A stretch of DNA of 64,000 nucleotides from Bacillota bacterium (GTDB lineage: Bacteria; Bacillota_I; Bacilli_A; RF39; UBA660). Below the pieces are notes generated by a model, which had not been told where the DNA came from, made no database searches, and saw nothing but the letters and a program-made list of their open reading frames with translations. A program made the position numbers and the translations under genes. How positions within the stretch are numbered: the stretch's first letter is position 1; every line of letters starts with the position of its first letter. This document shows, in pieces, positions 1 through 64,000 of the stretch. The stretch is taken from contig JAEWOE010000002.1 in NCBI GenBank assembly GCA_023460995.1, positions 77,809 to 141,808 on the forward strand. The letters are read 5' to 3'.

Positions 1-441
1 TATGATATAATGCTAGAACTTGCTATTGAACCTTTCATCCAGGCTGGTTTAGATAAGAATAAGCTGCCAGAAGAAATGCTATCTAATGATGTGATTATAG
101 TTGGCACAAAATTAAGTGATGAAAAGACTACATATGATGGAGATTTTTCTTCTTATGAGTCGTATAAAAAAATAGTTGAATCAAAAAGAAATAGTATTAA
201 GTACCATGCTGAGTTAGATCATTATGGTATTGATTTAGGTAATGGAAACTTATTTGAATGGGCAAAAGATATGAATACAAATGATAAAGATATAGTTTTT
301 GTACTTAATCCAGAACCATTTATAGATGCTGGAGTTAATCCGGAAAAAGTAGATGGCTGGGTATATGCTAAGGTTCCTACAATGAAAGATGGAAAAAAAA
401 TCGAAGTATATAAACTTTTAAAACCATTCAATTTAAAATAA
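1..441 (+). CDS. hypothetical protein, probably 5'-truncated at window edge
   Basis: Reading frame is open back to base 1 with no upstream stop; no recognisable catalytic motif. Confidence 0.35.
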   Translation, partial: YDIMLELAIEPFIQAGLDKNKLPEEMLSNDVIIVGTKLSDEKTTYDGDFSSYESYKKIVESKRNSIKYHAELDHYGIDLGNGNLFEWAKDMNTNDKDIVFVLNPEPFIDAGVNPEKVDGWVYAKVPTMKDGKKIEVYKLLKPFNLK

Positions 442-497
442 TAGAAAGTATTAATAATTCTTAACTAGTATTTTATAAAAAAGGAAGGAGGAATAAT

Positions 498-1814
498 ATG
501 GAAAAAATGTATGTCAAAATTGATGGTATAACATGCGATCACTGCAGGATGAAAATAACTAAGGCTTTAGAACAAATAAAGAATGTTAATACTATTTCAT
601 TCGATGGACATATTGCTGAAGTAACGTATAAAGGTAAATTAAATAAAAATGATATAGTAAATTCTATTATTAAAATAGATTATTACACTGATTTGAAAAT
701 GATTTCTAATAATAAAAAAGCATTAAAACGTACTATGTCGATGGGGCAGTTTTTAAAAATACTAATTATTATTATTTTATTAGCCATAACACTAAATATG
801 TTATTTGGATTTAACATATTTAATATGATTCCTGTAATAAATAGTAGGACAACTTATTCAATGCTTTTTGTTACAGGACTTTTAACTAGTGTACACTGCA
901 TTTCAATGTGTGGGGCAATTAACTTAATAGCAAGTAGTTCGATTAAGAGAAACTTTAAAAAACCATTTTTATATAATTTAGGTAGACTTGTCTCATATAC
1001 CATAATTGGTGGCTTAGTAGGATTAATAGGTAGTGTTTTTAAATTTAATTCATACATAGATGGTACTATAATTATAATAGCTTCTATATTTATGCTTTTA
1101 ATGTCACTTAATATGATGGGTATTGTAGATTTTTCTATAAAGTTTAGAACTCCTAAAATTTTTAATAAATTAAAGATAAATGGACCTTTTGCCTTAGGAT
1201 TATTAAATGGACTTATGCCATGTGGACCACTTCAAGCAATGCAAGTATATGCATTATCAACAGGTTCATTTATTTATGGTTCTTTATCTATGTTTCTATT
1301 TTGTTTAGGAACAATTCCATTAATGCTTTTAGTAGGGATTGTATCTAATTTCTTAAATAATAATCATAGGAAGATTATGAATAAAGTTTCAACGGTTATA
1401 GTTTTAATTTTATCTTTTGTAATGCTTAATCGTGGTTTATTAAGTATGGGGATAGATATTTCTAATATTTTCATACCAAATTATGATAATTATATAAAGA
1501 GTGAAATGGTTGATGATTATCAGGTTATAGAATTTGATTTATCGACTTCTGGTTACAAGGACATTGTTGTAAAACAAGGAATTCCTGTTAAGATGATTAT
1601 AAATGTAAGCGTAAATTCACTAACTGGTTGTAATAATGCTATAAAAATAAATAGTTTTAATATAGATAGAGATTTACAGGTCGGACAAAATGTAATTGAG
1701 TTTACCCCAAATAAGAAAGGCACATATACATATACATGTTGGATGGGTATGCTTAAAAACAATATTGTTGTTGTAGATGATAAGACTGTTTTTACAGGAG
1801 GTAATAATGATTAA
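498..1814 (+). CDS. polytopic membrane protein with N-terminal heavy-metal-associated (HMA) domain, DsbD_2/TauE-like core and C-terminal cupredoxin-like domain
   Basis: N-terminal GITCDHC metal-binding motif. Paired Cys motifs HCISMCG and MPCGPL lie in hydrophobic segments. C-terminal beta-rich segment ends TYTYTCWMGM. GGAGG RBS upstream. Confidence 0.6.
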   Translation: MEKMYVKIDGITCDHCRMKITKALEQIKNVNTISFDGHIAEVTYKGKLNKNDIVNSIIKIDYYTDLKMISNNKKALKRTMSMGQFLKILIIIILLAITLNMLFGFNIFNMIPVINSRTTYSMLFVTGLLTSVHCISMCGAINLIASSSIKRNFKKPFLYNLGRLVSYTIIGGLVGLIGSVFKFNSYIDGTIIIIASIFMLLMSLNMMGIVDFSIKFRTPKIFNKLKINGPFALGLLNGLMPCGPLQAMQVYALSTGSFIYGSLSMFLFCLGTIPLMLLVGIVSNFLNNNHRKIMNKVSTVIVLILSFVMLNRGLLSMGIDISNIFIPNYDNYIKSEMVDDYQVIEFDLSTSGYKDIVVKQGIPVKMIINVSVNSLTGCNNAIKINSFNIDRDLQVGQNVIEFTPNKKGTYTYTCWMGMLKNNIVVVDDKTVFTGGNND

Positions 1815-1992
1815 TACTGATAAACGAAATCTATACATAAAAAGAAATATTATAATCATCATTTTTACAATGATAATAATATTTTCTATGTTAACAGGTT
1901 GTGATGCGAAAGGAGGTAATGCAAGTGAAACAAAAGTTAGTAGAGACACGAATGAAAATAACAATACCACTAATGTTCCTGCTTGTCATTAG
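1807..1992 (+). CDS. small putative lipoprotein
   Basis: GGAGGT RBS then ATG at 1807. Signal peptide with lipobox LTGC. Overlaps the next lipoprotein gene by about 40 nt in another frame. Confidence 0.4.
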   Translation: MINTDKRNLYIKRNIIIIIFTMIIIFSMLTGCDAKGGNASETKVSRDTNENNNTTNVPACH

Positions 1993-2458
1993 TTTATTTG
2001 GACTAGCTGGGTGTAGTTCTAAGAAGGTAGAAGTTATAGAGGAAGAAATAGTTAAGCATACTATAATGACAGTAAAACAAGGTGAAGATATTATAATAAA
2101 CACTAATGATATAAATTCTAACGCAACTTACTATAATTATGAAATAGATGGATATATAATTCAAATATTTGCAGTAAAAGCATCTGATGGTACTGTAAGA
2201 ATAGCGTTTAATACATGTGGTGCATGTAACCCATCTCCTTCAGCTTATTTTGTCCAAAAAGGTGAGTATTTTGAATGCCAAAATTGTGGAAATAAATTCA
2301 AAATAGATGAGATTGGTTTAACAAATAGACCTGGATGTTTTCCAATAGGGATATTAGATGATAATAAAAATATAGATGGAGACAACATTACAATATCTAG
2401 TAGTTTTATAGAGACATATAAACAAAAATTCGAAACAATAAACATTTATGAAAACTAA
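1952..2458 (+). CDS. lipoprotein with double CxxC (zinc-ribbon / Fe-S-like) domain
   Basis: MKITIPLMFLLVISLFGLAGC lipoprotein signal. CGACN and CQNCG cysteine pairs. The track ORF starts at 1901, but the signal peptide begins at the in-frame ATG at 1952. Confidence 0.55.
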   Translation: MKITIPLMFLLVISLFGLAGCSSKKVEVIEEEIVKHTIMTVKQGEDIIINTNDINSNATYYNYEIDGYIIQIFAVKASDGTVRIAFNTCGACNPSPSAYFVQKGEYFECQNCGNKFKIDEIGLTNRPGCFPIGILDDNKNIDGDNITISSSFIETYKQKFETINIYEN

Positions 2459-2637
2459 GAATTTCTTTTTATATTAATATATTTATATTAATAAAAGATG
2501 TATAATAATCAGATATCTTAATTATCTTTAGTCTTGCAATTAGGTTTAATTTACAAAATATTAACTTATCTGAAACTAGTATTTTTCACAATTTTTGATA
2601 TTATAATACAAAAAAACCTTGTTTTACTTATTTTTTC

Positions 2638-2666
2638 TTGTACATTAACTTAAGTGGTGGTATAAT
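2638..2666 (+). promoter_or_regulatory. sigma-A type promoter for rpsU (TTGTAC-17-TGGTATAAT)
   Basis: -35 TTGTAC, 17 nt spacer, extended -10 TGGTATAAT, about 30 nt upstream of the rpsU start. Confidence 0.5.
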
Positions 2667-2695
2667 AATTCATAGTTAAGAAGGGAGGGATATTG

Positions 2696-2890
2696 ATGAC
2701 AAAAGTTCTAGTACGTAATGGTAACGTTGACGGTGCCTTGAGAATGGTTAAACAAAGAAATGCCAAAGATGGCCTCCTAAAAGCAGTTCGTGAAAGACAA
2801 GAAGGTTATATGAAACCCGGAGTTAAAAAAAGAATGGCTAAAAAAGAAGCTATTAAAAATGCTAAAAAGAATAGTAGAAAATACAGCTAA
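2696..2890 (+). CDS. rpsU: 30S ribosomal protein S21
   Basis: Small basic protein VRNGNVDGALRMVKQ...KPGVKKRMAKKEA typical of S21. GGGAGGG RBS. Confidence 0.9.
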   Translation: MTKVLVRNGNVDGALRMVKQRNAKDGLLKAVRERQEGYMKPGVKKRMAKKEAIKNAKKNSRKYS

Positions 2891-2930
2891 GAGTCATTAA
2901 GACTCTTTTTTATATAAAGGAGAATAAAAG

Positions 2931-3371
2931 ATGAGACAAACGATATTAGATGATATTATAAAAGCAATGAAGGAAAAAGATAAAGATACTTTATCAGTAC
3001 TTCGTATGGTAAAAGGTGCAATGCAATTAGAAGAAATAAATGTTAAGCATGAACTTAATGATGAAGAAATGACAAGAATTATATCTAAACAAATTAAAAC
3101 AAGAAAAGATTCTATAGTTGAGTTTGAAAAAGGAAATAGACAAGATCTTGTTGATGCTGTAAACTCTGAAATTACAATACTTGAAAAATATATGCCTGAA
3201 CAAATGAGTGAAGAAGATATATTAAAAGTAATAGATGAAGTATTCAGTAAAGTTAATCCAACTGGTCCTTCTGAAATGGGGAAAATTATGGGAATGATTT
3301 CTCCACTAGTAAAAGGAAAAGCAGATATGGGGCTTGTAAATAAATTGATAAAAGAAAGATTATCAAATTAA
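2931..3371 (+). CDS. yqeY: GatB/YqeY domain protein
   Basis: Conserved YqeY motifs (LSVLRMVKGA..., EYMPEQMSEEDI, MGKIMGMISPLVKGKADMGLVNKLIKERL). Canonical rpsU-yqeY pairing. Confidence 0.85.
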   Translation: MRQTILDDIIKAMKEKDKDTLSVLRMVKGAMQLEEINVKHELNDEEMTRIISKQIKTRKDSIVEFEKGNRQDLVDAVNSEITILEKYMPEQMSEEDILKVIDEVFSKVNPTGPSEMGKIMGMISPLVKGKADMGLVNKLIKERLSN

Positions 3372-3437
3372 AATATGTTTATACATATTTTTTTTAATTT
3401 TTTTAATGTATAATGTAAGAATAGGGTAGGGATAATT

Positions 3438-4673
3438 ATGGGCGAGCTATATGCGTTTAAACAAGATAAAAATAAATATGAATCACAAATAGGTATAGAA
3501 GAAAATGTTTTTAATAAACAAAAATTAATGAAGGAATATCAAGATAAAACTAAAAGGTATTTAGGGACGGCAATTAGTATTATCAATAAAAACTTTAATA
3601 TTAATTATTCTATGAATAAGGAAGCTGTAGGTATGACTGCAACTTTTCAGAAGATAAATACAATTGTTAGAAAAACAGATCAAGAGATCTCAATTGAAAT
3701 GGAACAATTAAGTAATCAAATACCAAATTTAGCGGTAAGCGATGATATCAAAGAAACAATTGAACTAGCTATAGAGATAGTTACAATTTATTGTACTAAC
3801 GGGGTTGAAAATTCAGCGGTTGCTTCAACTGCCGATATAAATGTTTTTGAAGATAATAAAGTAATAAATGAAACAAGGCTGAATCAAAATTCTGAAAGTG
3901 TTACCGAAAAACAAGATTCAAATATAGTTCAGGAAATTAATGAAAAAGTACCACCTTTAAAAAAAGACAGTCCCTTTATTTCATATAAAGTTAAACTAGG
4001 ATTATTAATAATACCAGTTGTATCATTATTTATGACTTTTGTGTTATTTATTATCCTAAAAGTTCTATCTAAATTGCCATTTTTCTCAAATATAATTGGT
4101 AGTGGAACTTCAAGTATGTTATATGTAATATTTTTCTATGGTTTATTATTCTTATTTTCATGGTTAGTAACCAGCTTTATCTCATCATTTATAAGTGGCA
4201 GAACAAATAATAAAATATCCTTTATGATATTGCCTTTTTCTTTGCTTATTTTATTAATAATTGTTTCAAAAATAGTTATAGATTATGTAACAGTAAAACA
4301 ATTACTAGATGTAGTATCATTATTATATATTAATGTTTATTATGCATGTGCCATTATAATACTATATACGTTTATGCCATTATTTTATATTTTATCAGTA
4401 TTCCAAAAGCATACCAAAACGAGTATAGTTGAATTTATTGATATAAGTATAATAATATATGTAGGTATTTTACCTGGAATAAAACATATATTAGAAGTCC
4501 TTAAAATAGATCAGTTTAAAGGTGTATTTAATGCATTATATAATTATCCAAAACAAAAAATTGTTTTTATTATATTAATAATTATTTGTATTTTATCTAA
4601 TATAATTTATTCTTTTATTAAATATAAAAAAGGTAGTAAAAGTAGTGAAAATATAGAAAGTAGTGAAGCATAA
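3438..4673 (+). CDS. hypothetical membrane protein (N-terminal soluble/coiled-coil region plus 6 or more TM helices)
   Basis: Long ORF with own extended -10 (TGTATAAT) and GGGTAGGGA RBS. Hydrophobic C-terminal two-thirds. Confidence 0.5.
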   Translation: MGELYAFKQDKNKYESQIGIEENVFNKQKLMKEYQDKTKRYLGTAISIINKNFNINYSMNKEAVGMTATFQKINTIVRKTDQEISIEMEQLSNQIPNLAVSDDIKETIELAIEIVTIYCTNGVENSAVASTADINVFEDNKVINETRLNQNSESVTEKQDSNIVQEINEKVPPLKKDSPFISYKVKLGLLIIPVVSLFMTFVLFIILKVLSKLPFFSNIIGSGTSSMLYVIFFYGLLFLFSWLVTSFISSFISGRTNNKISFMILPFSLLILLIIVSKIVIDYVTVKQLLDVVSLLYINVYYACAIIILYTFMPLFYILSVFQKHTKTSIVEFIDISIIIYVGILPGIKHILEVLKIDQFKGVFNALYNYPKQKIVFIILIIICILSNIIYSFIKYKKGSKSSENIESSEA

Positions 4674-4706
4674 AAGAAAGAAGTTTAACTTTCTTTTATT
4701 TTTTTA

Positions 4707-4736
4707 TTGACAAGTGTCACATACTACGCATATAAT
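4707..4736 (+). promoter_or_regulatory. promoter TTGACA-18-TATAAT overlapping an ACAAGTGT box (4710-4729)
   Basis: Consensus -35/-10 immediately upstream of the Nudix gene. Box ACAAGTGTCACATACTACGC is shared with two boxes at 5451-5520. Confidence 0.5.
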
Positions 4737-4755
4737 GTAATTGTAGGTGATAAAT

Positions 4756-5430
4756 ATGGAAGTTAAAAATCCATTATATAAAAATCAGGGTATACATGCT
4801 ATTTCTGCTATATTTACGGTAGACAAAGGAATTACTAAAGTACTACTGATAAAAAGGAATAATGAACCATTTAAAGGTATGTGGGCTTTAGTAGGCGGAG
4901 CTCTTTATAATAATGAAACTTTAGATCAAGGTATAAAAAGAGAGATAGAAGAGAAAATTGGTATTAATATTAAAAATATTGAAATGTTTGATATTTTTAG
5001 TAAGATCGATAGATCACCAGTGATGCGAATGATCGCTGTAGGATATATAGGAATTGTTGATTCATCAAAAGTTGAAGTTGTTAAAAAAACTGTAAAAACT
5101 AGTGATGCTGACTGGGTTCCAATTGATAAAATTGGAAAACTTGCTTATGACCATAATGAAATAATTAGTAAAGGAATAGAAGTTCTAAAGCAAAAAATAG
5201 TCAATACAGATATTTTGAAAAGTTTATATCCAGAAGGATTTACACTTCCAGAAATTCAAAAAACTTATGAAGCTATTTTGAGTAAGGAACTAGATAGAAG
5301 AAATTTTAGAAAGAAAATGCTTAGCTTAGATTTAATTTATGATACTGGTTTAGCAAAGAAGTTTGAGGGAACTAAACCAGCAAAAATATATAAGTTTAAA
5401 GAAAATAGAAAAAGTAAAAATGTATTTTAA
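4756..5430 (+). CDS. NUDIX hydrolase with NrtR-like C-terminal winged-helix domain (ADP-ribose pyrophosphatase / Nudix-related regulator family)
   Basis: Intact Nudix box GGALYNNETLDQGIKREIEEKIG. C-terminal FTLPEIQKTYEAIL...RRNFRKKM resembles NrtR DNA-binding domain. True start is ATG 4756 after AGGTGA (the track start 4747 is a GTG inside the RBS). Confidence 0.65.
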   Translation: MEVKNPLYKNQGIHAISAIFTVDKGITKVLLIKRNNEPFKGMWALVGGALYNNETLDQGIKREIEEKIGINIKNIEMFDIFSKIDRSPVMRMIAVGYIGIVDSSKVEVVKKTVKTSDADWVPIDKIGKLAYDHNEIISKGIEVLKQKIVNTDILKSLYPEGFTLPEIQKTYEAILSKELDRRNFRKKMLSLDLIYDTGLAKKFEGTKPAKIYKFKENRKSKNVF

Positions 5431-5447
5431 TACATTTTTATAAACTT
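5418..5447 (+). terminator. rho-independent terminator after Nudix gene
   Basis: AAAAATGTATT/AATACATTTTT hairpin overlapping the stop codon, followed by a T-rich run. Confidence 0.5.
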
Positions 5448-5450
5448 ATA

Positions 5451-5520
5451 ACAAGTGTATTATACTACACATAATAGTAATACGCTTTTATATAGATTTA
5501 ACAAGTGTATCAAATTACAC
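5451..5520 (+). promoter_or_regulatory. two ACAAGTGTAT operator-like boxes (5451-5470 palindromic GTGTATTATACTACAC; 5501-5520 GTGTA-N6-TACAC)
   Basis: Direct repeat of ACAAGTGTAT 50 nt apart, each with an inverted-repeat partner TACAC. Same motif occurs at 4710. Confidence 0.45.
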
Positions 5521-5538
5521 TTAAAGAAAGGAAAGTAT

Positions 5539-6132
5539 ATGTTTATTAATTTAAAAGAAGGAAAGTTAACGCTTTATGATTTGGTTGTAAGTAAGAAAAT
5601 GCAACCTGTTCTTGAAAGAATATCTTATGAAGGCATAAAAGAACATCATTCATTTACTGCTACACATTGGTGTAGGGAAGGAAGAAGAACAGATAATACT
5701 ATAGTAAGAAATATGTACTGGCAAAAAACAGGAAGGGTAATTGAATATAATGATTTCTATTCGCAAGATGAAGATGAGTATTTAATAAATTATGATTTAT
5801 ATAAGCTTCCTAATTTATATTTAATAATTGAAAGTTTATTAAATGAAAATTATGAAACGCTAGATGAACTATCAAAATATCAAAGAAAAGAAAATTTAAA
5901 TGCTATAGAAAAGGAAATATTTATTAAACACAAAAAGGAAATATATGATTATATATACTTAAGAAAAATCATTGAATTAGATCCGACTGCAGGCTTGGAA
6001 TTAATAAATATTTTAAAATTAAATAGCAAGGGAAAACTAAAAGCTAATTTAAAAAATATTAAGCAATATTTAAATATATATAGTCTAGATTTAGAAGGGA
6101 TAAAAGTTAAGGTGAAAGTTGATGAAAAATAA
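5539..6132 (+). CDS. hypothetical protein
   Basis: AAGGAAAG RBS then ATG at 5539 (the track ORF starts earlier at 5455). No recognisable domain. Confidence 0.5.
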   Translation: MFINLKEGKLTLYDLVVSKKMQPVLERISYEGIKEHHSFTATHWCREGRRTDNTIVRNMYWQKTGRVIEYNDFYSQDEDEYLINYDLYKLPNLYLIIESLLNENYETLDELSKYQRKENLNAIEKEIFIKHKKEIYDYIYLRKIIELDPTAGLELINILKLNSKGKLKANLKNIKQYLNIYSLDLEGIKVKVKVDEK

Positions 6133-6568
6133 TAATATTTTAGAGTTAAGTGAAATTGAAAATAAGTTTAATGAGATACAGGATGAAAGAAGTAATATTT
6201 TAAAAAGAATGCGCGAACTAGAAAAGTTGGATGTTATTAATGAGTATCAAAAGTTATGTTCTAGTAATGAGACACTATATAGGCAACAAAATAGTTTAAG
6301 AGAAAGATATACTAATTTAAAACAAAAAAACTGTTCACATCCTCTTTGGTATTTTATTAAAGAAGAGACCGATACATATGAAGGAAGAACATACTATACA
6401 TGTAGATGTTTAGAATGTAATTTAGTTGAGGAACGTAGAAGCAGAGATTTTGATGATGTTATTAGGGGTGATTATAGTAAGATTAAAGATGAGTATAATA
6501 ACAGAAAATCATCCCCATCAGTTAAAGCAGTTCAAATGATAAAAAAATATAGTGGGAGAAATAAATGA
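6122..6568 (+). CDS. hypothetical coiled-coil protein with C-terminal Cys cluster (CSHP...CRCLECN, zinc-ribbon-like)
   Basis: AAGGTGA RBS, ATG 6122 overlapping the upstream gene end; Cys/His cluster. Confidence 0.5.
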   Translation: MKNNNILELSEIENKFNEIQDERSNILKRMRELEKLDVINEYQKLCSSNETLYRQQNSLRERYTNLKQKNCSHPLWYFIKEETDTYEGRTYYTCRCLECNLVEERRSRDFDDVIRGDYSKIKDEYNNRKSSPSVKAVQMIKKYSGRNK

Positions 6569-7122
6569 TCTATTTATTAAGACATGGTCAAGATGATGAA
6601 AGTTTTATAGGAGGACATTCTGATGTTGAACTTACTCTAACAGGTATTTCACAAGTCATGGAGACTACAAATTTCCTAAAGAATAATAGTTATAAAATAG
6701 AGAGAATTATATCAAGTGATATAAAAAGAGCGAGGCAGACAACTGAAATAGTCATTGAAAGTTTAAATATACCTATAGAATATACAAGTATGTTAAGAGA
6801 ACTTGATAAAGGTAACTTAAATGGCTTACCAGTAACGCAAGCTAAAATATTATATCCAGAATTTATTAATGTAGAAGACATCTATACCAAATATCCTAAT
6901 GGCGAATCTATGCAGGATTTTTATGAACGAATTAAAGGTGATATTGATAAAATACTTGCCTTAGATAATTCATTATTAGTCACCCATCGTGGTGTAATTA
7001 ACATGTTATATTTCATTTTAAATAATTTAGAACCAAATATGGACAAGAAGCAATTTGGAGCTGAACACGCTTCACTTCATGAATTAGATCCTAAAAGTAA
7101 AGTTATTAAAAAAATAAAATAG
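6565..7122 (+). CDS. histidine phosphatase superfamily (phosphoglycerate-mutase-like) protein
   Basis: N-terminal LLRHGQ (RHG catalytic motif) and later LLVTHRGVIN second His; start overlaps upstream stop (ATGA). Confidence 0.7.
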   Translation: MIYLLRHGQDDESFIGGHSDVELTLTGISQVMETTNFLKNNSYKIERIISSDIKRARQTTEIVIESLNIPIEYTSMLRELDKGNLNGLPVTQAKILYPEFINVEDIYTKYPNGESMQDFYERIKGDIDKILALDNSLLVTHRGVINMLYFILNNLEPNMDKKQFGAEHASLHELDPKSKVIKKIK

Positions 7123-7131
7123 GAGATTAAT

Positions 7132-8268
7132 ATGGGAAAAATAGTAGGAAAAATCGTTTTAACAGGAGGGCCTTGTGCTGGAAAGACAAGTGCTCTTACA
7201 AAAATTGAAGAAGAGCTAACAGAAAAAGGCTTCAAAGTATTTATTGTTAGTGAAAGTGCAACTGAATTAATAAAAGGTGGGATTAAACCATTTGGTAGAA
7301 TGCCAATTGATTTAATCAAATTTCAAAGTTTAATATTAAAGTATCAATATGAAAAAGAAAAAATATATGAAGAGGCAGCAAAAAGTTTAGGTGATGATGA
7401 GAAATGTATTATCATTCATGATAGAGGTTTACTTGATAATAAAGCGTATATCAACCAACAAATTTTTAATCAGTTACTTAATGAACAAGGCTTAAAAGAA
7501 TTAGAAATAATGGATAACTACAATATGGTAATTCATTTAGTAACTGCGGCTGACGGAGCAGAGGAGGCCTATACTCTAGGAAATAATGTCGCTAGAACAG
7601 AGACTATCGAAGAGGCAAAAGAACTAGATAATAGAACTGTAAATGCTTGGGCTGGACATCCAAACTTAAGAATTATAGGTAATGAAAAAGATTTTGCCGC
7701 TAAACTTCAAAATGTTATTGATGAAATAAATAACCTAATTGGAGAACCTGTTTCAATTAGAAAACAAAGAAAATTTTTAATTGATTTAGAAAATTCTGAT
7801 TTATCATTTTTAACAGAAGATAATTCAACTGCTATTCATATAGAACAAACATATATAAATGATAATTCTGATGTTGAAACAAGACTTAGAAAAAGAACTT
7901 ATAATGATCAAAGCTGCTACTATTTAACAGTTCAAGTAAAAGAAAAAGACGGTAAATCAACTGTTTTAACAAATAGAAAGATTACTGAAAAAGAGTATAC
8001 TAAACAGTTATCAACTGCCGTTTCAACTACTTCGGTATCCAAAGATAGATATTCATTTTCAAAAAATAAACAGTATTTTAGATTAGATATATTTGATGCA
8101 ATGAAAAAGTATGCTTTACTTGAAATAGACCCTACTTATGAAAATTCTAGAATTAAACTACCTAAGGAAATTAAAGTTATAGAAGATGTTACTAATAGTC
8201 CTTATTACGACAATCATGTAATATCAGAAATGGTTACTCACGAAAAAAATAAAGTTTTAAATAAATAA
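7132..8268 (+). CDS. P-loop ATPase/kinase (AAA_28, NadR-RNK-like) fused to C-terminal CYTH-like domain
   Basis: Walker A GGPCAGKTS, IIHDRGLLDNKAY Walker B-like region. C-terminal segment with RKQRKFL...ETRLRKR...LLEIDPTYE resembles triphosphate-tunnel (CYTH) fold. Confidence 0.55.
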   Translation: MGKIVGKIVLTGGPCAGKTSALTKIEEELTEKGFKVFIVSESATELIKGGIKPFGRMPIDLIKFQSLILKYQYEKEKIYEEAAKSLGDDEKCIIIHDRGLLDNKAYINQQIFNQLLNEQGLKELEIMDNYNMVIHLVTAADGAEEAYTLGNNVARTETIEEAKELDNRTVNAWAGHPNLRIIGNEKDFAAKLQNVIDEINNLIGEPVSIRKQRKFLIDLENSDLSFLTEDNSTAIHIEQTYINDNSDVETRLRKRTYNDQSCYYLTVQVKEKDGKSTVLTNRKITEKEYTKQLSTAVSTTSVSKDRYSFSKNKQYFRLDIFDAMKKYALLEIDPTYENSRIKLPKEIKVIEDVTNSPYYDNHVISEMVTHEKNKVLNK

Positions 8269-8426
8269 AATCAATAAAAAAGCCAAAAAAATGTTGTTAT
8301 TCATATTTATTATGATATAATATTAATGGCTTTTTTAATACACACGACAATGATTTTTATGCCTAGTGCCTTATGGTGGTGTAAAAAGTTGATTTGTTCG
8401 GAGGAAAAACAAAAGGAGGAAATAAA

Positions 8427-9599
8427 ATGACAGTTGTTTCAATGAATTATTTATTAGAAGCAGGCGTTCACTTTGGTCATCAGACTAAAAGATGGAACCC
8501 AAAAATGAAAGAGTATATCTTTACTTCAAGAGATGATATTTATATTATCGATTTACAAAAAACTGCTAAAAAGATTGAAGAGGCTTATGCAGCTTTAAAT
8601 GCTATAGCAGCTAATGGTGGTAAAGTATTATTCGTAGGAACAAAAAAACAAGCAGTAGAGGCTGCTAAAGAAGAAGCTACTCGTTCAAATTCATTCTATG
8701 TTACAGAAAGATGGTTAGGTGGAACTTTAACAAACTTCAAAACAATTAGAAGCAGAGTTAAAAGATTAGAAGAAATCGAAAAAATGGAAAAAGATGGTAC
8801 TTTTGAAGTACTACCTAAAAAAGAAGTTATCGGTCTAAGAAAAGAGTATGCAAAACTTGATACTTTATTATCAGGAATAAGAGGAATGTATAAATTACCT
8901 AGTGCTATGGTTATAGTTGATCCTTCAAAAGAAGATATCGCTATTAAGGAAGCTAGAAAATTAAATATTCCAGTATTTGGTATCGTAGATACAAATTGTG
9001 ATCCTGATATGGTTGATTATGTAATCCCAGGTAATGATGATGCAATTAGAGCAGTTAAATTAATTTTAGGTGTTTTAGCTAATGCTATCGTTGAAGCTAA
9101 CGGTGGACAATTAGTAAATTATGTATCTGCTGATGAAAAACAACCAACTGATATTATGCAAAAAGCATTAGAAACAGTTAAGAGAAAAGAAGACAGACCA
9201 AGAAGATTTGATAATAATAGATCAAATGATAACAGATCAAATGACAGAAGAGATAACAACAGACCATTTAATAGATATAACAACAATAGACCTAATGATA
9301 ATAGATCAAATGATAGTAGACCTAGCGATAATAGATCGAATGATTATAGATCAAATGATAGAAGAGAATTTAGAAGAGAAGATAGACCAGTAGTAGAAGC
9401 TGTAAAACCTATAGTAGAAGAAAAAGTTGCTGTTAAGGAAGTTGCTCAAGTAGTAGCTCCAGTAGAAGTAAAAAAAGCCGTAGTTAAAGAAGATATGACT
9501 ACTAAAACAGTTGCAGAACTTCGTGATTTAGCAAAAGCTAAAGATGTAAAAGGTTATTCAACAATGAAAAAAGCAGAATTAATTGATGCTTTAAAATAA
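8427..9599 (+). CDS. rpsB: 30S ribosomal protein S2 with long C-terminal extension (N/D/R/S-rich linker plus Rho_N-like domain)
   Basis: [19 protein letters not shown]2 signature. GGAGGA RBS then ATG 8427. About 140 extra C-terminal residues ending [30 protein letters not shown]. Confidence 0.9.
9205..9370 (+). repeat. imperfect tandem repeat (about 15 nt unit AATAGATCAAATGAT) inside rpsB 3' region
   Basis: Repeated GATAATAGATCAAATGA(T/C)A units encode NDNRSND-type peptide repeats. Confidence 0.7.
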
Positions 9600-9608
9600 A
9601 TTATTTAT

Positions 9609-9638
9609 AGATGATTGAGAAATCATCTTTAATTTTAA
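9609..9638 (+). terminator. intergenic hairpin (partial terminator/attenuator) between rpsB and tsf
   Basis: AGATGATT-GAGA-AATCATCT stem-loop followed by TTAATTTT. Confidence 0.45.
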
Positions 9639-9653
9639 AAGGAGAAAAAATTT

Positions 9654-10529
9654 ATGATAAGTGCTAGTTTAGTAAAAGAATTAAGAGAATCTACAGGTGC
9701 TGGAATGCTTGATTGCAAAAAAGCACTAGAAGCTACTAATGGAGACATGGATGCTGCTGTAGATTGGCTAAGAGAAAAAGGTATTTCAAAAGCTGCTAAA
9801 AAAGCTGATCGTATTGCTGCTGAAGGTTTAGCTGAAATAAAAATTTCTGGAAATATTGCTGCTATAGTAGAAGTAAATTCAGAAACAGATTTTGTTGCTA
9901 AGAATGAAGAATTTACTTCAATGGTTGATGCAATTCTTACTACAATTATTGCAAATACTCCTGAAACAGTAGAAGATGTACTTGCTTTAACTTATGAAAG
10001 TGGAACAATTAATGATTTAATCGTTAATAAAACAGCTAAAATTGGAGAAAAATTATCATTAAGAAGATTCGAAAGAATTGAAAAAAATGATAATCAAGTT
10101 TTTGGTTCATACATTCATATGGGTGGAAGAATTGCTGTTTTAACATTAATTGAAAATGCTAGTGAAGAAGTTGCTAAAGATGTTTCTATGCATTCTGCAG
10201 CAATGAGACCTGCATATGTTAAATCTTCTGATGTTCCAACTGATGTACTTGACAAAGAAAAAGAAATAATGAAAGAACAATTACTAAATGAAGGTAAACC
10301 TGCTGATAGAATCGAAGGTATCCTAGTTGGTAAAGTTAAAAAATATTATGAAGATGTTTGTCTTGAAAATCAAATCTTTATTAAAGCAGAAAATAAAGAA
10401 ACAGTTGCTGAGTTCGTAGCTAATAATGGTGGAACAATTTCTACTATGGTTCGTTATGAAGTTGGTGAAGGAATGGAAAAAAGAGAAGAAAATTTTGCAG
10501 AAGAAGTTGCAAAACAAATTAACGGATAA
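9654..10529 (+). CDS. tsf: elongation factor Ts
   Basis: LVKELRESTGAGMLDCKKAL UBA-like N-terminus and conserved EF-Ts core. Confidence 0.95.
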   Translation: MISASLVKELRESTGAGMLDCKKALEATNGDMDAAVDWLREKGISKAAKKADRIAAEGLAEIKISGNIAAIVEVNSETDFVAKNEEFTSMVDAILTTIIANTPETVEDVLALTYESGTINDLIVNKTAKIGEKLSLRRFERIEKNDNQVFGSYIHMGGRIAVLTLIENASEEVAKDVSMHSAAMRPAYVKSSDVPTDVLDKEKEIMKEQLLNEGKPADRIEGILVGKVKKYYEDVCLENQIFIKAENKETVAEFVANNGGTISTMVRYEVGEGMEKREENFAEEVAKQING

Positions 10530-10601
10530 GAGATTAGTAATAATCTCTTTTTTAGTGTCAAAAAGTACAGCCAATTACATATACTAAAATAGGTGATATG
10601 C

Positions 10602-10970
10602 ATGGAAAAAGTCGCGTTATTTAAAGAGTTCGTCAAAAAAAACCCAATGTTATTAAAGTATATTAAAAATAATGAAATGACATGGCAAAAGTTTTACGAA
10701 ATATATGATATGTACGGAGAAGAAGACAGTGCTTGGAAAGATTATTTATCGGTAAAAGAAACTACCGCTGTTGCTGCAACTTCTGGTTTTGCACTTGGTG
10801 ATTTATTATCTTGGTTAAAAAACATTAATTTGGATAGTGTTCAAGAAGGTATGCAGAGTTTACAACGAGTAGTTAGCGTTATGGGCGATGTTTCAAATAA
10901 AAAGAATAATAACAATAATATGGATCCAGAATATAAACCAAGACCATTATACAAGCACTTTGATGACTAA
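10602..10970 (+). CDS. YlbD-like protein (putative coat protein family)
   Basis: Small protein with YlbD-like features; sits upstream of YlbE-like and rsmD genes as in B. subtilis ylbD-ylbE-...-ylbH. AGGTGA RBS then ATG 10602. Confidence 0.4.
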   Translation: MEKVALFKEFVKKNPMLLKYIKNNEMTWQKFYEIYDMYGEEDSAWKDYLSVKETTAVAATSGFALGDLLSWLKNINLDSVQEGMQSLQRVVSVMGDVSNKKNNNNNMDPEYKPRPLYKHFDD

Positions 10971-11191
10971 TGCAGTTAGATACACAGTTTAAATTAAAAC
11001 AAAATCCATATTATATTAATTATTTAAGAAGTAATTCATATTGGTATAAAATTCTTACGAGAGAACCTACAAAGGTAAATGACTTTATAGGAGAATTCAA
11101 AAAATACAATCGCCAAGTTAAGACAAATAAAATATCAGAAACTTTAGAATATATAGAGATGTTAGGAACTATAATGTCAAGTTTAAAATAA
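10970..11191 (+). CDS. YlbE-like small protein
   Basis: Start overlaps upstream stop (TAATG). Small conserved-type protein in ylb synteny; low sequence certainty. Confidence 0.4.
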   Translation: MQLDTQFKLKQNPYYINYLRSNSYWYKILTREPTKVNDFIGEFKKYNRQVKTNKISETLEYIEMLGTIMSSLK

Positions 11192-11219
11192 TATGATATA
11201 ATATTCCCTAGGTGATATT

Positions 11220-11759
11220 ATGCGTATAATAAGTGGTAAATATAAAGGAAGAAAAGTTGAAGGATATACCATAGATGGTACAAGACCTACTATGGATAGA
11301 GTAAAAGAATCTGTTCTTGGAATGATTCAAACTAAATTAGATGATAGTATATGTTTAGATTTATTTACTGGCAGTGGATCAGTAGGTATAGAGTTTCTTA
11401 GTAATGGTGCTAAGAAGTGTTATTTTGTTGATAATAATTATAAGGTTATAGAAACATTGAATAATAATATGAAATCATTAAAAGTTGATAATGAGTATGA
11501 AGTTATTAAAAATAATTTTGAAAATGCTCTTAAAGACTTTAATAATAGAGGGATTAAATTTGATATTGTTTTTCTCGATCCTCCATATAAATTAAATTAC
11601 ATTAATCCAGCTATTAGTTTAATAAAAGAATATGATTTACTAAATAATAATGGAATTATTATATGTGAGTATGAGAATGAAGAAATAAACACAGAAGAAT
11701 ATACGCTATTTAAAGAAAGAAAATATGGTAGTAAAAAAATTAATATATATAAAAAATAA
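11220..11759 (+). CDS. rsmD: 16S rRNA (guanine966-N2)-methyltransferase RsmD
   Basis: SGKYKGRK...RPTMDRVKES...LDLFTGSGSVGIEFLSNGA...FLDPPY motifs. Confidence 0.8.
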   Translation: MRIISGKYKGRKVEGYTIDGTRPTMDRVKESVLGMIQTKLDDSICLDLFTGSGSVGIEFLSNGAKKCYFVDNNYKVIETLNNNMKSLKVDNEYEVIKNNFENALKDFNNRGIKFDIVFLDPPYKLNYINPAISLIKEYDLLNNNGIIICEYENEEINTEEYTLFKERKYGSKKINIYKK

Positions 11760-11825
11760 TATCTTCTTGGAGATATTTTTTTGTTATTCTAATATTATTT
11801 ATGATATACTAAATTAGGTGATATT

Positions 11826-12947
11826 ATGAAAGAAAGATATAGTGCGTACTTACCAATATGGTTTGTATTAATGCTACCACCACTATCAATATTATTACTT
11901 GGTTGGAATTTTATATTATGTGGTTTAGGTTTAATGATAGGTTTATTAATAATGGGATTACCTAATGGATTTACTAAATATTCAAAAAATATTTTTAAAC
12001 TATGGGGGATAAGTATACTACTTGATTTTATTACTTTTATATTCCTATTAGCGCCTCAAATTTTAAGTAAAATAGATTTTTTTAATAATAATTTGGTTAA
12101 ACCAATAGAGTATAATCCATATTCTAAAGTTTTATCAGCTAGTTATATGACAGTTATATTTTTATTTATTTTATTTTTAGCGTATATTCTTATAAATAAG
12201 TTTGTAATAAAAGGAATAAGTGGCGATAAAATTAAAACTAGAATTATGAGATTTATAATAATTATATGTGTTTTACCATATCTTTTATTTGTTCCTAGTA
12301 CTTTTGTACTTAATGCTGAAAGAAATAATTTAGAGGATTTTAAAGGAACAATTCTTGGTAATAAATCAGAAGTAGTTACTATAATGAAGTACTTGTCTGT
12401 ATCTAATTACATTAGTTCATATGTACTTGATACTCATAAAGAACCATATTCAATGAATCTATATTTAGATCCTATTGATGTTAATTATGTTGCTAAGTTT
12501 GAAATGGATGCTGCAACCATATTTAATTTAATAGATGATGTTAATACAGTTAATTATTCAATGAATGGAATTAAATATACTTATACTATTAATAAGATTA
12601 ATAAAATTTTTAAAGATGTTAAGAATACTAAATTAAGTGAAATACTAAATAGATATACAGATGGTAAGTTTGTTAATTATATCTATTTAGATCATATAGG
12701 TAAATATGACATCTTTGATACATCAGAGTTATGTGAAGAGATAGTACAAGATTTATTTACTTATGAAGGAAACAAGTACTATTTAGTATGTAGTAGTTTA
12801 GAAAATATTAAGCTATTTCGTAATGGTGAAGAAGTTATGAGTTTAAAAGAAGCAATAAATGAAAAAATTATATCTGAAAAGGAATTAGTTGAAAGCCTTA
12901 TTCCAATAGAAACAGATCAGGAATTAGATGAAGATCCTAGTAACTGA
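11826..12947 (+). CDS. hypothetical membrane protein
   Basis: Four N-terminal TM helices then a soluble C-terminal domain; TAGGTGATATTATG start context. Confidence 0.5.
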   Translation: MKERYSAYLPIWFVLMLPPLSILLLGWNFILCGLGLMIGLLIMGLPNGFTKYSKNIFKLWGISILLDFITFIFLLAPQILSKIDFFNNNLVKPIEYNPYSKVLSASYMTVIFLFILFLAYILINKFVIKGISGDKIKTRIMRFIIIICVLPYLLFVPSTFVLNAERNNLEDFKGTILGNKSEVVTIMKYLSVSNYISSYVLDTHKEPYSMNLYLDPIDVNYVAKFEMDAATIFNLIDDVNTVNYSMNGIKYTYTINKINKIFKDVKNTKLSEILNRYTDGKFVNYIYLDHIGKYDIFDTSELCEEIVQDLFTYEGNKYYLVCSSLENIKLFRNGEEVMSLKEAINEKIISEKELVESLIPIETDQELDEDPSN

Positions 12948-13608
12948 TTTTGATAAAACATTCTTCACCAATAATTATGAAAAAAATATTGAGTTAGTAA
13001 ATGAGTTTGTTAAAAGTGGTAATGTATTTATTATAGCTACAGGAAGACCTATATATTTATTAGAACCAGATATTAATAAATATAATATAGATTATAGTTA
13101 CTTAATATGTAATGATGGGGCTGTTATATTTGACAATGGAAAAGGAAAAATATATGAAGATAATATGGATAAAGAAACCGCTGCAAATGTCTATAATGAA
13201 TTACATGATGATTTAAATTTAGAAAGAGTATTTATTGATAATACTTGCTCCTTTTCTACTGATCCTAATGATATTGTTAATGGTATTGTAGCTCTTCCTG
13301 TTGATAGACAAAAAGCTTTAGATACTATTGATTATCTTTGTAATAAATATCCTAATATTCAAGGATATTTAAGTCATAAGTGGGTAAATATTTTAACTAA
13401 GAATGCTTCAAAAGGCAATGCCATAAAATGGCTTGCTAATATAAATAGATGGGATATTAGTGAGATAATTACAGCTGGTGATAATAAAAATGATCTTTCT
13501 ATGAGTAAAGATTTCAATAGTTACGCTATTGAGGGTAATATTGAACTTATGAATCAAACAAAACATGTAGTAAAAGATTTTGCGGAAATGATGGAAGAAA
13601 TAAAATGA
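12928..13608 (+). CDS. HAD-superfamily (Cof-type) hydrolase
   Basis: DFDKTFF motif I, IIATGRP motif II, AGDNKNDLSM motif IV. Confidence 0.75.
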   Translation: MKILVTDFDKTFFTNNYEKNIELVNEFVKSGNVFIIATGRPIYLLEPDINKYNIDYSYLICNDGAVIFDNGKGKIYEDNMDKETAANVYNELHDDLNLERVFIDNTCSFSTDPNDIVNGIVALPVDRQKALDTIDYLCNKYPNIQGYLSHKWVNILTKNASKGNAIKWLANINRWDISEIITAGDNKNDLSMSKDFNSYAIEGNIELMNQTKHVVKDFAEMMEEIK

Positions 13609-13982
13609 AAGTATTAAGTATTAGACAGCCATGGGCTACTCTTATAGTAAAAGGGTATAAAAAATATGAGTTTAGAACCTGGAAAACAAAATATCGCGGA
13701 GAATTATATATTCACGCAAGTAAAGGTGTAGATAAGAATGTGCTAAAGCACTTTGAAAGTTTAGGTTTAGATTATCCGGTGGGATGTATAATTGGAAAAG
13801 TAATTTTAAGTGATTGTGTTCCAGTAACAGAAGAATTTGAAAATAATTTAATAAAAGAAAGTAGTCTTGTTTATGGATTAAGTAAGGGTAGGGGTGGTTA
13901 CGGTTTTAAAGTAACCAACCCAGAAGAAATAGATAAAATTTATGTTAATGGAAAACTTAGTATTTGGGAATATAAAAAATAG
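13605..13982 (+). CDS. ASCH (PUA-like) domain protein
   Basis: SIRQPWATLIVKGYKKYEFRTW ASCH N-terminal signature. Confidence 0.6.
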   Translation: MKVLSIRQPWATLIVKGYKKYEFRTWKTKYRGELYIHASKGVDKNVLKHFESLGLDYPVGCIIGKVILSDCVPVTEEFENNLIKESSLVYGLSKGRGGYGFKVTNPEEIDKIYVNGKLSIWEYKK

Positions 13983-13990
13983 ACTTTCGT

Positions 13991-14857
13991 CTATTTTTTT
14001 TCATATAATTTAATATCTTCTTTCGCCTTTTCAATAGGTACTAATTCTTGCCTTAATGAATTTAATTGCTCTAATTTTTCACTAATTGATAAATCATTAT
14101 TGACTTCTTTGATCTCTTTTTTATTTATTATAATTTCTTTTTTCTTTGAATATTCTTTTTCATTTTCTTCATTACTGTATAAAAAAGACTCATCACTTGG
14201 TAAATTTTTAAGTTCTTTTAATTCTTCGTCTTTTTTATAATTAGTGTAATATTTAGTGGCAGTTATAGCTTGAAGAGTACCAGTAATTGCAATCAAAGTG
14301 GCAATTATTGTTGGATTTATAAAAGTTACCATGCTGATATAGCTTATTAACATTGTTAGTGATAAGGAGCCAGTTTTGATTTTCCCGACAATTGTTGTTC
14401 TTGGTTTATTATCATTTAATCTTGAATGCATATTAATTGCTGCTATTAATGTTTCAAGTATTAGGGTTACAAGCATCACAGGATTTAAAATGCAAAGTGG
14501 TATAAGTAAACTTCCAGCAAAAAGTTTATCAGTAATAGGATCTAGTTCTCTACCAAATTCACTAGTAGCATTATATTTTCTAGCATACCAACCATCACAA
14601 AGATCAGTAAAGGCAAAGCCACCAGTAAATAACATGGTAAGAAATAAATTGCCTGACAAAGCTGAAGGAATTATAAAAAATGGAGCAAAAAGTCTAGAAG
14701 CGGTAAAAGCATTAGGAATCTGTTTATGTCTAGTTTCTTTGTTTTTGAACTCCTTAATGCATTTTTTTCCTTCCATGACAAAAACCTTCCAATTATTTAT
14801 AAAACTCTCCTTATCGTCTTTACACTTCTTTTTTAATTTAGTTATTTTATCTAACAT
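13991..14857 (-). CDS. CDP-alcohol phosphatidyltransferase (PgsA-like) with about 100-aa C-terminal charged/coiled-coil extension
   Basis: DLCDGWYARKYNATSEFGRELDPITDK (DGx2ARx8Gx3Dx3D motif). Extra C-terminal KE-rich tail. Confidence 0.7.
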   Translation of the reverse strand: MLDKITKLKKKCKDDKESFINNWKVFVMEGKKCIKEFKNKETRHKQIPNAFTASRLFAPFFIIPSALSGNLFLTMLFTGGFAFTDLCDGWYARKYNATSEFGRELDPITDKLFAGSLLIPLCILNPVMLVTLILETLIAAINMHSRLNDNKPRTTIVGKIKTGSLSLTMLISYISMVTFINPTIIATLIAITGTLQAITATKYYTNYKKDEELKELKNLPSDESFLYSNEENEKEYSKKKEIIINKKEIKEVNNDLSISEKLEQLNSLRQELVPIEKAKEDIKLYEKK

Positions 14858-15038
14858 AGTAGATCCCCCTTTAAAACGTATTAATTATTTTATCACCTTT
14901 TATTATTTTGTCAAACTGCTTTATTGCTTCATATTGCTTTATAATGCAGTATATGACAGTAGTTGACATATTTCACGCATATTGGCTTTAAAAAAGTATT
15001 AAAATTTGATATAATTTATATAGAATGGAGGAACATAA

Positions 15039-18000
15039 ATGAAGAAACTATTAAAAATAATATTATGTATGTCTATAATTCTTTCTAATTTTAGTCCTCT
15101 TTTTGTTAGTAAAGTTAAAGCAGCAGGAATTTATACTGTCGCGATTGCTTATGCTGATAAAGATGTTGATCAAGCTTCTTATGATACATATGATGCTGCA
15201 GTAACTGCTATGAATGCAATTAATTCAAATGATCAAGCGGTAGCAATTATAAAAAATAGTAGTGGACGTATAATAAATGCCAAGTATGCTATAGCTGAAA
15301 TAGATTATCATAATTATATAAAAATAACTACTAGGGATGAGGGTGATAAGTATTTATATTCTACTCCTCAAGATGCAGTAAGTGCTTCTCCAAACAATGC
15401 TAATTTCTTAGCAGCAACAGCCTCAACTTGGGGATCTGACTCAGCTTTTCTAGATTATAATAATACATATCAAGCGGTAAAAGTTAAAATAAGTGGTTTA
15501 ACTGGTTGGATTGCACTATGGGATGTAAGTATAATTCCTATATCAAGATATTATGAATTAAATAATCCTACTAATTATCCAAATAATCGTGCAACAATTA
15601 AGGCCTTAAAAGATGGTGTTAGATTAAGAGCCACTCCGTCTTTAAGTGGGGTAGAAATTGGAAAAGTTTCTGTTACTGGAGCAAGTTACAGGTATTATCC
15701 ATCTGGAACAACATTAGCAGAAGGCTATACATGGTACAAAGTACAATATGATGCTGATACAGTTGGTTATTTTGCTGATAATGGAACGTTCTTTTCAGTA
15801 ATAGATACGTTCAAAAATGATACATATTATTATGTTTATAATAATGTTTTATATCATCAAATACATATGGGTTATGCATTTCCTGAATCAAATACAACTT
15901 TAGGAGATGCACCTTATTACTATGATACAAATGGTAAACATTATCTACTTAGTAATTCTAGTGGTGAAAGAACAGCGGCAAATATTCGTTATTATAGTTT
16001 TGACAGTAACTATTTTTATTCATCTTTTACAAAAATGATTGATGATTATAGATTAGGTGTATATACAAATGCTGTTAATGCAAGTTATCCATATTATCCA
16101 TATTTTATGTATTTGCCAAGTCATGCTAAAACTAATTATGTAGCTGGAACTTTTGATAACTTAATAACAAAGGCTGGATATTCAAGTTTTCCAGTTAATC
16201 CAAAAACTTATGTTAATCCTAGTACAGGAACTTTTTATTCAGGAAGTGCACCAGCAAATCAATCAATGATGTATGGTATAGGATCAACATTAATAAGTGT
16301 TGCTAATACCTATGGTGCTAATGCGCTTACGCTTTACTCAGTAGCAAAAGTTGAGTCAGGTTTTGGAACAAGTGCTATATCATTTTATAAGAATAATTTA
16401 TATGGTATGGGAGCAAGTGATGATAATCCGTTTGGAAATGCAACAACATATAATACAGTAGGAGACTCTGTTTTAGATTATGCTAGGCAAATAGGGCAAA
16501 CTTCATATGCTAATATATTTGATTACAGGTATAGGGGTACTCATTTAGGGAACAAACTAAGTGGTCAAAATATATATTATGCAACTGATCCATATAGTGG
16601 TGAGGCTAAAGGTGGAAGTGCTTACTGGGTTGATAGTGCCAGTGGTAAAATAGATAATAATGCTAATACTTTAGGTGTTACGAGAAGTACTTCAGCGGCT
16701 ACTAAAATCTATTCTGAGCCTAACTCATCAAGTACTGTTATTTATGAAACTAAAAATTACTCTTCAAATAAGGTAATTACTAATATGCCGTTTATTGTAA
16801 CTGACAAAATTAATGTAATAGAGAATGGTCAATCAGCAGTATATTATAAAGTTTATACGGATGTTTCATTAACATCTACAAGACTTCTTACATCAGATAC
16901 AAATGTTATGTATAATTTTGAAAATTGTTATGGATATATTAAAGAAGCTGATTTATATGTAGCAAATAATCAACCTGTAATATCAGCTAGTAATAGAACT
17001 GTAAAACAATATGATACTGTTAATTTATTAACAGGTGTTACAGCTACTGACTTAGAGGATGGCATTTTAACAGGAGATGTTACTGTTTCTAATAATGGTG
17101 GTTATGATATTGAAAAACCTGGAACTTATGTAGTAACTTATACTGTTACAGACAAATCAAAATATAGTGTTTCTAAGGAGGCTACTATTACCGTTGAACC
17201 TAGTGGTAGACCAACAATAGTTGCACCAGATATTGAAACACCACAATTTAAGCCGTTTGACTCTAAAAAAGGTGTTTCTGTACAAGATATAGATGCCGCA
17301 GATCAAAATCTAATTAATAATGTGACTGTAAGTGGAACAGTCGATGTTACAAAAATAGGGGAATATACTTTAACATATACTGTAATTGATACTTATGGTT
17401 CAACTGATACTAAAACTAGAAAAGTTACGGTAGTTGCTAATGAAAAACCGGTTATTAATGCAATAAATCTAACGACATATAAAGGGCAATCATTTAATCC
17501 AATGACAGGAGTTACAGCTACTGATAAAGAAGATGGTGATGTATCAAATTCTATTTCTTACACAGGTTCAGTTGATATGTCAACAATAGGTACATATGAG
17601 CTTACTTATACTGCTAAAGATTTAGATAATCAAGAATCTACAAAAACTATTACCATAACAGTAGAAGAAAAAAAATATACATCAGCTACAGGTATGTTTT
17701 ATTTAAGTAATTTAACTTACAACGAGAACACAACAAAAATTGATTTTACTGGTTATTTAGTAATAAAAGGTATGAATAATACAGTAAGTACTGATATTTC
17801 ATATGACATAATATTTGAAAATCAAAACAACGGTAATACAACTATAAAATCTTTATCAAGATTAACTAGTAATGTTCCATTTGCCGTACCAAACTCTGGT
17901 GGTTTTGATTATTCAGGATCTTGGTTTAAAGAATCACTTAATTTAACAGATTTACCAAGTGGTGATTACACCGTTTATGTAAGAGCAAGAAGTGGTGATT

Positions 18001-18629
18001 ATGAAGCTAAAGTACTATTAAAGAATGAGTATTTTAACACTAAAGTAGCACGCAAATTCACTATTGGTACATCAGGATATCAATTTAGAATTAATTATTA
18101 TAATAGATCTTTACCACTTGAATTATTTGTTAGAAAAAATGGACTAATATCAAGTGTCAATAATCCAACAATCGATAATATGTATAACCAAGTTTATTCA
18201 ATAAGTTTAAGTGGTACAAAGCTTATATTAAAAGCATCTTCTCATAATGTTCAAGGTAATTATGCATCTAGTCAAAATATTGAAAGAGATATTTTATTTG
18301 AGAACGTTGATACATTAGAAATTGCTAAAACAGTTAATGTTGGTGCAATAACAAATGGACCATATAAAGTTAACTTAAAAGTTAGTGATGGTTATGATAA
18401 AACAAAGGTATGGTATTACACTGGTGATAATGGAATTGATTTAGCTGATCTTCCAAAAGGTAAATACTCTATTATTGTTAGAACTAAAGCTGGTTCTATT
18501 GATGATTATGGTGAACTATATGACGTATTATATATGAACATCGATCAGTCACAAAAAATTGGTGATAAAACAATATCTATAAAACGAAATAAAGATATAC
18601 GATATCGTATTGAAATAACTGTAGAATAA
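15039..18629 (+). CDS. secreted cell-wall hydrolase: SH3b-like, N-acetylglucosaminidase (LytD/FlgJ-like), three Ig-like (DUF5011-type) repeats and a C-terminal beta-rich region
   Basis: Signal peptide. AKVESGFGTSAISFYKNNLYGMGA glucosaminidase motif. Three repeats of P(V/T)I...TATD.EDG...GTY.LTYT.D pattern. Confidence 0.75.
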   Translation: MKKLLKIILCMSIILSNFSPLFVSKVKAAGIYTVAIAYADKDVDQASYDTYDAAVTAMNAINSNDQAVAIIKNSSGRIINAKYAIAEIDYHNYIKITTRDEGDKYLYSTPQDAVSASPNNANFLAATASTWGSDSAFLDYNNTYQAVKVKISGLTGWIALWDVSIIPISRYYELNNPTNYPNNRATIKALKDGVRLRATPSLSGVEIGKVSVTGASYRYYPSGTTLAEGYTWYKVQYDADTVGYFADNGTFFSVIDTFKNDTYYYVYNNVLYHQIHMGYAFPESNTTLGDAPYYYDTNGKHYLLSNSSGERTAANIRYYSFDSNYFYSSFTKMIDDYRLGVYTNAVNASYPYYPYFMYLPSHAKTNYVAGTFDNLITKAGYSSFPVNPKTYVNPSTGTFYSGSAPANQSMMYGIGSTLISVANTYGANALTLYSVAKVESGFGTSAISFYKNNLYGMGASDDNPFGNATTYNTVGDSVLDYARQIGQTSYANIFDYRYRGTHLGNKLSGQNIYYATDPYSGEAKGGSAYWVDSASGKIDNNANTLGVTRSTSAATKIYSEPNSSSTVIYETKNYSSNKVITNMPFIVTDKINVIENGQSAVYYKVYTDVSLTSTRLLTSDTNVMYNFENCYGYIKEADLYVANNQPVISASNRTVKQYDTVNLLTGVTATDLEDGILTGDVTVSNNGGYDIEKPGTYVVTYTVTDKSKYSVSKEATITVEPSGRPTIVAPDIETPQFKPFDSKKGVSVQDIDAADQNLINNVTVSGTVDVTKIGEYTLTYTVIDTYGSTDTKTRKVTVVANEKPVINAINLTTYKGQSFNPMTGVTATDKEDGDVSNSISYTGSVDMSTIGTYELTYTAKDLDNQESTKTITITVEEKKYTSATGMFYLSNLTYNENTTKIDFTGYLVIKGMNNTVSTDISYDIIFENQNNGNTTIKSLSRLTSNVPFAVPNSGGFDYSGSWFKESLNLTDLPSGDYTVYVRARSGDYEAKVLLKNEYFNTKVARKFTIGTSGYQFRINYYNRSLPLELFVRKNGLISSVNNPTIDNMYNQVYSISLSGTKLILKASSHNVQGNYASSQNIERDILFENVDTLEIAKTVNVGAITNGPYKVNLKVSDGYDKTKVWYYTGDNGIDLADLPKGKYSIIVRTKAGSIDDYGELYDVLYMNIDQSQKIGDKTISIKRNKDIRYRIEITVE

Positions 18630-18659
18630 AAGAGAATATACACATGTATACTCTCTTTT
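18628..18659 (+). terminator. rho-independent terminator
   Basis: AAAAGAGAATATACA/TGTATACTCTCTTTT 15-bp stem with one mismatch, followed by a T-run. Confidence 0.6.
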
Positions 18660-18665
18660 ACTTAC

Positions 18666-18694
18666 TTGGATAAAACTTATTGTTGTGGTATAAT
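18666..18694 (+). promoter_or_regulatory. promoter TTGGAT-17-TATAAT for lspA-rluD
   Basis: Consensus-like hexamers directly after the terminator. Confidence 0.45.
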
Positions 18695-18704
18695 GGATGA
18701 GGTG

Positions 18705-19196
18705 ATGCATGTGAAAGAATTACTTAAAAATAAAACAATATATATAATTGCTTTAATATGTATTATCTTAGATCAAATAGTAAAAGTATTATTAATAAAT
18801 AGTGTACCTTTATTTGAAAGAATTCCTATTATAAATAATTTCTTTTTCCTTACAAATGTAAGAAATGAGGGAGCAGCATGGAGTATATTAAGTGGTAATA
18901 CTTATATACTAATTTTAACAGGATTTTTAGTTATATATTTATTATATAGATTTTTTATTAAAGGAAGCAGTTTAAAGAATATTGATAAAATTATTTATGG
19001 TGTTTTATATGGAGGAATTATTGGTAATTTAATTGATCGCATTTTTAGGGGATATGTAATTGATTATCTAGATTTTATAATTTTTAAGTATGATTTTCCA
19101 GTTTTTAATTTAGCAGATATTATGATTGTTGTAGCAATGTTCTTATTTGCTATTACAATATTAAGAGGTGAAGAAAATGCAAATAGTAATAAATGA
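18705..19196 (+). CDS. lspA: lipoprotein signal peptidase II
   Basis: NEGAAWSIL, DRIFRGYVIDYLDF, FPVFNLADIMIV motifs. Start is ATG 18705 or GTG 18711 after GAGGTGA. Confidence 0.85.
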   Translation: MHVKELLKNKTIYIIALICIILDQIVKVLLINSVPLFERIPIINNFFFLTNVRNEGAAWSILSGNTYILILTGFLVIYLLYRFFIKGSSLKNIDKIIYGVLYGGIIGNLIDRIFRGYVIDYLDFIIFKYDFPVFNLADIMIVVAMFLFAITILRGEENANSNK

Positions 19197-20073
19197 GGAA
19201 TTAGCTTCAAAGCGTTTAGATGTAATCATTACTGAGAGTACAGATTATTCTAGAAGTAAAGTAGCAAAATTAATAAAAGATGGCAATATTTTGTTAAATA
19301 ATAGGCAAACTAAAGCAAGTTATGTTACAAAATTAAATGATGTTATAGAGATTAACTATGTAGAAGAAGATATGACTGCAAATCCTGAAAAAATGGATTT
19401 AGATATTGTTTATGAAGATAATGATGTTATGGTTATTAATAAAGAAAATGGCGTAGTTGTTCATCCAGCACCTGGTAATTATACAGGTACACTAGTTAAT
19501 GGACTTTTATATCATTCTAATAATTTAAGTAGTGTTAATGGTGAGTTTAGACCAGGTATTGTTCATAGAATTGATGCCGATACAACTGGTTTACTTATGG
19601 TAGCAAAAAATGATAAAGCTCATGAAAAGTTAGCTAAGCAATTAGAGGAAAAAACAACACATAGAGTATATTATGCTTTAGTATGGGGTGTAATAGAAAA
19701 TGAAACGGGAACAGTTGATGCTCCAATAGGTAGAGATACTAAGGACCGTAAAAAAATGGCTGTTACTCCAGATAATAGTAAAGATGCTATAACACACTTT
19801 ACAGTTATAGAAAGATATAAGAATGCTACTTTGATAAAGTTAAAATTAGAAACTGGTCGTACCCATCAAATAAGAGTTCATATGAAGTATATTGATCATC
19901 CAGTAGTAAATGATCAAGTTTATGGTGGCAGAAAAGTATTTGATGAAACAGGTCAGTGCTTGCATGCCAAAGAATTAGGTTTTATTCATCCAACAACAGG
20001 TAAATATATGGAATTTACCAGTGAACTTCCAGAATGTTTTATAAATATTCAAGAACAATTAAAAAGTGAATAG
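19177..20073 (+). CDS. rluD: 23S rRNA pseudouridine synthase, RluA family (RluD-like)
   Basis: S4 domain N-terminus, HRIDADTTGLLMVAKN catalytic motif. Overlaps lspA end; AGAGGTGA RBS. Confidence 0.85.
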   Translation: MQIVINEELASKRLDVIITESTDYSRSKVAKLIKDGNILLNNRQTKASYVTKLNDVIEINYVEEDMTANPEKMDLDIVYEDNDVMVINKENGVVVHPAPGNYTGTLVNGLLYHSNNLSSVNGEFRPGIVHRIDADTTGLLMVAKNDKAHEKLAKQLEEKTTHRVYYALVWGVIENETGTVDAPIGRDTKDRKKMAVTPDNSKDAITHFTVIERYKNATLIKLKLETGRTHQIRVHMKYIDHPVVNDQVYGGRKVFDETGQCLHAKELGFIHPTTGKYMEFTSELPECFINIQEQLKSE

Positions 20074-20082
20074 GAGGAAAAT

Positions 20083-21222
20083 ATGGAAAATATAGTCGTA
20101 AATGAGAATGATGAATTAATAATTAAATTACTTCATTACTTCATTACAGAAGAAAATTATAGCCCAATTGTCCTAAAAGGAGCTCAAAATGAGATATGGC
20201 TAGAAAAATTAGATGGTGACTATAAGATTGTAAGATTAGTATCTAACTATATACATAATAATGAACAATTAAATGTCGATAGTTATAGAACAGAACAAAT
20301 TATAAAAAGAATTAAGAAGAAAACCATGTCTTTTAGTATGAATGCTTTAAATATATATGTTAATTTAGGAGATAATGTTGATATAAGTAAATTTGATACA
20401 CCAAGTATTGATTATGTTAATATAAAATCAGTTGAGGAATTAAATAATTTTTCATTTGTAATAGAAGAATTTCCTTCTATTACAAGAAAAGCTGTCTATA
20501 AAGAAAAAGGTATAGAGTTATTTATGAAATTGACTAGTGATATTGGAAAAAAGAATGAAGATGATGCAAAAATGGCTGAAGATGTATTTACAAAAAAAGA
20601 TCCTATTATAACTAAATTATTATTACTAATAAATACTGTTGTATTTATACTTAGTTTTGCTATGGGACAAGATGAAATTATAAGAATATTTTCGAACTTT
20701 GGACCAGCTGTTAAATCAGGTGAGTTATATAGATTAATAACTGGAGCATTTGTTCATGTTGATGCAATTCATTTCTTATTTAATATGTATGCTTTATATA
20801 TAATAGGCCCACAATTAGAAAATTTCTTTGGTAAATGGAAGTACTTAATAATTTATATAGGTAGTGCCATAGTCGGAAGCTTTCTTTCAATTATGTTTAA
20901 CCCATCAGTAGTAAGTATTGGTGCAAGTGGAGCAATATTTGGTTTACTTGGTGCACTTGTATACTTTGGTTATCACTATCGTGTATACTTAGATAGCGTT
21001 ATTAAATCTCAAATAATACCACTTATTCTTTTAAATCTATTAATAGGATTTATGAGTACTGGCATTGACAATGCAGCACATATAGGTGGTTTAATTGGTG
21101 GGGTTTTGGTTTCTATGGCAGTAGGAGTAAGATATAAATCTACAAAAGCCGAAATAACTAACGGTATAATAATGACATTAATCTTTTTTGGATTTTTGGT
21201 ATATATGACTTTTTTTAGATAA
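20083..21222 (+). CDS. rhomboid-family intramembrane serine protease with N-terminal cytoplasmic extension
   Basis: GASGAIFGLLGA (GxSG) and AAHIGGLIGG (catalytic His) in TM helices. Confidence 0.8.
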   Translation: MENIVVNENDELIIKLLHYFITEENYSPIVLKGAQNEIWLEKLDGDYKIVRLVSNYIHNNEQLNVDSYRTEQIIKRIKKKTMSFSMNALNIYVNLGDNVDISKFDTPSIDYVNIKSVEELNNFSFVIEEFPSITRKAVYKEKGIELFMKLTSDIGKKNEDDAKMAEDVFTKKDPIITKLLLLINTVVFILSFAMGQDEIIRIFSNFGPAVKSGELYRLITGAFVHVDAIHFLFNMYALYIIGPQLENFFGKWKYLIIYIGSAIVGSFLSIMFNPSVVSIGASGAIFGLLGALVYFGYHYRVYLDSVIKSQIIPLILLNLLIGFMSTGIDNAAHIGGLIGGVLVSMAVGVRYKSTKAEITNGIIMTLIFFGFLVYMTFFR

Positions 21223-21294
21223 AACATTATGTTTTATCTTTTTAATTTGACAAAATTACTATATAAGATATAATAACTTTACGAGGTGATGATT

Positions 21295-21999
21295 ATGGGT
21301 AGATATACACTTAGCCTTCAAACCTATGATAATCAAATTATAAATTTGAGATTTAATCAACAAGGAAAGTTTGAATCAAAAGTATCTTTAAGAACAATTG
21401 ATAGTTTAACAACGCAGTTTAAGGATAAAGAGAGTTTTATTGCGAGATTAAAACAAGATTATATTATTGAAGATATAAAGATTACTTATTTAGCAAATAA
21501 AATAGTAAAGAATACTTATGTAGCTTTTGAAGATAAAAAAGATTTAACAAAGATTGCCATGATTGATAAGTCTAATATAGATGTAAACAACAGTGTTTTT
21601 AATGGTCATATGTATGATTTTTTAGATATGTTAGAAGATGAAAAATTCTTTGTTTTTGCCATTAATTCTGATTTACTTACATATAAACAAAAAGAATATA
21701 TAGAGGTAAGAATTGTTGACGGAAATTATGATAAGTTTTATGAAGATAAAATTAAAAGTTATAGTAGTTCTTATTTACAATTTAGAAATATAATATTTTT
21801 AATGGAACTATATAAAATAAAAAAGCAATTACTAAAAGTAGAAATACCTGCAGTAGAGGATATAGAATATTATGATCCTGACGAAGATAATCTATATTCA
21901 GAAGAGGAAAAAAGACAGTATCAAGAATATATGGATAATTTGCCTGATGAACTTCCTGACTATTATGATGATGATTTTGAAAAAGTAAAAAGAGTTTAA
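21295..21999 (+). CDS. hypothetical protein with highly acidic C-terminus
   Basis: GAGGTGA RBS then ATG 21295; no recognisable domain. Confidence 0.5.
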   Translation: MGRYTLSLQTYDNQIINLRFNQQGKFESKVSLRTIDSLTTQFKDKESFIARLKQDYIIEDIKITYLANKIVKNTYVAFEDKKDLTKIAMIDKSNIDVNNSVFNGHMYDFLDMLEDEKFFVFAINSDLLTYKQKEYIEVRIVDGNYDKFYEDKIKSYSSSYLQFRNIIFLMELYKIKKQLLKVEIPAVEDIEYYDPDEDNLYSEEEKRQYQEYMDNLPDELPDYYDDDFEKVKRV

Positions 22000-22058
22000 A
22001 AACTCTTTTTTTTGTTTTCAAGAACAAATGTTTGTGATATAATTTATATGGTGATAGT

Positions 22059-22958
22059 ATGGAAGGGTATATAAATGATTTTATTGAGTTTCTTGAAATA
22101 GAAAAACATTATTCTAACGAGACCACAGAAAATTATAAATTAGATTTATATTTATTTTTAGAATACTGTAAAGAAAATGAAATAAGTAATTTTAATAACA
22201 TAACTTATGATGATTTAAGAAAATACTTAGTTTATTTATCAAATATAAAAAAATATTCAAATAAATCTATATCAAGACATATAAGTTCTCTTCATAGTTT
22301 ATACAATTACTTAATTGATGAGAGAGTAATTAATAGTAATACTATGAATTTAATAAATAGTCCGAAAAAAGAAATGAGACTTCCTACATATCTTACTACA
22401 AATGAACTTGAGGATATCATTAATACCCCTGATAGAACTAAGAAAGTCGGTAAAAGAGATGTATTAATACTTGAAATGTTTTATGCAACAGGTATTAGAC
22501 TTCATGAACTTGTTAATATTAAAATAAGTGATATTGACTTTAAAAACAAAAAAATAAAGATATTAGGTAAAGGGTCAAAAGAAAGATATGTTTTATATGG
22601 AGATAAGTGTAGGGATTATTTAGAAGATTATTTAAATAATTCACGAAATTATTATTTAAAGGAAGCAAGTGATTATTTATTCTTAAATCAACATGGAAAA
22701 GTACTTACTACATCTGGAATAGAATTTTTAGTTAAGAAGGTACTAAAAGAAAGTGGCACTAATCTTAAACTTACTCCCCATGTACTAAGGCATACCTTTG
22801 CCACGCATATGCTTAATGAAGGAGCAGACTTAATGACTGTAAAAGAATTATTGGGGCACTCTAATCTATCAACAACAGGAATTTACACTCATGTATCTAA
22901 CGAACATTTAAGAAAAACATATTTAAGCGCTCATCCAAGAGCAAGGAAGGAAAAATAA
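22059..22958 (+). CDS. tyrosine recombinase, XerC/XerD family
   Basis: C-terminal LRHTFATHMLNEGADLMTVKELLGHSNLSTTGIYTHV with catalytic R..H..R..Y arrangement. Confidence 0.8.
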   Translation: MEGYINDFIEFLEIEKHYSNETTENYKLDLYLFLEYCKENEISNFNNITYDDLRKYLVYLSNIKKYSNKSISRHISSLHSLYNYLIDERVINSNTMNLINSPKKEMRLPTYLTTNELEDIINTPDRTKKVGKRDVLILEMFYATGIRLHELVNIKISDIDFKNKKIKILGKGSKERYVLYGDKCRDYLEDYLNNSRNYYLKEASDYLFLNQHGKVLTTSGIEFLVKKVLKESGTNLKLTPHVLRHTFATHMLNEGADLMTVKELLGHSNLSTTGIYTHVSNEHLRKTYLSAHPRARKEK

Positions 22959-22959
22959 T

Positions 22960-23583
22960 ATGGCAAAATTATATTTTAGATATGGCGCAATGAATTGCGG
23001 AAAGACTACTGCCCTTATACAGGTGGCTTATAATTATGAAGAAAGAGATCAAAGCATTGTCTTGATAAAACCTTCAGTAGATTTAAAGGGATCTGATCAT
23101 GTAATTACAAGAACAGGTTTAAATAGAAAAGTTGATAATTTAATAAAACCAGATGAATCTATTATAGAAACATTAAAAGGAATATTTAATAAAGTCAATT
23201 GTATTTTAGTAGATGAAGCACAGTTTCTAACTGAAAAACAAATAGAAGAGTTATTTGTTATAACTAAGATATATGAAGTTCCAGTTATTTGTTATGGACT
23301 TAGAACTGATTTTAAAACTAATTCGTTTCCAGGAAGTAATAGACTTTTAGAACTTGCGGATGAACTTACTGAGCTTGCGACTATTTGTAGATGTGGTAGT
23401 AAGGCTAGATTTAATGCTAGAAAAGTAAATGGAGAGTTTGTTTCAGAAGGGGCACAAGTTGCTATAGATGAGATGGATAATGTTACCTATGAATCTGTTT
23501 GTGGTAAGTGTTATTTAGAGAAAGTCATGAACTATGAAAAAGGCAAAGTATTAACCTTTAAAAAAAATGATAAAAAAGTGTAA
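22960..23583 (+). CDS. tdk: thymidine kinase
   Basis: MNCGKTTALIQ P-loop, VDEAQFL, C-terminal CRCG...CGKC zinc ribbon. Confidence 0.9.
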   Translation: MAKLYFRYGAMNCGKTTALIQVAYNYEERDQSIVLIKPSVDLKGSDHVITRTGLNRKVDNLIKPDESIIETLKGIFNKVNCILVDEAQFLTEKQIEELFVITKIYEVPVICYGLRTDFKTNSFPGSNRLLELADELTELATICRCGSKARFNARKVNGEFVSEGAQVAIDEMDNVTYESVCGKCYLEKVMNYEKGKVLTFKKNDKKV

Positions 23584-23660
23584 AAAAGTGACAACATCAT
23601 TTTTTTTTTATTGCATCTTTGGTATAATGAAAGCGTACAACAATAGAGGGAGAGATAAAA

Positions 23661-26291
23661 TTGGAAAAATATGTTTACGCCTTTAGTGAAGGCAACAGAG
23701 ACATGCGCAATTTATTAGGTGGTAAAGGTGCTAACTTAGCAGAAATGACTAGCATCGGGCTTCCAGTACCAAGGGGATTTACTATTACAACAGAAGCTTG
23801 TAATAAATACTATGATTCTGGAAAAAAAATTGACGAAGAAGTTGAAAAACAAATTTTTGAACACTTAGCTGATCTTGAAAAAATAAGTGGTAAAAAATTT
23901 GGTGACAAGAAAAATCCACTTCTAGTTTCAGTAAGAAGTGGGGCAAGAGCATCTATGCCAGGTATGATGGATACTGTTCTTAATTTAGGTCTTACCGATG
24001 AAGTAGCAGTAGAATTTGCCAAAGAGACAGGAAACAAAAGATTTACATACGATTCATATCGTAGATTTATTCAAATGTTTGCTGATGTTGTTAAAGGATA
24101 TCCAAAATCATCATTCGAAAGAGTTCTTGATGAATTTAAAGAATCAAAAAATGCTAAATATGATACAGATTTAGATGAAAATGATATGTATGATATTACA
24201 TTTAAATTTAAAGCAATTTATAAAGAACTAGCAAAGGAAGATTTTCCACAAGATCCTAAAGTTCAACTTATGGAAGCTGTTAAAGCAGTATTTAGATCTT
24301 GGATGAATGATAGAGCAATTTATTATAGAAAAATGAATGATATACCAGCATCTTGGGGAACAGCAGTTAATGTTCAAGAAATGGTATATGGTAACTTAGG
24401 AGATGATTCTGGTACAGGTGTTGCCTTTACAAGAAATCCATCTACAGGTGAAAATAAATTATATGGCGAATATTTAATAAATGCTCAAGGAGAAGATGTT
24501 GTTGCAGGTATAAGAACTCCACAATCTATTGAAACTCTTGAAAAAGTTATGCCTGAGGTATACAAAGAATTTGTTGAAACAGCAAATATTTTAGAAAAGC
24601 ATTATAAAGATATGCAAGACATGGAATTTACAATTGAAAAAGGTAAATTATTCATGCTTCAAACAAGAAATGGTAAAAGAACTGCGCAAGCTGCAATTAA
24701 AGTAGCTGTTGATTTATATGAAGATGGTATGTTAACAAAAGAAGAAGCTCTTCTTAAAGTTGAACCAAAACAATTAGATGGATTACTTCATCCAATGTTT
24801 GATACTAAAGCATTAAAAGAAGCTAAAGTTATTGCAACAGGACTTGCGGCATCTCCAGGAGCTGGTACAGGAGAAATCTATTTCACAGCTGAAGATGTAT
24901 CAGAAGCTAAAAAAGATGGAAAGAAATGTATTCTTGTTAGATTAGAAACATCACCAGAAGATATTCAAGGTATGAATGATGCTGAAGGTATATTAACTAT
25001 TCGTGGTGGTATGACAAGTCATGCTGCAGTAGTAGCACGTGGTATGGGTAGATGTTGTGTTTCTGGATGTGGTGAACTTACTATTAATGAAGAAGCTAAA
25101 ACTTTAAAAACAAAAGATGGTCAAGTATTTAAAGAAGGAGACTATATTTCATTAGATGGTTCAACTGGTAATGTATATGGTGTCCAAATTAAAACTGTAG
25201 AACCTGAAATAAGTGGTGATTTTGAAAAATTCATGAAATTAGTGGATGAAGTAAAAGTTCTTGGTGTAAGAGCAAATGCTGATACTCCAAAAGATGCTGC
25301 TACAGCTCATAGATATGGAGCAGAAGGAATTGGTCTATGTCGTACCGAGCATATGTTCTTTGAGGAAGATAGAATATTTGCATTCCGTCAAATGATTTCT
25401 TCAGAAACAGTAGAACAAAGAGAAGAAGCTCTTGAAAAAGTACTTCCATATCAAAGAAGTGACTTTGAAGGATTATTTAGAGAAATGGCTGGATTACCTG
25501 TTATAATTCGTTATTTGGATCCACCTTTACATGAATTTTTACCTCATACTGATGAAGAAATTAAACCACTTGCTAAAGCACTTGGTATGAGTTTTGAAGC
25601 ATTAAAGACAAGAGTTGAATCATTAAAGGAATTTAATCCAATGATGGGACATCGTGGATGCCGTTTAGCAGTTACTTATCCAGAAATTGCTAGAATGCAA
25701 ACAAGAGCAGTTATTGAAGCTGCAATCAATGTTCAAAAAGAAGGAAAGATAGTAATTCCTGAAATAATGATTCCACTTATTGGTGATGCAAATGAACTCA
25801 AATATGTAAAAGATATAGTTGTTGCAACTGCTGATGAAATAATTAAAAAAGAAAATGTTAAATTACATTATCAAGTAGGAACAATGATAGAGATACCTAG
25901 AGCTGCTCTACTTGCTGATGAAATAGCTAAAGAAGCTGAATTCTTCAGTTTTGGTACAAATGATTTAACACAAATGACATTTGGTTTTTCAAGAGATGAT
26001 GCTGGTAAATTCTTAAATGAATACTACAGCAAGGGAATTTTTGAAAACGATCCATTTGCTAAATTAGATCAAAATGGTGTAGGTAAATTAATTGAAATGT
26101 CTGCAAGACTTGGTAAGCAAGCAAGACCTGACATTCAACTTGGTATATGTGGTGAACATGGTGGGGAACCATCAAGTGTTGAATTCTGCCATAAAGTAGG
26201 ATTAAACTATGTTTCATGCTCTCCATATAGAGTACCAATCGCAAGATTAGCTGCTGCACAAGCAAAAGCAAAAGAATTATTACAAAAATAA
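23661..26291 (+). CDS. ppdK: pyruvate, phosphate dikinase
   Basis: LLGGKGANLAEM, GGMTSHAAVVARGMG (phosphohistidine), C-terminal PEP-utilising domain CGEHGG. TTG start after GAGGGAG. Confidence 0.95.
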   Translation: MEKYVYAFSEGNRDMRNLLGGKGANLAEMTSIGLPVPRGFTITTEACNKYYDSGKKIDEEVEKQIFEHLADLEKISGKKFGDKKNPLLVSVRSGARASMPGMMDTVLNLGLTDEVAVEFAKETGNKRFTYDSYRRFIQMFADVVKGYPKSSFERVLDEFKESKNAKYDTDLDENDMYDITFKFKAIYKELAKEDFPQDPKVQLMEAVKAVFRSWMNDRAIYYRKMNDIPASWGTAVNVQEMVYGNLGDDSGTGVAFTRNPSTGENKLYGEYLINAQGEDVVAGIRTPQSIETLEKVMPEVYKEFVETANILEKHYKDMQDMEFTIEKGKLFMLQTRNGKRTAQAAIKVAVDLYEDGMLTKEEALLKVEPKQLDGLLHPMFDTKALKEAKVIATGLAASPGAGTGEIYFTAEDVSEAKKDGKKCILVRLETSPEDIQGMNDAEGILTIRGGMTSHAAVVARGMGRCCVSGCGELTINEEAKTLKTKDGQVFKEGDYISLDGSTGNVYGVQIKTVEPEISGDFEKFMKLVDEVKVLGVRANADTPKDAATAHRYGAEGIGLCRTEHMFFEEDRIFAFRQMISSETVEQREEALEKVLPYQRSDFEGLFREMAGLPVIIRYLDPPLHEFLPHTDEEIKPLAKALGMSFEALKTRVESLKEFNPMMGHRGCRLAVTYPEIARMQTRAVIEAAINVQKEGKIVIPEIMIPLIGDANELKYVKDIVVATADEIIKKENVKLHYQVGTMIEIPRAALLADEIAKEAEFFSFGTNDLTQMTFGFSRDDAGKFLNEYYSKGIFENDPFAKLDQNGVGKLIEMSARLGKQARPDIQLGICGEHGGEPSSVEFCHKVGLNYVSCSPYRVPIARLAAAQAKAKELLQK

Positions 26292-26316
26292 GAGAGTCGA
26301 AAAAACTCTCTTTTTC
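26291..26316 (+). terminator. rho-independent terminator after ppdK
   Basis: AGAGAGT-CGAAAAA-ACTCTCT then TTTT. Confidence 0.65.
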
Positions 26317-26375
26317 TTGACTATTTTTTTAACTTGTTATATTATATTATTAGATGATATGGGAGGGTATAACAT

Positions 26376-27128
26376 ATGAAATTTAAAAACGGAAAGAAAT
26401 TTTTAATGGTTTTATGTGCAGCTTTTATTCTAACGGGATGTGCTTCAAAAGATTTGAAAAATGCATATAATAAAATGAGTGTTGGGGATGGGAAGGACCA
26501 AATAAACGGTTATTCATTAAGTATTAGACTATTTGGTTTATATAACGATGAAAAGGTTAATCAATCAATAAGAATTCAAAATTATTTAGGTGATAATTAT
26601 AAAGTAGTTGATTCAAGTAATGAAGAAATTACATATTATGTAGTTGATGGTAAGAAATTTAAATCAGTTGCTAAGGAAGCAAAAAATGTTGATGATGATT
26701 ATAACACAAATGGATTTCAAACAGGTTTTGATACTACTAAAACAGTTACTACTTATGAAGAAACTGATGATGTACCATTTGTTGATACTGATTTATACTT
26801 AACTAGTTTAAAATCAGCCAAAAAAATAAGTGATTCTTCAGAAGAAAAAATAGGTGATTTATCATATACTACTTATGAATATACAGTAGCTAAAAAGACA
26901 ATGGTTAAGATTTTAACTGGATCTGTTTTAAAAGATATAGAATTTAAAACTGATATTCCAGCAAAAGTATGGATTGATAGTGATGGATATGTATATAAAA
27001 TAGAATATGATTTAGCAAAAGGTATAGAATCTGAAAGTACTTTATCTTTGAATGTTTACTATAATGCTGTTAATAATTCAAATGAGATTAGTATTGATGA
27101 AGTAAATTTACAAAATAGTGATAAATAA
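26376..27128 (+). CDS. hypothetical lipoprotein
   Basis: Signal peptide with lipobox LTGC. Confidence 0.6.
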   Translation: MKFKNGKKFLMVLCAAFILTGCASKDLKNAYNKMSVGDGKDQINGYSLSIRLFGLYNDEKVNQSIRIQNYLGDNYKVVDSSNEEITYYVVDGKKFKSVAKEAKNVDDDYNTNGFQTGFDTTKTVTTYEETDDVPFVDTDLYLTSLKSAKKISDSSEEKIGDLSYTTYEYTVAKKTMVKILTGSVLKDIEFKTDIPAKVWIDSDGYVYKIEYDLAKGIESESTLSLNVYYNAVNNSNEISIDEVNLQNSDK

Positions 27129-27154
27129 AATTGTATGAAAATACAATTTTTTTG
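27128..27154 (+). terminator. rho-independent terminator
   Basis: AAATTGTAT-GAAA-ATACAATTT then TTTTT. Confidence 0.6.
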
Positions 27155-27228
27155 TTTAATACGACAAATATTGACTATTTTTTCTATTTGTTATATCCTA
27201 AATATAGATTAGAATAGTAGGTATAAAT

Positions 27229-28917
27229 ATGAAAAATAAAATAGGTTTTACATTAATTGAATTACTTGCAATTATAGTTTTAATTGGTTTGATAGCGTTA
27301 GTTATAACTCCAAAAATAAAAGAAACTTTAACTAAACAAGAGATGAAATCGTTTGAAACAGGTGTTGAAGGAATAATAAAAGCAGTAAAACAAGATATTG
27401 TTAATAATTCTAGCTTTAATTCATCAACTTCTAACTATAGAGCATACTCTTATGGTGCAGATGGATTATATTTAACTGTCTCAGGAAATCAAGCGGTTGA
27501 ATCTAGTGTAAGTATATCAGGTAATATAAAAAATGGTTTTGGCACAGTAATTGCCACAAATAATTCTGATATTATTTTGGCTGTACATGACGATAAATTT
27601 TGTGCTAAAAAAAGTGCTGATGATACAAATATTACAGTTGAAGAGTATACAGGGAGTTGCATAAATGACGAAATTAGTATTCCTGAAGTAACTTCATGTT
27701 ATATTTATGATACTAACCCAGATGATACACTAACTATAACTGGATATAAATATGAGGATAGTACATGTTCAAAGGATCTAATCATTCCTAATAAAATTAA
27801 TGGTAAAAAGGTATCGAAAATTGCGAATTTTGCTTTTGTTGATGCTGAAGTTATATTAGCTAGTTATATAGACTATGATGCTGAAGGAAATGAACATTGG
27901 TATGACGAATTTTTAGACAATATTCCTGATGGTAAAGATATTGTTTGGTTTGAGACTACGAATTTAGCTAATATTAATAGTAAATATTGTTATACTGATA
28001 TGGATGAAGAAAATGAAGCTGATGTTGGATTAAGTTATATTCATACTGAAGGTGATGGATATTATGGTTGTGAATATGATTTTGCCCAGTTAGGTGATTT
28101 AGGAAAAAATAATTACAATATTCAAAGTATTGATTTTTCTCATGCTACGGAGTTAACAGAGATACCTTTAGGTCTTGCTTTTAGTTCAACTATTTCTTCT
28201 ATAAATATAGGTAGTTATATTTATAGCGTTAATTCCTTTGCTTTTGCAGATAATTTCATATCAAGTTTATCTATTCCAGCCAATATAACTTCAATAGGTA
28301 CTTTTGCATTTTATGAAAATAATATTAATAGTTTAGATCTATCTTTGGCAACTTCCTTAAAAGATATAAAGGCCGGAGTTTTTGCTGGAAATATGTTAAA
28401 TAACTTAACCATAAAAAATTTAAATAATTTAGAAAGCATATCTGGTGGTGAATGGGGATCATTTGAAGAAAATTTTCTAACATCAGTTACGCTTGAAAAC
28501 TTGCCCAATTTAACTAATATTGGTCAGTTTGGTGACTCATACGGACCATTTAATTATAATTCTATAACTTCGCTAACTCTTTCTAACTTACCTAATTTAA
28601 CTACAATTGGTGCATGGGCATTTTATGATAATAAAATAGCTAGTTTGAACCTAGTAAATTCTCTTACTTCAATTGGGGAAGGCGCGTTTGCCGCCAATAA
28701 TTTAACTAGTGTTACTATTCCATCTAATGTTACTGTAATCGATGATAAAGCTTTTGCTAAGTGTGGTTGTGGTGAAGGCTCAGATAATGCTGATTTAGTT
28801 GCAATTCAAAATAAAACAGGAAGAAGTTTTGACTGGTCAAAAATTATAGGAGTTGGTAGTACAGCTACATGTTCATTTATAACTGGAACATGCAGTACTG
28901 TAAATATAACTGGATAA
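27229..28917 (+). CDS. prepilin-type (type IV pilin-like N-terminus) protein fused to BspA-like leucine-rich-repeat surface domain
   Basis: MKNKIG/FTLIELLAIIVLIGLIAL class III signal with Glu+5. Repeated IPxNxTSIGxxAF LRR units in the C-terminal half. Confidence 0.65.
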   Translation: MKNKIGFTLIELLAIIVLIGLIALVITPKIKETLTKQEMKSFETGVEGIIKAVKQDIVNNSSFNSSTSNYRAYSYGADGLYLTVSGNQAVESSVSISGNIKNGFGTVIATNNSDIILAVHDDKFCAKKSADDTNITVEEYTGSCINDEISIPEVTSCYIYDTNPDDTLTITGYKYEDSTCSKDLIIPNKINGKKVSKIANFAFVDAEVILASYIDYDAEGNEHWYDEFLDNIPDGKDIVWFETTNLANINSKYCYTDMDEENEADVGLSYIHTEGDGYYGCEYDFAQLGDLGKNNYNIQSIDFSHATELTEIPLGLAFSSTISSINIGSYIYSVNSFAFADNFISSLSIPANITSIGTFAFYENNINSLDLSLATSLKDIKAGVFAGNMLNNLTIKNLNNLESISGGEWGSFEENFLTSVTLENLPNLTNIGQFGDSYGPFNYNSITSLTLSNLPNLTTIGAWAFYDNKIASLNLVNSLTSIGEGAFAANNLTSVTIPSNVTVIDDKAFAKCGCGEGSDNADLVAIQNKTGRSFDWSKIIGVGSTATCSFITGTCSTVNITG

Positions 28918-28932
28918 TAAAAAAAGAAGAAA

Positions 28933-29523
28933 TTATTCTTCAATTAATATATCATTAGAAATATTAAATTCTATACAGTTAGAATTTAGTATTTCTTTTA
29001 TTTTAGCCAGTTTTTCATTATTTATATCAAAAGAATATTTTATGTTTTGATCATATGTTTTATCCTTGATTTGAACATCTTTTAGTGTATTATCAATTAA
29101 TTTTATTTTTTCATAATTAAAAACTATTGTAACTGTTTTACCACTTACTATCTTCTTAATTTTGGTTATTTTTATACATTCAGAAGCACTTTTTGAATAA
29201 GCTCTAACTAGACCACCAGCACCTAATTTAATTCCACCAAAATATCTAATAACAATACATAATACATAATTTAAGTTATTATTTTCTAGTACGTTAAGTA
29301 TCGGTAATCCAGCTGTACCACTAGGTTCACCATCATCACTAAATCTTTTTATATTATTTATTATATAACTATAGCAGTAGTGAGTAGCGTATTTGTATTC
29401 ATGTTTTATGCTATCTAAGTATGTATATATATCATCTTCGTTATATATTTTTTTATATACACATATAAATTTTGATTTGCTTATTATTATTTCATTTTTA
29501 ATATTTTCACTTATAGTGTACAT
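28933..29523 (-). CDS. yigZ: IMPACT/YigZ family protein (UPF0029)
   Basis: GEPSGTAGLPILNVLE and RYFGGIKLGAGGLVRAY motifs. Hairpin GAAGAA-ATTA-TTCTTC at 28926-28941 overlaps the 3' end. Confidence 0.8.
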   Translation of the reverse strand: MYTISENIKNEIIISKSKFICVYKKIYNEDDIYTYLDSIKHEYKYATHYCYSYIINNIKRFSDDGEPSGTAGLPILNVLENNNLNYVLCIVIRYFGGIKLGAGGLVRAYSKSASECIKITKIKKIVSGKTVTIVFNYEKIKLIDNTLKDVQIKDKTYDQNIKYSFDINNEKLAKIKEILNSNCIEFNISNDILIEE

Positions 29524-29600
29524 AAAATCACCTAAGTAGATTATACATTATTAATATTTGAAAAACAAATAGATATGATATAATATCCCTAGGTGATATC

Positions 29601-30215
29601 ATGAAATATGGAATAAAAGGTTATGGAGATAATGAAGTAATAAAAAGTTTTAATGAAGCAAATAATAAAATTGAAGCCCTTATGTTAGATGGTAGTATTA
29701 AAACATATCCAATAGATTCTAAAGAAGATATCAAGAATAAGCAAAGAGAACAGTCTATAGATTTTTCTTCTAATTATGAGTCTTACACACTTAGTTTAAT
29801 ATTTAGTATGATGCTTATTGTATTAACTATTATTATAATTATAATGAGAGTTAGTATTATAGCTTTCGATGTTGCTATAAAGAATTTAGGACTAATTGGT
29901 ATATCCCCATGGCTACTAGGTATGTATGCTATTGGTAATCCAATAATTAAAGTATGTAATAAGAAGTTAGTTAAAATTTATAAACCCAAAATTGAAAAAG
30001 CAGAAGAAAAAGGAAAACATGGTACATATTTAAAATATGAAAAGGAATATAAAAAAAGTGAAGTTAGTTTAAATAATATTGATAATTATTCAATAGAAGA
30101 ATTAATAGAAATTAAAGAAAAACTTTTGCAACTATCTAGTGAAATAGTAGTAGAGCAAAAAGATATAGAAAAACCAAAAGTTAAGGGATTAACTAGTAAT
30201 AACAAACTTCGCTGA
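29601..30215 (+). CDS. hypothetical membrane protein
   Basis: Two central TM helices and a KE-rich C-terminus. Start context CCCTAGGTGATATCATG duplicates that of rsmD. Confidence 0.5.
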   Translation: MKYGIKGYGDNEVIKSFNEANNKIEALMLDGSIKTYPIDSKEDIKNKQREQSIDFSSNYESYTLSLIFSMMLIVLTIIIIIMRVSIIAFDVAIKNLGLIGISPWLLGMYAIGNPIIKVCNKKLVKIYKPKIEKAEEKGKHGTYLKYEKEYKKSEVSLNNIDNYSIEELIEIKEKLLQLSSEIVVEQKDIEKPKVKGLTSNNKLR

Positions 30216-30229
30216 AAGAGGTGATTTAT

Positions 30230-31999
30230 ATGGATTATATTAAGAAGAAATTAGCACTTGTTCCAAATGAACCAGGATGCTATCAAATGAAAAATAAAGA
30301 TGGAATAATAATATATGTAGGTAAAGCTAAAAAACTTAAGAATAGATTATCTTCATATTTTAGAGGTACACATACTGGCAAAACAGCTAAACTTGTTAGT
30401 GAAATAGTCAACTTTGAATATATTGTGGTTGGTACTGAAACAGAGTCACTAGTATTAGAACTTAATTTAATTAAAAAATATGATCCAAAATATAATATAT
30501 TACTTCGTGATGACAAAACTTATCCATATATAGAATTAACTAATGAGAAAGTGCCTAAATTAGCAGTAGTTAGAAATGTTAATCGCAAGAGAAAAAATCA
30601 AACAAGATTATTTGGACCTTATCCAAATGTTACAGCGGCAAGATACACAGTTAATTTACTTAATAGAATATATCCTTTAAAAAAATGTAATACTTTTCCT
30701 AAAAAACCATGTCTATATTATCATATAGGGCAGTGTTTAGGTTACTGTGCTATTGAGATACCTAGAGAACAAATAGTAGCCATGGAAAATGAGATACTTA
30801 GTTTCTTAAGAGGCAATGATGATATTGTTATAAAGAAACTCGAAAATGAAATGTATTTAGAAAGTAGTAAAATGAATTATGAAAAAGCAAAAGAGTTAAA
30901 GGAAATGCTTGATTATATTAAAGTTACTATGGCAAGACAAAAAGTAGAAATTAATGATGTAACTGATCGTGACATTTTTGGATATTATACAAATAAAGGT
31001 TATATAAGTATAACCGTTTTATTCATTCGTGGTGGTAAAATACTTGAAAGGCATTCTAAAATAATGCCTATGATAGATGAAGTTGAAGAAGAATTTAATA
31101 GATATATAGCTAAGTTTTATGAAAAAGATATTATTATGCCAAAAGAAATTTTAGGGCCTTCTATTACAGATTCAGAATTACTTGAGAATTATTTAGAATT
31201 GCCTGTTAGAATACCTTTAAAGGGTACAAAGAAAAATTTAGTAGATATGGCAAGTGATAATGCTAAAGTTGTATTAAATGAAAAGTTTGAACTTATTAAA
31301 AGAGATGAAGATAGAACTTCAAGTGCTAATGATGAACTTAAAAAGATACTAAATTTAGATACTCTAGATCGTATTGAGTTATTTGATAATTCTAATCTAT
31401 TTGGTAGTTATAATGTTTCAGGTATGGTTGTATTTGTTGATGGTAAGCCTAGTAAAAACGATTATCGTAAATTTAAAATTAGTATTGATAAGAATGATGA
31501 CTATGGAACGATGAGGGAAGTTATTTATCGTAGATATTATAGAGTTCTCGTAGATGACTTAAAGAAACCCGATTTAATTATTGTAGATGGTGGTTTAGGA
31601 CAGATTAATATAGCTAGAAGTGTAGTTGATAGTCTAGGTCTTAATATCCCTGTAGTAGGGCTTAAAAAAGATAATAAGCATACAACTGAAAGTCTTCTTG
31701 CAAAAGATCCTATAATAGAAATTCCTATAGATAAAAAGAGTAATGTTTTCTATTATCTAGAAAGAATGCAAGATGAGGTTCATAATTTCACTATTAATTA
31801 TCATAAGCAGTTAAGAAGTAAAGGTTCACTTGAAAGTATACTTGATAGTATTGATGGTATTGGTACTAAAAGAAGAAATGAGCTATTAAAAAAATACAAA
31901 ACAATAACCAAACTTAAAGAATTAACTAAAGTGCAGTTAGAAGAAATAATTCCTTCTAAAGTTGCTGAAAATTTAATAGAATTTTTAAATAATTATTAA
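30230..31999 (+). CDS. uvrC: excinuclease ABC subunit C
   Basis: GIY-YIG N-terminus (GCYQMKNKDGIIIYVGKAKKLKNRLSSYF), UvrBC and RNaseH-like/HhH C-terminal regions. AGAGGTGA RBS. Confidence 0.95.
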   Translation: MDYIKKKLALVPNEPGCYQMKNKDGIIIYVGKAKKLKNRLSSYFRGTHTGKTAKLVSEIVNFEYIVVGTETESLVLELNLIKKYDPKYNILLRDDKTYPYIELTNEKVPKLAVVRNVNRKRKNQTRLFGPYPNVTAARYTVNLLNRIYPLKKCNTFPKKPCLYYHIGQCLGYCAIEIPREQIVAMENEILSFLRGNDDIVIKKLENEMYLESSKMNYEKAKELKEMLDYIKVTMARQKVEINDVTDRDIFGYYTNKGYISITVLFIRGGKILERHSKIMPMIDEVEEEFNRYIAKFYEKDIIMPKEILGPSITDSELLENYLELPVRIPLKGTKKNLVDMASDNAKVVLNEKFELIKRDEDRTSSANDELKKILNLDTLDRIELFDNSNLFGSYNVSGMVVFVDGKPSKNDYRKFKISIDKNDDYGTMREVIYRRYYRVLVDDLKKPDLIIVDGGLGQINIARSVVDSLGLNIPVVGLKKDNKHTTESLLAKDPIIEIPIDKKSNVFYYLERMQDEVHNFTINYHKQLRSKGSLESILDSIDGIGTKRRNELLKKYKTITKLKELTKVQLEEIIPSKVAENLIEFLNNY

Positions 32000-32028
32000 A
32001 AGAAGCAAAATGATAATGCTTCTTTTTC
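32000..32028 (+). terminator. rho-independent terminator after uvrC
   Basis: AGAAGCA-loop-TGCTTCT then TTTT. Confidence 0.6.
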
Positions 32029-32119
32029 CTTTAGAATATGTGAAAATATGAAAATTTCATTATTCGTTTGAATATAAACATTTTAAAATGGTATACTGTT
32101 TTAATTTGGAGGTGTTTTA

Positions 32120-32590
32120 ATGAAAAGAATGAAAGAAATAAGTGCTGATCAAGTATTAAGTTTACTATTTATTAGTCTTGGCAGTGATGCTTTGATAAAC
32201 TTTAAAGATATAGATAAGTTTTTTGACTTATTAAAAGAAATTAATGATAAATATAATTGTAATTGTAACTATTATTTTGGAATAAATATGCCTATGAATG
32301 GTAATTTTGATGAAACATTATTTGAGGAAATAAATAGTGGTGAAAATGAAGGTAAATTAAAATTAGTTAAAATAGATAGATCTAAAAGAAGTGAAATTAT
32401 TAAAGAAAAAATGACTAAGCATATTATATCTTTAGCAGGAAAAGATAAGGAATTTATGAAAAGTATTAAATTAGCTATGAAGATTTATAATGAACAGTAT
32501 AACCAAAACAAACCATATCTTATTAATTCACAGAAGAATAATAAAAATCCCTTTTTAGAAAAGATAAAAGGGCTAGTTAAAACTAAGTGA
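32120..32590 (+). CDS. hypothetical protein
   Basis: GGAGGTG RBS; no recognisable domain. Confidence 0.45.
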   Translation: MKRMKEISADQVLSLLFISLGSDALINFKDIDKFFDLLKEINDKYNCNCNYYFGINMPMNGNFDETLFEEINSGENEGKLKLVKIDRSKRSEIIKEKMTKHIISLAGKDKEFMKSIKLAMKIYNEQYNQNKPYLINSQKNNKNPFLEKIKGLVKTK

Positions 32591-32618
32591 ATCATGTTAT
32601 AATTAGTTAGGTGATAAT

Positions 32619-34433
32619 ATGGCAAACATAAAAGTAATGGATGAAATACTAGCAAATAAAATAGCGGCAGGAGAAGTTGTTGAAAGATGCTCTTCTGTTG
32701 TAAAAGAATTAGTAGAAAATAGTATTGATGCTGGTTCTACGGAAATATTAGTTGAACTAGAAGATGCTGGTACTAAGATGATACGTGTAGTAGATAACGG
32801 TAAAGGGATGGATCAAACAGATGCTCTTTTAGCTTTCCAAAGACATGCTACTAGTAAATTATTATCAGAAGATGATTTATATCGTATAAATACATTAGGT
32901 TTTAGAGGTGAAGCACTTCCTTCTATCGCCAGCGTTAGTGATATAATTTTAAAAACTTCTACTGGTGATGTTGGGACAATTGTTCATATTCAAGGTGGAA
33001 AATTGATAAGTAATGGTAATGGTGATGCAAGACGTGGAACTATTATGGCAGTTAATGACTTATTTTATAATACACCGGCAAGATTAAAACACTTAAAAAG
33101 TTTATATAGTGAGCTTGCTAATGTATCTGAATATATGAATAAAATTGCTTTATCTCACCCAAATATAAAATTCACATTAACTAATAATGAACAGGTCTTA
33201 TTAGGAACAGATGGTAGAGGAGACTTGCTAAAAACTATTAAAGATATATATGGTCTTGAAGTAGTTAAAAAGATGTTTCCTATTAAGGCAGAAGATGATG
33301 ATTATTTAGTAGAGGGTTATATAAGTTATCCTGAAATTAATAGATCAAGTAGAAATCATATGATTACTATAGTAAATGGTAGAGTAGTAAGAAATATGGA
33401 CATAAATAGAATTATTAATGATAGTTATCATTCCTATAAACCAGATACTAGATATCCTATTGTAGTACTTGAAATAACAGTTGATCCTTCTTTAATAGAT
33501 GTTAATATACATCCTACTAAAATGGATATTAAATTTAGTAAAATAGAAAATTTAATGGAATTAATAAGTACATCTATAAAAAATATACTTAGTAAAAAAA
33601 ATCTAATTCCTCAAATAGAAGTAGAAAAAACAAAGGAAGAAGAATTTGACTTAGATACAATAAAATATGAAAAACCAAAGTATCAAGAGATGACTTTAAA
33701 TCTTACAAGAACTCAGGAAGAGGAAGAACCATATATTCTAATTAATGAAGATTTAATTGTAAAAGATTATTCCGATAAAACAAGTACCGAAGAGAAAGAG
33801 AAGCAAAAAGAAGTAAATGAAGACCATATAGATAGACTTCCAGAAATTTATCCTGTTGGTCTTGTCCATGGAACATATATTATCTGTCAAAACGAGACAG
33901 GTATGTATATGATAGATCAACATGCTGCTAAAGAAAGAATTAATTATGAAAAATTCAAAAAAGAACTAGGTAATCCTAATTCTAATGAAATAACTATGCT
34001 TTTCCCATTAACTATTGAGTTTACTAATAATGAATTTATTATTCTAAAAGAACATTTTGATTTATTAAAGAGTATAAATATTGATATAGAAGAATTTGGT
34101 TATAACTCAGTAGTTATAAAGGCTCATCCTACATGGCTTCCAAAAGGCTATGAAGAACAAGCTCTAAGAAAGATTATTGAAGTAGTTATTACTACTGAAA
34201 AAGACTTTAATATAGAAAAATTTAATGAAAAGGCAGCAACTATGTTAAGTTGTAAAATGGCAATTAAAGCTAATATGAATTTAACTATGTTAGAAATGGA
34301 AAAACTAATTAATGATTTAAGAAAATGTGATAATCCATTTAACTGTCCTCATGGTAGGCCAACGACTATTTTCTATACCAACTATGATTTAGAGAAGTTA
34401 TTTAAGCGTAGTGGTTTTGAATTACTAGATTAA
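32619..34433 (+). CDS. mutL: DNA mismatch repair protein MutL
   Basis: GHKL ATPase N-terminus (IAAGEVVERCSSVVKELVENSIDAG, NGKGM), C-terminal dimerisation domain with NCPHGRP motif. Confidence 0.95.
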   Translation: MANIKVMDEILANKIAAGEVVERCSSVVKELVENSIDAGSTEILVELEDAGTKMIRVVDNGKGMDQTDALLAFQRHATSKLLSEDDLYRINTLGFRGEALPSIASVSDIILKTSTGDVGTIVHIQGGKLISNGNGDARRGTIMAVNDLFYNTPARLKHLKSLYSELANVSEYMNKIALSHPNIKFTLTNNEQVLLGTDGRGDLLKTIKDIYGLEVVKKMFPIKAEDDDYLVEGYISYPEINRSSRNHMITIVNGRVVRNMDINRIINDSYHSYKPDTRYPIVVLEITVDPSLIDVNIHPTKMDIKFSKIENLMELISTSIKNILSKKNLIPQIEVEKTKEEEFDLDTIKYEKPKYQEMTLNLTRTQEEEEPYILINEDLIVKDYSDKTSTEEKEKQKEVNEDHIDRLPEIYPVGLVHGTYIICQNETGMYMIDQHAAKERINYEKFKKELGNPNSNEITMLFPLTIEFTNNEFIILKEHFDLLKSINIDIEEFGYNSVVIKAHPTWLPKGYEEQALRKIIEVVITTEKDFNIEKFNEKAATMLSCKMAIKANMNLTMLEMEKLINDLRKCDNPFNCPHGRPTTIFYTNYDLEKLFKRSGFELLD

Positions 34434-34445
34434 AATAATTAGAGA

Positions 34446-34478
34446 AAAGAGAATACTTTATTTGTATTCTCTTTTTGT
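34446..34478. terminator. bidirectional terminator between mutL and convergent lipoprotein gene
   Basis: AAAGAGAATAC-loop-GTATTCTCTTT with flanking A and T runs. Confidence 0.6.
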
Positions 34479-35104
34479 TATTTATATTTATCTTTAAACT
34501 CTTTCTGTAATACTTTACAATCTATCAAACCACATTCATTTGTTGTATGTTTTTCAGTACAATTAGTATTATGTATTAGATAAGCAAGTACTAAATATGT
34601 ATCTTGTAAACTTTCTTGTTCATTTAATGTAGATACTAAATTACCAAAATTTAATAACCATTCATCTTCATCCATACTTCTTGGTAATAATTGTTCAACT
34701 ATCATGTTATTTAGCTCTTTCAAAAATACTTCTTTATTAATGCTAGAATTTAATAATTTTTGATAAGCATATGATGCTACAAATAATTCTTCATCTGTTA
34801 CAGCGTCGTCTGTAGCGTTTATTCTATCCATATTATCTAACATATATTCGGTTGTATTTTCAACAACAGCTTCTTTATCATCTAAACTATTAAGTAATTT
34901 ATCACAATTACTTTCAGTAACAGGTGTTACCTCATTACTAATTATGCTTGTGTTACCAGAAGATGCTACAGATGCCTTTACAACAATACTAATATCCTTA
35001 TTATTACATATAGTGCATCCTGTAAATGTAGCACTTGTGATAACGATTAAACCAGTAGCTATAATTCTTTTAATAACTGTATTATTAATTGTTTTTACTT
35101 TCAT
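34478..35104 (-). CDS. hypothetical lipoprotein
   Basis: Signal peptide with lipobox FTGC. Confidence 0.55.
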   Translation of the reverse strand: MKVKTINNTVIKRIIATGLIVITSATFTGCTICNNKDISIVVKASVASSGNTSIISNEVTPVTESNCDKLLNSLDDKEAVVENTTEYMLDNMDRINATDDAVTDEELFVASYAYQKLLNSSINKEVFLKELNNMIVEQLLPRSMDEDEWLLNFGNLVSTLNEQESLQDTYLVLAYLIHNTNCTEKHTTNECGLIDCKVLQKEFKDKYK

Positions 35105-35242
35105 TTTTCTCCTCTTATCTGTACAACTTGCTATATTATATATTTACTAATATAAATTGTCAATTTGATAATTATTTATTATTTTATGATTAATCGACAA
35201 TTTTTTTAAAACTAGTATGAAATAATGTTAATAGGTGATTTT

Positions 35243-35704
35243 ATGAAAAAATACTTATTTCCAATTATTTCTTCGCTAGTAATAGGATATATTTTAGCGA
35301 ATTTGCTTTTTAAACAATATCAATATGATAAAAATATTAAAACTGTATTTAATAATGGAGTTACAATTTATTTTTTACAACAAGGTGTTTATTCATCGAT
35401 TGATAGTATGAAAGAAAATATGGGGAGCTTTAATTACTATATTTATAGTTTTGAAAATGATAAGTACTATGCTTATATAGGTATCACAAAAAGCAAGGAT
35501 AACTTAACTAAATTAAAAGGATATTATGAAAGTAAAGGATATACTATTTATGTGAAAGAAGTAAGTGTTAATAATAATTCATTTATTACTATATTAGAGC
35601 AATATGATAATCTACTAGCTACTACTGATAATGAAGACACTATAAACGCTATTATGATGCAGGCTTTAGCTAAATATGAGGAGCTGATTACAAATGCCAG
35701 TTAA
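35243..35704 (+). CDS. membrane-anchored protein with SPOR-like domain
   Basis: N-terminal TM helix. C-terminal YFLQQGVYSS...YAYIGITKSKDNLTKLKGYYESKGYTIYVKEV resembles SPOR repeat. Confidence 0.45.
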   Translation: MKKYLFPIISSLVIGYILANLLFKQYQYDKNIKTVFNNGVTIYFLQQGVYSSIDSMKENMGSFNYYIYSFENDKYYAYIGITKSKDNLTKLKGYYESKGYTIYVKEVSVNNNSFITILEQYDNLLATTDNEDTINAIMMQALAKYEELITNAS

Positions 35705-36377
35705 GATAAAAGATTTACCTATTTTAGAGCGCCCTAGAGAAAGATTGATGATTAATGGGGTAAATAATTTATCTAACGAAGAATTGCTCGCTATTATCCT
35801 TAAAACAGGAAGTAGAGGAGAATCATCAAAGATAATTGCTTCTAATATTTTGTCATATATAAAGAATATAAATAGTTTAAGAAATATTACTATAAAAGAG
35901 TTAACTACTATAAAGGGTATTGGGAAAGCAAAAGCTTGTGATATTCAAGCAGCCATAGAACTAGGTAAACGTATATATAGTAGTAATATTGTACTTAATA
36001 ATATCAAATTTAATAGTCCAGATATAATATTTGAATATTATAAAGAAAAACTTCAAGATAAGAAACAAGAGTGTTTTTACGCAGTATATTTAGATGCTTC
36101 AAAAAAGGTTATTGAGGATAAACTACTTTTTATTGGAACCGTTAATCAAAGTATTGTCCATCCAAGAAATATATTTAAAGAAGCATGTATCTTAGATGCA
36201 TCATGTATAATTTGTGTTCATAATCATCCTAGCAACAATGTTGTTCCTAGTAAAGAAGATATTAATTTAACTAATAACTTAATAGAGATAGGTAAAATAT
36301 TTGGTATTCCTATAATTGATCACATAATAGTTGGACCAACTAAGTATTATAGTTTTTTTGAAAATGGTGATATATAA
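35694..36377 (+). CDS. radC: RadC-like JAB-domain protein (UPF0758)
   Basis: LPILERPRERL, HhH region, HNHPS JAMM-like motif. Confidence 0.85.
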   Translation: MPVKIKDLPILERPRERLMINGVNNLSNEELLAIILKTGSRGESSKIIASNILSYIKNINSLRNITIKELTTIKGIGKAKACDIQAAIELGKRIYSSNIVLNNIKFNSPDIIFEYYKEKLQDKKQECFYAVYLDASKKVIEDKLLFIGTVNQSIVHPRNIFKEACILDASCIICVHNHPSNNVVPSKEDINLTNNLIEIGKIFGIPIIDHIIVGPTKYYSFFENGDI

Positions 36378-37117
36378 TGAAGCAAAAAATATTGATTTTT
36401 ATTCTTGGAATTATTTTACTTATATGTTTTAATTATTTTATAAATAGGACAACATCATTAGAAGGATTATCAAAAGATATAAGTTATAAAGTTACTAGAT
36501 TATTTAGTAACACTAAAGAAATAAATTTATCTAAGGATATGCTTGTAAGTAAAAATATAGCTTTAGAAAAAGAATTAGTGGAGTTGAAAAATTTATTAAA
36601 ACTAAATGAAATAACTGCGACTTACAATATAATAAACGCTACTGTAATAAATAGAAATATGAAAGAGTTTTATGATATAGTTGTTATTGATAAGGGCTAC
36701 AATGATGGTGTTGATATAGGCTATGCTGTTGTTACTAATGAAGGATTAATAGGTAAAGTAATAAAGCTAGGTAAAGAAACTAGTACAATTAAACTACTTA
36801 CTAGTAGTGATTTATATAATATGCTTTCTGTTAATATTCATACTAGTAATGGTGATATTTATGGAATACTATCTGATTATGATGAACAAACCAATTCTTT
36901 TATCATTGAAGGAATAGATGAATTAACAAAAATAGAAGTAGGTGATGTTGTTTCAACAACAGGACTTGAAAATAACTATCCTAATGGAATTAATATAGGA
37001 AAAGTAGTTAGAATAAGCAAAGATAATTTTGATTTAGCATATATTCTTAAAGTAGAATCATACATAGATTTTAATAATTTTCATTATGTGGCGGTATTAA
37101 ATAGAAATGATTCTTAG
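36377..37117 (+). CDS. mreC: rod shape-determining protein MreC
   Basis: N-terminal TM, coiled coil, C-terminal GxxS-rich beta domain (GLIGKVIKLGKETSTIKLLT). No mreB between radC and mreC. Confidence 0.8.
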   Translation: MKQKILIFILGIILLICFNYFINRTTSLEGLSKDISYKVTRLFSNTKEINLSKDMLVSKNIALEKELVELKNLLKLNEITATYNIINATVINRNMKEFYDIVVIDKGYNDGVDIGYAVVTNEGLIGKVIKLGKETSTIKLLTSSDLYNMLSVNIHTSNGDIYGILSDYDEQTNSFIIEGIDELTKIEVGDVVSTTGLENNYPNGINIGKVVRISKDNFDLAYILKVESYIDFNNFHYVAVLNRNDS

Positions 37118-37520
37118 TTTACCTTTTTTTCTACTTGATTTAATATTAGGAATATATATAAATAGTTATTTTAATTTATCTTTGTTAATATGTATTAGTT
37201 ACTATACTAGGTATAAATATAAAAGAAATATACCATATGTAATACTATTAGGTTTTATATATGATCTTGTTTTTTCTGGAGTACTATTTTTAAATACATT
37301 TATTTATTTGATTATATATATTGTAACTAATAAAATTAAAGAGATAAATATTTACTTGGTTTATTTAATAAATATGCTTATATATGTTGTTTTAAATTAT
37401 TTACTTTTATATATATATACAAATACTTATATAAATTTTCTATTTATATTTAAAATAATAATCTTTAATGTAATAGTTTTTTATATATCAAACTGGTTAT
37501 ATATGAAATTGACAAAATAA
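37107..37520 (+). CDS. mreD: rod shape-determining protein MreD
   Basis: Small polytopic membrane protein overlapping mreC, in canonical position. Confidence 0.6.
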   Translation: MILSLPFFLLDLILGIYINSYFNLSLLICISYYTRYKYKRNIPYVILLGFIYDLVFSGVLFLNTFIYLIIYIVTNKIKEINIYLVYLINMLIYVVLNYLLLYIYTNTYINFLFIFKIIIFNVIVFYISNWLYMKLTK

Positions 37521-37563
37521 TATAAAAATGTTAGTATATACCTCATTCAAAGGGGGAATATAC

Positions 37564-38022
37564 ATGAAAGATATTAAAGGAACTATTAAATTTTATAATA
37601 AAAATGTAATTAAAAAATGTTTAGGTACAGGTGCTTTAATTTTAGTAGCTGATGTTAGTCCGCTTAAATCAATAACAATTATTAGTTCAATTGGTGCTGG
37701 TTTTATGATTGCAAACATTGCTTCTAAATTAAAAGAAATAAAAGAAAATAATGATCCTTCTCTATCAAAAAAAAATAAAAGAAGCATTATTATTGAAAAA
37801 TTAAAAGAATTAAAAGCAGAACTTGTTACTGAAATAGAAAAAGAGAAAAGTTCAAAAAAGAAAGTTGAAACTTCAACTAAAAAAGAAATTAGTACAAAAA
37901 AAGAATTAAGTATTAGTAACTATGCTCATTTAGATAATAAACCTAAAGAGACAGTAGTTATTCCGGTTACTTCTGATCTTCTTGGCGATTATATCGCAAG
38001 GCAAAATACACTTAAAAAGTAG
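37564..38022 (+). CDS. hypothetical membrane protein
   Basis: AAGGGGG RBS then ATG 37564; one TM region, K-rich tail. Confidence 0.45.
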   Translation: MKDIKGTIKFYNKNVIKKCLGTGALILVADVSPLKSITIISSIGAGFMIANIASKLKEIKENNDPSLSKKNKRSIIIEKLKELKAELVTEIEKEKSSKKKVETSTKKEISTKKELSISNYAHLDNKPKETVVIPVTSDLLGDYIARQNTLKK

Positions 38023-38065
38023 TATAATTACTACTTTTTTTCATATATTTTAATAGGTGATATGA

Positions 38066-38671
38066 GTGAGCGAATTAGAGAGGATACGTAGGAAAAAGAA
38101 ATCAAGACAAAGTTATACAAATGTGACACCCAAAAAAGGTTGCAAGTATTTTATGTTTTTGACAAAAATTCTTTTAGTTATAATAATAACTTTAATACTT
38201 ATGATTTTAATGAAATGTAATAAATCTTTTAAAGAAAAATTTTATGTTGAGGTATTTGAAAAGAACTTCTCTTTTGCAAGCGTAAATAACTTATATCAAA
38301 AGTATTTAGGATCATTTTTGCCATTTGATGGAATTGCGGATACTGACACCGTTTTTAATGAAAAGTTAACCTATACTGAGGTTAATAAATATTTAGATGG
38401 AGCGAAACTTACTGTAAAAGATTCATATTTAGTACCTTCAGTTCAAAGTGGTTTAGTTGTATATATAGGCGAAAAAGAAGGATACGGTAATACTGTCACT
38501 ATTCAAGGTGTTGATGGAATAGATATATGGTATGGTAATATTGAAAATGTTTCAGTTGAACTATATGATTATGTTGACTTAGGTACATTAATAGGTAATA
38601 CTATAGATACGAATTTATATTTAGTGTATAAAAAAGAAGGAAAAGTGCTTAATTATGAAGATTATCTCTAA
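38066..38671 (+). CDS. SpoIVFA-like membrane protein with degenerate M23/LytM domain
   Basis: Basic N-terminus, TM helix, C-terminal SGLVVYIGEKEGYGNTVTIQGVDGIDIWYGNI LytM-like fold. Directly upstream of an S2P protease gene, as with B. subtilis spoIVFA-spoIVFB. Start uncertain (an alternative ATG at 38153). Confidence 0.5.
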   Translation: MSELERIRRKKKSRQSYTNVTPKKGCKYFMFLTKILLVIIITLILMILMKCNKSFKEKFYVEVFEKNFSFASVNNLYQKYLGSFLPFDGIADTDTVFNEKLTYTEVNKYLDGAKLTVKDSYLVPSVQSGLVVYIGEKEGYGNTVTIQGVDGIDIWYGNIENVSVELYDYVDLGTLIGNTIDTNLYLVYKKEGKVLNYEDYL

Positions 38672-39392
38672 GATTAAGATTCATTTCTTTTTTTATGTAG
38701 TTTTATTTCTTTCAATATTAACTGGTCACTTTAAAACTTTTTTTGCTATGACAATAATAACCATATTCCATGAATTAGGTCATATTATAACAAGCCTTAT
38801 TTTTAAATGGAACATAGATAAAGTAGTAGTTATGCCAATAAGTTTATTAACTATATACAATGTTAAAATTAATACAAAAAAGTATCAAGAATTAATAGTT
38901 ACAATAATGGGGCCAATAGCTCAAATATTTCTTTTTTTCGTTATAAATGATGAAGAAATACTTAGATATAACTTAATGTTGCTTTTATTTAATTTACTTC
39001 CTATATACCCCTTAGATGGTTCAAAAATATTTAAAATAGTATTATATGATTACCTTCCTTTTAAATATGTTGAGAGTATAAATATCTATGTTTCTGTTAT
39101 TACAATAATTTTATTATTATTTGTATCCAAATGGAATTTGATAATTATATTTGTATGTGTACTATTTGTATTTAAGGCAGTAGAGGAGTATAAAAAAAGA
39201 AAATTTATATTTAATAAGTTTTTATTTGAAAGATATTTATATAAGATTAAGTACAAGAAAAATAAAATTATAAATGGACTAAAAAAAGATGATTTTTATA
39301 AAAATTATCATCATAATTTCATTACTAAAAATAAAATAGTTACTGAGGAAGAATTTTTAAGCAAAATGTTTGACAATACAGGGGTTTTATGA
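38655..39392 (+). CDS. site-2 protease (M50 metalloprotease), SpoIVFB-like
   Basis: HELGH zinc motif in TM helix, LLPIYPLDGSKI second motif. Confidence 0.7.
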   Translation: MKIISKIKIHFFFYVVLFLSILTGHFKTFFAMTIITIFHELGHIITSLIFKWNIDKVVVMPISLLTIYNVKINTKKYQELIVTIMGPIAQIFLFFVINDEEILRYNLMLLLFNLLPIYPLDGSKIFKIVLYDYLPFKYVESINIYVSVITIILLLFVSKWNLIIIFVCVLFVFKAVEEYKKRKFIFNKFLFERYLYKIKYKKNKIINGLKKDDFYKNYHHNFITKNKIVTEEEFLSKMFDNTGVL

Positions 39393-39399
39393 TAAAATT

Positions 39400-39490
39400 T
39401 ATAACTGTGTAGAGCCTTACTCTACAACCGCGCAGAGAAGGTTTTAAGCTATATTAGCACCTTAATGGCGAGTCTTAGAGGAACGGAGGA
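39400..39490 (+). ncRNA. ribosomal protein L21 leader (cis-regulatory RNA upstream of rplU)
   Basis: Locally GC-rich structured segment (GTAGAGCCTTACTCTAC, CGCGCAGAG...) in the canonical position upstream of rplU in Firmicutes. Confidence 0.55.
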
Positions 39491-39496
39491 AAAAAA

Positions 39497-39793
39497 ATGA
39501 AAGCTATATTCGAAACAGGTGGAAAACAATATTACGCTGAAGAAGGAACAATATTATATGTTGAAAAGCTAGATGCTGCTGACGGAGAAGAAGTTTCTTT
39601 TGATAGAGTTTTAATGGCTAATGGTGTTGTTGGACGCCCATATGTTAGTGGAACAGTTGTGAAAGCTAAAGTTTTAAAACATGGTAAAAACAAAAAGATT
39701 AAAGTATTTAAATATAATCCAAAGAAAAATTACCATAAAACTCAAGGTCATCGTCAACCTTATACTAAAATTGAAGTTATTAGTGTTAAATAA
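39497..39793 (+). CDS. rplU: 50S ribosomal protein L21
   Basis: [12 protein letters not shown]...[21 protein letters not shown]. Confidence 0.95.
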   Translation: [98 protein letters not shown]

Positions 39794-39795
39794 TA

Positions 39796-40098
39796 ATGAT
39801 TAAAGTAAATGTTATTAGAAAAGCAGCTAAAATTGATAAAATTATTATAAGTGGGCATGCTATGTATGCTGACTATGGTAAAGATATCGTTTGTGCTTCT
39901 GTATCTAGTATTGTTATTACATCAATTAATGCTATATTAAAAATTAATAAAGATGCAATAACTTATCATCAAGGCGATGATTTAGAAATAACTGTAAAGT
40001 TGCATAATGATGTAACTGAAAAATTGCTTGAGAACATGTTAGATTTATTAACTGAATTATCAACGCAGTACAAAAAAAATATAAATATTAATATATAG
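39796..40098 (+). CDS. prp: ribosomal-processing cysteine protease Prp (YsxB)
   Basis: [21 protein letters not shown] motif (His/Cys dyad), located between rplU and rpmA. Confidence 0.85.
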
Positions 40099-40111
40099 GG
40101 AGGTGCCAATA

Positions 40112-40405
40112 GTGAAATTTTTAGAATTAAATATACAATTATTTGCCCACAAAAAAGGACAAGGTTCAACTAGAAATGGTCGTGACTCTATATCTAAAAG
40201 ATTAGGAGCAAAGGCTGCTGACGGTGAATTTGTTACTGGTGGTTCAATATTATATCGTCAACGTGGAACAAAAATTTACCCAGGTACTAACGCAGGAATT
40301 GGATCAGATGATACAGTTTATGCTAAAGTTCCAGGATATGTAAAATTTGAACGTGTTGGAAGAGATAAAAAACAAGTTAGTATTTATCCTGAAAGACAAA
40401 ACTAA
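40112..40405 (+). CDS. rpmA: 50S ribosomal protein L27 with N-terminal Prp-cleaved propeptide
   Basis: [29 protein letters not shown] start 40112 five to six nt after GGGAGG (the track start at 40103 abuts the RBS). Confidence 0.95.
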
Positions 40406-40423
40406 TTTAATATTAAGCAGTAA

Positions 40424-40452
40424 AAGAGTTAATGCATATTAATTCTTTTTTT
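40424..40452 (+). terminator. rho-independent terminator after rpmA
   Basis: AAGAGTTAAT-GCAT-ATTAATTCTT then TTTTT. Confidence 0.55.
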
Positions 40453-40560
40453 GTTTATAATTTTATGTTTATATTTGCAAAATAAACAAATCTTTACATT
40501 TTTTTAAACAACAAATAATATTTGTGATATAATTATTTTAATAGAAGAGGATGTGTTAAG

Positions 40561-41352
40561 ATGAGGGATGTAAACATATTAACTAATAATGGTGTTAATG
40601 TAGCGGCTAGTCTTGAACTTTTTGGGGACATGGCAACATATGATGAAACAGTAGTAGACTTCTTAAATGGAGTAGAAGAAAAGATATCTGGTATTAAAAA
40701 ATATAAAGAAAATGGCGATATGCCTAATTATGCAATATTAGTTCACTCTTTAAAAAGTGATGCTAAATACTTAGGATTAACAGCTTTAGCAGAGATTTCA
40801 TTTCAACACGAAATGGATAGCAAGGCTAACAATATTAATGCTGTATATAATAATTACGATGCTTTAATGGCTGAAGCAAATAGATCTATTGCTTTACTAA
40901 AAGCTTATGTAGGTGATATGTCACCAGTTCCTACTGTAGTAGCGCCTGTCGCAGCTCCAGTAATTAAAGATAAAACAATTTTAGTTGTTGATGATTCAGA
41001 TATTATAAGAACATTTATTCAAAAAATATTTAATGATAATTATCATGTTATGATGGCGCATGATGGCAAAGAAGCAATAGATGTCATTGGTACTAGTGCT
41101 TATGACAATATCGTAGGTGTGTTACTTGATTTAAATATGCCTAATATAAATGGTTTTGAAGTATTGGAGTATTTTAAAGAGAATAATTTATTTTCAAAAA
41201 TTCCAGTATCAATAATAACAGGTGATGATTCTCGCGATTCTATTGATAGAGCGTTTAATTATCCGATAACTGATGTATTACAAAAACCATTTAATGAAAG
41301 AGATGTTAAAAGAATTCTTGATAAGATGTTAGCTTTAAGTAATTTAATATAA
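40561..41352 (+). CDS. Hpt (histidine phosphotransfer) domain fused to response-regulator receiver domain
   Basis: N-terminal Hpt motif ILVHSLKSDAKYLGL. C-terminal REC with VVDDSD, LLDLNMP, and QKPF. Own extended -10 (TGATATAAT) upstream. Confidence 0.75.
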   Translation: MRDVNILTNNGVNVAASLELFGDMATYDETVVDFLNGVEEKISGIKKYKENGDMPNYAILVHSLKSDAKYLGLTALAEISFQHEMDSKANNINAVYNNYDALMAEANRSIALLKAYVGDMSPVPTVVAPVAAPVIKDKTILVVDDSDIIRTFIQKIFNDNYHVMMAHDGKEAIDVIGTSAYDNIVGVLLDLNMPNINGFEVLEYFKENNLFSKIPVSIITGDDSRDSIDRAFNYPITDVLQKPFNERDVKRILDKMLALSNLI

Positions 41353-41363
41353 TATATTTAATA

Positions 41364-41393
41364 AAATCCTTAATTTATTATTAAGGATTTTTT
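41364..41393 (+). terminator. rho-independent terminator
   Basis: AAATCCTTAAT-loop-ATTAAGGATTT then TTT. Confidence 0.65.
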
Positions 41394-41639
41394 ATACAAA
41401 AATTGTGATTGATTTTTAATATCAATATTGTTATAATTATATAGAAAGTATGGTACAAGTTAGCTTATAAATTATTATCACATCATTAGTATCATGTTTT
41501 TTATTGTCTATTTAATCTTGTTATTTACTAATATAGTTTAGGTTCTATTTACATAACTTACTATTTTTATAGTTATAGTAATTATGGTTATACTATTAAC
41601 AAACATTATATTAATAACTCGAAGAAGAAAAGGTGAATT

Positions 41640-42155
41640 ATGGAAATTTTATTATTATGCGTTAAGATATTTTTTGTGAGGATACTAGATGTATCATTAG
41701 GTACAGTAAGAACTATAATAACAGTAAAAGGTAAAAAAGTTATTGCGAGCGCAGTTGGATTTGTTGAAGTTTTGATATGGTTCTCAGTTGTTAAAGAAGC
41801 TTTAAATACTGATATTCAAAGTATATGGATTGCAATTAGTTATGCCTTAGGTTTTGCAACAGGTACTTTTGTTGGTGGATTTTTATCAGATAAATTTATA
41901 AGTGGAAATTTGACAGTACAAGTTATTTTAAGTAATCGTAATGATGAAATAGTAACTTCTATTAGAAAAGCAGGTTATGCAACCACTGTTATAGATGTTA
42001 AGGGACAAGATCAAGACCAACTAAAATATATGCTTCTTATGGAAATTAATAAAAAACGTGTTGATCATTTAAAAAAACTTATTAAAAGTTTAGATGAAAA
42101 AGCATTTATAGTTATTAGTGAAACGAAAACAGTTCAAAATGGGTATTTTAGATAA
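41640..42155 (+). CDS. UPF0316 (DUF2179) membrane protein
   Basis: VRILDVSLGTVRTIITVKGKK N-terminal signature of UPF0316 family. Confidence 0.65.
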   Translation: MEILLLCVKIFFVRILDVSLGTVRTIITVKGKKVIASAVGFVEVLIWFSVVKEALNTDIQSIWIAISYALGFATGTFVGGFLSDKFISGNLTVQVILSNRNDEIVTSIRKAGYATTVIDVKGQDQDQLKYMLLMEINKKRVDHLKKLIKSLDEKAFIVISETKTVQNGYFR

Positions 42156-42198
42156 TATCCATTTTGTTTTATATAGTAAAATAGAAAGGAAGAACGAA

Positions 42199-43422
42199 AT
42201 GATAGATAATTACAATAAATATGCTAATTTATTACTGTCTAAATGTTTAAACATAAAAGAAGGAGAACCTTTACTTATTCAGGCACCTATAGAAAATATT
42301 GATTTTGTAAGAATAGTTGCTAAAAGAGCTTATGAACTAGGAGTTAATGATATATATTTTGATTTTGATGATGATATTTTAAAGCATGATCAACTCTTAA
42401 GTTTAGACGTAGAAAGTTTAAAAAAAAGTAGGTTTTGGAATAAAAAAATATTTGATGAGTATGCAAATAAAGGGGCTGCTTTTTTGATGCTTTATGGTGA
42501 TAATCCAGACTTAACAAATGATATAGATCCTATTAAAGTAGGTGAAGTAGCCAAAGTAAATAGACTATCTAGACCCATTTATAAAGCAAAACAGTCTATA
42601 AATGAGGTGTCTTGGTGCATTGCTTCAGTAGCAACCGAAGCATGGGCAAGAAAAATATTTCCAAATAGTATAAATCCTAAATCAGAACTTTGGAATAAAA
42701 TATTTGAAATGTGCCTTATTAATAGTGAAAATCCATTAATAGAATGGGATAAAAAAGTTGCTATTAATAGTAAAAGGTGTGAATTATTAAATAATAATGT
42801 TTTTAAAGAACTACATTATACCAATAGCTTAGGAACTGATTTATTAATAAAACTATCAGATGATGCCATATGGTGTGGTGGTGATGAAGAAACTGTTGAT
42901 GGAAGAAAAGTAATTATGAATATGCCAACAGAAGAAGTATTTACAACTCCAATAATGACAGGAACAAGTGGTGTTGTCTATAGTTCAAAGCCTCTTGTAT
43001 ATAGTGGAGCACTAATTGAAAATTTTATGCTAAAATTTGAAGATGGAAAAGTTGTTGGTTTTGAGGCCGAAAAAGGTTATGAAGTACTTAAAAGTATAAT
43101 TGAAGGTGATGAACATTCATGTATGTTAGGTGAGGTTGCTTTAGTAGATTATAATTCCCCTATATCTAATTCAGGATTAATATTTTATGAAACTTTATTT
43201 GATGAAAATGCATCATGTCATTTAGCTTTTGGTAATGGGTTTCCAACCTGCATAAAAAATACTAGTGGTAAAAGCCGTGAAGACTTAATTAAGATGGGAA
43301 TTAATCAGTCTAGTGTTCATGTTGATTTCATGATAGGCACTAAAGACTTAACAATAAAAGGTATTAATAAAGATAATGAAGAAGTGCTTATTTTTGATAA
43401 TGGAAACTTTATTTTAAGATAA
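42199..43422 (+). CDS. M29-family aminopeptidase (AmpS/PepS-like)
   Basis: PTEEVFTTP, FDENASCHLAFG, HVDFMIG conserved M29 motifs. AAAGGAAG RBS then ATG 42199 (the track start 42118 is upstream). Confidence 0.85.
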   Translation: MIDNYNKYANLLLSKCLNIKEGEPLLIQAPIENIDFVRIVAKRAYELGVNDIYFDFDDDILKHDQLLSLDVESLKKSRFWNKKIFDEYANKGAAFLMLYGDNPDLTNDIDPIKVGEVAKVNRLSRPIYKAKQSINEVSWCIASVATEAWARKIFPNSINPKSELWNKIFEMCLINSENPLIEWDKKVAINSKRCELLNNNVFKELHYTNSLGTDLLIKLSDDAIWCGGDEETVDGRKVIMNMPTEEVFTTPIMTGTSGVVYSSKPLVYSGALIENFMLKFEDGKVVGFEAEKGYEVLKSIIEGDEHSCMLGEVALVDYNSPISNSGLIFYETLFDENASCHLAFGNGFPTCIKNTSGKSREDLIKMGINQSSVHVDFMIGTKDLTIKGINKDNEEVLIFDNGNFILR

Positions 43423-43509
43423 TAAATTAAGACGTTTTATTAATGTCTTTTTTCTTGTTTAAATTATGTTAATAGTGTATAATACTTCTAGGAAAAGGGG
43501 CGTGGTAAT

Positions 43510-44784
43510 ATGTTCGTAGATGAAGTTACGCTTGAGTTACAGGCCGGTGATGGCGGTAATGGTTGTCTAGCATTTAGACGAGAAAAATTTGTAGAAATGG
43601 GTGGACCATTTGGTGGTAGTGGTGGTAAAGGATCAAACATCATTTTTAAAGTTGATGAAGGATTAAATACACTACTTGATTTAAGATATAAAAGAGTTAT
43701 AAAAGGCAATAAAGGTGAAAACGGAGAAGGTAAAGGGAAACATGGAGCAGCTGCAACAGATGTTGTTGTTAAAGTTCCCCAAGGTACTATAATTACTGAT
43801 TATGAATCAGGTTTAGTTATAGCGGATCTTACTAATAAAAATGAAGAGGTTATAGCTGCTTATGGTGGCCGTGGTGGTAGAGGAAACATTGCTTTCGCAA
43901 CTCGTGCTAATCCAGCGCCTGCATATGCTGAAAATGGTGAACCTGGTGAGTATAGAAAAATAAAAGTAGAACTTAAACTACTTGCTGATGTTGGTCTTGT
44001 TGGACTTCCTAGTGTAGGAAAATCAACTTTTATTTCTAAAATTAGTGCCGCTAAACCAAAAATTGCAGCTTATCATTTTACGACATTATCACCTAATTTA
44101 GGTGTTGTAAGAACAATTGATAATAGAAGTTTTGTTGTTGCAGATTTACCTGGATTAATAAAAGGAGCTTCTTTAGGAGAAGGTCTTGGTGATAAATTCT
44201 TAAGACATATTGAAAGAACAAGAGTTATTGCCCATATTATAGATATGAGTGGTTTTGAAGGTAGAGATCCTTATGATGACTATTTAGTTATTAATAAAGA
44301 ACTTGATGATTTTAGTAAAAAGATATTAAAGAAACCACAAGTAGTAATAGCTAATAAAATGGATATAGACGGTGCTGAATTAAATCTTGAAATTTTTCGT
44401 AAGAAAGTAAAAGATGTTGAAGTATATCCTATATCAGCAGCTACTGGTAAAGGAATTGATGAAGTTCTTATAAAGATAGCTGATATGCTTGATACTATTG
44501 AAAGACAACCATTATATGAAGAAGATGAAATAGAAAGTCATGTTCTATATAAGTTTGAAAGAGAAAAACCATTTACAATTAATCATGAAGGACGTACTTG
44601 GGTTGTTCGTGGTAAAGAAGTAGAAAAAATGCTTCGTATGACAAGCTTTAGAACAGATGAAGCTGCTAATAGATTTGCTAATAAATTACGCAAAATGGGT
44701 ATTGATGCTAAGTTAAAAGAACTTGGCGCTGTTGAAGGCGATACAATAAGAATATTAGATTTAGAATTTGAATACAAGGACTAA
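43510..44784 (+). CDS. obg: GTPase Obg
   Basis: Gly-rich Obg fold (GDGGNGCLAFRREKF), G1 GLPSVGKST, G3 DLPG, C-terminal OCT domain. Confidence 0.95.
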   Translation: MFVDEVTLELQAGDGGNGCLAFRREKFVEMGGPFGGSGGKGSNIIFKVDEGLNTLLDLRYKRVIKGNKGENGEGKGKHGAAATDVVVKVPQGTIITDYESGLVIADLTNKNEEVIAAYGGRGGRGNIAFATRANPAPAYAENGEPGEYRKIKVELKLLADVGLVGLPSVGKSTFISKISAAKPKIAAYHFTTLSPNLGVVRTIDNRSFVVADLPGLIKGASLGEGLGDKFLRHIERTRVIAHIIDMSGFEGRDPYDDYLVINKELDDFSKKILKKPQVVIANKMDIDGAELNLEIFRKKVKDVEVYPISAATGKGIDEVLIKIADMLDTIERQPLYEEDEIESHVLYKFEREKPFTINHEGRTWVVRGKEVEKMLRMTSFRTDEAANRFANKLRKMGIDAKLKELGAVEGDTIRILDLEFEYKD

Positions 44785-44811
44785 AAAGATAGATTTAAAT
44801 CTATCTTTTTA
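44785..44811 (+). terminator. rho-independent terminator after obg
   Basis: Perfect palindrome AAGATAGATTT/AAATCTATCTT then TTT. Confidence 0.7.
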
Positions 44812-44843
44812 TGTTATAATTATTATAGAGTAGGTGAAGCAGC

Positions 44844-45587
44844 ATGAAGGTAGTTTATCATGGCAGTAGTTTTTCTAAATTAGAAACAATTACACCGCAT
44901 CAAAGTATTCATGGAAATTATGTATATGCAACAAATAATAAAGTTATTGCTATTATAATGGCTCATAAATATGGTTCAGATTTCACTTATAGTTTTGGTA
45001 GAGAAAATAGGAAAGAACCATATAATTTAGTTGAAAGAATTCCTGGTGCTTTTGATATAATGTATAAAAGTTCAGCTTCTATTTATAGTTTAGACGGTAG
45101 TAATTTTACAAAAATCAACACAAGTTTTAACGAAATAGTAAGTACTGAAGAAGAAAAAGTTTTAGGAGAAGAAAAAATAACTAATTTATTAAAAGTAATT
45201 AATAATTTAGAAAAAGAAAACGTAATTAAAGTATATAGATATCCAAATAAACCAGAAGGTTTTAAAAGAGATGGTTCAGATTTAATAGAAAAACTGGCAG
45301 CAGGGCAAGATTTTGAAACGATAAGAAGTAGGTATATATCTTTGCTTAGTTATTATCCTGAACTACTTGATAAAGTAAATGATAAATTATTTAGTATTAA
45401 CAAATCTTTTCCAGGGTTTAATACAAGTGATTTATTTAATATATTAGATTATTGTATTGCAAGATATAATCAAGATCCTAAAAATGAACCTTTCTTAAAA
45501 TTAAAACTTAATAAGTTTACAAAGTTATATCCAATATATTTTAAGGATATTAATTTAGTTGATATATGTAATAAAAAAACAATTTAA
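44844..45587 (+). CDS. hypothetical protein
   Basis: GTAGGTGAAG RBS; no recognisable domain. Confidence 0.5.
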   Translation: MKVVYHGSSFSKLETITPHQSIHGNYVYATNNKVIAIIMAHKYGSDFTYSFGRENRKEPYNLVERIPGAFDIMYKSSASIYSLDGSNFTKINTSFNEIVSTEEEKVLGEEKITNLLKVINNLEKENVIKVYRYPNKPEGFKRDGSDLIEKLAAGQDFETIRSRYISLLSYYPELLDKVNDKLFSINKSFPGFNTSDLFNILDYCIARYNQDPKNEPFLKLKLNKFTKLYPIYFKDINLVDICNKKTI

Positions 45588-45603
45588 TATGTATTAAATT
45601 GTT

Positions 45604-45906
45604 TTATTTTATATAATCGCCAACTTTATAGTTGTAGTAATTAACTGGAGACTCGTATGCATAATACACATTTTTTTTAGGTAATATTACCTTATATGGT
45701 TTTATATTTTTATATATATATAATATCTTATTATTTTTATCTGTCATATGAACATCTATATTAATAAACATGAACATAGTATGAATACTATTACATCTTG
45801 GAAAGCACAATATATAATTAACTTTTCTTTTAAACATTAGTCCAAAGAATCTTGAAAAAAAACTTTTACAAATAATAACATCTAACTTATTCATATTCTT
45901 CACCAA
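45604..45906 (-). CDS. DUF192-family protein
   Basis: FFGLMFKRK...CFPRCNSIHTMFMFINIDV matches conserved DUF192 core (GLMF...CNSIHTFFM...IDV). Divergent from the flp operon. Confidence 0.55.
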   Translation of the reverse strand: MVKNMNKLDVIICKSFFSRFFGLMFKRKVNYILCFPRCNSIHTMFMFINIDVHMTDKNNKILYIYKNIKPYKVILPKKNVYYAYESPVNYYNYKVGDYIK

Positions 45907-45929
45907 TCATATTATAACATAAAAAGTAA

Positions 45930-45958
45930 TTGACAAAAATATATAAAAAGTATAAAAT
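45930..45958 (+). promoter_or_regulatory. promoter TTGACA-17-TAAAAT for flp/tad operon
   Basis: Consensus -35 with A/T-rich -10 about 40 nt upstream of flp ATG; GGTAGGAGG RBS follows. Confidence 0.45.
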
Positions 45959-45996
45959 TGAAGTATAAAAGGGTAGTAATTGGGTAGGAGGATTTT

Positions 45997-46191
45997 ATGA
46001 ATAATAAAGGACAAGCTTTAGTAGAGTATTTATTAATAATTGCTTTAATTAGTGTTATTGTAGTAAGTCTAGTTAAGTTACTAGGAGGATACTTACAAGA
46101 TTCTGTTACCAAGTCATCTTGTAATTTAATTGACAAAGTTTATGTAGCAGGGGAAAAACCAGGCGAAGGTTACTGCGCAGAATCAGAATAG
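45997..46191 (+). CDS. flp: Flp/Fap-family type IVb (Tad) pilin
   Basis: 64-aa protein, MNNKG/QALVEYLLIIALISVIVV Flp motif (G-x4-EY) then hydrophobic helix. Confidence 0.7.
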   Translation: MNNKGQALVEYLLIIALISVIVVSLVKLLGGYLQDSVTKSSCNLIDKVYVAGEKPGEGYCAESE

Positions 46192-46201
46192 AATAGTTTT
46201 T

Positions 46202-46236
46202 AAAAGAAGAAATATTTATGTACTTCTTCTTTTTTA
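46202..46236 (+). terminator. intra-operon hairpin/terminator immediately after flp pilin gene
   Basis: AAAAGAAGAA-loop-TTCTTCTTTT then TTT. Confidence 0.55.
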
Positions 46237-46292
46237 TTGTTTAATTAGTCGTTTTTTGGTATAATCTTATTAAGATATGCGAGTGTGATTAT

Positions 46293-46667
46293 ATGATAAA
46301 AGATATAAGGAATAGCAAAGGGCAAGCTTTAGTAGAATTTGTTCTTGTAATGCCTATTTTTATCTTTATTATTATGGCTATGATAGATTTAGGAAATATT
46401 ATATATAAAAAGTATAATCTAGAAAATACACTTGATACGGTAGTAGAATTATATAGGCAAGGAGAAAGTCAAAAGATGGCAGCCTATGCATCAGTTGAAA
46501 ATATTGATTTGGATATTTCTTCTGTTAGTACTGATTTAACTAAAGTATCTGTTACGAAAACTATAAATATAATAACACCAGGATTAAATAATATACTCGG
46601 CAAAGATTATACCTTATCAGTAGATAGAACTATTTTTTTTGAAAAGGAAACGTCTATAAATGAATGA
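46293..46667 (+). CDS. TadE-like pseudopilin
   Basis: KGQALVEFVLVMPIFIFIIMAMIDLGNII TadE N-terminal signature. Confidence 0.65.
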   Translation: MIKDIRNSKGQALVEFVLVMPIFIFIIMAMIDLGNIIYKKYNLENTLDTVVELYRQGESQKMAAYASVENIDLDISSVSTDLTKVSVTKTINIITPGLNNILGKDYTLSVDRTIFFEKETSINE

Positions 46668-47052
46668 TAGAAAAGGACAAGTTTTAGTTGCCTTTGTCTT
46701 ATTAATACCAGTAATAATAATGCTGCTGGCGTTAATAGTAGATGTTGGTTTTCTATATGTAGAAAAAAGAAATACTGATAATGTGGTAAGGGATATAACA
46801 AATTATGGGCTTGATAACTTAAATTTAGAAAAAGATATATTACAAGGAAAGATAACTGAGTTAATTAATGCTAATTTAGACGATATACAAAATCTTAATA
46901 TAAATATTGATACTAACAGTGTTGAAATAGATATAACAAGAAATAAGCAAAGTATATTTTCAAATGTATATAAAAAAGCAAGTTATAAAATAACTTCAAA
47001 TTATATTGGTAACATTAATAATTCTGTAAATGATGTAAGGAAGGAGTCATAG
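46660..47052 (+). CDS. TadE/TadF-like pseudopilin
   Basis: KGQVLVAFVLLIPVIIMLLALIVDVG; overlaps the previous gene. Confidence 0.6.
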   Translation: MNDRKGQVLVAFVLLIPVIIMLLALIVDVGFLYVEKRNTDNVVRDITNYGLDNLNLEKDILQGKITELINANLDDIQNLNINIDTNSVEIDITRNKQSIFSNVYKKASYKITSNYIGNINNSVNDVRKES

Positions 47053-47053
47053 T

Positions 47054-47881
47054 ATGGCATTAAAAAAGGCTAAAATATTAACAATAACATCTGTAAGTGG
47101 AGGAACTGGAAAGACAACTACTGCTCTTTGCGTAGCAGGAACTTACTCAACTCTTGGAAAAAAAGTTTTAGTAATAGATTTAGATTTATATACAGGGACT
47201 ATTGCTGCTGCTTTAAACTTAGATGTTAAATCAGACATGTTTATCTTAGTTAATGATTTAAATAATAATAAATTTAAAGGATTAGATGAATATGTAACAA
47301 GTTACAGCGAAAATATTGATATTTTACCAGCTACTAAAGATCCTAGATATGCTAATAAAATTAATGCTAGTTATTTACAACTGGTTTTTGATAAATACTG
47401 TAATAAATATGATTTGATTGTAGTTGATACAGCTGATGATTTTTCACCTTTTAATTTAGTTACTTTCGATTATAGTGACTTAATTATATACGTTATTAAT
47501 AACGATGCAGTAAATTTAAAAAACATGCGTACTATGGTGTCAATATTTAAAGATATGGGTCTTACTAAATATAGAATATTCCTTAATGAGGCAAATAGTA
47601 TTCATAAAAATTATTTCACAAAAAATGATATGAAGAATATTATGAAAGCTAATATAGATTATACTGTTACAAACAGATTCTTTATTAAAAATATAGATAA
47701 ATATTTCTTAGATGGAGTAATTTTGACTTTAGATAAAACAATTAGATCAAAGTATAAAAAAGATATTAAAGAGTTTGAAGAAATTGCTAAGGTTATTATT
47801 GGTGAAACTGAGAAGAATGATAAAAAAGTTGAAAAAGTAAGAGTTTCTAATGACAAAGTAATGAAAGGGGAAAATGAATAG
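47054..47881 (+). CDS. TadZ/CpaE-like ParA/MinD-family ATPase (pilus assembly localisation factor)
   Basis: ILTITSVSGGTGKTTTALCVA degenerate deviant Walker A, VIDLDL, DLIVVDTADD Walker B. Confidence 0.7.
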   Translation: MALKKAKILTITSVSGGTGKTTTALCVAGTYSTLGKKVLVIDLDLYTGTIAAALNLDVKSDMFILVNDLNNNKFKGLDEYVTSYSENIDILPATKDPRYANKINASYLQLVFDKYCNKYDLIVVDTADDFSPFNLVTFDYSDLIIYVINNDAVNLKNMRTMVSIFKDMGLTKYRIFLNEANSIHKNYFTKNDMKNIMKANIDYTVTNRFFIKNIDKYFLDGVILTLDKTIRSKYKKDIKEFEEIAKVIIGETEKNDKKVEKVRVSNDKVMKGENE

Positions 47882-49205
47882 TATGAAGAGTTTTACAGAA
47901 GAATTCCAAGTAAGTATTAAAAAGAATAATTATGTTGAAACTTCCGATTACGAAACATTTCCTAACAAAGTATTACTTGACGAACTTAGAAATAAAATTA
48001 TTCAAAATTTAATTGATAATCGTACCTCATCAAGTGGTGCTCTAGATACTTTTATCAAAAGACAAATAGATGCTACTATTGAAGGATATGATTTAACAGG
48101 AGTTGAGATATCTTATATCTATAACATGATAGATAATGAGATTAATGGATGTGGACCATTAACGGAACTTATGGAAGATCCTAATATAACTGAAATAATG
48201 GTTAATGGAATAGACCAAATTTATATTGAAATTGATGGACGAGTTAGTAAAGATGATAGTGTTTCTTTTATAAATGATGATCATATTATAAGAACAATAC
48301 AGAGAATGATTCAGCCTATCGGTAGAACAATTGATGCTGCTAATCCTATGGTTGACGCAAGACTTTCTGATGGTTCTAGACTTAATGCTATTATAGCGCC
48401 ACTTGCTATTAATGGACCAACTATTACTATTCGTAAGTTTAAGGAAGATTTAGTTTCTATAGATGATTTTTTAAGAACAGGAACATTAACTCCTTATATG
48501 GCTAGATTCTTGGAAGCATGTGTTAAAGCTAAATTAAATATTATTATATGTGGTGGTACTGGTTCTGGTAAAACAACACTTCTTAATGTTTTATCCTCAT
48601 TTATCGGGCAAGATGAACGTATTGTAACAATAGAGGATGCAGCTGAACTTAGATTAAAACAACCACATGTTGTTTCGCTAGAAACAAGACTTGCAAATTA
48701 TGAAGGACAAGGTGCTATAACAATTAGGGATTTAGTTATTAATTCCCTTCGTATGAGACCTGATCGTATTATAGTTGGCGAGTGTCGTGGTGGTGAGGCT
48801 TTTGATATGCTTCAGGCCATGAATACAGGACATTCAGGTAGTTTAACAACTATGCATGCTAATGGGCCTATTGACACTTTAAATAGGCTAGAAACATTAA
48901 TTTTAATGTCTGGTATGGAAATACCAGTTAAAGCTATTCGTGAATATATTGAGAAAGCAATAAATGTCGTGGTTCAAACTGAAAGATTTTCTGATGGACG
49001 TAGAAGAGTAGTGGATATTTCTGAGGTTGTTGGATTTAAAGATGATATGATTGAATTAAAACAAATATTTGGATTTAAGCAAACAGGAAGACTTGATAAC
49101 GGTGATGTTGACGGTGAGTTTATTCAATCTAAACATGTGCCAAAAGTATATGAAACAATGAAAGCCTTTGGTGTAGACAGTATAAAAGTTATTTTTGAAA
49201 AATAG
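47874..49205 (+). CDS. tadA: TadA/CpaF-family secretion ATPase
   Basis: IIICGGTGSGKTTLLNVL Walker A, ERIVTIEDAAEL, GHSGSLTTMHAN His-box. Confidence 0.9.
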   Translation: MNSMKSFTEEFQVSIKKNNYVETSDYETFPNKVLLDELRNKIIQNLIDNRTSSSGALDTFIKRQIDATIEGYDLTGVEISYIYNMIDNEINGCGPLTELMEDPNITEIMVNGIDQIYIEIDGRVSKDDSVSFINDDHIIRTIQRMIQPIGRTIDAANPMVDARLSDGSRLNAIIAPLAINGPTITIRKFKEDLVSIDDFLRTGTLTPYMARFLEACVKAKLNIIICGGTGSGKTTLLNVLSSFIGQDERIVTIEDAAELRLKQPHVVSLETRLANYEGQGAITIRDLVINSLRMRPDRIIVGECRGGEAFDMLQAMNTGHSGSLTTMHANGPIDTLNRLETLILMSGMEIPVKAIREYIEKAINVVVQTERFSDGRRRVVDISEVVGFKDDMIELKQIFGFKQTGRLDNGDVDGEFIQSKHVPKVYETMKAFGVDSIKVIFEK

Positions 49206-49213
49206 GTGATAGT

Positions 49214-50707
49214 ATGATGAATAATAATGGTTTTAGTCTGTATGGAACTTTGACTAATCAGGATATAAATCTTACCTTTACACCTCCTATAAACTTATAT
49301 TCTTTTGAATATACGGTATATAAGAACGGTGGTATATATATAAAAGGAACAGGTTCTAATAACCCAATTGGTTTTAATTTTACTGCTACAGGTACATACA
49401 CTGTCATAGTTACAATGACAGATATTACAGGACATAATACTGTAACTAGTCCTCAATATATTGTTGATAAAGAGAGTCCTATTATTACAGTTTCAAAAGA
49501 TAATATTCAAATAGAAGAAGGAAAAAGCTTAAATGCACTTTCAAATATAGTAGTAACTGATAATTATGATAAAGATTTAAGTAAAGAAGTAACAACAAAT
49601 TATGATGAACTAGATTTTGCTACTATAGGTGAAAAAAAGTTGATATATTCTGTAAGTGATAAAGCAGGCAATAATACTTCTAAAACCATCTATGTTAATG
49701 TTGTAAACGGTGTAGATCCTTATGTAGTATTTATTCAGTGTGGGATAGTAATAGGTTTAATTATATTTATAATTGCTATATTAAAATACAGACATTCAGT
49801 TAAAATAGAAAACCGCATTGCTAAATTTTCTGTAGAATCACTTGAGGATGACCAAATTTCATTATTTGATAAGCTATCACTAGTATTGACTAAATATATT
49901 AAAAAGGGAAGTAATTTATTTAATAAATCGGCTTTTTTAAAAAACTACTCAAAACATTTTGAAAAATATACTTCATTATATAATAGTGAATTAACTAGTA
50001 TGGACCTTGTTTCTATAAAGATTACATTTGGTTTGATTTTCGTGCTTGTTTGTATCTTATCACTGGCAATTAAATCAAGAGTATTACCAGTATATGAATG
50101 GATAATACCTTTCTTTGCCGGGATATTTATAGTTGATATATATTATATAATAAAGTATAAATTTTATCGTAGTAAGATTGAGAATGACTTATTGCAGGCA
50201 ATTATTATAATGAATAATGCTTTTAAATCTGGACGAAGTATTAGTCAAGCTATTGACCTTGTAACTACTGAACTAGAAGGACCTATAGCGAAAGAATTCA
50301 AGAAAATATATGTAGAATTATCCTTTGGTTTAGATTTAAATACTGTATTTAAGAGGTTTGCTGATAGAGTTAATGTTGAAGAAGCATCATATTTAACAGC
50401 GTCACTTACTATTTTAAATAAAACAGGTGGTAACATAGTAAAAGTATTTGATGCTATAGAAAAGTCATTATTTAGTAAAAAGAAATTAAAATTAGAACTA
50501 AATGCATTAACAAGTTCTTCAAAAGTAATAAAGAATATTTTATCAATAGTTCCACTAATTTTCTTTCTTTTAATTAGTTTTATTGATTCAAACTATTTTA
50601 CTGTTTTCTTTAATACACAAATAGGTATTATATTATTTATTCTTATATTAATACTTTATGTATCATATATATTAGTAGTAAATAAAATTATGAAAGTTAG
50701 GATGTGA
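49214..50707 (+). CDS. tadB: TadB-like platform protein (T2SS-F domain) with about 170-aa N-terminal Ig-like (DUF5011-type) domain
   Basis: N-terminal PIITVSKDNIQIEEGKS...VTDNYDKDL...IGEKKLIYSVSDKAGN Ig-like repeat like those in the 15039 hydrolase. TM helix. T2SSF-like LLQAIIIMNNAFKSGRSISQAI...LEGPIAKEF. Confidence 0.75.
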   Translation: MMNNNGFSLYGTLTNQDINLTFTPPINLYSFEYTVYKNGGIYIKGTGSNNPIGFNFTATGTYTVIVTMTDITGHNTVTSPQYIVDKESPIITVSKDNIQIEEGKSLNALSNIVVTDNYDKDLSKEVTTNYDELDFATIGEKKLIYSVSDKAGNNTSKTIYVNVVNGVDPYVVFIQCGIVIGLIIFIIAILKYRHSVKIENRIAKFSVESLEDDQISLFDKLSLVLTKYIKKGSNLFNKSAFLKNYSKHFEKYTSLYNSELTSMDLVSIKITFGLIFVLVCILSLAIKSRVLPVYEWIIPFFAGIFIVDIYYIIKYKFYRSKIENDLLQAIIIMNNAFKSGRSISQAIDLVTTELEGPIAKEFKKIYVELSFGLDLNTVFKRFADRVNVEEASYLTASLTILNKTGGNIVKVFDAIEKSLFSKKKLKLELNALTSSSKVIKNILSIVPLIFFLLISFIDSNYFTVFFNTQIGIILFILILILYVSYILVVNKIMKVRM

Positions 50708-50711
50708 TAAA

Positions 50712-51488
50712 GTGAGTAAGACTAGAATTAATTATAATTACAATGAGGAAAAGATAAGAAACTTACGTGAAAGAAATAAGAAAACAGCAGTAGAATTTGA
50801 TAACAGTATTGTTAATAAAGTTTTTAGAAAAAGTGATATAAAATTAGTAGCAAATAGAATAGCTATGATGGGAAGAACTAAACTTACTGTTAGCTCTTTC
50901 TTAAATTTTAGAATTATGTTAAGCATGTGTGTATTTGTCTTGACACTAACTTTTTCAAAATATAGTTACGTTTTAGCGCCACTTTCAGCAATTGCTGTTT
51001 ATTATGGTAGTTATTATGTTCTAATTTCTAATCCTATAAAAAAAAGAATTTCAAAGTTAGATCATGAAGCACTAAATTTTTTTGAAATTCTTACCCTTAC
51101 TTTAGAATCAGGACGTAATTTAGAAAATTCACTTGAAATAACAGTAGACAATGTTGAATCTGAATTATCGGATGAATTTAGAAAAACTCTATTAGAAATT
51201 AAATTTGGTAAATCACTAATTGAATCATTAGATGGGATGAAACAAAGAATACCATCTGAAACAATTAATAATATTATATTAAATATGACTCAAACAAGCA
51301 TCTTTGGTAGTAATATTTTGGATACTATGAATAATCAAATAGATTTTTTAAGAGATAAACAATTATTAGAAGTAAAAGAAAGAATGAATAGATTACCCAA
51401 TAGAATTAGTATTATATCGGTGTTATTTATTGTTCCACTTATATTACTTTTGGTTTTAGGACCTTTTCTAGTAAACTTTTTGGGTTGA
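50712..51488 (+). CDS. tadC: TadC-like platform protein (T2SS-F domain)
   Basis: FEILTLTLESGRNLENSLEITV...FGKSLIESL T2SSF motifs, 3 TM helices. Confidence 0.7.
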   Translation: MSKTRINYNYNEEKIRNLRERNKKTAVEFDNSIVNKVFRKSDIKLVANRIAMMGRTKLTVSSFLNFRIMLSMCVFVLTLTFSKYSYVLAPLSAIAVYYGSYYVLISNPIKKRISKLDHEALNFFEILTLTLESGRNLENSLEITVDNVESELSDEFRKTLLEIKFGKSLIESLDGMKQRIPSETINNIILNMTQTSIFGSNILDTMNNQIDFLRDKQLLEVKERMNRLPNRISIISVLFIVPLILLLVLGPFLVNFLG

Positions 51489-51541
51489 AATTACAAAATT
51501 TAGTGTATAATATGTATGAATGTTAAGAAAGAAGGATACGA

Positions 51542-52849
51542 ATGAAATATTATTTAGTTGGAATAAAAGGGGCTGGAATGAGTGCGCTGGCACTTATTTT
51601 AAATGATTTAGGTTATGAAGTAATTGGATATGATGATGATAAAAATCATGAATTTACTGAAGACAAATTAGACGAACGTGGTATTAAAATTTTTACTGAC
51701 GAAAATAATATTATTGATAAAAATACTATAGTTATAAGAAGTACGGCTATAAAAGAAAGTCATAGAGAGATAGTAAAAGCTAAATCACTAGATTTAAAAA
51801 TATATGAATATAATGAGATGCTTGGTAAAGTAGCAAATATGTTTGAACTAATTACTGTAGCGGGCTGCCATGGTAAAACAACAACTACTTCTTTATTGGC
51901 ACATGTTCTTAAAAATATGGGTGGTTGTAATTATTTAATAGGTGATGGTACTGGTTATGCTAGTAAAGAAAACAAGAAATTTGTTATAGAAGCATGTGAA
52001 TACTATAGACATTTTCTTGTTTATGAGCCAAATTACGCAATAATAACTAATATTGAACTTGATCATGTCGATTATTTTAAGGATATGCAGGACGTTATTG
52101 ATGCTTATTCAGAGTACGCTAATAATGCAGAAAAAATGGTTATTGCTTGTGGTGATGATCCTTATACGAGAATGTTAGAACTTAATAAACCGATATTCTA
52201 TTATGGAATTGATGAAGATAATGATATAGTAGCAAAGAATATTGAGTACACTTCTGATGGTGTAGAATTCGATGTCTTTGTAGAAGAGAACTATTATGGA
52301 CATTTTGATTTACCATTCTATGGTAAACATATGGTACTTAATACTTTAGCGGTTATTAGTGTTTGTTATTATGAAAGAATGGATGCAAAAGAAGTTTCTA
52401 AAAATTTAAAAACTTTTGGTGGAGCTGAAAGAAGATTTGAAGAAACTATTATAGGTGATACTATCTTAGTTGATGATTATGCACATCATCCAACAGAAGT
52501 TAAAGCTGTTATTAAAGCAGCAAGACAAAAGTATCCTAATAAGAAAGTTGTTGCGGTTTTTCAACCTCATACTTTTTCTAGAACACAAGCTTTCGCTGAA
52601 GATTTAATAAAAGTACTTAATTTAGCTGACAAAGCCTTTGTTTTAGACATATTCCCATCACGTGAAAAACAAGAAGATTTTCCAGGAATAAATTCTGATA
52701 TTATTGTTGGAAAATTAAATAATGGAGAATTAATAACTGATGAAAGTTGGGATAAATTAAAGGAATATAAAGGTGCGATTGTACTTTTCCTTAGTCCAAA
52801 ACAAATTCAAAATTTAATGGAAAAATTTACGGAATACTTAAATTGTTAA
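51542..52849 (+). CDS. murC: UDP-N-acetylmuramate--L-alanine ligase
   Basis: GIKGAGMSALALIL, ITVAGCHGKTTTTSLLAHVL, NIELDHVDYF, GGAERRFE, DDYAHHPTE Mur ligase motifs. Confidence 0.85.
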   Translation: MKYYLVGIKGAGMSALALILNDLGYEVIGYDDDKNHEFTEDKLDERGIKIFTDENNIIDKNTIVIRSTAIKESHREIVKAKSLDLKIYEYNEMLGKVANMFELITVAGCHGKTTTTSLLAHVLKNMGGCNYLIGDGTGYASKENKKFVIEACEYYRHFLVYEPNYAIITNIELDHVDYFKDMQDVIDAYSEYANNAEKMVIACGDDPYTRMLELNKPIFYYGIDEDNDIVAKNIEYTSDGVEFDVFVEENYYGHFDLPFYGKHMVLNTLAVISVCYYERMDAKEVSKNLKTFGGAERRFEETIIGDTILVDDYAHHPTEVKAVIKAARQKYPNKKVVAVFQPHTFSRTQAFAEDLIKVLNLADKAFVLDIFPSREKQEDFPGINSDIIVGKLNNGELITDESWDKLKEYKGAIVLFLSPKQIQNLMEKFTEYLNC

Positions 52850-52913
52850 GTATTCTTTTATTTACTTAAAATTAATAATATTGTATAATAATTATAGGAT
52901 GATAGGTGAATGT

Positions 52914-54002
52914 ATGATGTATGTTTTTAGAAACGAAAAAGGATTTACATTAGCGGAACTGTTAGGTGTTATTACAATTTTGGCGATAATAGCATTAATA
53001 ACAGTACCGCTTGTTAATAAATATGTATTAAGTAGTAGGCAAAAAGCCTATGATGTAGAAATTACTACATTAAAAAAAGCTGCACAACAGTGGTTTACAA
53101 GAAATTCTACTTCCGTTGTTTTCGATGGAAACAGTTTTTATGCACTAGATTTAGAAGAATTGAAACAGAGTGAGTTTTTATCTGATCAACCAATATATAA
53201 TCCATTAAACCCTGATGAAGAAATAACCGGATGTGTTATGATTAAAAAAAATGATAGTATTTATAGTTATGAATATAGTGCAACATGCACTGGCACATTT
53301 AATGTATATGTTAATGGTACAGCAGTATATTTTAATCCTGTAACTGGAGCAAAATGTACAGTAGGTGAAGCTGTGAGCACAACCGGAACAAAAACAGGAT
53401 GCATGAAATGGTATACATTTAATGATAGTTCAGAAAAAGATACTGTTAATTTAATATTAGATCATAATACTACGGCATTAGTAGCATGGAATTCTACTGG
53501 AAGTAATATAAGTGGTCCAACAAATGGGCTTACGCAACTTCAAACTGACACTAGTGCTTGGGTAGGAGTACCAACAAGAACAGATAGTTATAGTGTAAGT
53601 AATGGAACAGCTACATATACTATAAACTATAATACTTATAAAGCACGACTAATAACGGCAGCAGAAATTGCGACAATAACAGGAAACAGTAGTTTTAATG
53701 AGTCAAATAGTGGAGCACTTACTTGGTTTTATTTAGATAGTAATAATCAAACTCAAACAGCCACTTCAACTGGAACTAGTAATTATGATTGGTTATTTGA
53801 TTATACATACTACTGTACAGATTATGGGTGTAGTATTGCTGATTCAAGTACAAGTGGTTACTGGACAGCCACATCTGTTCCATTTTCTTCAAGAAGTACT
53901 TGGATTGTACGTCGTAACGGGTACTTGCATAACCTTGAAGTAGAAAATACAATTAACTACGGTATTCGCCCAGTTATAACTATTTCAAAATCTAGTCTTT
54001 AA
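52914..54002 (+). CDS. prepilin-type (type IVa-like) pseudopilin/minor pilin, Ser/Thr-rich
   Basis: MMYVFRNEKG/FTLAELLGVITILAIIALI class III signal (Gly-1, Glu+5). AGGTGA RBS; track ORF start 52881 is upstream. Confidence 0.65.
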   Translation: MMYVFRNEKGFTLAELLGVITILAIIALITVPLVNKYVLSSRQKAYDVEITTLKKAAQQWFTRNSTSVVFDGNSFYALDLEELKQSEFLSDQPIYNPLNPDEEITGCVMIKKNDSIYSYEYSATCTGTFNVYVNGTAVYFNPVTGAKCTVGEAVSTTGTKTGCMKWYTFNDSSEKDTVNLILDHNTTALVAWNSTGSNISGPTNGLTQLQTDTSAWVGVPTRTDSYSVSNGTATYTINYNTYKARLITAAEIATITGNSSFNESNSGALTWFYLDSNNQTQTATSTGTSNYDWLFDYTYYCTDYGCSIADSSTSGYWTATSVPFSSRSTWIVRRNGYLHNLEVENTINYGIRPVITISKSSL

Positions 54003-54028
54003 AAAAAGCAATTAATGAGGTGTTTAGT

Positions 54029-54418
54029 ATGAAAAATAAGGGATTTACATTAACTGAGTTAATAGCGGTAATTGTCCTACTTGGAATCATTGCTTTAATT
54101 GCTATTCCAGTTATAAATGGAACAATAGTTAATTCAAAAAATAAGGCATATAATACACAAGTAAGTACAATTGAAAACACAGCCAAAAAGTGGGGAGTAG
54201 AGAATACGGCATTACTACCTAATGATGAAAATGAGTGTAAAGTTTCAATCGTAGAGTTAATAGCGCAAGGATTTATAGAAGATGATGAAATTATAGATCC
54301 ACGAGATGATTCTAAAATGAATGGTAGTATTGAAGTAAGTTATTCTGTCACTAGTAAAACATATCATTATGTTTATAATGAAACAGTTGATGTGGCTGTA
54401 CCTAATTGTATAAAATAA
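54029..54418 (+). CDS. type IV pilin-like protein (PilA/ComGC-like)
   Basis: MKNKG/FTLTELIAVIVLLGIIALIAIPV prepilin N-terminus, about 125 aa. GAGGTG RBS. Confidence 0.75.
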   Translation: MKNKGFTLTELIAVIVLLGIIALIAIPVINGTIVNSKNKAYNTQVSTIENTAKKWGVENTALLPNDENECKVSIVELIAQGFIEDDEIIDPRDDSKMNGSIEVSYSVTSKTYHYVYNETVDVAVPNCIK

Positions 54419-54440
54419 ATCTCTAAATAGAGATTTTTTT
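54419..54440 (+). terminator. rho-independent terminator after pilin gene
   Basis: ATCTCTA-AA-TAGAGAT then TTTTTT. Confidence 0.65.
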
Positions 54441-54526
54441 GTGAAAAAACATTTGATAATATTGATAAATGTATATATATGTTATATAATAAATATAGAA
54501 TAGAAATAGTATGTGCAGGTGAGATA

Positions 54527-55426
54527 ATGAAAATTTTATGTATTGGTCATGCGGCTTATGATATAACAATTCCAGTAGATGGGTTTCCTAAAGAAAACAC
54601 AAAAAATCGTGTTAGTAATCGTGTTGAATGTGGTGGTGGACCTGCTTCTAATGCAGCTTATTTACTTGCTAAATGGGGAATTGAAACATATTTTGCTGGT
54701 GTTGTGGGTAAAGATTTATATGGCGACAGAATTAAAGAAGAATTATCAAATATTGGCGTTAATATAAAATATTTAGAACAAAATTCTGATTACGAAACAA
54801 CTTCAAGTTTTATTCTTGCTAATAGTGATAATGGTTCTAGAACAATATTTACTTATAGACCAAGTAGTATTCATATGCATGATATAGATATTGATTTTGA
54901 ACCTGATATTATTTTATTAGATGGTCAAGAACCAAAAATATCAGAAGATTTAATATTTAAATATAAAAATGCAATAAGTGTTATTGACGCAGGTAGACCT
55001 AAGGAAGAAATTATAAAGCTTGCTGGTTTTGTAAACTACCTGATATGTTCAAAAGAATTTGCTGAAACAGTATCAGAAAAAAAAGTGAACTATAATGATT
55101 TAAGTACAGTAGCAGATGTTTATAATACTTTAAAAGAAAAGTTTAATAATAATATAATCATTACTTTAGAAGATAGAGGCTGTGTTTACCAAGATGGAAA
55201 TATTATTAAAGTAATGCCTTCTATCAAAGTGAAAGCTGTAGATTCTACAGGAGCTGGTGATATTTTTCACGGAGCTTTTGTATATGGCTTAGCTAAACAT
55301 TTTGAATTAGAAAAAACAATAAAGTATGCTAATCTAGCTGGTGCTATATCAGTAACGCGCATAGGTGGTAGATATTCTGTGCCGAGTTTAACTGAAATGG
55401 AAGAAAAGTATAATGCACTTAAATAA
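54527..55426 (+). CDS. PfkB-family carbohydrate kinase (ribokinase-like)
   Basis: GGGPASNAA, DSTGAGDIFHGAFVYGL (DTxGAGD) motifs. AGGTGA RBS then ATG 54527. Confidence 0.8.
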   Translation: MKILCIGHAAYDITIPVDGFPKENTKNRVSNRVECGGGPASNAAYLLAKWGIETYFAGVVGKDLYGDRIKEELSNIGVNIKYLEQNSDYETTSSFILANSDNGSRTIFTYRPSSIHMHDIDIDFEPDIILLDGQEPKISEDLIFKYKNAISVIDAGRPKEEIIKLAGFVNYLICSKEFAETVSEKKVNYNDLSTVADVYNTLKEKFNNNIIITLEDRGCVYQDGNIIKVMPSIKVKAVDSTGAGDIFHGAFVYGLAKHFELEKTIKYANLAGAISVTRIGGRYSVPSLTEMEEKYNALK

Positions 55427-55679
55427 TGTCATTTTTATTGAAAACCTTCCTAAGTTAGATTTACATGGAGAAAATAGTGAAACAGCACGAGTATTAATAA
55501 ATGATTTTGTTAGAGATAACATAAAGCAAAAAAGAAACATAGTATGTATTGTACATGGAGTAGGATCTGGAATTCTAAGAAAAGCAACGAATGATACTTT
55601 ATCAAAAAATAAAAAAGTAGTTGATTTTAAAACCTATTACTATAATCAGGGTTGTACTATTGTTGAGATTGAAATATGA
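55413..55679 (+). CDS. Smr-domain protein
   Basis: LDLHGENSETAR...IVCIVHGVGSGILRKAT Smr signature. Confidence 0.6.
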   Translation: MHLNNVIFIENLPKLDLHGENSETARVLINDFVRDNIKQKRNIVCIVHGVGSGILRKATNDTLSKNKKVVDFKTYYYNQGCTIVEIEI

Positions 55680-55767
55680 TATAGAAAGACCTTTATTATT
55701 GACATGGTGGGTTAAGTGTGGTAAACTTATAAATACCGTGTGTACAATCAAGAGGGGGTAAAATTTT

Positions 55768-56187
55768 ATGAAAGAGGCTTATTTATTCGATTATATAAAC
55801 GAGAATGAATTTAAGAAACTTGAACGCTCACTAAAAAAATATAATATGCTTGCATATAAGCGTTTATATTTTGAATACTATCCATCCCTAAAAGAAGGAA
55901 ATTTCTTAGGGGAATTGGTAGCAACAAATAGTACACAAGGATCTAAAACATATGAATTAAAACTTCCAACAGATATGATGTTTTCTAAAGTTCATGGTGA
56001 TATAAAATTGCATTATTTGGTTTATGAAGAAAATAAAGTAGTTATGCTAGATAAATTAACGCCAGAAAATATTTTATCTGAGGGACATCAATCAGAATTA
56101 GTAACATATAAAGGTGTAATGGTATCAAAGCAACACTCTGAAAAAGATATGTTTAAAATAAACTTATTAAATATGATTCAAAAATAA
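55768..56187 (+). CDS. hypothetical protein
   Basis: AGAGGGGG RBS; no recognisable domain. Confidence 0.5.
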   Translation: MKEAYLFDYINENEFKKLERSLKKYNMLAYKRLYFEYYPSLKEGNFLGELVATNSTQGSKTYELKLPTDMMFSKVHGDIKLHYLVYEENKVVMLDKLTPENILSEGHQSELVTYKGVMVSKQHSEKDMFKINLLNMIQK

Positions 56188-56201
56188 TCATATTTTTTTT
56201 A

Positions 56202-56230
56202 TTGACAAATTAGCTGAAATGTTGTATAAC
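56202..56230 (+). promoter_or_regulatory. promoter TTGACA-17-TATAAC for GntR-ABC operon
   Basis: Consensus hexamers 34 nt upstream of gntR ATG. Confidence 0.5.
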
Positions 56231-56263
56231 TGTATTAGTTAATTAACACAAAGGGGATGGAAT

Positions 56264-56626
56264 ATGAATTTTATTTTTGATGATGATAAACCAATATATA
56301 AACAATTAGTAGATCAATTGAAGGTTATGATTGCTAGTTGTATTTATAAAAAGGGTGAAAAACTACCATCAGTGAGAGATTTTGCTATTTCTATTAAAGT
56401 GAATCCTAACACTATCCAAAGAGCTCTAACAGAATTAGAAGATGAGGGATTGATAATTACTCAAAGAACTTCTGGTAAATTTATAACTGAAGATGAACAA
56501 ACTATTAAAAATTTAAGAAATAGTTTAGCTCATGAGACAATAAAAAAATTCTTAATTGATATGGATAAACTGGATATATCTCTGGAAGAATTAATAGAAT
56601 TAATTAAAAGTGAAGGAAGGAATTAA
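56264..56626 (+). CDS. GntR-family transcriptional regulator, YtrA subfamily
   Basis: N-terminal wHTH (KLPSVRDFAISIKVNPNTIQRALTELEDEGLI), short C-terminal domain, followed by ABC ATPase and permease. Confidence 0.8.
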   Translation: MNFIFDDDKPIYKQLVDQLKVMIASCIYKKGEKLPSVRDFAISIKVNPNTIQRALTELEDEGLIITQRTSGKFITEDEQTIKNLRNSLAHETIKKFLIDMDKLDISLEELIELIKSEGRN

Positions 56627-56629
56627 TAA

Positions 56630-57325
56630 ATGAGTTTAGTGGAATTAAAAGATCTAAATAAATCTTATGGTATAAAAAAGGTATTAAAGAATGTTAATTT
56701 GAACATTGAAGAGGGAAAAATATATGGTTTATTAGGGCCAAATGGTTCTGGTAAAACAACCATAATAAAACTAATCAATGGGTTACTACAACCTACTAGT
56801 GGGTCTGTTCTTATAAAAGGTAAAAATCCTGGTATAGACAGTAAAAAAACTATATCGTATTTACCAGAAAGAACCTATTTGAATATGAATTTTAAAGTAA
56901 CAGAGATAATAGATTTATTTATAGATTTTTATGAGGATTTTGACAGTAAAAAGGCTTTAAAACAATTAAAAAAATTAAATATTAATCCAAATGACAAACT
57001 AAAAACTATGTCTAAAGGTACTAAAGAAAAAGTCCAATTAGTTTTAGTTATGAGTAGAAAAGCGGATTTATATATATTAGACGAACCAATAGGTGGGGTA
57101 GATCCAGCTAGTAGGGATTATATATTAGAAACCATTCTCAATAATTTTAATGAAGGCTCAAGTATAATTATTTGTACGCATTTAATATCAGATATCGAAA
57201 AGATACTAGACGATGTAATCTTCATAAATAAAGGTGAGATTGCTTTAAACTCTTCGGCAGAAGATATTAGAAATAATAAAAAAATGACTATTGATAAGTT
57301 ATTTAGGGAGGAATTTAAATGTTAA
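56630..57325 (+). CDS. ABC transporter ATP-binding protein
   Basis: GLLGPNGSGKTT Walker A, MSKGTKEKV signature-like, YILDEPIGGVD Walker B. Confidence 0.9.
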   Translation: MSLVELKDLNKSYGIKKVLKNVNLNIEEGKIYGLLGPNGSGKTTIIKLINGLLQPTSGSVLIKGKNPGIDSKKTISYLPERTYLNMNFKVTEIIDLFIDFYEDFDSKKALKQLKKLNINPNDKLKTMSKGTKEKVQLVLVMSRKADLYILDEPIGGVDPASRDYILETILNNFNEGSSIIICTHLISDIEKILDDVIFINKGEIALNSSAEDIRNNKKMTIDKLFREEFKC

Positions 57326-58101
57326 AAAAGTTACTAAAATATGATTTTAAGTCATTGTTTAATGTCTTATTACCTGTCTATGCTATCTTAATATTCTTAT
57401 CATTATTTAATCGATTTGCAGAAGTTTTATCTGATAAAATTTCAATATTAAGAGTTCCAGCTGGTTTTATTTTAATGATTTATGTTATTGTTTTAATAGC
57501 AGCACCAGTAGGAACTTTTATAATAGCTATTACAAAATATTATAAAAATTTAGCAGGTGATGAAGGATATTTAATGCATACTCTTCCGGTTACCAAAAAG
57601 GATTTAGTTTTATCAAAATTGATATCTTATTTTGTTATGTTAATCATATCTATATGCGTTTCAATAATTGGACTCTCTATTGGTGAGTATGGAATTAAAT
57701 TTGACTGGGCAGTAATAGAAAGTCTAATAAATATCATTAAGTCATTAGATACTATAACAGTTGTATTAATGGTAATAACTATTATTTTATCAGTGATATT
57801 TCAGCAACTATTAATGTATACATCTATAGCCTTAGGACAAAAACAAAATGCTAATAAAGTAGTATATTCTGTTATATTTGGAATAGTTTTATATAATATA
57901 AATCAAATTATTTCAGCTGCTATACTACTTATACCTGTATTATTTAATAGAGAATTATGGGAAAAATTAAATCAAAATAACATAGCTCCAAATGTGTTAA
58001 ATGGATATTTAGGTGCCTCAATTTTCATATCAATAATATTTATAGCTGCATACTTTTTTCTAGCAACAAGAACATTAGAAAAACATTTGAATTTAGAATA
58101 G
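57319..58101 (+). CDS. ABC-2 type transporter permease
   Basis: Six hydrophobic helices, overlaps ATPase gene; terminator hairpin GGAGAGAATATCTCC plus T-run at 58101-58123. Confidence 0.6.
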   Translation: MLKKLLKYDFKSLFNVLLPVYAILIFLSLFNRFAEVLSDKISILRVPAGFILMIYVIVLIAAPVGTFIIAITKYYKNLAGDEGYLMHTLPVTKKDLVLSKLISYFVMLIISICVSIIGLSIGEYGIKFDWAVIESLINIIKSLDTITVVLMVITIILSVIFQQLLMYTSIALGQKQNANKVVYSVIFGIVLYNINQIISAAILLIPVLFNRELWEKLNQNNIAPNVLNGYLGASIFISIIFIAAYFFLATRTLEKHLNLE

Positions 58102-58136
58102 GAGAGAATATCTCCTTTTTTTATTAAATTGAATAA

Positions 58137-58162
58137 CAAAAAAAGTAGCTGTAAGCTACTTT
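58137..58162 (-). terminator. rho-independent terminator for the minus-strand arylsulfotransferase-like gene
   Basis: AAAGTAGCT-GTAA-GCTACTTT with A-run on the plus strand (T-run on the minus strand). Confidence 0.55.
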
Positions 58163-60095
58163 AATTATAATCTACATATGAATCAAAATCGTATATTTCG
58201 CCATTTATCTTCATATACAAATAGTATTTACCAGATAAACCAACATCATTAATATATTTAGTTACTGTAATACCATCTTCTTCTTCTTCTTCAGTAAATA
58301 AGTCAACACATAATGCAGTATAAGGTTTTTTAGATATTATCATATTATAAGTTTTTTTACTAAAGACATTATCTAAAACAACATACACCTCATCACTTTT
58401 TAAAAATTTACCAGTTACAATTAATCTATCTTCTTCTTTAGTAAAAGATAAATTATATTTTTTTATTATATCTTTAGCATCTTTATTAAATAATAGTATT
58501 GTGTTATTTTTTACTGTTTCAGTTTCACCTAAAGTACCTAAATTAACACCCTTGTTTATAGAGTATGTATCATTAGCGTATAAAGATAACTTTTCAGCTC
58601 TATATGTATTAGTCGGAAGTTCCATTTTAAAGATCTGCTTATCGTTTAATAATTCTACAGTTGTACTTTTTAAAGTATCAAATTTTGTAAGTCCAGCAGG
58701 TTCGTTATTAATTTTACCTTCGTACTGGCTATTTCCTCCAGAACTTATTAAATAATGATCTTTGTTTATATAATCAACATCGGAAATATATGGAGAATAG
58801 AAACTACTTCCTAATTCTTTACCATACTCCCAAACTTCTTCAATTGTTTTTTTGTTAGTGTTTATATTAAATATAACACCACGACTATAATTATCGCTTG
58901 CTTCTACTTTATTATCATTAGTTTTACTTTTGTTATTACCATTATCGAAGACAAATACATCGCCGTTAGGTAATATCATTGCAGCATGCTGAGCATATTG
59001 CCAAGTGAACTTATCTTTTGTAGGAACAAAGAAATACTTTTCCATATCCTCATTCCAGTTAGTAGGATCACCAATTATCCAATTTATTTCTTCAGTACTA
59101 TAATCTATATTAACTATAGCGTCTTGATGTCTTCCAGATAATGTTATTGAATTTGTTTTTTCATCATACCATACAGAGTTATTATGAAACCAGTCATATT
59201 CGGTATAATAATCTTCATTAATACCTTGATCAATTGGGAGAATTTTACTTAAATCTATTGTTTTAATAATATCTCCAGTTTCACGGTCAATTTCAACTAT
59301 ATAGTCTTCAACAGTGCCATTTTCAAAATTATTACTTGCGACTAATAAATCACCATCAGGCATTTCATAAACGTCATGATGGTAGCCACCAGCTAAATTA
59401 TATTCATAATATATTTTACCAAGCAAATCTATTTCAACTAGTCCTGTCATATAGTATGGATTATTAATAAGTCTGTTTGAACTAAGCATAATATGACCAT
59501 TACTTAGTCTTTGTATATCCCAAACAAAGTTTTCATTTAAGTACCATCTTACATCACCATTTATATCATAAGCTGCTGTATATCCTTTAGAAGAAGGTGT
59601 TACAAAATACATTTCATTACTTAACTCTTCTTTATTTGCTTCAACCGTTGTTGGTAAAACAAAATCTTTAGGTAAGGCTTCTGTTTTAATACGAATTGTT
59701 TTTGACTCTCCATTAACAGTAAGTATTACTTCATTATCACTATCAGGATATAATCCATATACAGGTAGGTAATGAACCTTACCTGGTTTAAATGTGTTAG
59801 TTATAGTAGTATCTTCATCTTTTCCAACAACTTTTATTGTTGGTGTAGTTAAATCTTTTGTTTCAAAAATAATTAAAGCTGTAAGAGGAGAAATGTCGTA
59901 TGGGTCTAAAATAACTTTTGGATCTTCAAAAGTATAATTAGAACTTGCCAAAGAAGTTGCCTCTATCTCAGCTTGCTTTGTTAAAAGACTAGTTTCCTTA
60001 TTAACAGGATTAGCTTTTTCACAAAAATAATAAATATATATTGAACAAAGGCACGCAATTACAACAAGTAAAACAAACTTATATTTAGTTCTCAT
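58161..60095 (-). CDS. membrane-anchored arylsulfotransferase (ASST) family protein
   Basis: N-terminal TM anchor then beta-propeller-like domain with GGYHHDVYEMPDGDLLV and WFHNNSVWYD motifs reminiscent of the ASST family. Confidence 0.5.
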   Translation of the reverse strand: MRTKYKFVLLVVIACLCSIYIYYFCEKANPVNKETSLLTKQAEIEATSLASSNYTFEDPKVILDPYDISPLTALIIFETKDLTTPTIKVVGKDEDTTITNTFKPGKVHYLPVYGLYPDSDNEVILTVNGESKTIRIKTEALPKDFVLPTTVEANKEELSNEMYFVTPSSKGYTAAYDINGDVRWYLNENFVWDIQRLSNGHIMLSSNRLINNPYYMTGLVEIDLLGKIYYEYNLAGGYHHDVYEMPDGDLLVASNNFENGTVEDYIVEIDRETGDIIKTIDLSKILPIDQGINEDYYTEYDWFHNNSVWYDEKTNSITLSGRHQDAIVNIDYSTEEINWIIGDPTNWNEDMEKYFFVPTKDKFTWQYAQHAAMILPNGDVFVFDNGNNKSKTNDNKVEASDNYSRGVIFNINTNKKTIEEVWEYGKELGSSFYSPYISDVDYINKDHYLISSGGNSQYEGKINNEPAGLTKFDTLKSTTVELLNDKQIFKMELPTNTYRAEKLSLYANDTYSINKGVNLGTLGETETVKNNTILLFNKDAKDIIKKYNLSFTKEEDRLIVTGKFLKSDEVYVVLDNVFSKKTYNMIISKKPYTALCVDLFTEEEEEDGITVTKYINDVGLSGKYYLYMKINGEIYDFDSYVDYN

Positions 60096-60107
60096 AATGT
60101 CTCCAAT

Positions 60108-60656
60108 CTATATTAATCTAATTTCATTTTCTTTAAAGAAAGGTTTTTTAGGATTAATCCTATCATAAAATAAAATACCATCTAAGTGATCTATTTCATG
60201 CTGGAATGCTATTGATAAGTCTTCTCTAGCCCTTATTTTTATTGGATTACCATCTAAGTCTAAACCAGTAATTGTTGTTCTAGCAAATCTAGGAACATGG
60301 CCTTCAACTTCACGATTGACACTAAGACATCCTTCACCTGCATCAGCAGCTATTTTTTCTTCTGAATGACTTACTATTTTAGGATTAACTACTACATAAT
60401 TATCAAATTTGCCTTTTTGATATTCATTAACAATAACAATTAATCGCTTATTTATACCTACTTGAGGGAAAGCTAGTCCCATACCAGGTCTTAAATCATA
60501 TCTTTTTTCATATTCATCTATTTGACTGTATGTTAAGTGTTTGATCATCTGTTTTACTAATTCTTTTTCTTCTTCAGTAACAGGACCATCAAACGGTTTA
60601 CTCTTCATACGCAAATGTTTATCTTTTTCGTCTAATATTTTACATTTCACGAACAT
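60108..60656 (-). CDS. def: peptide deformylase
   Basis: GLAFPQVG, EGCLSV, HEIDHLDG motifs. Confidence 0.9.
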   Translation of the reverse strand: MFVKCKILDEKDKHLRMKSKPFDGPVTEEEKELVKQMIKHLTYSQIDEYEKRYDLRPGMGLAFPQVGINKRLIVIVNEYQKGKFDNYVVVNPKIVSHSEEKIAADAGEGCLSVNREVEGHVPRFARTTITGLDLDGNPIKIRAREDLSIAFQHEIDHLDGILFYDRINPKKPFFKENEIRLI

Positions 60657-60787
60657 AATTCATCACCACATATATATTCTATCATAAAAACGCCTAATTT
60701 AGTCAAAAATTAGATGCTTTTTTACACAAAGTACTTAGTTTACAACAAATTTTTAATATGATATAATGTCAAAGCAAAAGGAGTAAT

Positions 60788-61135
60788 ATGAGATATAAAA
60801 TGAAATTAAACTCAGGGGAGTTTTTAAGAATGAAAACAGGGGAAAAAACTTTAGAGTATCGTTTATATGATGAAAAAAGAAGAGAAATAAAGATTGGCGA
60901 TGAAATAGAATTTCTAAGGTTGCCATATCTTGATGAAACTATTTTAACAAAAGTAGATGAATTACATATTTATAAAACATGGTTAGAATGTTATAAAAAG
61001 TTTTTTAAAGAAGATTTAGTTAAATTTTATAAAAATACAAAAGAAGTAGTAGATGACACATATAATAAACTTTATTCAAAAGAAGAAGAACAAAAATATG
61101 GTTGCGTAGCTATAAGAATTAGAAGAGTAAAATAA
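60788..61135 (+). CDS. ASCH/DUF3850-like small protein
   Basis: MKLNSGEFLRMKTGEKTLEYRLYDEKRREIKIGDEIEF resembles ASCH beta-barrel N-terminus. AAAGGAG RBS. Confidence 0.4.
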   Translation: MRYKMKLNSGEFLRMKTGEKTLEYRLYDEKRREIKIGDEIEFLRLPYLDETILTKVDELHIYKTWLECYKKFFKEDLVKFYKNTKEVVDDTYNKLYSKEEEQKYGCVAIRIRRVK

Positions 61136-61158
61136 AAGAAGTCAAATGACTTCTTTTA
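61135..61158. terminator. bidirectional terminator
   Basis: AAAGAAGTCA-AAT-GACTTCTTT between convergent genes. Confidence 0.6.
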
Positions 61159-61326
61159 TTATTGAACCCAAGTTCTAGCTCCAATAATTATAACAAGTAA
61201 TATAAATAATACTAATACAATTGCAGCACCGTATCCTGTTCCGTAACCTGGACCGCCACCGCAGCAACCGCCGCCGTATCCTGGTTGACCACATCCGTAT
61301 CCTTGGTATCCACCATAATAATACAT
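61159..61326 (-). CDS. YjcZ-like tiny membrane protein (Gly/Tyr/Cys-rich N-terminus, hydrophobic C-terminus)
   Basis: Not in the ORF track. Minus-strand ORF MYYYGGYQGYGCGQPGYGGGCCGGGPGYGTGYGAAIVLVLFILLVIIIGARTWVQ with a perfect AAGGAGG RBS 6 nt upstream. Locally GC-rich; matches the sporulation-associated YjcZ family pattern. Confidence 0.6.
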   Translation of the reverse strand: MYYYGGYQGYGCGQPGYGGGCCGGGPGYGTGYGAAIVLVLFILLVIIIGARTWVQ

Positions 61327-61459
61327 ATAATAACCTCCTTCTAGTCTAATATATGATATTAGTTTAATGTAAAGTTGGTTATTAAAAACTCCTATTTTTT
61401 TGTTTTACATTTAAAAAAAATCATAATTATGCTATTATTATATGGTAAGGTGATAAAAT

Positions 61460-62650
61460 ATGAATACTGGAAGTGGCAAAAGCAACAAAAAACACATTAT
61501 AAGAGACATGGATAAACCACTATTAATAGTTACGGGTCTACTAATATTAATAGGCACATTAAGTATTGTTAGTGCATCAGCTAATGAATCAATATCAAGG
61601 TATAGTAATTCGTCTGTTTATTATTATTTTTATAGACATGCTTTTATGATTACAGCCGGGCTTACTGGTGCATTTATTATTCATAGATTACCAACAAAAT
61701 ATTATAAAATTATAGCTCCTGTTTTATGGATAGGCGTAGCTAGTTTATTAATAGGACTATTTATATATGGTAGTGTTCATCGTGGAGCATTAAACTGGAT
61801 TTCTATAGCTGGTATAAAAGTACAACCTAGTGAATTTGCTAAACCAGTTATTATTGTGATGCTTTCCTTACTTTTTGAAAAAATGAACAAGAAACTTACT
61901 AGTAGTGATTTCGTTCCGTGGATATATACTGCTTTATGGATAGCGGTAGGTATTATTATACCTGTTATAGTATTCTTTCAAGATGATTTAGGAACAGCAT
62001 CTATCATACTATTTATTAGTGGTTTTATGTATTTAGCTGGGCCACTTGATAGAAAAATTCGTAATAAACATATATTAATACTAGCCGCTGGAGCTATATT
62101 ATGTATTGGTTCTTATGGAATGGCTAAAGGAAAGATTTTTTCAACTGAACAAGTAGAAAGACTTACACAGTTTTATAATCCATGTAGTTATTATGATGAT
62201 AGTGGGTATCAAATATGCAACTGTTTTATAGCAATAAATGATGGTGGCCTAACAGGTCTTGGAATAGGCAAGAGTAAGCAAAAATATTCTTATATACCTG
62301 AAGCATATACTGACAGTATCTTTGCTATAATTGTTGAAGAAGATGGCTTAATTATTGGTCTTATCATACTAACTTTATTTGCGATACTAGTTTGTAGAAT
62401 TATTAATATTTCTAGAAAAGCTTCTACTATAAGAGGTAGATATATTGCTTTTGGTGTAGCAATATACTTTATGACTCACATGATATTTAATTTAGGTGGA
62501 TTACTTGGTATATTACCACTTACTGGAGTACCACTTCCACTAATAAGTTATGGTGGATCATTTACTGTATCTTTTCTAGCAGCTATTGCTTTAGTACAGA
62601 GAGTTAATATTGAAACAAAGAATCAAAGGATAAAAATTGACAAAATTTAG
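61460..62650 (+). CDS. SEDS-family peptidoglycan glycosyltransferase (FtsW/RodA/SpoVE)
   Basis: 10-TM protein with conserved SEFAKP and PLPLISYGGS motifs. Confidence 0.85.
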   Translation: MNTGSGKSNKKHIIRDMDKPLLIVTGLLILIGTLSIVSASANESISRYSNSSVYYYFYRHAFMITAGLTGAFIIHRLPTKYYKIIAPVLWIGVASLLIGLFIYGSVHRGALNWISIAGIKVQPSEFAKPVIIVMLSLLFEKMNKKLTSSDFVPWIYTALWIAVGIIIPVIVFFQDDLGTASIILFISGFMYLAGPLDRKIRNKHILILAAGAILCIGSYGMAKGKIFSTEQVERLTQFYNPCSYYDDSGYQICNCFIAINDGGLTGLGIGKSKQKYSYIPEAYTDSIFAIIVEEDGLIIGLIILTLFAILVCRIINISRKASTIRGRYIAFGVAIYFMTHMIFNLGGLLGILPLTGVPLPLISYGGSFTVSFLAAIALVQRVNIETKNQRIKIDKI

Positions 62651-62661
62651 CATATAACTAG

Positions 62662-62697
62662 AACCTAATCATATATTTTAGTATGATTAGGTTTTTA
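62662..62697 (+). terminator. rho-independent terminator
   Basis: AACCTAATCATA-loop-TATGATTAGGTT 12-bp stem then TTT. Confidence 0.6.
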
Positions 62698-62928
62698 ATT
62701 TGGTTACTGTTTGTCTTTATATTATATCTATGGTATAGAAAGTACAAATTTACTTGGTATTTTAATTACAGAGTTATTAATAAAAAATATAATCTAGTTA
62801 CAGTTGAGTTCTTATATTATGATAAAAGCAATATTATAAGAAAAGGAAAACTAGTTGTAGAAAAAATGGATAGTCAAGATATAATAAATATCTTACAAGA
62901 ATGCTTTATAGAGAAAATTTCTCTATAA
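62683..62928 (+). CDS. questionable small membrane ORF
   Basis: One TM helix, but the ATG lies inside the terminator stem and there is no RBS. Confidence 0.2.
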   Translation: MIRFLIWLLFVFILYLWYRKYKFTWYFNYRVINKKYNLVTVEFLYYDKSNIIRKGKLVVEKMDSQDIINILQECFIEKISL

Positions 62929-62973
62929 AAGGATATAAGTATCTTTTATATTATCATATTAATAGGTGATAAT

Positions 62974-63567
62974 ATGAAGGATATTTTTATTTATGCATTA
63001 ATAATAGTTAATTTACTTGTTTTAACAATAATAAATTATAAAAGTGATAACCAAACTAATTTAATAAGTGTTGAAGTTAAGGGGTATGTAAATGAACCGG
63101 GAGTATATGAAATTGAGGATGGTTCAGTAGTAAATGATTTAATTATTAAAGCTGGTGGACTTAGTAGTAATGCTGATATTAGTGTCATTAATCTAGCTAG
63201 AAATTTATCTGATGAAGATGTGGTAATTATATATTCTAATGAAGAAATTTCTGAAATGAAAGAGGGTAGTACTAGTGTAAAATACATTGACAAAGAGTGT
63301 GTATGCCCTGTTATAGATAATAGTGCTTTATTTGATAAAGTTATTACTAATGCTGAAGGAATAATTATAGATACAGGTAAAGTATCACTAAATAGCGCGA
63401 CTATAAAAGAACTGATGACTTTACCAGGAATAGGTGAGTCTAAAGCTAAGTTAATAATAGAATATCGTAATAACAATAAAGGATTTAAAGAGATAGAAGA
63501 AATAAAGAACGTTAAAGGAATAGGTAGTTCTATTTATGAAAAAATTAAAGATTATCTTACTCTTTAG
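62974..63567 (+). CDS. comEA: competence protein ComEA (SLBB plus helix-hairpin-helix DNA-binding domains)
   Basis: N-terminal TM anchor, VNEPGVYEIEDGSVVNDLIIKAGG SLBB, VSLNSATIKELMTLPGIGESKAKLIIEYR HhH. Confidence 0.85.
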   Translation: MKDIFIYALIIVNLLVLTIINYKSDNQTNLISVEVKGYVNEPGVYEIEDGSVVNDLIIKAGGLSSNADISVINLARNLSDEDVVIIYSNEEISEMKEGSTSVKYIDKECVCPVIDNSALFDKVITNAEGIIIDTGKVSLNSATIKELMTLPGIGESKAKLIIEYRNNNKGFKEIEEIKNVKGIGSSIYEKIKDYLTL

Positions 63568-64000
63568 TACTCTTATAATTACTTTTATTTATGTTTATTA
63601 TAAAAACAATAATATTGTTTCTTTGTATGATGAAAATGTAACAAGTATTGAAGGTATAGTTACAGATATAAATTATTTTGATGATAAAATAAGTTTTATT
63701 GTAAAAGATAAAGAAAACATTCTTGTTAATGATTATAATTTAATAAGCAATATAAAGTTAGGTGATTATATATTAGCAGAAGGTATTATGAAAAAACCTA
63801 AAACTAATACTAATTTTAACTTATTTAATTATAAAAACTATTTACTTAGTAAGAATATTCATTATACTTTTACTTTAGATAAGATAAGCGTGACTAGTAA
63901 TAGTAATTTATTTTATAAATTTAAAAATCTAATATTAAAAAGACTAGATAGTATTAATAATTCTTATTTATACACCCTTATTTTAGCCGATAATAGAATA
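63536..64000 (+). CDS. comEC: ComEC/Rec2 N-terminal region (partial, runs off window)
   Basis: Not in the ORF track (no stop). ATG 63536 overlapping comEA end. N-terminal TM then DUF4131-like domain (SIEGIVTD...ISFIVKDK...LGDYILAEG). Confidence 0.5.
   Translation, partial: MKKLKIILLFSTLIITFIYVYYKNNNIVSLYDENVTSIEGIVTDINYFDDKISFIVKDKENILVNDYNLISNIKLGDYILAEGIMKKPKTNTNFNLFNYKNYLLSKNIHYTFTLDKISVTSNSNLFYKFKNLILKRLDSINNSYLYTLILADNRI

Follow-up and report, generated by a model that had tools for sequence, protein, structure and literature searches.

The genes of the locus

The window, i.e., the whole 64-kb stretch of DNA that was analysed, has at 45604-54418 a locus with a genuine Tad/Flp (type IVc) pilus operon of an uncultured, low-GC, monoderm gut bacterium (Table 1). 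The genes are arranged in the order DUF192 (minus strand), flp, two tadE-like genes, tadZ, tadA, tadB, tadC, murC and two genes for GFTLxE prepilins. All of the genes named in an earlier sequence-only reading of this DNA were confirmed, each in its place. Two genes overlooked there, encoding a third GFTLIE prepilin and ComEA, are included in Table 1.

Table 1. Features of the tad locus and of related genes in the window
Feature	Position	Strand	Evidence and remarks
Third GFTLIE prepilin, 562 aa, LRR adhesin-like C-terminus	27229-28917	+	HupY/LrrG 73.5 bits; GspG 30.6 bits
DUF192 gene	45604-45906	-	PF02643 32.6 bits (cut-off 27); divergent from flp
Sigma-70-like promoter candidate	45930-45958	+	TTGACA-17-TAAAAT; 11/12 consensus positions; 39 bp 5' of flp
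flp, small Flp-type major prepilin	45997-46191	+	64 aa; leader MNNKG, then QALVEY
tadE-like pseudopilin 1 (G/QALVEF)	46293-46667	+	PF07811 42.8 bits (cut-off 22.9)
tadE/tadF-like pseudopilin 2 (G/QVLVAF)	46660-47052	+	PF07811 27 bits; PF13400 22.6 bits; TadF 16.9 bits
tadZ/cpaE-like ParA/MinD-family ATPase, ATPase domain alone	47054-47881	+	AAA_31 50.6 bits; CbiA 35.5 bits; MipZ 31.3 bits
tadA/cpaF motor ATPase	47874-49205	+	T2SSE 200.9 bits
tadB platform, 497 aa	49214-50707	+	Single T2SSF, 44.8 bits, residues 333-454
tadC platform, 258 aa, final tad gene	50712-51488	+	Single T2SSF, 59.6 bits
murC	51542-52849	+	Mur_ligase, Mur_ligase_M and Mur_ligase_C domains
Modular type IVa-style prepilin (G/FTLAE), 373 aa	52914-54002 (alternative TTG start 52881)	+	N_methyl
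Small type IVa-style prepilin (G/FTLTE), 132 aa	54020/54029-54418	+	N_methyl 28.9 bits; GspG/PilE-like
comEA (DNA receptor)	62974-63567	+	SLBB and HHH_3 domains

The promoter candidate is a consensus match, the best one in a region where the total number of matches equals that of shuffled sequence. The mature form of Flp has 59 aa and two conserved cysteines. It scores 21 bits with the Pfam family Flp_Fap, under the gathering cut-off of 32.2, and so its assignment rests on the motif, the size, the position and the orthologues found in the same slot of relatives; these are 55-100% identical, and GQALVEY and both cysteines are kept in all 19 of them. The second TadE-like protein has Ala instead of Glu at +5, and its orthologues hold the same slot in relatives.

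The TadZ protein matches AAA_31, CbiA and MipZ above their cut-offs and the actinobacterial CpaE-homologue model with just 24.5 bits; its position is kept in all 67 of the loci compared (see below). The best NCBIfam match of TadA is TIGR03819 (331 bits, under the cut-off of 373), and its best match among solved structures is CpaF (9e24, 8rkd; 348 bits, E ~5e-103), followed by the next class at 146 bits. The platform is split over TadB and TadC, and TadB also has an N-terminal Ig-like/HYR region of ~170 aa (Bact_surface_Ig-like 24.5 bits, residues 96-163). The product of murC is a housekeeping peptidoglycan ligase, a neighbour and not a pilus component. The earlier description has murC lying inside the locus; more exactly, it is the gene after tadC, both here and in 22 of the 52 relatives that could be judged (~42%).

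The Tad operon among relatives

The window was compared with 67 species-level relatives, all of them uncultured gut Bacilli. The core tadE-tadZ-tadA-tadB-tadC is present in all 67 (the first tadE-like gene itself in nearly all), with TadA proteins that are 60-97% identical. An flp gene adjoining the tad operon is missing in about 60% of the relatives. At the genus level the whole block from obg to pfkB is syntenic, and therefore co-travel of genes at that level is uninformative on function.

DUF192 goes with flp: of the 19 relatives in which flp is in its place, 17 have DUF192 directly 5' of it. DUF192 was seen in 20 tad loci plus one tad locus of Dehalococcoidia, and in none of 80 PilB loci. 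A DUF192 gene is also reported within the Bulleidia tad operon (PMC12786226). DUF192 thus recurs as an accessory gene in the tad loci of monoderms.

When the locus is set beside the Caulobacter Cpa system, the Aggregatibacter Tad system and the Gram-positive tad operons (Imam et al. 2011; Bifidobacterium breve; Bulleidia extructa 2025), the shared features are a CpaF-type ATPase, TadB and TadC with one T2SSF domain each, a ParA-like TadZ, a probable Flp of ~60 aa with G/xxxxEY and two TadE-like pseudopilins. It resembles other monoderm tad loci in having no secretin and Bulleidia in its association with DUF192. However, the window locus has no CpaB/RcpC and no TadG, its TadZ lacks an N-terminal domain, its TadB has the Ig-like region, its second pseudopilin lacks Glu5, and flp is so often absent from the locus in relatives.

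A further difference concerns the prepilin peptidase. Neither the window nor the 67 related tad loci contained a TadV (an A24 domain that lacks the N-terminal domain of PilD), and the sole A24 enzymes seen in the clade are of the PilD type, encoded beside pilB/pilC. The absence of TadV from all of these loci implies that Flp probably depends on PilD, which would then serve as a single peptidase, processing Flp and TadE as well. As claimed before, the 64-kb window contains no A24 peptidase, no PilB-class ATPase, no PilC-class platform and no secretin.

The GFTLxE prepilins

The tad operon is indeed flanked by prepilins of another class (N_methyl, PilE/GspG-like), as the sequence-only reading had it. 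Both of the prepilins encoded after murC have the N_methyl motif (PF07963, 26.7 and 28.9 bits; TIGR02532, 19.4 and 31.1 bits). The larger one consists of a PilE/GspG-like module, nearest in sequence to Streptococcus sanguinis PilE1 (8pfb), and a C-terminal C-type-lectin-like module of the DUF6273 type, i.e., a non-pilin globular domain. The fold of this module is lectin-like; it reaches no Pfam threshold by itself, and its identity to such C-type-lectin-like adhesin modules as DUF1566/DUF6273 and the C-terminal domain of Legionella Lcl is ~14%. The 373-aa protein as a whole is probably an adhesin subunit.

The 132-aa prepilin scores 33 bits with TIGR01710 (GspG), which is below the cut-off, and 26 bits with ComGC, for which the cut-off is 75. 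It is confined to a genus-level group (32 homologues); its nearest homologue outside the genus (54% identity) is located 8 kb from pilB-pilD-pilC (L108). The pair is retained in two genus relatives (L088 and L089), and both reading frames are intact here and in the genus relatives (63-84% identity). Across 45 homologues, Gly(-1), Phe1, Glu5 and the cysteine pairs are invariant, and many core residues are kept. The leaders of Flp, TadE and the GFTLxE prepilins are alike: short and basic, with Gly at -1 and Glu at +5.

A total of 2,676 proteins are homologous to the 373-aa pilin, and contigs contain several paralogues each. For example, one relative (L170) has four such pilins within 21 kb, next to pgk, clpB/ylmH and murE-murF-mraY, and a close relative (L172) has five intact copies in tandem. 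The third prepilin of the window lies 18 kb from the tad genes, which also indicates that these pilins are scattered over the chromosome. The repertoire of GFTLxE pilins is large, diversifies fast and is dispersed among housekeeping genes.

GFTLxE pilins abut the tad operon or lie within it in ~10 of the 67 relatives (~15%), and so the two are at times co-located. They follow tadA, 1-11 bp downstream, in two relatives (L012 and L029; one in-operon copy in L029 is broken up into fragments) and lie between flp and tadE in two others (L034 and L035). Elsewhere they abut tadE1 (L060), tadC (L008) or murC (the window, L003, L010 and L013). Four of the five foreign genes found within tad operons are GFTLxE pilins. 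These in-operon pilins are just 25-36% identical among themselves, which points to several independent placements. Pilin clusters occur in the flanking DNA about once every 64 kb, which amounts to ~20 per genome, so that a pilin would be expected by chance at one of the ~10 tad junctions in ~13% of genomes if insertions are tolerated as readily at junctions inside the operon as elsewhere. The adjacency of pilins and tad genes is therefore roughly at chance expectation.

A second machine in the clade

Relatives also have a second cluster, which is complete: besides two conserved minor pilins, it encodes an ATPase of the PilB/GspE class, a PilC platform with two domains and the peptidase PilD. 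The ATPase has a tetracysteine motif and scores 488 bits with GspE, 472 with PilB and 261 with ComGA (cut-off 300). It has at least 8,000 homologues, and the best 120 are at least 80% identical. The pilB gene is divergent from the two minor-pilin genes, the products of which match ComGE and ComGF weakly. PilD matches A24_N_bact (126 bits) and Peptidase_A24 (52 bits), and PilC has two T2SSF domains (187 bits). PilD is adjacent to PilB in 31 of 80 related PilB loci, and in 27 of them PilC is present as well; the genes around them are 54-71% identical to their orthologues in the window. In five relatives (L016, L017, L019, L046 and L094) pilB and the two minor-pilin genes are on the same contig as tad, and neither PilC nor PilD is next to PilB on these contigs.

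Type IVa pili with modular pilins are known from a monoderm, S. sanguinis, which has PilE1/PilE2 and the modular pilins PilB and PilC (PMC10191384). The pilins described here share with that system the class III signal peptide (N_methyl, G/FTLxE) and the PilE1-like pilin module, onto which an adhesive non-pilin module is grafted, in this case a C-type-lectin-like one. The PilB-class ATPase, the two-domain PilC and the PilD with A24_N_bact of the relatives are further points of similarity. However, the clade genes are dispersed rather than collected in one pil locus, PilT and PilMNO were not seen near the relatives' pilBCD, the clade PilC has a long N-terminal extension (565-838 aa), and the repertoire is very large, with dozens of pilins per genome and tandem arrays.

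The machine also differs in that it was not found in the sequence of the window genome that was examined. Neither the 83 kb read from the contig of this organism nor a further 42 kb of sequence from its genus relatives (125 kb together) contains pilB, pilC or pilD, and at the site where relatives have yqfQ-pilC-pilD-pilB, yqfQ runs directly to rpsO-pnp. Gram-positive bacteria often have several pil, com and tad operons, and their pilins need not adjoin the machinery genes (PMC3244431). We infer that the window genome carries pilBCD too.

Two filament systems or one

The sequence-only reading suggested that the combination of one Tad ATPase/platform set with two pilin classes could be a hybrid or a filament system not described so far, in which both classes would use that set. 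The results do not support this proposal, because the clade has a separate machine, complete with minor pilins, PilB, PilD and PilC, that could claim the pilins, and because the pilin family is scattered and adjacent to tad at a chance level. We consider it reasonably likely that the locus consists of two ordinary type IV filament systems that adjoin one another, i.e., a tad operon and prepilins of a separate PilB/PilC/PilD machine.

The first system, the tad operon (45,997-51,488) with the divergent DUF192 gene, would produce a monoderm Tad/Flp pilus, which would require no secretin. Flp would be the small major subunit and the two TadE-like proteins minor or priming pilins; TadZ would act as a ParA-like organiser, TadA as the single CpaF-type motor and TadB plus TadC as the split platform. 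The murC gene is just the housekeeping gene that follows. The two prepilins after murC would belong to the second system, as the substrate class of another machine. In the clade such pilins would be served by the separately encoded two minor pilins, PilB-class extension ATPase, PilC and PilD. Both filaments presumably have a role in adhesion.

The GFTLxE pilins could instead be functionally coupled to the tad operon, with TadA and TadB/TadC placing them into Flp filaments, where they could be adhesin subunits (at the tip or minor) or substitute for the major subunit, and with one peptidase shared. The co-location of these pilins with tad and the failure to locate pilBCD in the sequence examined from the organism's own genome leave room for such a link, which we nevertheless think unlikely. 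Pilins embedded at differing positions of the operon would fit co-expression with Tad, and their predominance among the foreign in-operon genes, from independent placements, and their copies abutting tadE1, tadC and murC speak in the same direction. So do the common layout of the leaders, the frequent lack of flp beside the operon, the lack of TadV in tad loci and the absence of pilBCD from the syntenic site. Against this, the clade has a dedicated PilB-PilC-PilD machine with minor pilins, and in five relatives PilB and the minor pilins are encoded on the tad contig; the adjacency rate equals that expected by chance from ~20 pilin clusters per genome; and the pilins are found equally frequently next to pgk, uvrC, clpB and mur genes. 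To our knowledge, Tad filaments that contain N_methyl/PilE-like pilins would be unprecedented.

It is slightly more doubtful still that the pilins after murC are subunits of a Com-type DNA-uptake pilus instead of an adhesive one, in which case PilB, PilC and PilD would be equivalent to ComGA, ComGB and ComC and would work with ComEA/ComEC. The comEA gene is at the right end of the window and comEC (DUF4131, Competence and Lactamase_B domains) just past it, and in two relatives (L121 and L131) pilC-pilD-pilB shares a block with dnaG-rpoD-comEC-comEA. Monoderm Com pili are widespread (PMC10191384), and the partial ComGA similarity of the ATPase and the weak ComGE and ComGF matches of its neighbouring pilins resemble the Bacilli system (ComGA-GG, ComC). 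However, there is no comG-type operon, and the ATPase, which has a GspE/PilB C-terminal zinc-finger region, scores higher with GspE and PilB and stays under the ComGA cut-off. Com systems have five small pilins, not dozens of large lectin-like, LRR or Ig-like modular ones, and the pilins here do not match ComGC.

With comEA and comEC nearby, a type IV filament may possibly take part in DNA uptake, and such a role would be compatible with one in adhesion.

That the two pilin genes are decaying orphans, left after the genus lost the machinery, is very improbable: none of the genus sequence sampled contains pilBCD, and neither does the syntenic site, and the in-operon copy of L029 is fragmented, but both reading frames are intact with invariant key residues, the family is expanded in the genus (the tandem copies of L172), and Flp and TadE need a peptidase too, so that at least the peptidase gene must persist.

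The two adjoining systems are thus the reading that we prefer. We give a low probability, comparable to that of the Com-type pilus, to the idea that in this clade of gut Bacilli with reduced genomes modular pilins of the PilE/GspG-like kind are taken up by the Tad motor and platform, so that Flp filaments would be tipped or decorated with interchangeable lectin, LRR or Ig adhesin pilins and one PilD-type peptidase would be shared. If this were true, the pilins inside the tad operons of four relatives and the absence of pilBCD from its syntenic site would represent real cross-system use or a take-over.

Tad Operon and Its Conservation

A standard monoderm Tad gene set is conserved over the whole clade to which the window genome belongs. 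In the window, which has a G+C content of 27% and nearly all of its coding sequence on the plus strand, profile searches recovered every gene that the sequence-only reading had named between 45,604 and 54,418, and the locus was found in identical form on ENA and Logan metagenome contigs. A motif scan gave five canonical class III signal peptides and no others, and no A24 peptidase, PilB-class ATPase or two-domain platform was found in the window. The tad part has the features that define a Tad locus, with the qualifications that there is no dedicated TadV and that the Flp score is sub-threshold. Compared with textbook Tad loci, the window locus lacks CpaB and TadG, its TadZ is truncated, its TadB has an Ig-like N-terminus and its second pseudopilin lacks Glu5. 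Promoter and terminator scans returned as many matches as in shuffled sequence, and so they cannot set the operon boundaries.

Features of the window and of related loci. Coordinates without a locus number are those of the window; L086 is the window genome's own contig, extending past the right window edge, and the other L numbers are further loci, mostly of relatives, with coordinates within each locus.
Feature	Coordinates	Strand	Evidence or remark
GFTLIE prepilin, 562 aa	27229-28917	+	LRR adhesin-like C-terminus, HupY/LrrG 73.5 bits; fifth class III signal peptide
DUF192	45604-45906	-	PF02643, 32.6 bits; no signal peptide
Flp-type prepilin, 64 aa	45997-46191	+	leader MNNKG then QALVEY; Pfam Flp_Fap 21 bits, under cut-off
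TadE-like pseudopilins, two	second: 46660-47052		PF07811, 42.8 and 27 bits
TadZ			ParA/MinD type
TadA			T2SSE 200.9 bits; TIGR03819 331 bits; best solved relative Caulobacter CpaF, 348 bits
TadB	49214-50707		one T2SSF domain
TadC			one T2SSF domain
MurC, then two N_methyl-motif prepilins			G/FTLAE and G/FTLTE
comEA	62974-63567	+	at right window edge
comEC	L086 10563-12596		next on same contig
Synteny break	L086 19537-19935		versus L131 11364-14718, L106 and L128
PilC-type platforms	L131 12137-14281; L106 12326-14842; L103 12474-14780
tadE1-first locus (example)	L017 8423-8491
In-operon pilin copies	L029 2840-4962, 8573-8892
Pilins of genus relatives	L170 1-17928; L172 10001-16321
Sporulation-associated genes	38655-39392; L087 20105-20694; L170 4155-4922; L172 17048-17290

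Some of the proteins display unusual features. An Ig-like/HYR region of about 170 aa (residues 1-170) precedes the first transmembrane helix of TadB; the protein has no recognisable signal peptide, and relatives share its 496-500-aa architecture. The absence of the otherwise invariant Glu at +5 of the second pseudopilin is clade-wide (orthologues in L006-L066), the motifs being GQVLVAF, GQTLVLF and GQSLIIF, and in two loci (L055 and L069) its slot is occupied by an unrelated 168-175-aa membrane protein. Two cysteines near the Flp C-terminus (…SSC… and …PGEGxC) are kept in the window Flp and all 19 orthologues, and they would suggest a disulphide-closed loop in the Flp pilin of an anaerobe.

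Relatives were collected by a scan of one genome per species, which gave 67 loci with TadA identities of 60-97%. All 67 belong to MAGs of uncultured gut bacteria that are labelled as Bacilli, Mollicutes, Tenericutes or Erysipelotrichaceae, the labels including CAG:822, CAG:710 and Ca. Coprosoma; from names such as CAG-822 and CAG-710, the clade is probably the GTDB order RF39. A literature search found no report on pili of this clade. The order tadE1-tadE2-tadZ-tadA-tadB-tadC is retained in every locus, and flp lies directly upstream in 19 of the 53 with enough upstream sequence. In about 60% of the relatives, the operon begins at tadE1 right after mutS or another gene, and such loci (L015-L033) have neither flp nor DUF192 nearby.

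Three neighbours had been proposed as possible companions of the tad genes. DUF192 travels with flp, a divergent copy standing beside it in 17 of the 19 flp-bearing loci; murC is directly after tadC in 22 of 52 loci and is therefore a frequent neighbour and not a component; the GFTLxE pilins, i.e., the type IVa-style N_methyl prepilins represented after murC by a 373-aa and a 132-aa protein, abut or sit within the operon in about 10 of 67. Copies of DUF192 were seen in 20 tad loci and also in one from Dehalococcoidia (L070); the 80 PilB loci have none. A literature search found a DUF192-tad link only in a 2025 paper, in which the Bulleidia tad operon contains a DUF192 gene (PMC12786226), and found no characterised DUF192 function.

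A Separate PilB-PilC-PilD Machinery in Relatives

Relatives of the window genome encode a separate PilB-PilC-PilD (PilBCD) cluster with minor pilins, in addition to a scattered repertoire of modular pilins. The sequence-only reading had named a separate, complete type IVa or Com machinery beforehand as the observation that would speak against a Tad machine also using GFTLxE pilins, and at the clade level it exists. A second T2SSE ATPase is encoded 7-9 kb from the tad operon in four loci (L016, L017, L019 and L046), and tad and pilB share one contig in L094. The ATPase is of the GspE/PilB class (GspE 488, PilB 472 and ComGA 261 bits), has a CxxC…CxxC motif and is annotated as PilB by JGI; two conserved minor-pilin genes are transcribed divergently from its gene. 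Homologues of the ATPase number at least 8,000, and the best 120 are at least 80% identical.

A metagenome scan with the PilB-class protein produced 80 loci, whose neighbouring genes, e.g., obg, uvrC and def, encode proteins 54-71% identical to the window orthologues. PilD is immediately downstream of pilB in 31 of the 80 (A24_N_bact 126 bits, Peptidase_A24 52 bits), and in 27 of those the next gene encodes a PilC-type platform of 565-838 aa in which two T2SSF domains are recognised (187 bits). A jackhmmer search seeded on TadB/TadC had shown no platform near PilB; this was a false negative because the profile was too narrow, as Pfam showed the two-domain neighbour, and the re-seeded search found 29. 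In the PilC proteins of the clade, a long multi-spanning N-terminal extension precedes the two T2SSF domains, and their size is roughly double the usual one. The 132-aa pilin has its closest homologue outside of the genus (54% identity) in L108, encoded 8 kb from pilB-pilD-pilC.

For the window genome itself, no pilB, pilC, pilD or any peptidase was found in about 125 kb of the genus, and nothing pil-related was found in the 10 kb of contig beyond each window end. The gene order in relatives is dnaG-rpoD-trmK-yqfQ-pilC-pilD-pilB and then two minor pilins; in the window genome, yqfQ is directly followed by rpsO-pnp. Synteny thus breaks exactly at yqfQ, which means that the pil block has either moved or disappeared in the genus. 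A peptidase is needed by Flp, by TadE and by the GFTLxE prepilins, of which at least three are intact and conserved, and so its gene must be elsewhere in the genome; we estimate that pilBCD is also present there.

TadV is absent from all 67 tad loci, and neither a motif scan nor jackhmmer seeded with a Methylococcaceae TadV detected one in the clade; the A24 enzymes seen in the clade are solely PilD-type. These results would suggest that PilD probably matures both the Flp/TadE and the GFTLxE classes, which have Gly(-1) and Glu(+5) in common.

Families associated with sporulation also occur in this small-genome lineage and in genus relatives, including an SpoIVFB-like M50 peptidase, YlbD/YlbE, YqfQ, Spo0A_C and SpoVIF.

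GFTLxE Pilins and the Question of a Hybrid Machine

The best solved-structure match of the 373-aa family profile is Streptococcus sanguinis PilE1 (8pfb), the matches include many C-type lectin domains, and Pfam DUF6273 or Ig-like domains are present in some homologues. By these matches, the protein is a modular pilin of the type described for monoderm type IVa pili (PMC10191384). Its homologues number 2,676, and single contigs carry several paralogues. The 132-aa protein, a small pilin of GspG/PilE-like type, has 32 homologues, which are limited to the genus. The gene for another prepilin, of 562 aa and absent from the sequence-only reading, stands by itself 18 kb from the tad operon, flanked by a lipoprotein gene and yigZ/uvrC.

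Two genus relatives indicate how large the repertoire can be. L170 has four pilins in 21 kb, beside pgk, clpB/ylmH and murE-murF-mraY, and L172 has five in tandem within another 21 kb; their head domains are DUF6273/C-type-lectin-like, LRR_5, Ig-like, Gly-rich ALK_LTK_GRD and ricin. In gut Bacilli with reduced genomes, this modular N_methyl set has the appearance of a repertoire for adhesion or antigenic variation. The L170 pair beside pgk resembles the PilB-adjoining pair but is a different one.

Within the genus, co-travel of the pilins with tad is trivial because the whole obg-to-pfkB block is collinear with the window in L088 and L089. Across the clade, the positions differ: the pilin is after murC in the window, L003, L010, L013 and L029, after tadC in L008, upstream of tadE1 in L060, between flp and tadE1 in L034 and L035 (where it is 1,074 aa) and 1-11 bp after tadA in L012 and L029. 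The tad-adjoining pilins are just 25-36% identical to one another, and so they represent several independent placements. In L029, the pilin gene inserted between tadA and tadB shares 85% identity with the copy after murC, and another in-operon copy is fragmented; pilin cassettes thus seem to have been duplicated recently, and to have decayed, within this tad locus.

The 672 kb of DNA flanking the 67 loci contain about 10-11 further pilin clusters, one per about 64 kb. A base-pair null, by which about one cluster would be expected beside tad and about 10 are observed, gives an apparent strong enrichment; it was rejected because genes sit only at gene junctions. Each genome would have about 20 clusters spread over some 1,400 gene junctions, about 10 of which are tad junctions; by this junction-based null, about nine clusters beside tad are expected over the 67 loci versus 10 observed. 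A pilin in a tad junction would thus be expected in about 13% of genomes and is observed in 15%, and so the adjacency is not beyond chance.

These numbers bear on the proposal that the Tad machine at this locus also uses GFTLxE pilins. Of the five foreign genes that occur inside tad operons, four are pilins; this may reflect co-expression, or only that no gene class in these genomes is more mobile than the pilins. The pilins are very abundant and their adjacency to tad is at the chance level; with a separate PilBCD in relatives, we do not favour a hybrid machine and regard it as improbable.

We favour two machines. TadA would polymerise Flp on the TadB/TadC platform, with the two TadE-like proteins as primers, PilB would polymerise the GFTLxE pilins on PilC, and a single PilD-type peptidase would process both pilin classes. 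The predicted function is adhesion, possibly plus DNA uptake because comEA (DNA receptor) and comEC (DNA channel) are present and pilBCD-dnaG-rpoD-comEC synteny is seen in L121 and L131; a type IV filament of the organism may thus be able to serve in taking up DNA. That Gram-positives carry diverse tad operons, that pil, com and tad systems coexist and that pilins can be encoded at a distance from their machines has been on record since 2011 (PMC3244431).

Conclusions

Tad pili are colonisation factors of Gram-positive gut commensals and have been little studied outside Bifidobacterium. If it were true, a hybrid machine at this locus would be important. Of more interest among the by-products are the expansion of modular pilins across the clade, the pairing of flp with DUF192, the one PilD-type peptidase that both classes apparently share and the pilins inside the tad operons of four relatives.

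In conclusion, an entire uncultured clade conserves a minimal Tad operon that has a DUF192 partner and is devoid of secretin, CpaB and TadV. The separate PilBCD system and the unusually large, variable modular adhesin-pilin repertoire should aid annotation of gut MAGs, and the modular pilins offer candidates for work on adhesion or immunogenicity. Possible cross-talk between type IV filament systems can be tested on two concrete cases, namely the likely reliance of Flp on a PilD-type peptidase and the GFTLxE pilins inside the tad operons of some relatives.

Follow-up and report, generated by a model that had tools for sequence, protein, structure and literature searches.

Why should TadB, a platform protein of a pilus machine, begin with immunoglobulin (Ig)-like domains of a type otherwise met in secreted proteins, on which side of the membrane would these lie, and what would they do there? 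The question is raised by a window of 64,000 nucleotides from a Bacillota bacterium (contig JAEWOE010000002.1), in which a first-pass annotation had proposed, at 49214-50707 of the plus strand, a TadB homologue whose first ~170 residues form an Ig-like (DUF5011-type) domain without a signal peptide, displayed outside the cell. Of the core parts of type IV filament machines, the platform proteins are the least understood. The simplest such machines are considered to be the Tad systems of monoderms, which lack RcpC/CpaB; how these hold together, and how they traverse the wall with no alignment proteins to help, is an open question (PMC6916266). In the literature searched, neither TadB nor any other platform protein is described as having an Ig-like ectodomain, and the only name that NCBI gives these proteins is ‘type II secretion system F family protein’.

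The Tad locus and the platform core

The gene is one unbroken reading frame of 497 aa with a ribosome binding site, GGTGA, 5 nt before its ATG, in a window of about 27% G+C. It belongs to a compact Tad/Flp (type IVc pilus) set, all on the plus strand, in the order Flp, TadE, TadE, TadZ, TadA, TadB, TadC. The Flp-type prepilin (45997-46191, 64 aa) scores 21 bits with Flp_Fap (E 3e-4) against a cut-off of 32.2, and its translation carries the motif KG/QALVEY. The two overlapping TadE-like pseudopilin genes (46293-46667 and 46660-47052) are both above the Pfam TadE cut-off, at 42.8 and 27 bits, and are followed by a TadZ/CpaE-like ParA/MinD ATPase (47054-47881; Pfam AAA_31/CbiA/MipZ), a TadA/CpaF-type ATPase (47874-49205; T2SSE, 200.9 bits) whose stop codon lies 8 nt from the TadB ATG and, after TadB, a TadC-like second platform paralogue of 258 aa (50712-51488; T2SSF, 59.6 bits). 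At this locus there are no genes for a secretin, RcpC/CpaB, TadD or TadG, and neither TadB nor any other gene of the locus has a Pfam match to the SAF or RcpC/CpaB beta-clip domains; separate alignment proteins (CpaB/RcpC; PilN/O) are absent from this minimal locus, whose gene set is that described for monoderm Tad systems (PMC6916266).

Its neighbours, with TadC, a CpaF/TadA ATPase and Flp and TadE pilin genes alongside, bear out the identification as TadB, as does Pfam T2SSF (PF00482), which is present as a single domain at aa 333-454 (44.8 bits, cut-off 25.2), is matched in all 39 homologues compared and has the expected GspF/PilC-like helical bundle fold. No NCBIfam model scores above its cut-off with the protein; the weak NCBIfam match to the CPR pilus protein PamR (E 0.057) is not significant. 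In a phage collection a single weak match to T2SSF was all that turned up, so no phage connection emerges.

From its first membrane helix onwards the protein is a TadB of familiar build. TM1 (aa 171-189, VVFIQCGIVIGLIIFIIAI; 49724-49780), a proposed reverse (N-out) signal-anchor, aligns with the N-terminal TM of canonical TadB and leads into a cytoplasmic K/R-rich linker, helical in the AlphaFold2 (AF2) model (aa 190-267; 49781-50014). Then come a TM2-TM3 hairpin with an outer loop of 4-6 residues (aa 268-313; 50015-50152), recognized from hydropathy and from AF2 helices at 262-286 and 293-338, the cytoplasmic T2SSF bundle (aa 314-438; 50153-50527) and lastly, as judged from hydropathy and charge, TM4, a 12-residue outer loop, TM5 and the basic C-tail KIMKVRM before the stop codon (aa 439-497; 50528-50707), all of these being on the plus strand. 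The order of helices is that of two proteobacterial TadB proteins, from Burkholderia pBTU (328 aa, TM1 at aa 11-29) and R. etli (317 aa, TM1 at aa 3-21), with both of which aa 171-497 align helix for helix. With canonical TadB/CpaG it thus has in common one T2SSF domain and the succession of TM1, basic linker, TM2/3 hairpin, bundle and TM4/5, and it is likewise encoded between TadA/CpaF and TadC/CpaH. The difference is at the other end: canonical TadB, of ~320 aa, has 2-10 residues before TM1, whereas here TM1 is far from the extreme N-terminus and is preceded by ~167 residues that make up two Ig-like domains. Binding of the ATPase and a role in Flp pilus assembly, as expected of the TadB/CpaG-type class, are putative functions here.

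TadC of the clade has a peculiarity of its own. Burkholderia TadC has an N-terminal TM at aa 1-19, whereas the TadC of the window and of 80 related loci has no such helix, its first hydrophobic segment beginning at aa 30 or later (median 35), so that TadB alone gives the platform an N-out anchor.

Several features of the surroundings merit record. The Flp-like pilin has two cysteines, C42 and C60, in its short C-terminal part, suggestive of a disulfide, though the TadB Ig tail has almost no cysteine (0-1 per protein). Adjoining the pilin gene is a divergent DUF192 (COG1430) gene (45604-45906, minus strand), a pairing that recurs in the 1.49-Mb genome OW818670.1 (DUF192 at 1702-2001 of that locus), and a DUF192 homologue is found in 28 of the 80 related loci; a functional tie to the Tad locus is possible. 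In OW818670.1 the TadE genes are parted by three unrelated genes, TP_methylase, TGT and FmrO (2373-5077), from the 66-aa ORF that occupies the place of Flp, so the pilin gene is separable from the assembly genes in some members. Flanked by Obg and the DUF192 gene is a 247-aa ORF (44844-45587, plus strand) for which Pfam gave no significant match and which has a homologue in only two of the 80 loci. Downstream, after MurC, are two N_methyl proteins with a class III signal peptide, KGFTL-E (52881-54002 and 54020-54418, plus strand), one of them unusually large at 373 aa with a Ser/Thr/Asn-rich C-terminal part; to judge from their sequences they belong to a second filament system, as pilins of type IVa/Com-like rather than Flp type, and they are present in just 9-11 of the 80 loci. 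Over all frames of the window the prepilin peptidase (A24) motif G.GD.[KR] turns up only by chance, within a MutL-like ORF; the peptidase for the Flp and TadE-like pilins (all KG/Q) and for the N_methyl pilins is encoded elsewhere.

Two Ig-like domains and their relatives

The first-pass annotation was right about the fold and probably about the DUF5011 type, but where it saw one domain the AF2 model has two. Computed for aa 1-168 with 34 homologues (pLDDT 91.7, pTM 0.75), it consists of beta-sandwiches at aa ~7-84 and ~88-164. The membrane-distal domain (aa 1-83; 49214-49462, plus strand), modelled with pLDDT >90, is PKD/Big-like, has weak PKD_4/Big_13 matches and is the fastest-evolving part of the protein. 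The second (aa 84-165; 49463-49708, plus strand) is assigned to the Bact_surface_Ig-like type (PF16403, formerly DUF5011) and has the Ig-like beta-sandwich fold proper to that type. PF16403 is matched at aa 96-163 with E 2.7e-5 and 24.5 bits (26.2 for the N-terminal piece alone), just below the 27-bit cut-off; it is matched at E <= 1e-3 in 37 of the 39 homologues, the best reaching 9.5e-9. Conserved in this second domain are D116-x-x-D119 and D149-x-A-G-N153, which are general PF16403 family residues and hold no pointer, as far as sequence goes, to a pilin, peptidoglycan or host ligand.

What company do such domains otherwise keep? Their nearest solved structures are Ig-like modules of a secreted chitinase (chitinase 60), bacillolysin Big_3, the mucinase ZmpB, InlK and the PKD domain of ColH, and a Foldseek search with the full model returned those Ig-like classes again together with Rib, SraP, cadherin and RbmA. 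A search of the PDB with the single sequence found nothing significant. The family profile matched residues 458-612 of C. perfringens ZmpB, spanning both domains, at E 1.1e-15. Among 1.84 billion representative proteins the N-terminal profile had 21,852 matches, headed by giant proteins with up to 39 copies, and this dominance of multi-repeat giants marks the domain type as a very common surface repeat. All of these relatives, whether by sequence or by structure, are extracytoplasmic, and the structure prediction for which the annotation had called thus comes out on its side, with closest solved relatives that are modules of secreted or surface proteins. The PF16403/DUF5011, Big_3 and PKD modules of ZmpB, chitinase 60 and bacillolysin have the same fold and a detectably related sequence; their hosts, however, are signal-peptide-bearing soluble or wall-bound proteins, often with long arrays, whereas in TadB the Ig modules head a polytopic membrane protein that has no signal peptide.

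One relative is encoded in the window itself. The annotation had remarked on three repeats of the same type in a secreted hydrolase at 15039, and the ORF in question (15039-18629, plus strand, 1196 aa) does have a signal peptide, a Glucosaminidase domain (PF01832) and three PF16403 stretches at aa ~640-875 (95.9 bits), to which the TadB N-terminus has 31% identity (BLASTP, E 3e-9). It is a relative of the Ig domain, not part of the pilus machine. Its long uncharacterized C-terminal region (aa ~880-1196) looks internally repeated.

Constancy of the fusion, topology and export

Is the fusion of these domains to a platform protein a fixed feature? A search of 5.8 billion proteins yielded more than 120 clusters of ~500 aa with 97-100% query coverage and 44-91% identity, most of them already annotated with PF16403 and PF00482, and a scan in which each GTDB species was represented by a single genome turned up 299 genomes that encode a relative. 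The locus counts given here rest on 80 loci kept from that scan, the survey being one of TadB relatives within the clade of the window. In every one of the 80 the match runs from query position 1-17 through to 485-497 and the TadB ORF, of 496-558 aa, is intact, so that the orthologue comparison asked for by the annotation finds the fusion kept throughout. Its judgement that the architecture is unusual stands with respect to canonical TadB, but within this clade the architecture is the rule. The neighbours are conserved too (TadA upstream in 78/80, TadC in 80/80, TadZ in 76/80, MurC downstream in 69/80), with TadC from -4 to +6 nt away from TadB. TadA ends from -14 to +33 nt from the TadB start in 76 of 78 loci, which leaves no upstream coding room for a signal peptide. 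An exact copy of the protein is present on four metagenomic contigs. A shorter variant, P0033 (394 aa), was set aside as a fragment cut at both ends. The relatives are on record as MAGs of uncultured gut bacteria under the labels Bacilli, Tenericutes, Mollicutes or Mycoplasmatota, among them Candidatus Pelethosoma and some circular genomes (1.2-1.5 Mb); they are taken to be an RF39-like lineage. For 64 closely related pairs dN/dS is typically ~0.2 in the first Ig domain, ~0.1 in the second and 0.03-0.14 in the core, which signifies purifying selection on both Ig domains with the distal one, only ~36% identical among homologues, freest to change.

Hydropathy, the distribution of charge and the nature of the domains were the guides to topology. 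The protein has five hydrophobic segments (171-189, 268-286, ~293-313, 439-457 and 470-488). The peak 19-residue Kyte-Doolittle mean is 3.05 in TM1 and a mere 0.81 in aa 1-165, and the first 40 residues contain no hydrophobic stretch in any of the 39 homologues (10-residue maximum 1.79); an N-terminal signal peptide of the sort that marks a Sec-dependent secreted or surface protein is lacking, just as the annotation had maintained. Averaged over the same 39, net charge is -10.6 for the N-tail (range -19 to -2, acidic in all), +4.5 for the 15 residues past TM1, where the KYRHSVK pointed out earlier is indeed found, +9.3 for the linker, +4.9 for the T2SSF region, +3.5 for the C-tail and about 0 for the two short outer loops. 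In the AF2 model TM1 and TM3 run unbroken into cytoplasmic helices (169-204 and 293-338), which puts the Ig end of TM1 opposite the T2SSF bundle, and it is established for the family that this bundle faces the cytoplasmic ATPase (PMC10191384, PMC11300603). With five segments, a strong positive flank, an acidic N-tail and a cytoplasmic T2SSF, N-out is the sole consistent arrangement, so the positive-inside argument of the annotation has gained in weight; the Ig domains are predicted to be extracellular.

Such an arrangement asks much of the export machinery. In E. coli N-tail export is favoured by net negative charge, with long tails needing Sec/YidC help, and the classic bacterial case is ProW with an N-tail of ~100 residues. 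Export of a two-domain N-tail of ~167 residues without a signal peptide is demanding and at the long end, and as folding of the tail in the cytoplasm would block export, it would have to stay unfolded until then.

A collar, an anchor or something else?

That we are dealing with a true TadB bearing an extracytoplasmic tandem Ig module seems to us very probable. The account that we favour, and consider probable, has a CpaG-type TadB serving a minimal monoderm Tad/Flp machine, with the exposed residues before TM1 replaced by a two-Ig module of ~167 residues. The N-tail, acidic as it is, would be translocated after its synthesis, with TM1 as a reverse (N-out, type III) signal-anchor, and the tandem Ig arm, ~5 residues from TM1, would be left standing on the outer face of the membrane. 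The Tad platform has been modelled, for Caulobacter, as a trimer of TadB-TadC heterodimers below a TadA hexamer (PMC11300603, PMC12307814, PMC13170226), and if that holds here three arms would surround the exit of the Flp filament. They could then serve as a built-in extracytoplasmic collar or anchor by which the nascent pilus and its TadE-like priming pilins are guided or stabilized, the platform is propped against the cell wall, or both, and so stand in for separate alignment proteins (CpaB/RcpC; PilN/O). This specific collar or anchor role is put forward tentatively and is somewhat doubtful. The contact with the cell wall or the pilus base that the annotation had suggested is likewise hypothetical. 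Going further, one may speculate that the acidic motifs of the second Ig domain bind Ca2+, in which case folding would be confined to the outside. The whole combination, an alignment or stator module that ties TadB-TadC to the wall or encircles the filament and that gets there by signal-peptide-less export of a ~167-residue N-tail, perhaps with Ca2+-dependent folding, we deem unlikely. An arm fixed to the wall would, moreover, get in the way of a platform that turns while the pilus is being built, as some models have it.

What else could these domains be? The thought that they are an artefact, with two genes merged by assembly or sequencing error, a wrong start chosen or a signal-peptide-bearing N-terminal exon missed, has nothing but the unusual architecture to recommend it and is effectively refuted. 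The single ORF recurs in all 80 loci of independent assemblies, the circular genomes included, in the >120 protein clusters and, identically, on the four contigs, and both Ig domains are under purifying selection. The annotation had conceded that an internal start near TM1 could betray a separate upstream gene, but there is no in-frame ATG, GTG or TTG there and no methionine between aa 69 and 261, hence no internal start from which a separate ‘normal’ TadB could be made, and upstream the end of TadA is as close as described. A cytoplasmic location, with an N-in or never translocated tail acting on TadA, TadZ or prepilins from the inside, has somewhat more to be said for it, given that a signal peptide is wanting, that long N-tails are hard to export and that, by our reckoning, ~200 residues would be made before TM1 leaves the ribosome. 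Yet an N-in TM1 would place the K/R-rich linker and T2SSF outside, contrary both to the charge bias and to the established location of the fold, and so hydrophobic a segment as TM1 would not be left unembedded in the membrane; the uniform acidity of the N-tail and the extracytoplasmic habit of all the relatives likewise speak against it, and we rate it very improbable.

A rival of a different kind accepts the N-out topology and changes the job: the arm would attach to a polymer of the wall, or to a wall enzyme through the latter's Ig repeats, the glucosaminidase at 15039 being an example, and so open or mark a passage through peptidoglycan, or else would be a short-range adhesin or receptor. 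The kinship of the second Ig domain with the three repeats of that secreted enzyme in the same genome fits this, as does the occurrence of the structural relatives as modules in adhesins and in enzymes that act on glycans, and the faster evolution of the first domain is what an exposed partner-facing surface might be expected to undergo. The identity to the hydrolase repeats is only ~30%, however, so the relationship is old and generic; Ig modules in enzymes usually serve as spacers, neither a carbohydrate-binding nor a catalytic module is attached here, and an extended two-Ig arm, estimated from the size of Ig domains at ~7-8 nm, is short for an adhesin. This job, too, we think unlikely, though not to the degree of a cytoplasmic tail.

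For the favoured account, a TadB with an outward-facing Ig module, there are instructive parallels. In diderm Tad machines CpaB/RcpC provides a membrane-anchored extracytoplasmic beta-rich module round the pilus above the platform (PMC12307814, PMC13170226), the role proposed here for the Ig arms, and CpaB is seen as an alignment ring around the CpaG/CpaH trimer (PMC13170226, PMC12307814, PMC11300603). It is a separate protein, though, with a SAF/RcpC beta-clip fold and a dodecameric ring that docks to the secretin, whereas the arm is Ig-like in fold, and the likeness is a functional analogy only. The archaeal proteins FlaF and FlaG (ArlF/ArlG) offer beta-sandwiches held outside the cell on one membrane helix, in a type IV filament machine of a single-membrane organism, and by binding the S-layer they tie the archaellum to the wall (PMC4425475). 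PilO of the type IVa pili of a monoderm, S. sanguinis, is an inner-membrane assembly part with a large extra extracytoplasmic part that has been speculated to aid wall crossing or anchoring (PMC6916266). PilO is of another protein family and another pilus class, and its extra part is C-terminal to an N-in anchor and so is exported conventionally. Seen against all three, it is most economical to suppose that in this clade a module of like purpose has become part of TadB.

The advance would be an incremental one, the Tad machine itself being standard and Ig-like modules common add-ons. Even so, with regard to how monoderm Tad pili get through the wall without alignment proteins, a TadB with its own outside-facing module, found in 80 of the 80 loci examined from among 299 gut species, is a concrete candidate. 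It is also a convenient natural substrate for studying export of a long N-tail without a signal peptide and, if the topology is true, its ~167-residue tail would be one of the longest known in bacteria, in a natural and widespread case. Lastly, for a gut clade that is abundant but uncultured, the Ig arm would supply a lineage-specific marker exposed on the cell surface.
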